Assembly (NCBI GenBank): GCA_019058015.1
Contig: JAHLWH010000235.1
Span: forward strand, 1 to 27,799
DNA from: Promethearchaeota archaeon
Lineage (GTDB): Archaea > Asgardarchaeota > Lokiarchaeia > Sigyniarchaeales > SOKP01
DNA: 27,799 nucleotides
Direction: 5' to 3'
The number at the start of each line of letters is the position of its first letter. Positions within the stretch are counted from its first letter, which is position 1. Shown here in pieces: positions 1 to 27,799 of the stretch. The notes under the pieces are model-generated. The model was given only the letters and a program-made list of their open reading frames with translations. It made no database searches and was not told the DNA's origin. The translations under genes were made by a program, and so were the position numbers.

Positions 1-2129
1 AATGGGAAAATGCTGCAGCTACTGCTCCATTTAGGACATTCAATTACAGTTATATTAATATTTATCCAATATATGCAGCCATATCGCCGTTATTACAGGA
101 TAATCTTGGAAAAATCGGAATTAATGTAACAGATGCTGGTATGTCTATAATTGATTTTTTTGATAGAACGGATGAATTAGGCGGATTTCATAGAGATATG
201 TTGCAACTCTACTTTACTGGTTGGATGGTCTATTATAACGATCCTAGCAATTATATTAATCTATTGATGTCCAATAGAACTATTGGAGATAATGGCGCAC
301 AAATTAATGACTCGTATTTACAAGATTTAATGGAGGAAAGCTTAAATGAAACTGATCCAGCTATAAGAAAAGGAATATACGAAGAGATACAAAGATATTG
401 TGTTGAAGATCTAATGCCTTGGGCATTTTGCTATACTCTGAAATTATACCATGCACACTATAAGAATTTAACCGGATTCCAACAAAATGCAATGGGAAAG
501 GTATATTTTTATCCTTGTCAATGGAACCGAGCACTAGGTACTAGAATTCCAAGAGGAACATTTATTTATGGTACAATGTTTAAACCATTCAATCTTGATC
601 CACAGGTTGCAGCGGATTACGGCTCATTTGATATAATTGATCAGGTTTGTGAAGGATTATTTAGGTATAATTTGTCTGATCCATATCCATCACTTGCAAT
701 TATACCGAATCTTGCAGCTGCAGATGGCACATGGTCTCCAGAAGGCATGAACTATACAGTTCCACTAAGGCAAGGTGTTACTTTCCATGACGGTACCAAA
801 TTCAACGCAACTGCTGTTAATTTTACATTCAATAGACTGGCTTATTTTATTGAGCAATCTATTATGCCCTTTTATCTTGTTGAAGAGACATATTTTTATT
901 GGGATATAGCTACTATGACACATAAGCCTATTATTAATAGGACAGAAATTGTAGATGAATATACTATAAAATTTGTATTGAACACTCCTTATGCACCATT
1001 CCCAGCCCTCTTATGCTTCAGTGCCTCGTATATTTTATCACCTTCTTCGACTAACCCAACTGGGCCGATAGATACAGAAACTGGAGATTTAGTTGGTACT
1101 GGTCCTTTTGTGTATGATGGATTAATACCAGATTTTGCAACTAATTTCCATGCTTTTAAGGACTACTGGAGAGGTAAAGCAGATATTGAAACAATGAGGT
1201 TTTTAATAATTACTGACTCGAATGCTAGGATCAATGCATTATTAACAGGAACAATCGACTTTTTGGGAAATCCTTTACCATCTTTATTGCCAATTCTTAA
1301 AGTAGATCCTAATATTACTGTATTAGATTCCGGGACTTGGGGAGGTATTTATTATCTCGGAATGAATAATAAACAAATCAATAAAACATGGAGACAAGCT
1401 GTATCATACTCAGTTAACTATAGCTATATCATTGAAGTAATAACAGAAAATCAAACAGTAAGATTGAAATCACCAATTCCGGATGGTATCTTATATGCTA
1501 ATGATTCATTTAATTGTGCAATATTTAATCTTACACATGCAAGATTAATTATGCAGAGCATGGGTTTTGGTGTTGGATTTGATATATATAATGATGCAGA
1601 ATGGGAAACTGCGGCATCTAATGCTCCATTTAGGATATTCAATTACAGTTATATTAATATTTATCCAACGCATGCAGCCATATCGCCGTTATTACAGGAT
1701 AATCTCGGAAAAATCGGAATTAATGTAACAGATGCTGGTATGTCGAATATAGATTTTTATTATAGACAAAATGAAATTGGCGGATTTCACAGAGATATGT
1801 TGCAACTCTACTTTACTAGTTGGGGGGTCTTTTTTAACGATCCGAGTAATTATATTAACCTATTGATGACCAATAGAACTATTGCATCTAATGGCGCACA
1901 AATTAATGACTCGTATTTACAAGATTTAATGGAGGAAGGCTTAAATGAAACTGATCCAGCTTTAAGAAAAGGAATATACGAAGAGATACAAAGATATTGT
2001 GTTGAAGATCTAATACCTTGGGCATTTTGCTATACTCCGAAATTATATCATGCACACTATAAGGATTTTACTGGATTCCAACAAAATGCAATGGGAAAGG
2101 TATATTTTTACCCATGTCAATGGAGCCGA
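1..2129 (+). repeat. Intragenic direct repeat: 1-530 recurs at 1600-2129 (offset 1599 bp = 533 codons)
   Basis: Long near-identical stretches occur in both copies, e.g. 'gcagccatatcgccgttattacaggataatct' and 'aatggcgcacaaattaatgactcgtatttacaagatttaatggagga'. Confidence 0.95.
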
Positions 2130-3092
2130 AGACTATCTAGGATTGAAATTTCCCAACCAAGTGATATTTCATATTTCAAAGGCGTTACGGGAAATAACAT
2201 TACATGGACAATAACTACCGATTATGTCTTAAATCCGGTGTATTACATTTATGTAAATAGTTCATTAAACCAAACAACTTCATGGACGTTCGGCGTACCT
2301 ATTGTTATTGATATAGATAGTCTTCCGGTTGGCACGTATGAGTACCGCATCGAGGTGCATAATGGAGATGAAATTGTAGAAGATATTGTAATCGTAACGG
2401 TTGAACCTTTAGGAACCGAAATTACTCACCCCTCTGATATTACATACTTCGTAGGTGTTGCAGGAAATAACATTACATGGACAATAACTGCTGATTATGT
2501 CTTAAATCCCGTGTATAATATTTATCGAAATGATTTATTAAACCAGACAAATTCATGGGAATCTGGTGTTCCTGTTGTTATCAATATCGATGGTCTTTCG
2601 GTCAACACATATGAGTATCGTATTGAAGTGCACAATGGAGATAAAATTCTGGAAGATATAGTAATTGTTATTGTTAATTCTTTTGGAACTGAAATTACAC
2701 ACCCATCTGATATCACATATGTTGAAGGAGAAACAGGAAGTAGCATTTCATGGACAATCACTGCTGATTATATCTTGGATCCTGAATATTTTATTTATCG
2801 AAATAGTTCATTAATAGAAACTAATTCATGGGGTTCTGGTGTTGCAGTTATTATTGATGTCGATGGACTTTCGGTTGGTTCTTATGAGTACCAAATTGAA
2901 GTGCATAACGGAGATGAAATTGTAGAAGATACAGTGATAGTGACTGTTAATCACCAGTCAATTATTCCAGGATATCCTCTTGAATTTCTCATTGCATTAT
3001 CATTTGTTATATTCTATTTTCTCCAGAAAAAAATTAGAAGGCACCCAACATTAGAATCAGATCTCGCTAACAATAAGAAGAATATCTTTTAA
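3..3092 (+). CDS. Multidomain ABC transporter substrate-binding protein (family 5, DppA/OppA-like) with duplicated SBP domain, three Ig-like repeats and a C-terminal Loki-CTERM-type anchor; 5'-partial
   Basis: The frame is open from position 3 (WENAAATAPF...), upstream of the listed Met at 141. It has SBP_bac_5 motifs (LDP, LRQGVTFHDGTKFNA, VGTGPF). The C-terminus is IPGYP + hydrophobic helix + KKIRR. Confidence 0.88.
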   Translation, partial: WENAAATAPFRTFNYSYINIYPIYAAISPLLQDNLGKIGINVTDAGMSIIDFFDRTDELGGFHRDMLQLYFTGWMVYYNDPSNYINLLMSNRTIGDNGAQINDSYLQDLMEESLNETDPAIRKGIYEEIQRYCVEDLMPWAFCYTLKLYHAHYKNLTGFQQNAMGKVYFYPCQWNRALGTRIPRGTFIYGTMFKPFNLDPQVAADYGSFDIIDQVCEGLFRYNLSDPYPSLAIIPNLAAADGTWSPEGMNYTVPLRQGVTFHDGTKFNATAVNFTFNRLAYFIEQSIMPFYLVEETYFYWDIATMTHKPIINRTEIVDEYTIKFVLNTPYAPFPALLCFSASYILSPSSTNPTGPIDTETGDLVGTGPFVYDGLIPDFATNFHAFKDYWRGKADIETMRFLIITDSNARINALLTGTIDFLGNPLPSLLPILKVDPNITVLDSGTWGGIYYLGMNNKQINKTWRQAVSYSVNYSYIIEVITENQTVRLKSPIPDGILYANDSFNCAIFNLTHARLIMQSMGFGVGFDIYNDAEWETAASNAPFRIFNYSYINIYPTHAAISPLLQDNLGKIGINVTDAGMSNIDFYYRQNEIGGFHRDMLQLYFTSWGVFFNDPSNYINLLMTNRTIASNGAQINDSYLQDLMEEGLNETDPALRKGIYEEIQRYCVEDLIPWAFCYTPKLYHAHYKDFTGFQQNAMGKVYFYPCQWSRRLSRIEISQPSDISYFKGVTGNNITWTITTDYVLNPVYYIYVNSSLNQTTSWTFGVPIVIDIDSLPVGTYEYRIEVHNGDEIVEDIVIVTVEPLGTEITHPSDITYFVGVAGNNITWTITADYVLNPVYNIYRNDLLNQTNSWESGVPVVINIDGLSVNTYEYRIEVHNGDKILEDIVIVIVNSFGTEITHPSDITYVEGETGSSISWTITADYILDPEYFIYRNSSLIETNSWGSGVAVIIDVDGLSVGSYEYQIEVHNGDEIVEDTVIVTVNHQSIIPGYPLEFLIALSFVIFYFLQKKIRRHPTLESDLANNKKNIF
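2145..2950 (+). repeat. Three tandem 273-bp (91-aa) Ig/beta-sandwich-like repeats
   Basis: Units EI(S/T)xPSDIxY...G..I.WTIT.DY.L.P.Y...G.P....ID.L.V.TYEY.IEVHNGD.I.ED start at 2145, 2418 and 2691. Confidence 0.9.
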
Positions 3093-3246
3093 ATTCAAAT
3101 ATTTTTTTTTTTTCTTAAATATCCAATTTTTAAAGACAAGACTATTCTGAAGATATTTTATTAATTAGAGGCTTGTTTTTTAATATTAATTTTTTCCATT
3201 TTTTTCTTCTTTTATTAAAAATAAATTAAAATCTGATTTTAAAAGG

Positions 3247-3318
3247 AGGAAATATAAATTTAAAAAGAAAAAAATTTTTAGGAGAAGGAAATATACATTT
3301 AAAAAGAAAAAAAAATTT
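3247..3318 (+). repeat. Tandem imperfect direct repeat (period 39 bp) just upstream of rpl22e; possible duplicated promoter
   Basis: aggaaatata(a/c)atttaaaaagaaaaaaa..ttt occurs at 3247 and 3286, each a purine run followed by a TATA-like tract. Confidence 0.6.
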
Positions 3319-3328
3319 GTGAATTTAA

Positions 3329-3667
3329 ATGTCTTCCAAAAAAAAAAGTTCTAAGGCGGAAGAATTAGAGTTAAGGAAAATTTATTTGAAAGTAGATGAC
3401 TTGAGTTATAAAGATGATTCTTTAGTTGTAGATTTAGTTCGCTTTTTACAAGAAAAATTAGCAAGTATCCAAATTGAGAGGAATGGAAATGAACTTGAGA
3501 TTTCAGCTCCGCTATCAATGTCAAAGAAAATAATAAAGCTTAGAATTCGGAAATTTTTATATAAAAACAACTTAAAAGAGAGTTTCCGTCCGATATCTTA
3601 CAAAAAAGATGAGAAGGATGGGTACGAAATTCATGAAAAGAAACAAGTAGAATTCACTTATTATTAA
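3329..3667 (+). CDS. rpl22e: Ribosomal protein eL22 (L22e) homologue
   Basis: FLQEKL...IERNGNELEI...SKKIIKLRIRKFLYKNNLKESFRPIS...GYEI aligns by eye with eukaryotic eL22 (FLQERI...IERSKSKITV...[26 protein letters not shown]...SYEL). Confidence 0.8.
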   Translation: MSSKKKSSKAEELELRKIYLKVDDLSYKDDSLVVDLVRFLQEKLASIQIERNGNELEISAPLSMSKKIIKLRIRKFLYKNNLKESFRPISYKKDEKDGYEIHEKKQVEFTYY

Positions 3668-3687
3668 TTACTTTATATTGTTATATA

Positions 3688-4668
3688 ATGGCTAAACCTG
3701 AAAAAGTTAAAGGTCTAAACCTTTCAATTAATTCTGTTGACGATGTTTTAACATGCGTTAATTTAGCTAGCCTCTTAGAAGTTGCAGCATGGCCTAAACC
3801 AGGTAATGTTCATCGCACAATAAATTTTGAAAAAACACGATTTGAGCATTTTCTTGCTGGAATTTGTGCAATTCAAACATCTTTTAAAAATTTTATTTAT
3901 AGAGTTTCTGAAGAATATAAAACTAATCTACATGATTTTTCATTTGTAAAACTAGGTAATTTTTTCCTTGATGCTGTTAAAAGGATGATAGATTGGCAAA
4001 GGGGTGGAAATGTTTTATTGGGGCATATTTTAATTCTTGGGATCTTATCTGCAACCGCAACAATTTGCATTAAACAAGATGCATTATCTTTTAATGACTT
4101 TAAACAAAATTTAGTTAAAATAATAAAAGAATCTACACCAACAGATTCAATTAATCTTTATAAAGCAATAAGATATTGTAACCCGGGTGGAATGGGAACT
4201 ATCCAGAAATATGATTTATATAATGATAATTCACTTCAAGATCTCAAATCAGATGATATTAACTTAGAAAAAATTTTTATACTTTCAAAAGATTATGATT
4301 TAATTAGCTCAGAATACGCAAATGGTTTTCCCATAATTTTATCTGAAGGATTTCCTTATTATATGGATGTATTTGATAAAACTAAAGATATAAATATTGC
4401 TTCAGTACATACATTTTTAAAGATTTTAGCAAATCACCCAGATACATTAATTTGTAGAAAAAGCGGGCTCTCTGCAGCAAAGATGGTTTCTCTAACCGCA
4501 AAAGAAATTTTAGATGAAAAAGGTCTATTAACTCCTAAAGGAAGAGAGATGATTAATAAATTTGATATATTCTTACAGTCAAAAAAAGGTAAATTTAATC
4601 CAGGAACATCTGCAGACCTATTAACTGGTGTAATTTTTATCTCTTTAATTTTTGGTATAAAATTTTAA
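3688..4668 (+). CDS. citG: CitG-family triphosphoribosyl-dephospho-CoA synthase-like protein (archaeal type)
   Basis: Motifs LEVAAWPKPGNVH, PDTLICRKSG and NPGTSADL. Confidence 0.85.
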   Translation: MAKPEKVKGLNLSINSVDDVLTCVNLASLLEVAAWPKPGNVHRTINFEKTRFEHFLAGICAIQTSFKNFIYRVSEEYKTNLHDFSFVKLGNFFLDAVKRMIDWQRGGNVLLGHILILGILSATATICIKQDALSFNDFKQNLVKIIKESTPTDSINLYKAIRYCNPGGMGTIQKYDLYNDNSLQDLKSDDINLEKIFILSKDYDLISSEYANGFPIILSEGFPYYMDVFDKTKDINIASVHTFLKILANHPDTLICRKSGLSAAKMVSLTAKEILDEKGLLTPKGREMINKFDIFLQSKKGKFNPGTSADLLTGVIFISLIFGIKF

Positions 4669-4703
4669 TAACTAATTAAAAAGGCATGGAGTTTATATAA
4701 ATA

Positions 4704-5063
4704 ATGGTTACCTTCTGTAGGAAATGTGGTGGATTAATGCTTCCAACAAAAGATGATACTGGAAAAATAATATTTAGATGTAAATCTTGTCGTAAAACAA
4801 AATCGCTTGACGGTGTTCAAGAAGATCATTACACAATAAAGAAAAAAATCGAACACTCTATCCGAAGAGAAATAACAAGCGCTTCGGCAATATTAAAATG
4901 GAAGGATGAAAACCTAAAAAGTGCCATAAAAGATTTTAAATGCCCTAAATGCGGTTATGATAAGGCTGCAATAGAAACACGTCAAACAAGAAGTGCCGAT
5001 GAAGGGATGACTCATTTTATAATCTGTTTAAAATGTGGTAAGATGAAAAAAATTGGAAGTTAG
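4704..5063 (+). CDS. tfs: Transcription elongation/cleavage factor TFS (RpoM/TFIIS-like)
   Basis: N-terminal zinc ribbon FCRKCGGLM...CKSC; C-terminal CPKCG...QTRSADEG...CLKCG with the acidic DE hairpin. Confidence 0.92.
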   Translation: MVTFCRKCGGLMLPTKDDTGKIIFRCKSCRKTKSLDGVQEDHYTIKKKIEHSIRREITSASAILKWKDENLKSAIKDFKCPKCGYDKAAIETRQTRSADEGMTHFIICLKCGKMKKIGS

Positions 5064-5126
5064 ATATTCATTTATTTTGTAAAATATTAAATATTAAAGA
5101 GAATCCAATTCTTTATTTAAATAAAA

Positions 5127-6584
5127 ATGGCTTATACCCCCAGTTTAAAATCTATAAAAAAACATAAAGTTCCTGATTGGTACAATGATGCTAAATTTGG
5201 AATTTTTATTCATTGGAGTCTTTCTTCTGTTCCTGCATTTGCAGTAGTCGGACAAGGAGATCTAGTTGAGATTCAGAAAAAAGAGGGAATTGGTGCACAA
5301 TTTGCAAAAAATCCATATGCTGAATGGTATTTAAACTCCCTTAGAATTGATGGTACTGAGACTCAAAAATATCATCGTGAGACTTATGGAGAAAATTTCT
5401 CCTACGATGATTTTGTTCCTATGTTCAATGAAGCCATTAAAAAATGGAATCCTGATGAATGGGTGGATTTATTTAAAAAAGCAGGAGCTAAATATGTTGT
5501 TCTTGTTACCAAACATCATGATGGCTTTCTACTGTGGCATAGTAATTATCCTAACCCTCGAAAGAAAAATTATTCAGCAAGCCGAGATATTGTAGGAGAG
5601 CTGACAAAGACAGTTAAGAATGCGGGTATGAGGATGGGTTTCTACTATTCTGGTGCATTAGACTGGTCTTTTACCGAGACTCCAATTATTGACATTATTT
5701 CTATGTTAGATAATGGACCTACTGAGCCAGAATATGTTGAGTATGTGAATAATCATTGGTATGAATTGATAGATAAGTATGAGCCAATTATTTTATGGAA
5801 TGATATTGGATATCCTCCTAAAACAAATGTGAATGAACTATTTGCTAATTTTTATAATAAGTTTCCAGATGGTGTTGTTAATGATAGATGGATTCAAATT
5901 CCAAAACATATTCGAAAAAAATTGAAATCCATACCAATCCCAGTATTCGTAAATAGGATCGTCAAACATATGGATTCTGGAGAAAGTGATTCTTTACTAA
6001 AACCACCTCATTATGATTTTCAAACACCAGAATATACCCACTTTAAAGAAATTAGAGAATTTAAATGGGAAGCAACAAGAGGCATTGGACATTCATTTGG
6101 ATATAATAAATTTGAACCAGAAAATCAATATTTAACGTTAGAAGAATTGGTCCATATGTTTGTAGATATTGTGAGCAAAAATGGAAATCTCTTGTTAAAT
6201 GTTGGTCCAATGGCAGATGGCACAATTCCGGAAATTCAAAAAAATCTTCTATTAAAATTTGGTAAATGGCTCGAAGTGAATGGAAATGCAATTTTTGGGA
6301 CACGACCATGGATAAGAGCAGAAAGTAAAACTTTAGATAATATGGAAATACGATATACCCAAAAAGAAAATGTACTTTATGCAATTTTATTGGGGAAGCC
6401 AAAAACTAACAGAATTACCATTAAATCATTAAATTTAGAAAATAATGCTAAAATTCAGATTTTGGATAATAAAAAAGATTTAAATTGGAAAAATAATGCA
6501 GAAAACCTTGAAATTGAGATTTCAAGAAATTTATTATGGGCTCCAGCTTATGTGTTTAAAATTAAACCAAAACCAATAAAATGA
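5127..6584 (+). CDS. Alpha-L-fucosidase (GH29), no signal peptide
   Basis: PDWYNDAKFGIFIHW, YAEWY, AGAKYVVLVTKHHDGF, LWND nucleophile region and VSKNGNLLLNVGP. Confidence 0.93.
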   Translation: MAYTPSLKSIKKHKVPDWYNDAKFGIFIHWSLSSVPAFAVVGQGDLVEIQKKEGIGAQFAKNPYAEWYLNSLRIDGTETQKYHRETYGENFSYDDFVPMFNEAIKKWNPDEWVDLFKKAGAKYVVLVTKHHDGFLLWHSNYPNPRKKNYSASRDIVGELTKTVKNAGMRMGFYYSGALDWSFTETPIIDIISMLDNGPTEPEYVEYVNNHWYELIDKYEPIILWNDIGYPPKTNVNELFANFYNKFPDGVVNDRWIQIPKHIRKKLKSIPIPVFVNRIVKHMDSGESDSLLKPPHYDFQTPEYTHFKEIREFKWEATRGIGHSFGYNKFEPENQYLTLEELVHMFVDIVSKNGNLLLNVGPMADGTIPEIQKNLLLKFGKWLEVNGNAIFGTRPWIRAESKTLDNMEIRYTQKENVLYAILLGKPKTNRITIKSLNLENNAKIQILDNKKDLNWKNNAENLEIEISRNLLWAPAYVFKIKPKPIK

Positions 6585-6622
6585 ATAAAAATGTAATATT
6601 TCTTGGGTTTATTTTTTAAATT

Positions 6623-7096
6623 TCATTCTTTATGTTCTTTTAGGTTTCTTTTTTCTCGATCCTTAATATATTTTTTAACAGGTCTAATGATCATATAATG
6701 CCCTTGCTGATATGTTCGATAACCGTGAAAGATTTTTCCAAGTTTAGAACCAAAATAGTACCAGAAAAGGTATGATATGAGTAAAAAGAATGCAATTATT
6801 TCCATACCAGCTTGATGAGTTATTCCAAAATCAAGACCTAAGACTATAAATGAGTTCCACATAAAGTATTTCCCTCCATCGACCATAGGAATATTTACCC
6901 ATGGAAGGAAATTTAGCCAAGTCATATCAAATATTTCAAAATAAATTAAGGAGTCAAAAATCCAAAAACCAGAAATAGAAATTATGGCTAAGAAAACAAT
7001 CCAATCCTTATTTCTTTTCCGTAAAAATTTTCGATATAAATATGAGTTAACCCACCCAACCCAAAACATCAAAATCAGCGATGCTAAAAACCCCAT
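6623..7096 (-). CDS. Hypothetical integral membrane protein
   Basis: 157-aa ORF with 3-4 hydrophobic segments; starts 3 bp after the stop of the SDR gene. Confidence 0.7.
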   Translation of the reverse strand: MGFLASLILMFWVGWVNSYLYRKFLRKRNKDWIVFLAIISISGFWIFDSLIYFEIFDMTWLNFLPWVNIPMVDGGKYFMWNSFIVLGLDFGITHQAGMEIIAFFLLISYLFWYYFGSKLGKIFHGYRTYQQGHYMIIRPVKKYIKDREKRNLKEHKE

Positions 7097-7099
7097 ATT

Positions 7100-8230
7100 T
7101 TAATTTTCACTCTCCAACCATCCATTTTTAATATACCAATCGATTGTATCCTTTGAGGTGCTTTTATAATCAAGAAATTTAAATTTGAATCCTAATTTTT
7201 TAATTTTTTCATTAGAAAATAGATATTGATGTTTCATATAGCCAGCCATAGATAAATCAACAGGAGGTCTCGAATTTAATTTTCGAGCTTTTTTTTCCTT
7301 TCGCTTAGCAAGCCAAAAAAGAGTACTCGACATAAATTTATAAAATGGCCACCAAATTGGAAAATTAAAATAATCAACATCTAAAAGATCAGCAACATAC
7401 TCAAAAAAATCTTCTTGAAAGCAAGGATCAATAATCATGTTATAAACTTCACCAATTGCTTTATCATTTTCCGCTAGAAAAGTTGCCGCACGGACTAAAT
7501 CTACCACATGAATTAATGGCATAGCTAACCGCTTCTTTTTTGGATATATATGGATACCCGGACCAACACCTGATTTATTTACAATTTGGAAAATATGGAA
7601 AGTACCATAATGTTGATAGGGACCAATAATAGGCGCGGATCGGATTATGATTGTTTTTAATTTATATTTTTCACAATATTCTTTTAAAACCTTTTCTTGT
7701 TCCATTTTGCTAATACTATAATTATTTGGAGGGTTATAAGGAGTTGTCTCATCGGCAGGAATTGGATAACCTATATTATCTTTTTTATATTTAGGTTCTC
7801 CATAAACCCCGCATGTACTCCAATGTATAAATCGTAAGGTCTCTAAATCTTGTGATTTATAAATAATTTCAAGTAAATTCCTTATACCCTCAACATTAAT
7901 TTTTCTTAAAATATCTAAACTAGCAAAATAATCATATAAACTGGCCGTATGAAAAATCAAATCATATTTTTTATCTTTAAATAGGGGTTCAAGACTCTCT
8001 GGTTCGGTCAAATCTGCTGGGATGAATTCCACTCTCTCGTTTTGTAAGACTTCTTCCATATATTTTAATTTGCTGCTAAAAATCGTTTCTTTACTCATTA
8101 CTTCTTTTCTTCTAACTGATGGGAGGTCGCTTGCAATAATTTTCCAATTATTTTTCGTTTTCAATATCTCTCTTATAAGAAATGTACCTGTGTGCCCTTT
8201 TGCCCCATCAATTAAAATTAATTTACTCAT
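7100..8230 (-). CDS. Extended SDR: NAD-dependent epimerase/dehydratase (3-beta-HSD-like)
   Basis: GAKGHTG Rossmann motif, FHTAS, INVEG, STCGVYG and catalytic YSISK. Confidence 0.88.
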   Translation of the reverse strand: MSKLILIDGAKGHTGTFLIREILKTKNNWKIIASDLPSVRRKEVMSKETIFSSKLKYMEEVLQNERVEFIPADLTEPESLEPLFKDKKYDLIFHTASLYDYFASLDILRKINVEGIRNLLEIIYKSQDLETLRFIHWSTCGVYGEPKYKKDNIGYPIPADETTPYNPPNNYSISKMEQEKVLKEYCEKYKLKTIIIRSAPIIGPYQHYGTFHIFQIVNKSGVGPGIHIYPKKKRLAMPLIHVVDLVRAATFLAENDKAIGEVYNMIIDPCFQEDFFEYVADLLDVDYFNFPIWWPFYKFMSSTLFWLAKRKEKKARKLNSRPPVDLSMAGYMKHQYLFSNEKIKKLGFKFKFLDYKSTSKDTIDWYIKNGWLESEN

Positions 8231-8275
8231 ATTAAAAAAGAGAATAAGGTTATTACGATTAAATATTTCAAATTA

Positions 8276-8575
8276 TTATTTAATTAATTTTTCTAAAATA
8301 AATTGTTCATTTATTATCTCATTATTAAATGTAATTTGAATAATTTTATCTCTATTCTGGAGTCCCGATAATAAACAAACATTCATATCCGGTATATTTA
8401 TTTTTTTTTTGATTAATTTAAGCAATTCTTTATTTGCTTTACCTTTAATAGGTGGTGATTTAAGCGAAACTACTAAATTATCATTTTCTTGGATTATTTT
8501 TTGTTCTTTAGAATTAGGTTTTACATGTATTGAAAGATTAAATGTATTTCCACTAATTTTTTTTAAAATTGACAT
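8276..8575 (-). CDS. DUF167 / UPF0235 (YggU-like) protein
   Basis: IHVKPNSK...L.V.LKSPPIKGKANKEL...G...RDK pattern. Confidence 0.88.
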   Translation of the reverse strand: MSILKKISGNTFNLSIHVKPNSKEQKIIQENDNLVVSLKSPPIKGKANKELLKLIKKKINIPDMNVCLLSGLQNRDKIIQITFNNEIINEQFILEKLIK

Positions 8576-8584
8576 ATAAGACGT

Positions 8585-9970
8585 TTACTCCAGAAATTTA
8601 TCAATATTCTCTCTTAAAATATGAAACGAATTTGGGGAAATTTTTATTCCTCCAGCAAGTTTATGACCTCCTCCAACCCCTCCTAAATCTTTTTTAATAT
8701 TTTCAATTACATAATTTGCTCCCTTGCCCGGATATTTTTCAAGATACTTATTACTACATCGGACACTCAATTTTATCATATGATAACGTTGTTCTTCACC
8801 ACCTAAAAATAACATTTTATTGGGGTCTAAAATTTCATTGACGGTTGCGAAACTGCTGGTATCTGACCAATTACTTGGTGGGATTTTTCCTTCCGCATCA
8901 ATAAATATGGCTTTTTCTGATACATCTCTTTGAATTCTTGATATGGTGCTTAAATTCTTTATTAGATTTTTTATGTAATCATAATACGTTTTCTTTGAAT
9001 ATAGAGTTATATTAGGGCGTTGTAGTAAATTAAATGCGGCATTTATATTATTAAAACCTAAAATATTTAATAATAGTGAATGCTCAAAAACAAACTTTAG
9101 TATTCCACTTTTCTTTGGAAAGATTGCCGACTTTCCAATAATATTTGCATTAATTGAGCCTTGTAATTTTTCAATTTCATCTGAATTAAGTTTAATTACA
9201 GGTCTATTTTCGTCAATTTTCAATTTGCGCAATATCTTTTTGGATTTCTGGAGATCTCCCTCAATTTCTTTTATAAACGGCAATATACTATATCTCAATC
9301 CTTCCTTGATTGTTTCATGCATTCCTCCAAATAATATTAAGCCATCCAGTTCTAATATAATACCCTCCTCAATAATTTCCTCATAAACCTCTTTATTAAA
9401 AGAGGCTAATTTATCCATAGATTTTAATGAATCTCCGGAGATTCCAAGTATTGCTAACCATCCCAATTTAATTATTGAAGGTTTTATTCTTTTTGCAAAC
9501 ATATATGCCAATGTAGCTCCTGCAATATCACTTAATCCATCAAATCCATAAATTGTTGGATTCAAAAGAAATAGATTATCTGGGATTTCTAAATCTTCAA
9601 TCTTTTGATCAATTTCATGATGATCCAAAATAAAGAAATCCTCTTTTCGATCTTTAATTATTTGAATTATCTCAGATATATTAGAACCAATATCGGTAAA
9701 AATAAATGCTGTTTTTTTATTACCTAGCTTAGAAAAAAAACCTTTTAAATAATTTTTCCAAGATTGCGCTAGATTAAAGATATGATATTCAAATGGGATC
9801 TGTAATTTATGTAACAAATTCTGTATTAGAGCAGAACTACTAAATCCATCAGCATCATTATGAGAAATAGAAATTACATGCTCATATCTATTGTCTAAGA
9901 AATTCTCAACTAAATATTCTAATTGAGATAAAAATTTTTTCTTACCTTTTTTAACATTCACATCAATCAT
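8585..9970 (-). CDS. DHH-family phosphoesterase, RecJ/Cdc45(GAN)-like
   Basis: SHNDADG, TDIGS, LDHH, GD and C-terminal DHHA1 GGGHKLAGG. Confidence 0.85.
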   Translation of the reverse strand: MIDVNVKKGKKKFLSQLEYLVENFLDNRYEHVISISHNDADGFSSSALIQNLLHKLQIPFEYHIFNLAQSWKNYLKGFFSKLGNKKTAFIFTDIGSNISEIIQIIKDRKEDFFILDHHEIDQKIEDLEIPDNLFLLNPTIYGFDGLSDIAGATLAYMFAKRIKPSIIKLGWLAILGISGDSLKSMDKLASFNKEVYEEIIEEGIILELDGLILFGGMHETIKEGLRYSILPFIKEIEGDLQKSKKILRKLKIDENRPVIKLNSDEIEKLQGSINANIIGKSAIFPKKSGILKFVFEHSLLLNILGFNNINAAFNLLQRPNITLYSKKTYYDYIKNLIKNLSTISRIQRDVSEKAIFIDAEGKIPPSNWSDTSSFATVNEILDPNKMLFLGGEEQRYHMIKLSVRCSNKYLEKYPGKGANYVIENIKKDLGGVGGGHKLAGGIKISPNSFHILRENIDKFLE

Positions 9971-10087
9971 TCGATAATTATCAAATACAAATAAAAATTA
10001 AAAATATTTACATAATTTTGAAACTAATAAAATTAAAAAAATATCACACTTTATTTAGTTTATAAATTTTCAAGTTAGAGTTTAATA

Positions 10088-11740
10088 ATGTTAAATAAGT
10101 TTAATTTAAGGAAATTTGCTTTTGTCTTAGTAATATTATTCATTATTTCTTTTTCTCTAATATTATATTGCGTTAATGGTATTAAGGAATTTAATCATAA
10201 AGATTCAAGCAATTTTGATTATACTATTAATTCTCCAAAATTACAATTATTTGATTATGAACCAGTTTTATCAGAAAAACTGCATGATTTGGGAAATATC
10301 TCCATAATAAAAATGGATACACAAGATCAAGGATTTCTATACCGAAATGGTGATTATGATAATATTAAAAATGATCTTATCTCTGGAAATTTAATTACAC
10401 GAGATTTTAATTTAAGTTTTTGCAACACAGTAAGAACTGCGAGATTTAATAATACAGATATTAGAGATAGATTTGAAAATATTATTGTTAAATTCAATAT
10501 TTCAATAACATTTGATTATAATTCGAGTGCATCTGGACTTTTAATGTATCAAACTAATTTACATCCCACAAATTTACTTGATGCTTATCTTAATGAAACC
10601 TTACTTCCTAAAGATAATTATACACTTGATTCCAAAAATGCTTTTATTTATAATTATCGAGAACAACATATAGCCGAAAATGGCACTCTGCGCTTTATTT
10701 TCACTTATGATTATTGGATAAGCATTGAATACTGGGAAATCAACCAAAGTCCTAATCAAAATATGATTATGATTAATAAAACTCAAACACAATCAGTTAA
10801 TTTTACTTATAGCTTTACTATTAAAGGATTAATTAAAACTTCTCAAGGAACTATTAGACTTGCTGAAAATTTAACATTAGATTTTTTGTTTTGCATTGAA
10901 GATAGTAATAAATTGTACAATTTCAAATACTTAATAGGAAATGAATCCAAAGATATAAATGCTCATAAAAACCCGCAAAATTGGTTTAATGGTTCTTGTC
11001 TAGCGAATCAAACCCTTATATCATTGAAATTCACCACGGATTTCATAATTTCGTTTAATAATGTATGTTATGATTTTTGGGCAATAGATAGGCTTGTTAT
11101 GTTGGATAATATTCGAGAACGTATATATTTCTTAGAAATTCTCGATGGACCTTCGGGTATTTACCTTGAAAGTATCCAATTCATTGAATCCAATGTATAT
11201 TATTCTCAATTTAGAAAAATTAATACTAATTTCGAGCGTGTAGCAAATGTTACAGACCTAAACACAACTGAAGGAGGAGATTTATCACCAAGACTTGGCT
11301 TAAATATTACTAGCTCTTATTTCATTAAGAATGAAGTTCTTGCAGTAATTGTTGAATATCAAACTACTGAATTCTTATCTGTAGTGGTTTCAGATCACAT
11401 AAAAGCACCCCTTGCAGGAATGATTTTAAAATTTTATTTTTTCAATCAAACTTATGGTACATATATTTCATCTGTAAAATCACAGCCTATTCCTCAAAAG
11501 ATAACCAACTATGCAGGGCAAGTCTTATTATATAATATACCAATCGGAGTATATACTGTTGAAGTTTACAATTCTCTTGGGCAGTTTATAATGAATGAAA
11601 CAGCAGATACTTCAATAGCAATCAATTATATAGATACAACAGTTATGCACTTTCCAACGTGGATTATTATTTTCTCTATTATTTATTCCATCATTTTGCT
11701 CGTAGGTGTTTGGATTTATATAAAAAATAAAAATCAATAA
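10088..11740 (+). CDS. Hypothetical secreted, membrane-anchored surface protein
   Basis: N-terminal basic+hydrophobic signal or TM, many N-x-S/T sequons, a beta-sandwich-like tail (TNYAGQV...IPIGVYTVEV) and a C-terminal TM with basic residues. Confidence 0.75.
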   Translation: MLNKFNLRKFAFVLVILFIISFSLILYCVNGIKEFNHKDSSNFDYTINSPKLQLFDYEPVLSEKLHDLGNISIIKMDTQDQGFLYRNGDYDNIKNDLISGNLITRDFNLSFCNTVRTARFNNTDIRDRFENIIVKFNISITFDYNSSASGLLMYQTNLHPTNLLDAYLNETLLPKDNYTLDSKNAFIYNYREQHIAENGTLRFIFTYDYWISIEYWEINQSPNQNMIMINKTQTQSVNFTYSFTIKGLIKTSQGTIRLAENLTLDFLFCIEDSNKLYNFKYLIGNESKDINAHKNPQNWFNGSCLANQTLISLKFTTDFIISFNNVCYDFWAIDRLVMLDNIRERIYFLEILDGPSGIYLESIQFIESNVYYSQFRKINTNFERVANVTDLNTTEGGDLSPRLGLNITSSYFIKNEVLAVIVEYQTTEFLSVVVSDHIKAPLAGMILKFYFFNQTYGTYISSVKSQPIPQKITNYAGQVLLYNIPIGVYTVEVYNSLGQFIMNETADTSIAINYIDTTVMHFPTWIIIFSIIYSIILLVGVWIYIKNKNQ

Positions 11741-11818
11741 TAATTCTTAATGAAATGGTTATATTAAAAAAAGTGATGACATATAATAGTAATTTATATA
11801 GATGAGCTAAAAGATTTT

Positions 11819-12112
11819 GTGTCATTTCTCGAGAAAAGAATTACAGATAATATTTTTTTTGAAATAAAAAAAGAAAGCCAGCAAGATGATCTTAATAGTA
11901 TAAAAAATATTGAAATTATACTTCATTTCTTAGGTAAAATTCCTGAAAATTCCTTAGTACTATATGAAACAAAAATTAAATTTTCTGCACAAGATATGGG
12001 AAAATCCGAGAGACGTATAATCGAAGAGTTGCAAAAACTCCTTGATATAGCTGAATTAAATATTAAATTAGTAAAAGGAAAGATAAGAGAAATTTATATT
12101 TCTTATTCTTAA
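11819..12112 (+). CDS. Hypothetical protein (GTG start)
   Basis: 97-aa ORF filling the gap before the convergent aIF2-gamma gene; no recognised motif. Confidence 0.5.
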   Translation: MSFLEKRITDNIFFEIKKESQQDDLNSIKNIEIILHFLGKIPENSLVLYETKIKFSAQDMGKSERRIIEELQKLLDIAELNIKLVKGKIREIYISYS

Positions 12113-12122
12113 AATTGAAAAA

Positions 12123-13603
12123 TTATTTAATATATCCATACCCTATTAGTCTAAACCGCTTTTTAATAACCCTACTGATGGATATTAATGAATTCTTCTC
12201 TGTGCATAATGGAATGGATAATTTCATAAGAACGAAATCTTTTGTAATTTTTGTCACAACCCCTGCAGTTCTCATAGTACCGCTTACCAATAATAAACGT
12301 TCATTATGTTTAATAGGTTCTACTTTTATTGGTTCTTCTGCCCCAATTACTTCATCCAATAAATGAACATCTAATTTAACGTCTGTTAAAATTTCTGGCA
12401 ATGTGCCTGGGACTCCACCTAAGTTTCCGATCAAAGAATCGCTTTTTGTAAGAAAAGGATCTAATTCAGTTCCAATTCCAATTAATCCGCCCGGCTTTGC
12501 CTCTTCCAGTCTAATATTTCCTTGACTAAGACTTACTGCTTTAGCAAAAATCGGTTCATATCCATTTTTTCCTCGTAACCCCGGTCTCATTTCTATATCA
12601 TCACCAATTTTTACTAATCCCTGAGTAATTGAACCTCCAATTACACCTCCTACTAATTTATCAATATCTGTTCCAGGTTTATTAATATCAAAAGATCTTG
12701 CAATTAAAAACTTAAAATCATCATTTTCATTTAATTGAGGTATAGGTATATTTTTTTCAAAATATTCTATTATAAGGTCGATATTTGCATTAAAAACTGC
12801 TGAAACTGGAATAATAGGAGCATTTTCTGCAATAGAACCTTTTAAGAAGCTTTTAATTTCATTAAAATTCTCTATTGCTCTTTCTTCAGAGACTGAATCT
12901 ATCTTATTTTGAACTATAACAATATTTTTAATATTAGCAATTTCTAAAGCAGCTAAGTGTTCTCGAGTTTGAGGTTGAGGACAAATCTCATCTGCTGCTA
13001 TTAGTAATAATGTCCCATTCATGAGTGAAGATCCACTAAGCATTGTAGACATTAACACACTATGCCCGGGTGCATCAACAAAGCTAATATTTCTTATAAA
13101 TTCGAGTTCTCCTTTACAAAAAATACATTTATATCTTTTTTCTCCCTTTTTGCGAGCCTGTTCAGTCATCCAATAAGTCATATATTTATTACAAGCGGAA
13201 CATTTTAAAATTGTTGAATTAGCATACCCTAACTTGATTGATATTCCTCTTTCTTGCTCATCTGAGAATCTATCTGTCCATTCTCCGCAAATAGCCTTGA
13301 CTAACGTCGTCTTTATGGAAAATGTCTAAATGACTATTTAATTCCATGATCGACGTGTCCTACAAGGCCAATATTCGTCTCTGCTTGAGTTTTACCGATT
13401 AAATCTTTAAGATTTTGAGAAACTTTCGGTTTTGTTGATGGTTTAGGAGAAATTTTTTCCTTAGGTTTTGATTTTTCAATAACCTTTTCTTTTATTTTTT
13501 CCTCTTGTACTTTCCCTTTTTTATCCTCTGAAGGCGCCACTGGACATTTATGTGCGCTTAATCTTTTAAACTCTTTTCCACAATAAGGACACTTTTGACT
13601 CAA
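12123..13603 (-). CDS. eif2g: Translation initiation factor aIF2 gamma subunit, intron-interrupted: join(13603..13342,13312..12123), 483 aa
   Basis: Exon 1 ends NIGLVGHVDHG. Exon 2 reads KTTLVKAICGEWTDRFSDEQERGISIKLGYAN...CSAC...CIFC...SFVDAPGH...PQPQTREH...QNKID...SA...FRLIGYG. Exon lengths 262+1190=1452 nt (484 codons including stop). TTG start with AAGGAG upstream. Confidence 0.93.
13313..13341 (-). other. 29-nt bulge-helix-bulge-type pre-mRNA intron
   Basis: Exon stem ACGUCG(A)UC/GACGACGU; 4-bp central helix AUGG/CCAU; bulges AAU and AAA; intron hairpin AAAU(A)GUC-AUUUA-GACAUUU. Cutting after the second bulge nucleotide on each side gives GGA-AAG-ACG-ACG (G-K-T-T). Confidence 0.88.
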
Positions 13604-13710
13604 TTGCTAAATAAAACTCCTTTTTTTTTATATTTAATATTTTAAATTGGTTCTTATTTTTAATGAAAATAAAATAATACAATAAATAAGTTTTTAGAAT
13701 TTTTGAAAAA

Positions 13711-13944
13711 TCAAGGTTTATCAATTGTATGAAGGGAATTTATTGCCACCTCTTTCTTTTCTTTTGTTGAATAAGAAATCCGTAATTTACTATCTACGTA
13801 AAAAGTTGAGAGTTGATCGCAAATTCCATTTTTATGCACAATATATACTGGTGCGGGGAATTTTTCAGTATTTATATCAGAAAGTTCAATTCGAAAAAAA
13901 ATTTTTGAATCGCAGTGCGGGCAATTACTTACTTTCAATACCAT
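13711..13944 (-). CDS. Small putative zinc-binding protein
   Basis: 77 aa with CPHC and a later H-x4-C; co-oriented and upstream of aIF2-gamma. Confidence 0.65.
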   Translation of the reverse strand: MVLKVSNCPHCDSKIFFRIELSDINTEKFPAPVYIVHKNGICDQLSTFYVDSKLRISYSTKEKKEVAINSLHTIDKP

Positions 13945-14114
13945 TTTTTTAACCCTTCTTAAATATTTCTCTTTATATACTTTATATCATTTTCATAATT
14001 TATCTATTTATTTGATAAAATAATCAAAATTTCATTCAAAATTATTTAATATAAATATAAATTTTATTAGAATAAATTAATTTAACATTCTAAAAGAAAA
14101 ATTACTTCCTTAAA

Positions 14115-16253
14115 ATGCAATTAGCCAACAAATTAAAATATTCAAGGTATTTGATTTTATTTTTACTTCATTATTGTATAATTTTTTCTCTCTTCTTAAC
14201 TTCAAGTTCTATTTCTCAACAAAGATTTTCTTTATCTGCAAATAATGAACTAAATATTGACCTTTCATTACTACCAAGAGTAAATCTTACTCAAAATTTA
14301 GAAGAATGGTTCAATCCAAAAATCGAAATGTTAATTATTGCTCCTCCAGATAAACTTAATTTCACTACTATTTTAACTCCCTTAGCTGAATGGAAAAATC
14401 AAAAAGGCGTAAAAACACAGATTTTAACGAATTATTCAAGTTATCCCGGTGTTGATACACAAGAAAAGATCAGAAATATGATTAAGAGCTATTATAGTTC
14501 GGAAAAAGTTCAATGGGTGTTGTTAGCAGGAGATACAGACTTAATTCCCATAAGATATGTATATAATAATGATGTAGTTCCTCTAGGTCAAAGTGAATCA
14601 TCTGAACTTGATAATTATTTTAAACCAACTGATTTTTATTATGCTGATTTAGATGGAACCTGGAATGATGACGGAGATGGGAGATGGGGTGAATCATCGG
14701 TATATAATAATAATGGAGTTGATGAAATCGATTGGACACCTGAAATTTATGTTGGACGATTACCTGCTTCTAATGATGAGGAGTTAGAAATTATGGTGAA
14801 TAAAACTCTTAAATACGAAACTAATCCTCACATTGGAGATTGGATGAATTCATTTTTGCTCGCAGGCGTAATTTCTGACTATCCACATCAAACAGAATCA
14901 GAAATTGGTGAAGATGAAGCTAGACTCACAAGTTATATTCTATCTAATTATGTTCCAGACTCAATGGATTATGTACATTTGATACAAACTACTTCAAGCT
15001 TCGAACCGAATCCAGATTTTGATAATATAACAGATCCAAGTTTAATATTTCGAAATAATTTTAATGATGGACATTCATTAGGAATTTTTGCAGGTCATGG
15101 AGCTCCCAATAGGTTTATAAGTGAATCTGGAAATATAGTTTACAGCAGCAGTAATGCAGGAAGTTCCTCAAATACTAATATGCCCACATTATTTTATGGT
15201 GATGCATGCACAACTTCTAGTTATGATTATGGAGATAATAACATCGGTGAAATTTTAATTAAAAGACAAGATGCCGGAGCGATAGGTTATATAGGAGCAT
15301 TAAGAGCTACTTGGTATTTTGAACAGGATCTGGATTTAGAAATGTTAAATCGCGGCAATTGCAAATTGTTTTGGAAAGCATTCTTTATTAATAAAAGTTA
15401 TCAACCTGGAAAAGCGCTTTACGATTCAAAAGTTGAATATCTGAAAAGTGATTGGTTTCAGTATTCAAATATAAATATGTCGCTCGAATGGGAAAGAAAG
15501 AACGTCTTAACCTATTGCCTATTGGGAGATCCTGAAGTAGATATTTATACAAATATCCCAAAAACCCCCAAAGATCCATTTATTGGAGATATATACGAAG
15601 GACAGCATTTCTCAATGTATATAACAGATATAAATGATAACGCTCTCTCAAATATTAGAATTAATTTTATAAGTAATACGGGGAAATATCGAACTTTCTA
15701 TTCAGATAAAAACGGTTACGTAAATATAATCCTCCCTTTGGGTATCGATACATATAATTATACAATTACCGGACATAATATCAAACCAATTAATGGTTCT
15801 TTTACAACCCTACCGGATAATAATCCTCCTATTTTAGAGAATCTCCATATGAATCCCGATATACCCTCTGTTTCTGATAATATCTGCTTTTCAATTAACG
15901 CAGCCGATAATGAATCCGGAATAGAAAATATTTTCTTTCTGATTTCAAATGATAATTTTTCTTCATATGATTATTTTCCTTTAGAAAAAGAAAGTAGCAT
16001 AGATGATTTACATTCCTGTACATTAAATAAATTGGATTTTATGGAATATCAATATGCCATTGTTGGATTTGATTATGCAAATAATTCAATTTTACTCTAT
16101 AACATAAATAATTTCCAAATTGAGATCCTGCCACCTATTTTATATTATGTTTTAATCTCAATTAATTTTGGATTGCTTGGATTACTTGCCTTAGGAATAG
16201 TAATTCTTTTTAATAATTGGCAAAATTACAAAAAGAAATATATAAGATCTTAA
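14115..16253 (+). CDS. Peptidase C25 (gingipain-like cysteine protease), secreted and membrane-anchored
   Basis: LAEWKNQKG, VLLAGD, TDFYYADLDG, EIYVGRLP, catalytic AGHG and DAC, GAIGYIG and LLGDP; N-terminal signal and C-terminal TM. Confidence 0.9.
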   Translation: MQLANKLKYSRYLILFLLHYCIIFSLFLTSSSISQQRFSLSANNELNIDLSLLPRVNLTQNLEEWFNPKIEMLIIAPPDKLNFTTILTPLAEWKNQKGVKTQILTNYSSYPGVDTQEKIRNMIKSYYSSEKVQWVLLAGDTDLIPIRYVYNNDVVPLGQSESSELDNYFKPTDFYYADLDGTWNDDGDGRWGESSVYNNNGVDEIDWTPEIYVGRLPASNDEELEIMVNKTLKYETNPHIGDWMNSFLLAGVISDYPHQTESEIGEDEARLTSYILSNYVPDSMDYVHLIQTTSSFEPNPDFDNITDPSLIFRNNFNDGHSLGIFAGHGAPNRFISESGNIVYSSSNAGSSSNTNMPTLFYGDACTTSSYDYGDNNIGEILIKRQDAGAIGYIGALRATWYFEQDLDLEMLNRGNCKLFWKAFFINKSYQPGKALYDSKVEYLKSDWFQYSNINMSLEWERKNVLTYCLLGDPEVDIYTNIPKTPKDPFIGDIYEGQHFSMYITDINDNALSNIRINFISNTGKYRTFYSDKNGYVNIILPLGIDTYNYTITGHNIKPINGSFTTLPDNNPPILENLHMNPDIPSVSDNICFSINAADNESGIENIFFLISNDNFSSYDYFPLEKESSIDDLHSCTLNKLDFMEYQYAIVGFDYANNSILLYNINNFQIEILPPILYYVLISINFGLLGLLALGIVILFNNWQNYKKKYIRS

Positions 16254-16258
16254 ATAAA

Positions 16259-16816
16259 TTAAAATGTTTCATTGGTTTTGTCAGTTAATGCTTCCTTTCT
16301 TAACGTTAAGAGATATCTGAGAGAACGATAAGAACCTAATAACCCATGACAAACCATTGCAAGACCAATAAAAAAAGCTGCAATATAATCTCCAAAAATA
16401 AAGACAAGAATCAACATTATAACTCCTGAAACACTGAAAGAAAAAATTAATGATATTTCACCAATTATGATTTTTCTAATCGAGGTTCGCCTCAAAATAT
16501 CTTTTAAATCATTATAATACTGGTCTTCGCCCTTATCTCTGATATACCAAGAACTTTCCAAGTTATTGGCAAATAGATATAGACTCCATAAAAAAATGAA
16601 AAGAGCAAGGTAAAAATCTAAAGATCCAAGTATTAAAATCGGAATCTGAACTAAAATCATCCCTTTCCAACCGATTTTTCTTGCCATTTTATTTGTTTCA
16701 AGTTTTAATTTTGCCGTAACATAGTAGGTGCTTAAAATATCTGAAGTCCTACCAATACTGACAATTAATAAATTTATTAAAAAATTAGAATTCTGATATA
16801 TTAATTGCATTAACAT
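16259..16816 (-). CDS. Hypothetical integral membrane protein
   Basis: Several hydrophobic helices; D..ST...E.N pattern near the N-terminus. Confidence 0.65.
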   Translation of the reverse strand: MLMQLIYQNSNFLINLLIVSIGRTSDILSTYYVTAKLKLETNKMARKIGWKGMILVQIPILILGSLDFYLALFIFLWSLYLFANNLESSWYIRDKGEDQYYNDLKDILRRTSIRKIIIGEISLIFSFSVSGVIMLILVFIFGDYIAAFFIGLAMVCHGLLGSYRSLRYLLTLRKEALTDKTNETF

Positions 16817-16909
16817 TTTTTTTCAAGTCCTTAGTAAAAATTAATAAATAAAAGTTAAACATTATAAAATATCTCTCTAATTTAAAATAATCATTTCAGT
16901 GAGGGAAAT

Positions 16910-18163
16910 ATGTGGGAAATTAACCCTTATGAAATAGCAAAAAAACAACTTGAGATAATTGCAAAAAAAATAGATTTACCTCCAAATATTGAAAAATTTC
17001 TCAAAAACATAGAACGTTCAGTTATTGTTTCAATTCCTGTCATCATGGATGATGGAAACCTTAAAATATTTGAAGGATTTCGTGTTCAACATTCCTCTGT
17101 TCTTGGTCCTTGTAAAGGTGGTGTACGATATAGCCAACTGGTGACACTTGATGAAATTAAAGCCTTAGCTATGCTAATGACTTGGAAAACAAGCCTTCAT
17201 AGACTCCCATTTGGAGGCTCAAAAGGAGGTGTTTGTGTTTATCCTAAAAATGTATCAAAAAGAGAATTAGAATGGATTACTAGAAGGTATACTGCAGAAA
17301 TAATTAATATGATAGGACCTAATAGAGATATTCCGGCACCAGATATTGGCACAGATGCTCAAATCATGGCATACATAATGGATACATATTCAATGCAGCA
17401 TGGAAAAACAATCCCTGGAGTTGTTACAGGAAAACCAATAGAAATAGGGGGGTCCCCAGGAAGAAGTGACGCAGCAGGAACTGGGCTTTTTTTTGTAATT
17501 GAAAAATATTGCGAGAAATTTGATTATGATTTAAAATCCATGACTATAGTTATTCAAGGATTTGGGAAAGTAGGCTCAGTTATTGCCAAAAAGTTATATG
17601 AATATGGATGTAAGATTATTGCAATTACTGAATTAGCGGGGGGAGTGTATTCTGAGAAGGATCTTGATGTAGACCAGTTAATAGAATGGAGAGACAAAGG
17701 AAAATTCCTTAAAGATTTTAAAGGAAATTCTATAAAATCAATTACCAATGAAGAACTATTCAAAATTAAATGCGATCTCTTAATACCTGCTGCAACAGAA
17801 AATCAAATTACTAAGCATAATGCAAATGATATCGATTGTAAAATTATTTTAGAGGGCGCTAACGGACCGACAACACCAAAAGCAGATGAAATTCTGAATA
17901 AAAAGGGCACTATTATTATTCCCGATATTCTTGCAAACGGTGGAGGCGTTATCGTTTCATATTTTGAATATGTCCAGGATATAAATGCATATTATTGGGA
18001 TTTAGAACGAGTCAATAAAGAACTAAAAAAGATTATCCTAGATACGTTTGAAAATGTTTGCAACCTTGCTAAAGAAAAGAAAGAGACCCTTCGAACTGCA
18101 TCTTATATGATTGCAGTTTCAAGAGTTGCAAAAGCTTTACAATTAAGGGGAATTTTTCCATAA
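16910..18163 (+). CDS. gdh: Glu/Leu/Phe/Val dehydrogenase (glutamate dehydrogenase), copy 1
   Basis: GPCKGGVRY, MTWK, PFGGSKGG, DIPAPD, VVTGKP, QGFGKVG, EGANGP and PDILANGGGV.VSYFE. Confidence 0.93.
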   Translation: MWEINPYEIAKKQLEIIAKKIDLPPNIEKFLKNIERSVIVSIPVIMDDGNLKIFEGFRVQHSSVLGPCKGGVRYSQLVTLDEIKALAMLMTWKTSLHRLPFGGSKGGVCVYPKNVSKRELEWITRRYTAEIINMIGPNRDIPAPDIGTDAQIMAYIMDTYSMQHGKTIPGVVTGKPIEIGGSPGRSDAAGTGLFFVIEKYCEKFDYDLKSMTIVIQGFGKVGSVIAKKLYEYGCKIIAITELAGGVYSEKDLDVDQLIEWRDKGKFLKDFKGNSIKSITNEELFKIKCDLLIPAATENQITKHNANDIDCKIILEGANGPTTPKADEILNKKGTIIIPDILANGGGVIVSYFEYVQDINAYYWDLERVNKELKKIILDTFENVCNLAKEKKETLRTASYMIAVSRVAKALQLRGIFP

Positions 18164-18261
18164 TGTAGAAAAAAAATGATAATATTATCTGTATTATTTA
18201 ATTACAACTTGTATAAAACAAAATATTAATATAAATATAAAAAATTGATAAGGGAAATTTT

Positions 18262-19512
18262 ATGGAAGTTAATCCTTTTGAAATGGCAAAACAACAATTG
18301 GCACTCGTCGCTGAAAAAATGAATTTAAATCCAGATGCACACTGTTTTCTTAAAAGAGTAGAAAGATCGTTAATTGTTTCAATACCCATTATTATGGATG
18401 ATGGTAGTCTTAAAATTTTCGAAGGATATCGTGTTCACCATTCAACTATTCGAGGTCCTGGAAAAGGTGGAGTGCGCTTTAGCCCTTTAGTTACTCTTGA
18501 TGAGGTTAAAGCGTTAGCAACTTGGATGACTTGGAAATGTGCTCTTCACAATCTCCCTTTAGGCGGTGCTAAAGGTGGAGTCTGTGTTGATCCTAATAAG
18601 TTGTCAAAAAGGGAACTTGAACGACTTACAAGGAGATATACTGCGGAAATTATTAGTATTATTGGACCAGATAAAGATATTCCTGCTCCAGATGTAGGTA
18701 CTAATGCCCAAACTATGGCTTGGATAATGGATACATATTCAATGCAATATGGAAATACTGTACCTGGAGTAGTCACAGGAAAGCCTTTAGAAATCGGAGG
18801 TTCGCCAGGAAGAAGTGAAGCAACGGGAACTGGCCTTTTTTTTGTAATAGAAAAATATTGTGAAAAAGAAGGTCTTGATTTAAAATCTATGTCTGTAATT
18901 ATTCAAGGTTTTGGAAAAGTTGGTTCCATTATTAGCAAAAGGCTGAATGAAAATGGGACAAAAATAATTGCAATTTCAGAATACTATGGTACAATTTATT
19001 CTGAGAAAGGTTTAAATATAGATGAATTAATAAAATGGCAAGAAAGTGGAAAACTTATTACTGATTTTAAAGATGATACTATTAAGATCATTCCCAATGA
19101 AGAATTTTTTAAAATTAAATGTGATATTATAATTCCAGCAGCAACAGAAAATCAAATAACTGAGCATAATGCAAATGATCTCAATTGTCAAATTATTTTA
19201 GAGGGCGCAAACGGACCAACAACACCAAAAGCAGATGAAATTCTAAATAAAAAGGGAATAGTTGTTATTCCCGATATTCTTGCTAACGGAGGGGGTGTGA
19301 TCGTTAGTTATTTTGAATACGTTCAGGATATAAATGCCTATTATTGGGATTTGGAGAGAGTGAATAAGGAACTAAAGAAAATTATTCTTAATGCATTTGA
19401 AGCTGTGTATAAACTAGTTAAAGAAAAAAATGTATCTTATAGAATTGCAGCATATATGATCGCCGTCTCAAGGGTTGCGAGGGCAATTGAATTACGGGGA
19501 ATCTTTCCATAA
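18262..19512 (+). CDS. gdh: Glutamate dehydrogenase, copy 2
   Basis: GPGKGGVRF, MTWK, PLGGAKGG, DIPAPD, GRSEATG, EGANGP and PDILANGGGV.VSYFE. Confidence 0.94.
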   Translation: MEVNPFEMAKQQLALVAEKMNLNPDAHCFLKRVERSLIVSIPIIMDDGSLKIFEGYRVHHSTIRGPGKGGVRFSPLVTLDEVKALATWMTWKCALHNLPLGGAKGGVCVDPNKLSKRELERLTRRYTAEIISIIGPDKDIPAPDVGTNAQTMAWIMDTYSMQYGNTVPGVVTGKPLEIGGSPGRSEATGTGLFFVIEKYCEKEGLDLKSMSVIIQGFGKVGSIISKRLNENGTKIIAISEYYGTIYSEKGLNIDELIKWQESGKLITDFKDDTIKIIPNEEFFKIKCDIIIPAATENQITEHNANDLNCQIILEGANGPTTPKADEILNKKGIVVIPDILANGGGVIVSYFEYVQDINAYYWDLERVNKELKKIILNAFEAVYKLVKEKNVSYRIAAYMIAVSRVARAIELRGIFP

Positions 19513-19612
19513 TTGAAATTTTAGTTCTAAAAAATCTTTTTTAATTTAACTTAAAAGTGATAAAATCACTGAAATTTTTAAATTGTATCATTAATGTCAT
19601 AAAAGATAGAAT

Positions 19613-19769
19613 GCAAATCGCACTAAATTTCTGAGTTCGGAAAGGGATCAGGTTTTTCCAACATCCTATGACCGTTAACGAATTAACAGTTTACAGTTTC
19701 CCAATAATCGCAATATCAGTACTATCTGTAACGATATGTTGTTTAACTTCCAGTCTAGTGCGAAAATGC
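19613..19769 (-). other. BHB-like processing stem flanking the permuted 5S rRNA
   Basis: UCGCACUAGA (19763-19754) pairs over 10 bp with UUUAGUGCGA (19627-19618). The central helix is CUGG/UCAG, with bulges AAG (19749-19747) and AAA (19630-19628). Confidence 0.85.
19629..19747 (-). rRNA. rrf: 5S rRNA, circularly permuted (canonical 3' half 19747-19683, UUCG linker 19682-19679, canonical 5' half 19678-19629)
   Basis: Reordered, it folds as 5S: helix I UUAACGGU/ACUGUUAA; helix II GGAUGUUG/CAACAU(A)UC with bulged A; helix III ACCUGA/UCAG(AA)GU; loop C UCCCUUUCCGAAC; helix V UUACAG/CUGUAA; loop E AGUA/GAA. Total length is 119 nt. Confidence 0.92.
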
Positions 19770-19937
19770 TATAAATTTATAATAAACCCTTTTATTTTAA
19801 TTTTACTTTTTGCATACTATTTTCATTCTAATTGTAATATTCCAACGTTTATTATGATTATTTTCTTAAAGATCTTAAATTTAATTAATTAACTTTTAAA
19901 AAATTTAAATAGTTCTGAAAATAATCTTAAAATATCG

Positions 19938-20477
19938 ATGCCTAATAAAATACTTATATTTTTCAAACGTGTTGGGCGTAATTGGTTTCTAATTTTTTTA
20001 ATAGCCGTGATTTTTGTTTTTTTTATCGAGCAGATCCTAGCAATTTGGTTAGTGGGTATTGCACTAGTTTTATATATGTTGTCATATCTTCCTAATATCT
20101 TCTTCAAAAGAGCCTTAAAAGGAAAAATGATGGAATACTATATGATTGAAGAAGATACAATTGCTTATAAAATGAAAAAACCCTTGAGAAAGATTAGAGA
20201 AACGTTATTTAAATTTTCTCAAAAACAACACAAAAAACCGTATCTAATTGTTTATTTGGATAATAGATATATTTATTTCCACGAGGAAACAGTAAATAAG
20301 TTTAATGAACTTTATAAAAAAGGATTTGGTGAGAAGGAAATGCTCGAAGGAATGAAAAAATACGATTTACAAATAAAATCAGAGGTCAAATGTATCTTGT
20401 CTACTCTCAAAAAATTTAATCGGTTACCAGAAAGAGAGATCTCTGTAAAAGAGTATAGAGATAAGGATAAATATTAA
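19938..20477 (+). CDS. Hypothetical membrane protein (two N-terminal TMs, basic soluble domain)
   Basis: 179-aa ORF with a hydrophobic N-terminal hairpin; transcribed divergently from the 5S gene. Confidence 0.7.
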   Translation: MPNKILIFFKRVGRNWFLIFLIAVIFVFFIEQILAIWLVGIALVLYMLSYLPNIFFKRALKGKMMEYYMIEEDTIAYKMKKPLRKIRETLFKFSQKQHKKPYLIVYLDNRYIYFHEETVNKFNELYKKGFGEKEMLEGMKKYDLQIKSEVKCILSTLKKFNRLPEREISVKEYRDKDKY

Positions 20478-20717
20478 TATCTCCGAATTACTTAATTCAA
20501 TCCTATTTTTTGATTAATAAATGAATCTTAAAAAAAAAGAATTGATAATATAAGTTCTTCTAATCTCAATTTTAAATATAAAAAGTTTTATTTTTCTGAA
20601 ATTAATTTATTTTATTAATAAGAATTACTAAATACAATTAATAATCATATTTTATCTCATAAATCACATAAATAACTCATAATTTTCGGTGTAGAAAAAA
20701 TACCTAAAAAGTTCATT

Positions 20718-21227
20718 ATGAAAATTTTGACTGCCGGAGAGGGCGGAGTAGGAAAAACAACACTTTTACGCCGTTTTGTCGAAGGGCAATTCTTCTCAGA
20801 GACAAAGATGACCATTGGTGTGGAATTCTTTTTAAAATCTATTGTTTTAGGAGACAATGAGATTACACTTCAACTCTGGGATTTTGGTGGGCAAGAACGT
20901 TTTAGGTTTTTACTTGGAAGTTATGTTTTAGGGGCTAAAGGAGCATTTCTAATGTTTGATCTTACAAGAATAGCAACATTAGAAAAACTTGAACAATGGG
21001 TTCAAATTGTGCGCCAAAACGACCCTAACTTACCTATTTTATTTCTTGGGACTAAAATTGATTTAATAGAAGATATTAATGTGAATGATGACTATGCCTT
21101 ATCATATCTCGAATCTTTGAATTTGTTTGATTATCTCAAGATATCTTCAAAAACCGGTGAAAATGTTGAGGAATCCTTTAAACGCTTAACTCAAGAAATA
21201 TTAGAACGTCAGGGTATTAAAATATAA
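20718..21227 (+). CDS. Rab/Ras-like small GTPase
   Basis: G1 GEGGVGKTT, G2 TIGVEF, G3 WDFGGQERF, G4 GTKID, G5 SSK; no C-terminal Cys. The start may lie slightly upstream (see findings). Confidence 0.93.
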   Translation: MKILTAGEGGVGKTTLLRRFVEGQFFSETKMTIGVEFFLKSIVLGDNEITLQLWDFGGQERFRFLLGSYVLGAKGAFLMFDLTRIATLEKLEQWVQIVRQNDPNLPILFLGTKIDLIEDINVNDDYALSYLESLNLFDYLKISSKTGENVEESFKRLTQEILERQGIKI

Positions 21228-21680
21228 ATGCTATCTTATTTTAATGAATTAAAAGATCATCAGCTTATCATTTTGGATGCGAATTTTATATTAATTCCAT
21301 CTCAGTTTGGGATCGATTATTTTGAAGAAATTAGAGATATCATCCCGGGGAAATTGGCTTATATCGTTTTTAAATCCACTTTAGATGAATTAAATTGGAA
21401 AAAAATAAGGGAAAATAAAAAAGTCAAATATCAGAAACAGTTAGAATTAGGCTTACAAATTTTAAGATCTCAAAAATTCTATGAGATTCCAATAGAGAGG
21501 GAAATTAAAGAAACCGTAGATGATTTTTTGATTAAAGCATGTCAAAAATTATTAAATAATAATTTCAAAGTTCATTTGGCAACAAATGATTCCAGACTTC
21601 GGTCTAGAGCAATGAAATTGGGAATAAGTGTTATATATTTAAGACAAAAAAAGAAAATTGTTTCTGATCGATTCGATTAG
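21228..21680 (+). CDS. PIN-domain ribonuclease, Fcf1/Utp24-like
   Basis: ILDANF, EL, VDD and ATND..LR.R...G pattern; starts immediately after the GTPase stop (TAAATG). Confidence 0.85.
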   Translation: MLSYFNELKDHQLIILDANFILIPSQFGIDYFEEIRDIIPGKLAYIVFKSTLDELNWKKIRENKKVKYQKQLELGLQILRSQKFYEIPIEREIKETVDDFLIKACQKLLNNNFKVHLATNDSRLRSRAMKLGISVIYLRQKKKIVSDRFD

Positions 21681-21745
21681 AAAACTTTATTAAATTTTGA
21701 TTAGCTATAACTTAAATATATTTTTATAAAATTTGGTTAATTACG

Positions 21746-22975
21746 ATGGAAAATCTAAATTTTTCTAAAAAAGACTTCCTTTTTAGATCACCTCGTATTA
21801 TCTTCGGAAAAGGCAAAATTTCATTGTTAGGCGAACAATCGCGTGCTATTTGCGAAATGGACACAAATAAAAAAATAAATGCATTTCTAGTTACTGGTAA
21901 GAATTCTCTTAAAAACTCCGGTAATTTAGAGAAAATCTTAAAAAATTTAAATGAAGCAAAAATTTCGGTTTATGTTTACAATGAGATTGAAGGAGAACCA
22001 ACAACTTTAGTAATAAATCGAGGGAAAGAAATTGCAATTGAAAATAAGATAGATGTCATTATTGGCATAGGTGGAGGGAGTGTTATAGATTCTGCTAAAG
22101 GTATCTCTGGTTTAGTTACTAACGGTGGAATAGTAGAAGATTATCACGCTGGTAAAAGAAGTTTTGATAAACCAGGTTTGCCTTTCATTGTTGCACCAAC
22201 TACATCCGGTACTGGTTCTGAAGTATCTAATAATGCAGTAATCATTGACCCTGCTCGAGGAATTAAACAAAGCATTCGTGGAGACAAAATGATGGCACAT
22301 ATCGTAATATTAGATCCTGAATTAGTTCTTTCATGCCCTAAAAAATATACGGCATTTTCTGGTGCTGATGCGTTAGTTCAATCAATAGAGGCGTTTGTAT
22401 CAAAATCATCTAATTATCTCTCAGATATTTTTGCAATTGAATCAATAAAATTATTACTTCCATCTCTTCCTAAAGTAGTAAATGACCTTTTAAATATTGA
22501 ACTGAGGGAAAAGATGATGTTAGGAAGTTTCCTTGATGGATTAGCATTTGCAAACTCAAAACTTGGGGCAGTCCATGGGTTCGCTCATCCAATTGGAGTG
22601 AAACATAACATCAATCATGGCCTTATATGCGGTCTTTTACTACCCTATGTAATGAAATATAATGTAGAATTAGAACATGTTCAAAAAAAATATGTTTATA
22701 TTACGGATATTGCAGTTCAGAGCAGTATTATTGATGAAGTTGATTTGAAAATAACAGAGTGCCCGAATGGTATTAAAGATAAAGCTTTATGGATAATCGA
22801 ACTCATAAGAAAAATTTTTGAACGTTGCGAAATCCCTCTACATTTAAAAGATATTGGAATTACCGAAGAGGATATTGATGATATCGTTAAAGATACGAAA
22901 GGTTCATCTTTGAATAATAATCCTCGAGACACTGATAAAGAAAGTCTAAAGCAAATTCTTTTGAATGCATTATAA
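21746..22975 (+). CDS. Iron-containing alcohol dehydrogenase
   Basis: GIGGGSVIDSAK, PTTSGTGSE, DALVQSIE, HGFAH and HGL. Confidence 0.92.
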   Translation: MENLNFSKKDFLFRSPRIIFGKGKISLLGEQSRAICEMDTNKKINAFLVTGKNSLKNSGNLEKILKNLNEAKISVYVYNEIEGEPTTLVINRGKEIAIENKIDVIIGIGGGSVIDSAKGISGLVTNGGIVEDYHAGKRSFDKPGLPFIVAPTTSGTGSEVSNNAVIIDPARGIKQSIRGDKMMAHIVILDPELVLSCPKKYTAFSGADALVQSIEAFVSKSSNYLSDIFAIESIKLLLPSLPKVVNDLLNIELREKMMLGSFLDGLAFANSKLGAVHGFAHPIGVKHNINHGLICGLLLPYVMKYNVELEHVQKKYVYITDIAVQSSIIDEVDLKITECPNGIKDKALWIIELIRKIFERCEIPLHLKDIGITEEDIDDIVKDTKGSSLNNNPRDTDKESLKQILLNAL

Positions 22976-23046
22976 AGTTAAATAAAATAAATACGTAAAT
23001 TATTATAAAAAAATTAAGATGAATAAAATAATTGGAGGCAAAATAA

Positions 23047-23382
23047 ATGAAAGTAGTAAAAGAGTCTGATTTCGAATATCGTGGTGGAGATTCCGGTGTG
23101 AAGTATCTCTTTAGGGGCCCTAGTATTGATTGGGGGGTAATGCTTCTTAAACCTGGAGAATATATGGGAGATAAACCCCACGGGCACAACTTTTTAGATG
23201 AAACCTTCTTTTTCATTCAAGGAGATGGTGTAATGATCGTTGACGATAAGGAAATCGCTGCACCAGAAGGCTCAGCTTTCTTGATTGAACCAAAAGAAAT
23301 GCATAATATACGAAATGATTCTAACAAACCGATAAAAATAATCTTTATCAAAGGAGAATATAAACCGGATGATAAAATATAG
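23047..23382 (+). CDS. Cupin-domain protein
   Basis: PHGH...E.FF..QG.G and P.EMH.IRN motifs; GGAGG Shine-Dalgarno upstream. Confidence 0.88.
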   Translation: MKVVKESDFEYRGGDSGVKYLFRGPSIDWGVMLLKPGEYMGDKPHGHNFLDETFFFIQGDGVMIVDDKEIAAPEGSAFLIEPKEMHNIRNDSNKPIKIIFIKGEYKPDDKI

Positions 23383-23493
23383 TTTTTATTTAATTTTATT
23401 TAAGAAATTTCTAAAAATCTTGACAGAAAATTTTAAACTTAAACGATAATTACAGATATATAACAACAAAATTATTAAGGAAAAAGGAATTTT

Positions 23494-23850
23494 TTGAAGA
23501 AAAAACACAAAAGTGCCCAACAGGCCCAGAGCTTTAGGATTAAATTTCCTCGCCGTAAAGATGGAGAAATGTTTGCCAGAATTGTTGAAATCCTCGGAAA
23601 TGAACGTATGCGCGTATTTTGTGAAGATAAAGTTTATCGAATTGGTCGTGTTCGTGGTAAAATTAAAAAAAGAGTGTGGATGCGTCAAGGGGATTTAGTA
23701 TTAATTTCAAGTTGGGACTGGGAAACTAAAACAGCAGGTAAATTGGGACGATGTGAAATATTTTGGAGGTATAGGGCTAATGAGATTGCTTGGCTCGAGC
23801 GCAATAATAAAGTGCCTGTGATACTTGATATTAATAACATTCCCTTATAG
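23494..23850 (+). CDS. eif1a: Translation initiation factor aIF1A (TTG start)
   Basis: GEMFARIVEILGNERMRVFCED...GRVRGKIKKRVWMRQGDLVLI..WD...I.WRY. Confidence 0.93.
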   Translation: MKKKHKSAQQAQSFRIKFPRRKDGEMFARIVEILGNERMRVFCEDKVYRIGRVRGKIKKRVWMRQGDLVLISSWDWETKTAGKLGRCEIFWRYRANEIAWLERNNKVPVILDINNIPL

Positions 23851-24072
23851 AATTAGGTAGAATAATATGTCTTTTACTTTCAAATCTCAAACTTCATTTA
23901 CAAAAATTTTATATTTCATAAAAAACTAATAATATTTGTCTTTTTCTAAGAAATTTAATCTAACATTTTAATAATCCCTAAAATCAATTAGATCTTTTAG
24001 AAAAGAGTAATTATGAAAGAATGCTTAAATAAGAAAATTTATATTATTAATAAAAAGAGAGTAAAAAAAAAT

Positions 24073-24804
24073 ATGGCAGATAAGGAAAAAGTGGAAGAAG
24101 ATGAAGCAGAGACTGTCGATATAGATATGACTACAAAAGAAACTGAGATAGATACAACCATTTTCGCTGTACGCACAACACTCAATCAAGAAAGCAATAT
24201 TTTGAAGCAAATATTTTATCGATTTAAAATATTATCTCCATTGCCTGACATAAAAGGAATGCTTGTTACTCCACTTTTACCTGGTTTTATATTCATTGAA
24301 GCTACTCAAAAAACAGATGTTCAAAGAGCCATTCAAGGTATTCAACATATAAAAGGAAGAATCGTGGGACAGATCAAATTAAACGAAATAAATCATGTGC
24401 TAATACCTCGTTCTGTCACTGAGTATCTCGAGGAAGGTGATAAAGTAGAAATTATCAGTGGTGTTTTTACAGGTCGTCGTGCAGTTATTATGCGAATGCC
24501 TCACGACACTTCAGCAAGTGAAGAAGTTGTTGTCAGACTACTTCAAGAAGAATCTGATATAACGATAAAAATACACGGTGATTATTTAAAATTGGTTGAG
24601 AAAGCTAGGAGGGAAGAAGAGCCAATTCCTCAAATAAAAGCACAAATGGAACTTACAACTGATTTAGAAAAAACTATATCTTTTGAGGAAGAATATGAAC
24701 CAGAGGAAATTGGTGAAGCCAAAGTAGCTGAAATGACTGAAAAACCTGAAGACTGGGAAGAAGAAGAGGAAGAAGAAGATGAATGGTCAAAATTCGAATT
24801 TTAA
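24073..24804 (+). CDS. spt5: Transcription elongation factor Spt5 (NGN+KOW) with acidic N- and C-terminal extensions
   Basis: IFAVRTTLNQE...LPGFIFIEA (NGN) and EEGDKVEIISGVFTGRRAVI (KOW). ATG 24073 (MADKEK) is preferred over 24013. Confidence 0.88.
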   Translation: MADKEKVEEDEAETVDIDMTTKETEIDTTIFAVRTTLNQESNILKQIFYRFKILSPLPDIKGMLVTPLLPGFIFIEATQKTDVQRAIQGIQHIKGRIVGQIKLNEINHVLIPRSVTEYLEEGDKVEIISGVFTGRRAVIMRMPHDTSASEEVVVRLLQEESDITIKIHGDYLKLVEKARREEEPIPQIKAQMELTTDLEKTISFEEEYEPEEIGEAKVAEMTEKPEDWEEEEEEEDEWSKFEF

Positions 24805-24860
24805 CATAGGAGTATAATTTAAAATAATCAAAATTATGATAATATTCTTGGTGAATTAAT

Positions 24861-25601
24861 ATAATTAAAACTATTTTCATTTTAAGAAGTAGTGGAGAAT
24901 TGATTTTCTATAAGATATATGAAGATATTTTTAACCTTAAACTCACTAGTAGCTTTCTTTCAGCAATTTACGCCTTTTTGAAACATAGTCTAAAAACTAT
25001 AGATCTTAACCAAATAGAAATGGGGGAATATCGATTTATTTTTGAAATTGAAAAAACTGGGAATATGGAACTCTTATTTGTGATTTTAGCTGAGAGGAGT
25101 GATAATTTATTACAACTAAGGGCTAATCTGAAATCAATTAAAAACAAATTTATTCAACAGTTTTACGATCAATTGATTGATTTTAATGGTAATATAACCG
25201 AATTTTTTGAATTTGTGTCAATAGTGGATGAAATAATTGAAAATAGTAAAAAAATTCTTGATGATTTAGCTTTTCATAAAATTGAACAAATTTTTAAAGA
25301 TCTACAAAAATTCTCGTCATTTGTAATCGATTGTGCTCTATTAACTCAGAACGGTGGAATTATAAAATCTTCCCTTGAAGATAAGATATTCTCTGAGATA
25401 ATAAGAATGCTTGAAGCAAGGCATATAACAGGAAAGGAAGAACTCAATGAATTAATTACTCTGGAAGATTTTGGAATTTTATCACTAAATGCAGTAAATA
25501 GGGAAATGATTAGTGTAATTCAATTTAAGAGAGAGTGTCCATTTGAAACAGCACTTATAATCTCGAAAAAATTTTCGAAAAGAATCCAAATGTCCCTTTA
25601 A
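24861..25601 (+). CDS. Longin-like plus roadblock/LAMTOR-like two-domain protein (probable ATA start at 24861)
   Basis: IKTIFILRSSGELIFYK...LTSSFLSAIYAF...F.G.I..F..F resembles Asgard longin domains. The C-terminal half (DCALLTQNGGIIKSSL...) resembles a roadblock fold. Fold calls are by eye. Confidence 0.65.
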   Translation: MIKTIFILRSSGELIFYKIYEDIFNLKLTSSFLSAIYAFLKHSLKTIDLNQIEMGEYRFIFEIEKTGNMELLFVILAERSDNLLQLRANLKSIKNKFIQQFYDQLIDFNGNITEFFEFVSIVDEIIENSKKILDDLAFHKIEQIFKDLQKFSSFVIDCALLTQNGGIIKSSLEDKIFSEIIRMLEARHITGKEELNELITLEDFGILSLNAVNREMISVIQFKRECPFETALIISKKFSKRIQMSL

Positions 25602-25650
25602 AAATACTTTTTTTAAAATTATTAAATTTAAAACCGTAAGGTGAAATAAT

Positions 25651-26898
25651 ATGGTTGAATTAAATTTTCTTGGTGTCTTTAAAAAAGCCACCTTTAATAA
25701 TGAGGAACCTCCGCTATTTGAATTGCGGGATTTAACCATTTTAAAATATCCTCAAAAAATTAATTATCATAAAATCATAAAAGAATTTGACATATCTCCT
25801 TATTTCATAGAAGAAAAAACTTCCAAAGATATAGCAGATAAAAAAAAAGATGATAAAATAACAGATGCAGTAATTAATAAAATTGAGAAATTTTTAAAAT
25901 TTGATTTTAAAGAAGATAAAACCTCTTATGAAAAGATTAATGAAATAGAAGCCGAAGAAAATATAATTGATTTTCAATATCAAAATCAATTAGAATATCC
26001 AGGCTTAAAGCTTATTTTCACATATATCTTTGGAACTTCCTTTTTTGTTGTTTTAATTTCTAATTTTATAGATGATAACATTAAAGATAGGCTGAAAAAA
26101 TGTCTTACAGAAATTGAATCAAAATATTCGCCAAAATCTACGGAAAGCCTCGAAAGGAATGACATTTTTGATCATTTTCTGAACATAGTTATTGAATATT
26201 TTGCTGAACGAGTTATTTTAAATTTCTTAGTTCCCGATCTTACTTCAGAATTAGCATTTTATGAAAATAAAAATAAAGAAATTAGTGAATTAATAGAATC
26301 TTCAACAAGTGAAGAAGAAATTAATCTTATTTCCAATATAACGGGATTAGAAAGTGTAGAAAGTATTGTAACAAAACATTCCTTAGAGTTATCAGTATTT
26401 AAAAAACAAATATTCAAATTATGGATTGCAAATAAAATCTATCTAAGATTTAATCCTCTTAAATCAGATGATTTCCTCATTACTAGTAGAGGGAAAGAGT
26501 ATCTCGTAGCCGGCCGAAAAGATGAACAAGCGTTAACTGAAGAGTTTAAGGATAAAAAGATAATTGGTTTATTAACTAGGTTTGATAAACCAAATTCATT
26601 ACAAAAAATTTTGGCAAAATCGAATTTAAACAAGTACACAGCTCGTCTATATATGAAATTTCTTATAAATAAAAATTTGGTGGATTGGGTGGAATATTGT
26701 CCAAAAATTGAGCCAGTAAGTGAAGAAGAAGTTCCATTACTATTAATGAAAGGATTTAAAGAACAAGATTTAGGTTTTTTGCACGATCTAGAAAAATATT
26801 TCGATGGGAAATGCTCTCTGCATTATTTATCTTCTCTAACTGAACAAAGTCCCCAGAAAATAAAGCAACTACTCAATTTAGTAGAAAAAAAAGATTAA
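25651..26898 (+). CDS. Hypothetical protein, possibly with C-terminal winged-helix-like repeats
   Basis: 415-aa ORF with a GGTGA SD; repeated 'FDxxxSL..(I/L)....' helical units in the C-terminal half. Confidence 0.65.
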   Translation: MVELNFLGVFKKATFNNEEPPLFELRDLTILKYPQKINYHKIIKEFDISPYFIEEKTSKDIADKKKDDKITDAVINKIEKFLKFDFKEDKTSYEKINEIEAEENIIDFQYQNQLEYPGLKLIFTYIFGTSFFVVLISNFIDDNIKDRLKKCLTEIESKYSPKSTESLERNDIFDHFLNIVIEYFAERVILNFLVPDLTSELAFYENKNKEISELIESSTSEEEINLISNITGLESVESIVTKHSLELSVFKKQIFKLWIANKIYLRFNPLKSDDFLITSRGKEYLVAGRKDEQALTEEFKDKKIIGLLTRFDKPNSLQKILAKSNLNKYTARLYMKFLINKNLVDWVEYCPKIEPVSEEEVPLLLMKGFKEQDLGFLHDLEKYFDGKCSLHYLSSLTEQSPQKIKQLLNLVEKKD

Positions 26899-26991
26899 AT
26901 ACTAATTACTATTAGAAAAATTAACAATCAGTTGATTTTTTAATTCTACAAATACAAAAATTAAAAACTAATTAAAAGAGTGATAATAAAA

Positions 26992-27799
26992 ATGTCAAGA
27001 TATCAAGAAAAGGCAATAAGTGATGAAATACTAGAAAAATTATCGTTAAAAAATCGTTATGCTTTTTTAAATAACAATTTGACAGCAATTTTAAAACCAG
27101 AACAATTTAACTTCTTAAGAAACGTTCAAAGATTTTGCATGAGATTTGAAAAAAAAAATAACATCCAACATAGCCCAGATGAGGATTTCTATGAATGGAT
27201 CCCCCATTTCGGTAAAGAAGGATATGTAACTCGCGCATATAAATTTGAGGAAATTGATCTTAATTTTGAATACTTCGGATTAACTGTTGATCTGTTAAGG
27301 GCAATTGCCATCGATATGTTTGATACTCAATTCGACATGGCTTTAGGAGCTACAATATTAGCAATAAACCCAATCAAAGCACATCATGAAGGAAGGCCAG
27401 AATGTTTGAAAGCGCTCAAAGATCTAGTCACGGGTGAATCTCCCGGCGCTATATTAATAACAGAACCCGAAAGAGGCTCTGATGCTGTGCATATGTTATC
27501 TGAATGTACGCAGAACGAAGATGGCAGTTTTACTCTTAATGGTGAAAAAATCTATAATACTAACGCTCCAAAATCAAATTGGGTTGTTGCATACGCATGT
27601 GCAGAAAAAGATAATGGAAAGACAATGGCACAATTCTTAATCAACACAAACTGGGATGGTTTTATTGTCAAGCGAGTTTATATACCATGGGTTCCTAAAA
27701 TATGGCTTGGCCATGAATACTTCGAAAATTTGAGAGTTCCCCCTTAATATGTATTGGGAGGGATAGGGAAAGGAAGAGACCATCTTTTTGAAGGATTAG
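26992..27799 (+). pseudogene. Acyl-CoA dehydrogenase with in-frame TAA at 27745-27747 (nonsense mutation or sequence error); runs off the window
   Basis: ITEPERGSDA, LNGEKIYNTNA and FENLRVPP*YVLGGIGKG; family-like sequence continues in frame after the stop. Confidence 0.7.

Follow-up and report, generated by a model that had tools for sequence, protein, structure and literature searches.

The window, meaning the whole 27,799-nucleotide stretch of Promethearchaeota DNA that was analyzed, probably holds two substrates of the splicing-endonuclease pathway: a BHB intron in the P-loop codons of the aIF2-gamma mRNA, and a circularly permuted 5S rRNA that would be rejoined as a closed circle. The initial annotation had taken both sites for BHB-type excision substrates, and this description was borne out by exact restoration of the product at each site and by covariation in relatives. 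All features described below lie on the minus strand.

The aIF2-gamma gene is divided by 29 nt (13341..13313), as judged from its sequence and from relatives. Exon 1 (13342..13603, defined from the ORF list and its translation) encodes a Zn-ribbon-like N-terminal extension followed by ...NIGLVGHVDHG and the first base of a Lys codon, and is collinear with residues 1-87 of the 483-aa protein of relative L001, whose gene is uninterrupted. Exon 2 (12123..13312) runs from (A)AG ACG to the stop codon, was identified by its Pfam matches (GTP_EFTU, GTP_EFTU_D2 and eIF2_C), and is 93-94% identical to L001-L003. The insert falls within the P-loop codons, between GHVDHG and KT, and the P-loop GHVDHGKT is complete only without it. 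Excision gives CAU GGA AAG ACG (H-G-K-T) with the frame exact, regaining the GHVDHG-K-TTL P-loop and the layout of the uninterrupted L001 gene; the spliced product would read GHVDHGKTTLVK. An AA repeat at both ends lets the intron boundaries slide by up to 2 nt, an in-frame UAG is found within the intron (13336-13334), and the reading frames on either side of the insert are both intact.

The region folds into a complete hBHBh' motif (13304..13356; fold and covariation), with a 5' site AUGGAA|U (13347-13342|13341) and a 3' site CCAU-AA|A (13318-13315, then 13314-13313|13312), where the bar marks the predicted cut. Its central helix pairs AUGG (13347-13344) with CCAU (13318-13315) between the bulges AA|U and AA|A, and its outer stem (13356-13348 with 13311-13304; strands ACGUCG(A)UC and GACGACGU) comprises 8 bp and a single bulged A. 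The inner helix is fairly good, consisting of a U.U pair, 4 bp, a bulge and a 3-bp hairpin (GUC-AUUUA-GAC). The fold has a z-score of -4.6, and 0 of 200 shuffles were equally stable. For the window intron, the minimum free energy (MFE) structure (-17.7 kcal/mol) is more stable than the canonical BHB conformer (-12.4 kcal/mol); the MFE structure pairs both bulge A's with UU to give a 6-bp central helix. That helix (AUGGAA/UUCCAU) was rejected as the cleaved form, since cuts placed in its bulges would put the product out of frame and the added pairs are broken in L003. In the canonical conformer, cuts that follow the second base of the two 3-nt bulges, with subsequent exon joining, would restore the aIF2-gamma GTPase.

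An insert at the same codon was found in 4 of 26 related loci (29 nt in L003, L011 and L017, 30 nt in L013). Across the five sequences, intron BHB pairing was kept in 85% of cells (central helix 95%, outer 80%, inner 85%) versus 32-47% when the strands were slid, and 6 pairs had changed on both sides (0 of 500 shuffles); 5 pairs of the inner helix had changed in this way. L013 and L017 have a weak exon-exon outer helix. Near-identical relatives lack the intron, and intron-bearing rows are scattered over the aIF2-gamma tree next to intron-less sisters, which fits the expectation for an excisable element; presence and absence among near-identical genomes make its gain and loss directly observable. 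By sequence and covariation the insert is a genuine archaeal BHB intron and a predicted substrate of EndA.

It is exceedingly improbable that the insert is left unspliced, with the gene being a pseudogene, encoding two polypeptides or being read by ribosomal bypassing. The insert follows a GGA codon and has a stop codon and a hairpin, a superficial resemblance to the bypass of phage T4 gene 60. Exon 2 is not preceded by a matching GGA landing codon, however, and separate pieces would be left without a nucleotide-binding site, since the insert lies inside the P-loop. Bypassing, pseudogene and two-piece protein were all rejected on the intact frames, the P-loop site, and the BHB pairing maintained by compensatory changes in the five sequences.

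The nearest precedent is the cbf5 pre-mRNA of Crenarchaeota, for which the available text of Yokobori et al. 2009 (PMC2738675) describes a BHB intron with a patchy distribution produced by gain and loss. As far as that text goes, both introns are short, BHB-bounded, patchily distributed and carried by an archaeal gene of the translation/RNA machinery, whereas the aIF2-gamma intron differs in its P-loop site, its Asgard host, its length of only 29 nt and an outer helix built from codon third positions. It is an archaeal mRNA intron outside the known cbf5 case.

Scanning of the window at the Rfam gathering threshold and with ARAGORN returned no matches, and the 5S signal was seen only with Rfam in E-value mode. 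In collinear order the locus scores 28.2 bits against RF00001 (gathering score 38; 25.3-32.8 bits in relatives), and only positions 1-57 fit. Rfam 5S positions 47-120 were instead found at 19752..19681, upstream of positions 1-57, which start at 19679. The alignments thus indicate a circularly permuted 5S rRNA gene, with its 3' part encoded upstream of its 5' part.

The predicted excised RNA is 119 nt long (19747..19629; Rfam, boundaries and covariation). It starts with the 3' side of loop B (GUUAAAC) and the 3' strand of helix II (19733..19747, Rfam alignment), continues with helix V, loop E (AGUA / GAA), helix IV and loop D (19691..19731; Rfam, RNAalifold and covariation), and then forms an 8-bp helix I whose UUCG tetraloop links the normal 3' and 5' termini (19671..19690, sequence and MFE folds). 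The last segment (19629..19670, Rfam) comprises loop A, the 5' strand of helix II, loop B, helix III and loop C (CCGAAC); it ends in ...UCAGAA, and Rfam positions 1-51 align to it with high posterior probability. The gene order is thus helix II 3' strand, helices V and IV, helix I with its UUCG loop, helix II 5' strand and helix III, and every helix of the 5S three-way junction (I, II-III and IV-V) is present and covarying in this permuted order. The motifs CCGAAC, AGUACUG and GGGAA are present, as is GAAGUUAAAC, which spans the junction, and excision with end joining restores the 5S consensus junction exactly.

At the ends of this RNA, the 5' site reads CUGGAA|G (19753-19748|19747) and the 3' site UCAG-AA|A (19634-19631, then 19630-19629|19628). 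Leader and trailer form an outer stem of 10 contiguous bp (19763-19754 with 19627-19618). The leader half of the motif (19750..19763; fold and relatives) consists of the outer strand UCGCACUAGA (19763-19754) and the central CUGG (19753-19750), which pairs with UCAG of 5S helix III, and is followed by the bulge AA|G. The trailer (19607..19628; identity in L001-L003) comprises the bulge base A19628, the outer strand UUUAGUGCGA (19627-19618) and a conserved tail, then a T run. Both the MFE and the centroid structures of the precursor contain the 10-bp stem, the CUGG/UCAG helix and the AAA bulge. The four central pairs were all present in 12 of 13 loci, with an adjoining outer helix of 3-10 bp, and the inner helix had 0-1 consecutive pairs in 13/13. 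Because it lacks an inner helix, the modeled end motif is a bulge-helix-loop and would need a permissive enzyme. The leader-trailer stem and the 4-bp helix would place the RNA ends in 3-nt AA|N bulges, and cleavage at these bulges followed by end-to-end ligation would produce ...UCAGAA-GUUAAAC... and a covalently closed 5S rRNA.

It is highly unlikely that the locus is a normal collinear 5S gene (19679..19558) whose 3' half has diverged, or a decaying duplicate of a working 5S located elsewhere. Rfam does align its full model to the locus (28.2 bits) and to that of L003 (32.8 bits), but the score falls below gathering, and the collinear 3' half has many non-standard pairs and no loop E. In L001-L003 the leader is identical at 27-28 of 30 bases, the excised RNA at 115/120 to 119/119 and the trailer at 22/22 up to +22, whereas the next 78 nt, the 3' stretch of a collinear gene, match at only 43-55 positions, and in L001 blastn aligns almost nothing beyond +22. 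A decaying copy is further opposed by compensatory changes kept in five helices across lineages whose aIF2-gamma proteins are 62-65% identical.

The permuted layout was found in 13 further loci, all Asgard, and a covariance model of the permuted RNA returned one copy per source in 14 sources. Among the 13 complete loci, 11 have a predicted excised RNA of 119-121 nt (119 in the window; 10/12 others), and the remaining two are 151 and 181 nt long and have inserts. Pairing was kept in 95.7% of cells versus 32-43% when slid, with 15 of 33 pairs changed on both sides, in an alignment made with the covariance model and fitted to its structure, which biases these counts towards that structure. Such double changes affect 4/5 pairs in the longer segment of helix II and 3/8 in helix I. 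RNAalifold on a plain MAFFT alignment recovered helices V, IV and I, where compensatory changes affected 10 of 21 pairs; plain alignments misplaced helix II (A1) or helix III (A3 and A4), and neither helix was recovered by RNAalifold on A1. The permutation breakpoint takes two positions, which coexist in sister lineages and, from their sequences, would yield one identical circle. Inside the 5S genes of L017 and L013 are nested BHB-type inserts whose removal restores the consensus exactly; for an insert in the helix I loop of L017, no BHB restoring a consensus was found.

Since the gene is permuted, end joining would be needed for continuity of the 5S itself, beyond any role as a processing intermediate. 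The initial annotation had proposed rRNA circularization at this site, a description that falls short of a gene that is itself permuted. EndA might instead only trim the permuted RNA and leave the ends unligated, so that the mature 5S would be linear with its ends between helix III and loop B, a reading we consider doubtful. The fold would hold without the covalent link, as helices II and III flank the break, and fragmented and permuted rRNAs are functional in some organelles. Archaeal BHB cleavage products are normally ligated, however, and without ligation the two gene types would leave nicks either in loop C or after helix III, whereas ligation gives one product. Circular 16S and 23S rRNAs, those of Asgard archaea included, are also reported in the available text of PMC12918454 (Genome Biology, 2026), which again speaks against unligated ends.

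Somewhat less probable still is a transient circle, opened again in the loop of helix I so that the mature 5S would be linear and conventional, in the manner of permuted tRNA genes. In Cyanidioschyzon merolae, such tRNA genes reportedly pass through a circular intermediate that is later reopened, and the helix I loop insert of L017 (~30 nt) could be a comparable spacer. Against reopening, the helix I loop is a tight 4 nt (UUCG, UACG or UUAG) on a covarying helix in 12 of 13 complete loci, with no room for a processing signal. This tight tetraloop closing the old termini points to the circle itself as the probable mature form of the 5S, which is the form we infer.

Permuted SRP RNA is known from Thermoproteus. 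The 5S gene resembles permuted tRNA and SRP RNA genes in having its 3' half upstream, termini joined by a loop, BHB or bulge-helix-loop ends and a circular product; it differs in being an rRNA, in its tight tetraloop and in its two breakpoints in sister lineages. For the large rRNAs, the available text of PMC12918454 and PMC7758197 describes circular pre-16S/23S rRNAs made at stems with a BHB during processing, as well as 23S rRNAs that are circular or permuted, and the former (2026) states that the circularization pathway holds for 16S and 23S 'but not 5S rRNAs'. On that description the systems share a leader-trailer stem with a BHB, EndA-type excision and a circularized rRNA; the 16S and 23S genes are collinear, whereas the window 5S gene is permuted. 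Mitochondrial 5S rRNAs, in the part of Valach et al. 2014 (PMC4267664) available, are likewise permuted and missed by standard models, but are organellar and have no BHB/EndA context there, whereas the window gene is archaeal, chromosomal and has BHB-type ends. Circular 5S species of Sulfolobus and Halobacterium, for which the available text of PMC12558985 gives collinear genes and variable ends and suggests degradation, share with the predicted circle a covalently closed 5S-derived RNA; unlike them, as described there, it would have one defined junction that is needed for function. A literature search covering open-access papers and the main text of bioRxiv preprints returned no permuted or BHB-processed archaeal 5S gene and no aIF2-gamma intron.

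The two sites had also been credited with a shared junction signature. The UGG-AA|N 5' sites and AA|A 3' bulges were confirmed letter by letter; the good outer stem attributed to both was found in both, and the relaxed inner helix proved fairly good in the intron and absent in the 5S. The letters do not stand as a conserved signature, since they vary among relatives, with AA|U, UA|U, AA|G, AG|G or AA|C in the 5' bulges and AA|A, AC|A, AA|U or UC|A in the 3' bulges. In the aIF2-gamma gene the letters AUGGAA..A are His-Gly-Lys codons, and in the 5S the two AA bulges belong to copies of its CYRGAA motif; the shared letters would thus follow largely from the host sequence. That EndA of this lineage, or the insertion of introns, truly prefers such letters is possible although not favored. 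AA occupies the first two bulge positions in 4/5 of the 5' and 4/5 of the 3' bulges of the intron and in 12/13 and 9/13, respectively, of those at the 5S ends, and the nested insert of L017 has AA|A and AA|C. These counts often come from closely related, non-independent sequences in an A-rich genome, the AA's are set by the Gly-Lys codons and by the conserved CYRGAA motif duplicated in the leader, and exceptions occur (UA|U, AC|A, AG|G, UC|A, GA|A and AG|U).

BHB geometry alone was not more than chance: a relaxed scan of the window gave 26,492 matches versus 23,480 +/- 217 in 20 shuffles, and a strict scan 204 versus 151 +/- 16. The naive scan was uninformative and was therefore not used to nominate further introns; as scans alone are swamped by chance, the way to more cases is through permuted models or homology restored by excision. 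Further cases, which the initial annotation had anticipated, were indeed present in relatives, as the intron at 4/26 loci, the 5S layout at 13 further loci and the extra 5S inserts in two of them.

Neither endA nor rtcB had been placed in the window, in agreement with the absence of such domains from the 27 Pfam-scanned ORFs (35 ORFs reach 80 aa). The tRNA introns of Asgard archaea are the subject of a preprint (bioRxiv 10.64898/2026.10.13.758758) that reports, in its available part, two EndA paralogues, consistent with (alpha-beta)2, in 44/60 genomes. The suggestion of one broad-specificity EndA fits that report, while EndA cleavage and RtcB ligation at both sites are themselves a sound inference. 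Coupling of ribosome biogenesis to initiation-factor supply is speculation.

5S rRNA is usually regarded as the most invariant rRNA. A BHB-dependent permuted gene would extend the route of permuted genes and splicing endonuclease from tRNA and SRP RNA to rRNA, and it predicts a circular 5S within the ribosome. We give roughly even weight to the wider proposal that a large Asgard clade (Promethearchaeota/Hermod-type) makes circular 5S through EndA and RtcB from permuted genes, some of them with BHB introns. In closed Heimdallarchaeum genomes 5S genes 'could not be predicted' (PMC8813620), for which permutation is a possible reason, and genome-quality standards that demand a 5S gene may be affected. 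If true, a circular permuted 5S would explain why standard models fail on the 5S of some Asgard genomes; the tRNA-splicing enzymes, which the P-loop intron would require as well, would then be essential both for the structure of the ribosome and for translation initiation, a dependence that would concern relatives of eukaryotes.

The gene for aIF2-gamma is split on the minus strand into an exon 1 ORF of 89 codons (13603..13334, ending ...NIGLVGHVDHG-I-K-stop) and an exon 2 in another frame, which begins (A)AG ACG ACG... (K-TTLVKAICGEW...), runs to a stop at 12123 and carries the GTP_EFTU, domain 2 and eIF2_C domains. When 29 nt (13341..13313) are removed, CAU GGA A comes to stand directly before AG ACG and the P-loop GHVDHGKT is restored. 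Relatives for comparison were the 26 loci (handles beginning with L) found by searching with aIF2-gamma exon 2; the nearest matches were Promethearchaeota/Promethearchaeia MAGs at 93-94% identity, followed by 14 further Asgard loci at 62-65% and nine loci from Bathyarchaeia, Thermoproteota and related groups at 44-53%. In L001, a 93%-identical relative, the same protein is encoded from the same start by an uninterrupted 483-aa ORF. GHVDHGK|TTL is uninterrupted in 22 of the 26 loci, and an insert is found at exactly the codon used in the window in four (L003, L011 and L017, 29 nt; L013, 30 nt). The window has a G+C content of approximately 30% and encodes several Asgard-typical proteins (ribosomal protein L22e, a Ras-family GTPase, eIF-1A, Spt5 and a TFS-like zinc ribbon). 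An N-terminal extension of aIF2-gamma of approximately 70 aa (13337-13603, minus strand) contains a CPYC...HKC zinc-ribbon-like motif and a Lys/Glu-rich linker; it is also present in L001, and a Lys-rich stretch directly precedes the P-loop in more distant Asgard loci. Between aIF2-gamma and a C25 peptidase gene lies a small unannotated ORF of approximately 79 aa with a CPHC motif (13702-13940, minus strand), which is under the 80-aa cut-off.

The intron region folded with a z score of -4.6, and equally good folds were obtained in 0 of 200 shuffles. The predicted bulge-helix-bulge (BHB) consists of an outer helix of ACGUCG(A)UC with GACGACGU (mostly codon third positions), a central helix of AUGG with CCAU, the bulges AA|U and AA|A, and an inner helix terminated by a GUC-AUUUA-GAC hairpin; cutting past the second base of each bulge gives exactly the product needed for aIF2-gamma. 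Across five sequences, 85% of cells in the BHB were paired versus 32-47% with partners slid, and six pairs were altered on both sides, which was matched by 0 of 500 shuffles. The L013 intron has a hairpin of different sequence at the same place. In the minimum free energy (MFE) fold of the window the central helix is 6 bp long with the bulge A's paired, and the canonical BHB conformer is 5.3 kcal/mol less stable; a U-to-C change in L003 abolishes this 6-bp alternative. In a tree of exon 2 from which none of the 27 rows was dropped, intron-bearing rows were dispersed: L003 is sister to the intron-less L002 (support 96/97), L011 to the intron-less L014 (100/100), and L013 is placed amid the intron-less L007-L009. 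This scatter points to repeated precise loss, or gain, a pattern likewise described for the crenarchaeal cbf5 intron (PMC2738675).

The second feature is a 5S rRNA gene, for which Rfam gave no match in the window at gathering threshold. In E-value mode, a 5S was placed at 19679..19558 with 28.2 bits versus a gathering score of 38; this collinear match is a good fit only for model positions 1-57, the remainder consisting of non-standard pairs with no loop E. A search limited to 19752..19676 gave a second match, which covers model positions 47-120 and includes the 3' strand of helix I as well as UAGUACUG...UGGGAAAC for loop E and helices IV and V. Since positions 47-120 lie upstream of 1-57, the gene order is [47-120][1-51], and the helix I strands are linked by a UUCG tetraloop (CUGUUAA-UUCG-UUAACGG) in direct reading. 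A collinear gene at 19679..19558 is also at odds with conservation in the window and its closest relatives (L001-L003): these agree at 115/120 to 119/119 positions of the excised RNA and at all of the first 22 bases of the trailer (22/22), whereas the next 78 nt, which would form the 3' half, are just 43-55/78 identical, and L001 was left almost unaligned by blastn past those 22 bases.

The permuted gene has a leader of UCGCACUAGA-CUGG-AA|G and a 3' end of UCAG-AA|A-UUUAGUGCGA, with 119 nt between the two predicted cuts (19747..19629). Joining the predicted ends gives ...CCGAACUCAGAA-GUUAAAC..., which agrees with the consensus 5S sequence there (predicted junction CCGAACUCAGAA-GUUAAACAACAU). 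A 10-bp outer stem, the 4-bp CUGG/UCAG helix and a 3-nt AAA bulge are present in both the MFE and centroid structures of the precursor; because the 5' bulge has no inner helix after it, the motif is a bulge-helix-loop. Upstream of the gene, AUAGUAUGCAAA (19808-19819, minus strand) is pairable at 11 of 12 positions with the conserved trailer sequence UUUGCAUUCUAU (19607-19618), and this pairing would lengthen the processing stem if transcription starts upstream of an A/T-rich box at approximately 19770-19785.

By blastn, the 5S region was found in 13 loci, all Asgard, with that of L006 cut by a contig end. Of the 13 complete sequences, the window included, 11 have a predicted excised RNA of 119-121 nt; it is longer in L013 (151 nt) and L017 (181 nt), both of which have inserts. 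Type A genes (window, L001-L004, L006, L011, L012, L014 and L017) break after ...YCRGAA; type B genes (L007-L009 and L013) instead have the 16-nt block CCAUCCGAACCCGGAA at the 5' end, which puts the break in loop C. Both types give an identical predicted circle, and the type B rows form one well-supported group (100/99) amid type A rows in the aIF2-gamma tree. With a covariance model derived from six sequences of type A, 14 sources each yielded a single copy, and there was no further match elsewhere in 460 kb. In an alignment fitted to this model, 95.7% of cells were paired versus 32-43% when slid, 15 of 33 pairs were altered on both sides and the covariation score was reached by 0 of 500 shuffles; independently of the model, RNAalifold on a plain MAFFT alignment recovered helices V, IV and I, in which 10 of 21 pairs are compensatory. 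All four pairs of the central BHB helix form in 12 of the 13 loci, and three of the four in L017; the second pair of this helix alternates between U-A, U.G and C-G, and the adjoining outer helix varies from 3 to 10 bp.

Lineages outside the family of the window add a long leader-trailer helix of UUAACCACA with UGUGGUUAA. In these loci (L004, L007-L009 and L011-L014) its strands lie approximately 30-40 nt before the 5S and 10-25 nt after it, with compensatory AUAACCACA/UGUGGUUAU in L009, and are accompanied by a small leader hairpin; the BHB-adjacent pairs are only 3 bp (GCG/CGC or ACG/CGU), and an A/U run in the trailer may be a terminator. The inserts in L017 (L017:3118-3298) and L013 (L013:6065-6215, minus strand) lie within the 5S gene itself. 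A 30-nt insert in loop C of L017 has a central helix of UCCG/CGGG, bulges AA|A and AA|C and an 8-bp inner helix, and its removal gives CCCAUCCGAA^CCCGGAA; in L013, a 30-nt insert located in the helix IV loop (loop D) has a central helix of UUGC/GUAG and a 6-bp outer helix, and its removal gives UUGCGA^UCUAUGGG. As the consensus is exactly restored in each case, the two inserts are candidate BHB introns nested within an rRNA of approximately 120 nt. L017 also has an insert of approximately 30 nt with its own hairpin in place of the tetraloop closing helix I; no consensus-restoring BHB was found for it, and it could therefore represent a spacer or an expansion segment.

Linkage of the two predicted spliced genes is conserved. 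Even in Asgard lineages with an aIF2-gamma only 62-65% identical, the permuted 5S is found 1.3-6.9 kb upstream of that gene (19629-19747 versus 12123-13603 in the window; 13 related loci), and the four Asgard loci with no 5S match have just 0.9-2.1 kb of upstream sequence. Both genes are on one strand in the window (minus), L001-L003 and L017, and on opposite strands in the remaining loci. Between them in the window is a tandem pair of glutamate dehydrogenase paralogues (417 and 416 aa; 16910-18163 and 18262-19512).

The initial annotation had reported two BHB substrates, and this observation was confirmed: the anatomy of the two genes is as described, both products are restored, and the arrangement is conserved in relatives. 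A relaxed BHB scan returned 26,492 matches versus 23,480 ± 217 in shuffles, and BHB geometry is by itself no evidence. The further suggestions, of a shared junction signature (UGG-AA|N and AA|A) and of one splicing system that handles both RNAs, held only in part: both substrates stand and the letters are present in the window, but they vary in the relatives. In aIF2-gamma they are His-Gly-Lys codons, and the two AA bulges of the 5S come from its conserved CYRGAA. CUGGAA in the leader resembles a remnant copy of 5S positions 46-51, and AUUUAG in the trailer resembles a remnant of GUUAAG; such remnants would be expected if the permutation arose by tandem duplication. The enzyme may still prefer A.

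By analogy with the established EndA/RtcB pathway, the splicing endonuclease EndA would cut both bulges, and the ligase RtcB would join the aIF2-gamma mRNA exons and, for the 5S, both ends of the excised RNA. A circular mature 5S is favoured because tight, covarying tetraloops close helix I. A preprint (bioRxiv 10.64898/2026.10.13.758758) reports a pair of EndA paralogues in 44 of 60 Asgard genomes, which would fit the permissive (alpha-beta)2 type. rRNA circularisation is described for 16S and 23S 'but not 5S rRNAs' (PMC12918454). Circular 5S species from normal genes are known, and a relation to degradation has been suggested for them (PMC12558985). In closed Heimdallarchaeum genomes, 5S genes 'could not be predicted' (PMC8813620). 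Our literature search found neither a permuted 5S gene in archaea nor an aIF2-gamma intron described before. The main finding is a new mRNA intron in archaea and, alongside it, a conserved family of circularly permuted 5S rRNA genes bounded by BHB motifs.

What the first reader, a model, noticed from the sequence alone, without database searches (positions are those of the whole stretch)
19613..19769. Circularly permuted 5S rRNA gene predicted to mature into a covalently closed circle via BHB splicing
Seen: the minus strand reads leader-UCGCACUAGA-CUGG-AA|GUUAAACAACAUAUCGUUACAG...CUGUAAACUGUUAA-UUCG-UUAACGGUCAUAGGAUGUUGGAAAAACCUGAUCCCUUUCCGAACUCAG-AA|A-UUUAGUGCGA. The canonical 3' half comes first, and the normal 5'/3' ends of helix I are fused by a UUCG loop. 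The gene is instead opened at the bulged AA of helix III. The flanks form a 10-bp stem, a 4-bp helix (CUGG/UCAG) and 3-nt bulges; the inner helix is imperfect, so the BHB is relaxed. Established: archaeal splicing endonuclease EndA cuts after the second bulge nucleotide and RtcB ligates. Permuted BHB-processed RNAs are known for Thermoproteus SRP RNA and some tRNAs, and permuted 5S is known from some organelles. Inference: cleavage and ligation give a 119-nt circle whose junction regenerates CCGAACUCAGAAGUUAA. I do not know of a described permuted, BHB-processed archaeal 5S gene, but cannot check the literature. Standard 5S models would probably see only a fragment.
Basis: partly seen in the sequence, partly recalled or inferred. 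Interest (0 to 1): 0.97.

Follow-up and report, generated by a model that had tools for sequence, protein, structure and literature searches.

The report
Permuted 5S rRNA gene with splice-site flanks
This Asgard archaeon, like most of its phylum, encodes its only 5S ribosomal RNA with the two halves in swapped order between tRNA-splicing-type cut sites, which probably explains why 5S genes have been reported as undetectable in Asgard genomes.

Summary
On the minus strand, 19763-19618 holds the 3' half of a 5S rRNA, a UUCG cap closing helix I, then the 5' half. It is flanked by a 10-bp stem, a 4-bp helix (CUGG/UCAG) and two 3-nt bulges.

Rfam sees only sub-threshold halves (28.2 and 10.4 bits; cut-off 38). 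The predicted 119-nt product, once rotated, aligns without gaps to a profile of conventional 5S (60.5 bits). The genome has no other 5S candidate.

The arrangement is not local. 120 of 135 genomes of the family carry it. In a phylum sample of 151 genomes, 91 carry it, 50 have a conventional 5S and 10 have neither, and no family has both. Carriers include both closed Heimdallarchaeum genomes, for which a paper reported 5S as unpredictable.

The flanking stem and 4-bp helix covary. At 5S boundaries, 28 of 39 units have the exact motif, against 3 of 3432 displaced sites. Relatives break the gene at two other sites, and some carry a 30-nt splice-type intron; the same cut rule restores a canonical 5S each time.

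Two EndA paralogues and RtcB are encoded. No RNA data could be found, so cleavage, ligation and a persistent circle remain inferred. Literature searches found no description.

The parts
19776..19786 (-). A/T-rich TATA-like element (TTTATTATAAA) about 23 nt upstream of the leader stem; candidate archaeal promoter
   Evidence: Read. Similar AAAnTTTATATA-like boxes lie about 40 nt upstream of the cut site in relatives printed. Inferred; my regex count was too strict to be useful.
19754..19763 (-). Leader strand of the outer processing stem (UCGCACUAGA)
   Evidence: Pairs with 19627-19618 in both MFE and centroid. The outer helix covaries across 17 type-A units.
19750..19753 (-). Leader strand of the 4-bp central BHB helix (CUGG). 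It mimics the 5' strand of helix III and is discarded after cleavage.
   Evidence: 67 of 68 cells paired, with compensatory U-A/C-G changes.
19747..19749 (-). 5' three-nucleotide bulge AAG; predicted cut between 19748 and 19747
   Evidence: Geometry. Cut rule (after the second bulge base) validated by junction reconstitution.
19629..19747 (-). Predicted 119-nt 5S rRNA product (ends joined 19629 to 19747)
   Evidence: the rotated product aligns gapless to a conventional 5S profile at 60.5 bits. R1 gives 95.8 bits and R2 84.7 bits on its core, 19748-19647.
19683..19747 (-). Canonical 3' half of 5S: G-U of helix III, helix II 3' strand, helices V and IV with the loop E motifs, helix I 3' strand CUGUUAA
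19679..19682 (-). UUCG tetraloop capping helix I where a normal 5S has its 5' and 3' ends
   Evidence: UUCG is the cap in 21 of 51 distinct units; UNCG or UUUG types predominate.
19629..19678 (-). Canonical 5' half of 5S: helix I 5' strand UUAACGG, loop A CAUAG, helix II, loop B, helix III 5' strand, loop C CCGAAC, UCAG, AA
19631..19634 (-). UCAG: trailer-side strand of the central BHB helix before cleavage, and 3' strand of helix III afterwards (partner switch)
   Evidence: it pairs with both the leader CUGG and the internal CUGA, and all three covary.
19628..19630 (-). 3' three-nucleotide bulge AAA; predicted cut between 19629 and 19628
19618..19627 (-). Trailer strand of the outer processing stem (UUUAGUGCGA)
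19601..19604 (-). Run of four U (UCUUUUA) 14 nt after the stem; candidate transcription stop
   Evidence: Read; inferred.

Best explanation
This is the genome's single, functional 5S rRNA gene, encoded in circularly permuted order: 3' half, UUCG-capped helix I, then 5' half.

Proposed pathway:
- A short transcript of its own folds so that leader and trailer form a 10-bp stem plus a 4-bp helix (leader CUGG with UCAG of the 5S).
- That helix is flanked by two 3-nt bulges. This makes a relaxed bulge-helix-bulge (BHB) motif with no inner helix.
- The tRNA-splicing endonuclease EndA, here a two-paralogue enzyme, cuts after the second base of each bulge.
- RtcB joins the two ends of the excised piece.
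- UCAG then swaps partner from the leader CUGG to the internal CUGA, forming helix III with its AA bulge.

The product is a 119-nt covalently closed 5S rRNA with a fully canonical sequence, and it most likely stays circular in the ribosome.

Shown here: the permuted order, the 5S fold by covariation, the motif and its covariation, exact reconstitution of the canonical sequence, uniqueness in the genome, distribution across the phylum, and presence of the enzymes.

Inferred: transcription limits, EndA cleavage, ligation, and persistence of the circle.
For: **Gene identity**
- Two swapped half-hits to RF00001.
- The rotated product aligns gapless at 60.5 bits to a profile of 9 conventional 5S genes, against 28.8 and 22.9 bits for the native halves.
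- RNAalifold on 17 native cores predicts helices II, V, IV and a capped helix I; 19 of 25 pairs carry compensatory changes.
- On 29 cores from 19 families, 94.3% of cells pair and 18 of 20 pairs change on both sides. Covariation is 0.808 against 0.213 for shuffles (0 of 500 reach it) and 0.10-0.18 for slid controls.

**Only 5S in the genome**
- This locus is the only RF00001 match in the 94%-complete genome.
- R1 and R2 each hit it once.

**Conservation**
- 120 of 135 genomes of the family match R1 at full length, 82-114 bits.
- None of the 25 family genomes searched, or of the 29, has a conventional 5S over the cut-off.
- In the phylum sample of 151 genomes, 91 are permuted, 50 conventional and 10 neither. 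No family has both.
- Closed genomes carry only the permuted form.

**Bulge-helix-bulge motif**
- The MFE and centroid folds contain the outer stem, the central helix and the 3' bulge.
- On 17 type-A units the central helix pairs in 67 of 68 cells, with U-A/C-G and G-C/G-U/A-U exchanges. All 10 outer pairs change on both sides. Covariation is 0.472 against 0.213 (0 of 500) and 0.07-0.17 when slid.
- At 5S boundaries fixed by homology, 28 of 39 units have a perfect 4-bp helix, two 3-nt bulges and an outer helix of at least 3 bp. Only 3 of 3432 displaced sites do.

**Cut rule cross-validated**
- Helix III, including the two pairs that span the junction, pairs in 102 of 102 cells.
- In 16 of 16 type-B relatives (break in loop C), the motif that gives the best 5S product restores a loop C of the same length as the contiguous loop C of type-A relatives; in most (e.g. 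L018, L025) the sequence is identical.
- The one type-C relative restores loop B.
- In 7 of 8 units with a loop-C insertion, the insertion is a 30-nt splice-type intron. Removing it raises the score by 13-16 bits.

**Enzymes**
- Two EndA paralogues of 200 and 206 aa (TIGR00324, 110.5 and 88.6 bits), one with weak beta-subunit matches.
- RtcB at 577.5 bits.
Against: - No RNA evidence. No RNA run holds the sequence. The two unknown-kind runs that were laid gave DNA-like contigs colinear with the genome and no joints, and the two RNA runs laid gave nothing.
- There is no inner helix, so the motif is relaxed. Cleavage then depends on a broad-specificity EndA, which I infer from the two paralogues and from recalled literature.
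- Single-sequence thermodynamics do not support the mature fold. The circular MFE of the product is -14.5 kcal/mol, z = 0.13 against shuffles, and only helix I is recovered. The precursor z-score is only -1.97.
- The native locus fails Rfam's gathering score, and RF00001 could not be run on the rotated sequence.
- A naive scan that ranks motifs by the longest outer stem picked the boundary motif in only 9 of 42 AT-rich family units and 13 of 23 units from other families.
- 11 of 39 type-A units lack a perfect motif at the three registers tested.
- Known archaeal 5S maturation uses other nucleases: tRNase Z in Haloferax and cuts at A/U-rich motifs in M. maripaludis.
Confidence: 0.7

Rival explanations
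1. Circular intermediate only. [quoted passage not shown] The ribosome would then hold an ordinary linear 5S with normal ends.
For: Re-linearisation of BHB-derived circles is the accepted route for archaeal 16S and 23S (passages of PMC12918454; abstract of PMC10515664). Permuted tRNA genes of C. merolae are expressed through a circular intermediate (title in the reference list of PMC4267664). The cap tolerates 30-nt insertions in some relatives (L026), as a discarded spacer would.
Against: The cap is mostly a stable UNCG or UUUG tetraloop: UUCG 21, UUUG 8, UACG 3, CUCG 2 of 51 distinct units. It directly closes a 6-7-bp helix I that covaries. That pattern looks like selection for a permanent closure. 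No conserved cleavage motif is visible at the cap. The permuted SRP RNA of Thermoproteus stays circular (abstract), and circular 23S is reported within ribosomes.
Confidence: 0.12
2. Cut but not joined. The motif directs excision, and the 5S then works as a linear, permuted molecule with its ends at the AA bulge of helix III. This would resemble the permuted mitochondrial 5S of brown algae, which stays permuted in the final RNA.
For: The two ends would sit next to each other in a bulge held by helix III (102 of 102 cells paired), so the fold does not need a covalent link. Valach et al. describe a 5S that is permuted in the final product (passages).
Against: RtcB is encoded. Exact restoration of canonical length and sequence at three different break sites and at the intron is what selection on a joined product predicts. 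Intron removal in loop C requires ligation in any case.
Confidence: 0.1
3. The flanking stem is an ordinary leader-trailer processing helix cut by other nucleases (RNase III-like, tRNase Z, Nob1-like or unknown). The resemblance to a BHB motif would then be incidental.
For: Archaeal 5S precursors are matured by tRNase Z or at A/U-rich motifs in the species studied. The inner helix of a strict motif is missing.
Against: The exact 4-bp helix, 3-nt bulges and adjacent outer helix sit at the 5S boundary in 28 of 39 units, against 3 of 3432 control sites. The same geometry recurs at break sites B and C and at the intron. The central helix covaries.
Confidence: 0.05
4. Not a working gene: an assembly artefact, a rearranged pseudogene or a relic, with the real 5S lying in unassembled DNA.
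For: The genome is a 283-contig draft, 94% complete. rRNA genes are often missing from such bins.
Against: The same order is found in 120 of 135 family genomes and in closed one-contig genomes of several families, which lack any conventional 5S. Independent contigs from other runs are colinear. Strong compensatory covariation shows purifying selection on the fold.
Confidence: 0.01

Closest known systems
Permuted, circularised SRP RNA of Thermoproteus tenax (Plagens et al. 2015, eLife, PMC4731332; abstract read)
   Same: A universal structured RNA whose canonical gene 'could not be found'. [quoted passage not shown]
   Different: A different RNA (5S rRNA, a ribosome component). It occurs across most of a phylum rather than in a few species. 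It shows three alternative break sites plus introns. RNA-level proof exists there and not here.
[quoted passage not shown]
   Same: The rRNA is excised from a leader-trailer stem at a BHB motif by EndA, and the excised rRNA is circularised.
   Different: Those genes are colinear with the mature RNA, so circularisation there is not needed to restore the sequence. PMC12918454 states that this pathway concerns 16S and 23S 'but not 5S rRNAs'.
Circularly permuted tRNA genes (Soma et al. 2007, Cyanidioschyzon merolae; seen only as a citation and a sentence in PMC4267664) and split or intron-bearing archaeal tRNA genes (recalled)
   Same: The 3' half precedes the 5' half, native ends are linked by a short spacer, and expression goes through BHB-type cleavage and ligation. 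Introns and break points occupy interchangeable positions.
   Different: In tRNAs the circle is re-opened to give normal ends. Here the cap looks permanent. The RNA family also differs.
Permuted mitochondrial 5S rRNA of brown algae (Valach et al. 2014, PMC4267664; passages read)
   Same: A 5S rRNA whose helix I is closed into a hairpin and which standard models miss or mis-delimit.
   Different: There the ends lie at the junction of domains alpha and gamma, the RNA stays linear and permuted, and no splicing motif or ligation is involved. Here the break is in helix III, loop C or loop B, and the canonical sequence is predicted to be restored.
Circularly permuted 23S rRNA of Pyrococcus furiosus (PMC7758197; search listing and start of abstract only)
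   Same: An archaeal rRNA whose mature topology differs from the gene because of circularisation.
   Different: There the gene is colinear and the RNA becomes permuted. Here the gene is permuted and the RNA becomes canonical.

Membership tests
5S rRNA (Rfam RF00001) | Scores at or above the gathering threshold (38 bits) with the covariance model | tested here: not met
   Native locus 28.2 bits; upstream half alone 10.4 bits; nothing at gathering. This is as expected for a permuted gene.
5S rRNA (Rfam RF00001) | Full-length sequence similarity to bona fide 5S once the order is restored | tested here: met
   nhmmer profile of 9 conventional 5S genes of the sister family: the rotated product scores 60.5 bits over positions 3-115 of 118 without gaps.
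5S rRNA (Rfam RF00001) | Three-way junction with helices I, II-III and IV-V supported by covariation | tested here: met
   Helices I, II and IV: 94.3% of cells paired and 18 of 20 pairs compensatory. Helix V was predicted. Helix III across the junction: 102 of 102 cells paired.
5S rRNA (Rfam RF00001) | It is the cell's 5S: no other candidate in the genome | tested here: met
   sole match in a 94%-complete draft. Closed genomes of other carriers have only permuted copies.
BHB substrates of the archaeal tRNA-splicing endonuclease | Central helix of exactly 4 bp | tested here: met
   CUGG/UCAG. 67 of 68 cells paired, with compensatory changes, in 17 units.
BHB substrates of the archaeal tRNA-splicing endonuclease | Two 3-nt bulges on opposite strands, each 3' of its strand of the central helix | tested here: met
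   AAG and AAA. The exact geometry occurs at the 5S boundary in 28 of 39 type-A units, against 3 of 3432 displaced sites. That this orientation equals the pre-tRNA one is argued from recalled tRNA numbering.
BHB substrates of the archaeal tRNA-splicing endonuclease | Flanking helices on both sides (strict hBHBh') | tested here: not met
   The outer helix is present (10 bp). No inner helix exists between UUAAAC and CCGAAC. The motif is therefore relaxed (hBH), not strict.
BHB substrates of the archaeal tRNA-splicing endonuclease | Actual cleavage by EndA and ligation by RtcB | not testable with these tools
   The genes are present: two PF01974/TIGR00324 proteins and RtcB. No RNA data were available.
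Permuted genes for BHB-processed circular RNAs (Thermoproteus SRP RNA type) | Gene halves in swapped order, with the native ends fused by a loop | tested here: met
Permuted genes for BHB-processed circular RNAs (Thermoproteus SRP RNA type) | Junction-spanning transcripts or circular RNA detected | not testable with these tools
   No RNA holder was listed and no joints were seen in the runs laid.
Organellar permuted 5S rRNA (brown-algal type, Valach 2014) | Ends at the alpha/gamma junction, with the final RNA linear and permuted | tested here: not met
   The break lies in the AA bulge of helix III, not at the three-way junction. Only RF00001 matched in the Rfam scan of the locus.

The most novel reading that the evidence does not exclude
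Most Asgard archaea, including the Heimdall- and Hod-labelled groups and the closed Heimdallarchaeum genomes, build their ribosomes with a covalently closed circular 5S rRNA made by the tRNA-splicing machinery. The permuted gene would be old, possibly ancestral to the phylum, and conventional genes in a minority of families would be reversions. The break point would have moved between at least three sites and been joined by 5S introns. On this reading 5S rRNA genes in this phylum undergo the same intron, split and permutation dynamics known for archaeal tRNA genes.
Probability: 0.45. Interest if true: 0.95.

Novelty: new variant of a known kind. Interest (0 to 1): 0.9.

Why it matters
5S rRNA is a universal ribosome component and a required item in genome-quality standards.

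- **It may close a published gap.** Wu et al. [quoted passage not shown] Both genomes turn out to carry two permuted copies each. A covariance model of the permuted core (R2) finds the gene in 91 of 151 sampled genomes of the phylum. Annotation pipelines could be fixed with such a model.
- **It would extend the tRNA-splicing enzymes to 5S rRNA.** The recent literature I read explicitly excludes 5S from this pathway.
- **It predicts a closed helix I in the ribosomes of the archaea closest to eukaryotes.** This can be tested directly by RNA sequencing, RNase R treatment and cryo-EM.
- **It offers a natural series for studying how permuted RNA genes arise and move.** The series comprises three break sites, introns and partial duplications.

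Tried and rejected
- **RNA evidence.** No RNA holder was listed. Of the four runs laid, two of unknown kind gave one contig each (702 and 4764 nt). These were colinear with the genomic order over 19601-19840, with 8 differences and no joints. The two RNA runs gave nothing. This says nothing about expression.
- **Rfam on the reordered sequence.** Not possible with the tools; I used nhmmer in a script instead.
- **Single-sequence folding of the predicted circle.** It recovered only helix I and was no more stable than shuffles, so it was uninformative.
- **Naive motif ranking by longest outer stem.** It failed in most AT-rich family flanks. I replaced it with a test anchored on homology.
- **TATA-box regex across units.** Too strict, nothing usable.
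- **The sigma-70 promoter and terminator scanner.** Not used, because it does not cover archaea.
- **Protein atlas call on the neighbouring glutamate dehydrogenase.** It gave bacterial look-alikes and no taxonomy.
- **Permuted 5S outside Asgard.** The two non-Asgard archaeal loci that matched R2 weakly (labelled Thermofilum and Thermoplasmata, 45 bits) hold conventional 5S genes of 89.2 and 79.7 bits. The 20 other loci, 19 bacterial and one labelled Desulfurococcales, did not match R2. No case outside the phylum was seen, but the scan was not exhaustive.
- **Two odd record labels.** One record is labelled Thorarchaeota and one Hermodarchaeota, yet both carry sequences nearly identical to Loki-type family units. 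I did not rely on those labels.
- **First reading of the loop-C insertions.** I first took them for retained expansions. I rejected this once the intron cut rule restored a canonical loop C.
Full report
**1. What is in the window**

Reading 5' to 3':
- leader stem UCGCACUAGA (19763-19754);
- CUGG (19753-19750);
- AAG (19749-19747);
- a stretch that is the canonical 3' half of a 5S rRNA (to 19683);
- a UUCG loop (19682-19679);
- the canonical 5' half (19678-19629), which ends in CCGAAC-UCAG-AA;
- A, completing the 3' bulge AAA (19630-19628);
- trailer stem UUUAGUGCGA (19627-19618).

Rfam at curated thresholds reports nothing in the whole window. With relaxed thresholds RF00001 gives 28.2 bits (cut-off 38) at 19679-19558. 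Only model positions 1 to about 57 are really aligned, and the rest is forced onto downstream junk. The upstream piece alone gives a 5'-truncated 10.4-bit match, with GAAGUUAA, UAGUAC and UGGGAA of the 3' half in register. ARAGORN finds no tRNA.

The locus lies between two tandem glutamate dehydrogenase genes and a 179-aa ORF with no Pfam match, about 1 kb from a Ras-family GTPase gene.

**2. It is a complete 5S once the order is restored**

In a script I took the piece between the predicted cuts (19747 to 19629, 119 nt) and rotated it to open in the cap. I scored it with an nhmmer profile built from the 9 conventional 5S genes of the sister family.
- The rotated product scored 60.5 bits and aligned without a single gap over profile positions 3-115 of 118.
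- The native locus gave two separate hits, 28.8 bits (positions 3-58) and 22.9 bits (49-114), in swapped order.

One result does not help. The single-sequence circular MFE of the product (-14.5 kcal/mol) is no better than shuffles (z = 0.13) and recovers only helix I. Support for the fold therefore comes from comparison between genomes, not from thermodynamics.

**3. It is the only 5S candidate**

In the window's genome (3.84 Mb, 283 contigs, 94% complete) this locus is the sole RF00001 match at E <= 10, and nothing passes the cut-off. Models R1 and R2 each hit it once.

**4. Conservation in the family**

Among 41 relatives, conventional 5S genes over the cut-off were found in 9 genomes, all in family f2 (9 of 11). 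None of the 25 genomes of the window's own family f1, counting the window's genome, had one; they gave only weak half-hits. Printing those loci showed the same permuted order.

I aligned 17 native cores (A1). Without guidance, RNAalifold predicted helix II, helix V, helix IV and a capped helix I, and 19 of 25 pairs carried compensatory changes. A covariance model of this core (R1) found a full-length match of 82-114 bits in 120 of 135 genomes of the family and in 12 of 13 genera, nearly always one per genome.

**5. Conservation in the phylum**

I searched one sample of 151 genomes (at least 80% complete) three times.

- RF00001 at E <= 1e-6 found conventional genes in 50 genomes: f2 2/3, f12 30/32, f15 1/1, f17 14/14, f21 2/2, f29 1/1. 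It found none in the other 19 families.
- R1 picked up several of those 19 families.
- After fetching and reading examples from 19 families in all, I built the broader model R2 from 29 cores.
- R2 matched 93 genomes. Two matches (34-37 bits) merely overlap conventional genes, which leaves 91 permuted genomes.

| Family | Genomes with R2 match / sampled | Family | Genomes with R2 match / sampled |
|---|---|---|---|
| f1 | 27/29 | f19 | 6/6 |
| f8 | 4/4 | f20 | 2/4 |
| f9 | 1/2 | f22 | 1/1 |
| f10 | 16/17 | f23 | 5/6 |
| f11 | 1/1 | f24 | 4/4 |
| f13 | 4/4 | f25 | 2/2 |
| f14 | 1/1 | f26 | 7/7 |
| f16 | 3/3 | f27 | 1/1 |
| f18 | 3/3 | f28 | 1/1 |
| | | f30 | 1/1 |

Ten genomes had neither form, and no family had both. 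Kin are not independent, so these are counts and not statistics.

On the 29-sequence alignment, 94.3% of cells pair and 18 of 20 pairs change on both sides. The covariation score is 0.808, against 0.213 for shuffles (0 of 500 reach it) and 0.10-0.18 for slid controls.

**6. Named records**

It returned loci whose titles name Promethearchaeota, Heimdallarchaeota, Hodarchaeota, Odinarchaeota, Freyarchaeota, Atabeyarchaeia and Asgardarchaeum, among them the complete genomes of Candidatus Heimdallarchaeum aukensis and H. endolithica.
- R2 matched 60 of the 80 loci.
- The 20 non-matching loci were 19 bacterial records and one labelled Desulfurococcales.
- Two non-Asgard archaeal loci that matched weakly (45 bits) hold conventional 5S genes of 89.2 and 79.7 bits.
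- The two Heimdallarchaeum loci score 80.2 and 79.3 bits with R2, but only 25.2 and 31 bits with RF00001. Their flanks show the same motif, with a hairpin inserted in the leader.

Earlier scan notes call the window's genome a Loki-type Asgard archaeon. One earlier report on another Asgard genome mentioned a "rearranged 5S" in passing.

**7. The flanks form a splice-type motif, and it covaries**

RNAfold of 19612-19769 puts the 10-bp stem, CUGG/UCAG and the 3' AAA bulge in both the MFE (-36.6 kcal/mol, z = -1.97) and the centroid. On each strand the order, 5' to 3', is outer helix or inner side, then the 4-bp helix, then the 3-nt bulge. By my recollection of pre-tRNA numbering this is the canonical BHB orientation, with the inner piece being the one that is circularised. 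There is no inner helix, so the motif is relaxed.

On 17 type-A units aligned with 14 nt of each flank (A2):
- The 4-bp helix pairs in 67 of 68 cells, with exchanges U-A 9 / C-G 7 / U-G 1 and G-C 11 / G-U 4 / A-U 1.
- All 10 outer pairs change on both sides, and the four innermost pair in 14, 14, 13 and 12 of 17 units.
- The covariation score is 0.472, against 0.213 for shuffles (0 of 500) and 0.07-0.17 when slid.

The same trailer strand also pairs perfectly with the internal helix III strand. Together with the two pairs that span the junction, 102 of 102 cells pair. So the leader carries a covarying copy of the helix III 5' strand, which implies a partner switch after cleavage.

Anchoring on 5S homology alone, with three registers, 28 of 39 type-A units have a perfect 4-bp helix, two 3-nt bulges and at least 3 outer pairs exactly at the 5S boundary. 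Only 3 of 3432 displaced sites do. The 39 units include near-identical species of one genus.

A cruder scan that simply took the longest outer stem found the boundary motif first in 4 of 4 units of the window's genus. The figures were only 9 of 42 family units overall, and 13 of 23 units from other families.

**8. The cut rule is cross-validated by variants**

- **Type B.** Many relatives break the gene between the 5' strand of helix III and loop C. In 16 of 16 such units, the motif giving the best 5S product lies at that site. It yields 120-121 nt (151 nt in one unit with a helix IV insertion). The restored loop C has the length of the contiguous loop C of type-A relatives, and in most units it is identical in sequence, e.g. 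CCGGUC^CCAUCCGAAC.
- **Type C.** One family breaks in loop B, and the rule gives a 121-nt full-length product.
- **Intron.** Eight units carry about 30 extra bases in loop C. In 7 of them these form a motif with H UCCG/CGGG, 3-nt bulges and an inner helix. Removal by the same rule restores ...CCGAA^C and raises the profile score by 13-16 bits. The eighth shows a partial duplication instead.

Types A and B, and intron-bearing forms, coexist within single genera.

**9. Enzymes**

The genome encodes two tRNA-intron-endonuclease proteins.
- One is 200 aa (TIGR00324, 110.5 bits). It aligns to the C-terminal repeat of the two-unit EndA profiles and contains LEHSP.
- The other is 206 aa (88.6 bits). 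It aligns to the N-terminal repeat and has weak beta-subunit matches.
- They share 33% identity over 85 residues.

It also encodes RtcB at 577.5 bits. A heteromeric EndA is the type that I recall as having broad substrate specificity. A paper with that phrase in its title appears in the reference list seen.

**10. Circle or not**

The helix I cap is UUCG in 21 of 51 distinct units, UUUG in 8, UACG in 3 and CUCG in 2. That argues for a permanent closure rather than a processing spacer, though some relatives tolerate 30-nt insertions there.

No RNA data could be obtained. I therefore put about 0.7 on cleavage plus ligation giving a lasting circle. About 0.12 goes to re-opening at the cap, 0.1 to a nicked molecule, 0.05 to other nucleases and 0.01 to a non-functional locus.

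**11. Literature**

Searches run:

| Search terms | Papers holding all terms |
|---|---|
| 'permuted 5S' | 1 (Valach 2014) |
| 'circular 5S' | 2 (plant rDNA papers) |
| '5S rRNA' + 'circularly permuted' + 'archaea' | 28; 20 listed |
| '5S rRNA' + 'Asgard' + 'bulge-helix-bulge' | 7 |
| '5S rRNA' + 'Lokiarchae' + 'permut' | 2 |
| '5S rRNA' + 'Asgard' + 'circular' | 32; 25 listed |
| '5S rRNA' + 'Asgard' + 'permut' | 15 |
| '5S rRNA' + 'intron' + 'splicing endonuclease' + 'archaea', from 2015 | 40; 15 listed |

None of the listed titles or abstracts describes an archaeal permuted 5S gene or a 5S intron. The library holds open-access papers and preprints only, and I saw no supplements, so a description elsewhere cannot be excluded.

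Passages read:
- PMC12918454 says circularisation concerns 16S and 23S "but not 5S rRNAs".
- PMC8813620 says 5S genes could not be predicted in the Heimdallarchaeum genomes.
- PMC8997704 has nothing on this.
- Passages of Valach 2014 were read.
- The Plagens 2015 abstract was read.
- The Qi 2023 abstract was read.
- A passage of Schwarz 2020 was read.

**12. Verdict**

The mechanism belongs to a known kind: a permuted gene restored by the tRNA-splicing machinery, as for Thermoproteus SRP RNA. It is applied here to a ribosomal RNA across most of a phylum, with moving break points and introns. The maturation steps remain to be shown at the RNA level.

Noticed in passing
Relatives: L012, L014, L018, L025 and 12 more type-B loci (coordinates): A second break point. 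The gene is opened between the 5' strand of helix III and loop C, and the leader carries a copy of the helix III 3' strand. Types A and B occur within the same genera (g2, g7, g11).
   Followed up: yes
L011 (family f3), minus strand about 1351-1564: A third break point, in loop B: CGC-CCGA-AA|A // UCGG-AA|A-GCG, giving a 121-nt product.
   Followed up: yes
L048, L051, L035, L031, L046, L055 (family f1) and L077 (family f26), about 25-55 nt after loop A: A 30-nt BHB-type intron inside loop C of the permuted 5S gene, at ...CCGAA^C. It has H UCCG/CGGG and an inner helix. I found no description of an intron in a 5S rRNA gene.
   Followed up: yes
L040 (G104), trailer side of the unit: A partial tandem duplication of GGAUAAUACCCGGUCCC inside the helix III / loop C region. 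It may be a footprint of the duplications that move break points.
   Followed up: no
L026 (G009) and other 133-134-nt core matches; L025 (G023): Hairpin insertions of about 30 nt in the helix I cap (L026) and in the helix IV / loop D region (L025). The 5S of this family tolerates expansion segments.
   Followed up: partly
L082, L083 (family f18); L084, L144, L162 (family f10, Heimdallarchaeum): The leader holds an extra hairpin between the outer stem and the 4-bp helix. In f18 the hairpin lies between duplicated CGUG-AGA, so it could be removed as an intron sitting exactly at the junction.
   Followed up: partly
G183, G220, G162, G228, G270 (two R2 matches each) and G242 (four, at contig ends): Some genomes have two or more permuted 5S copies. 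In G242 the copies sit at the ends of short contigs, as in a collapsed repeat.
   Followed up: no
window 16910-18163 and 18262-19512 (+): Two tandem glutamate dehydrogenase paralogues directly beside the 5S gene.
   Followed up: partly
window 19938-20477 (+) and 20718-21227 (+): A 179-aa ORF with no Pfam family, followed by a Ras/Roc/Arf-type small GTPase gene of the kind typical of Asgard archaea.
   Followed up: no
window 19668-19892 (+): A 74-aa ORF listed mechanically antisense to the 5S gene and its promoter region. It is most likely spurious, yet gene callers could annotate it in place of the RNA gene.
   Followed up: no
L121 and L111 (titles; sequences): Records labelled Thorarchaeota and Hermodarchaeota carry 5S units nearly identical to Loki-type family f1 units. 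Either the labels or the bins may be wrong.
   Followed up: no
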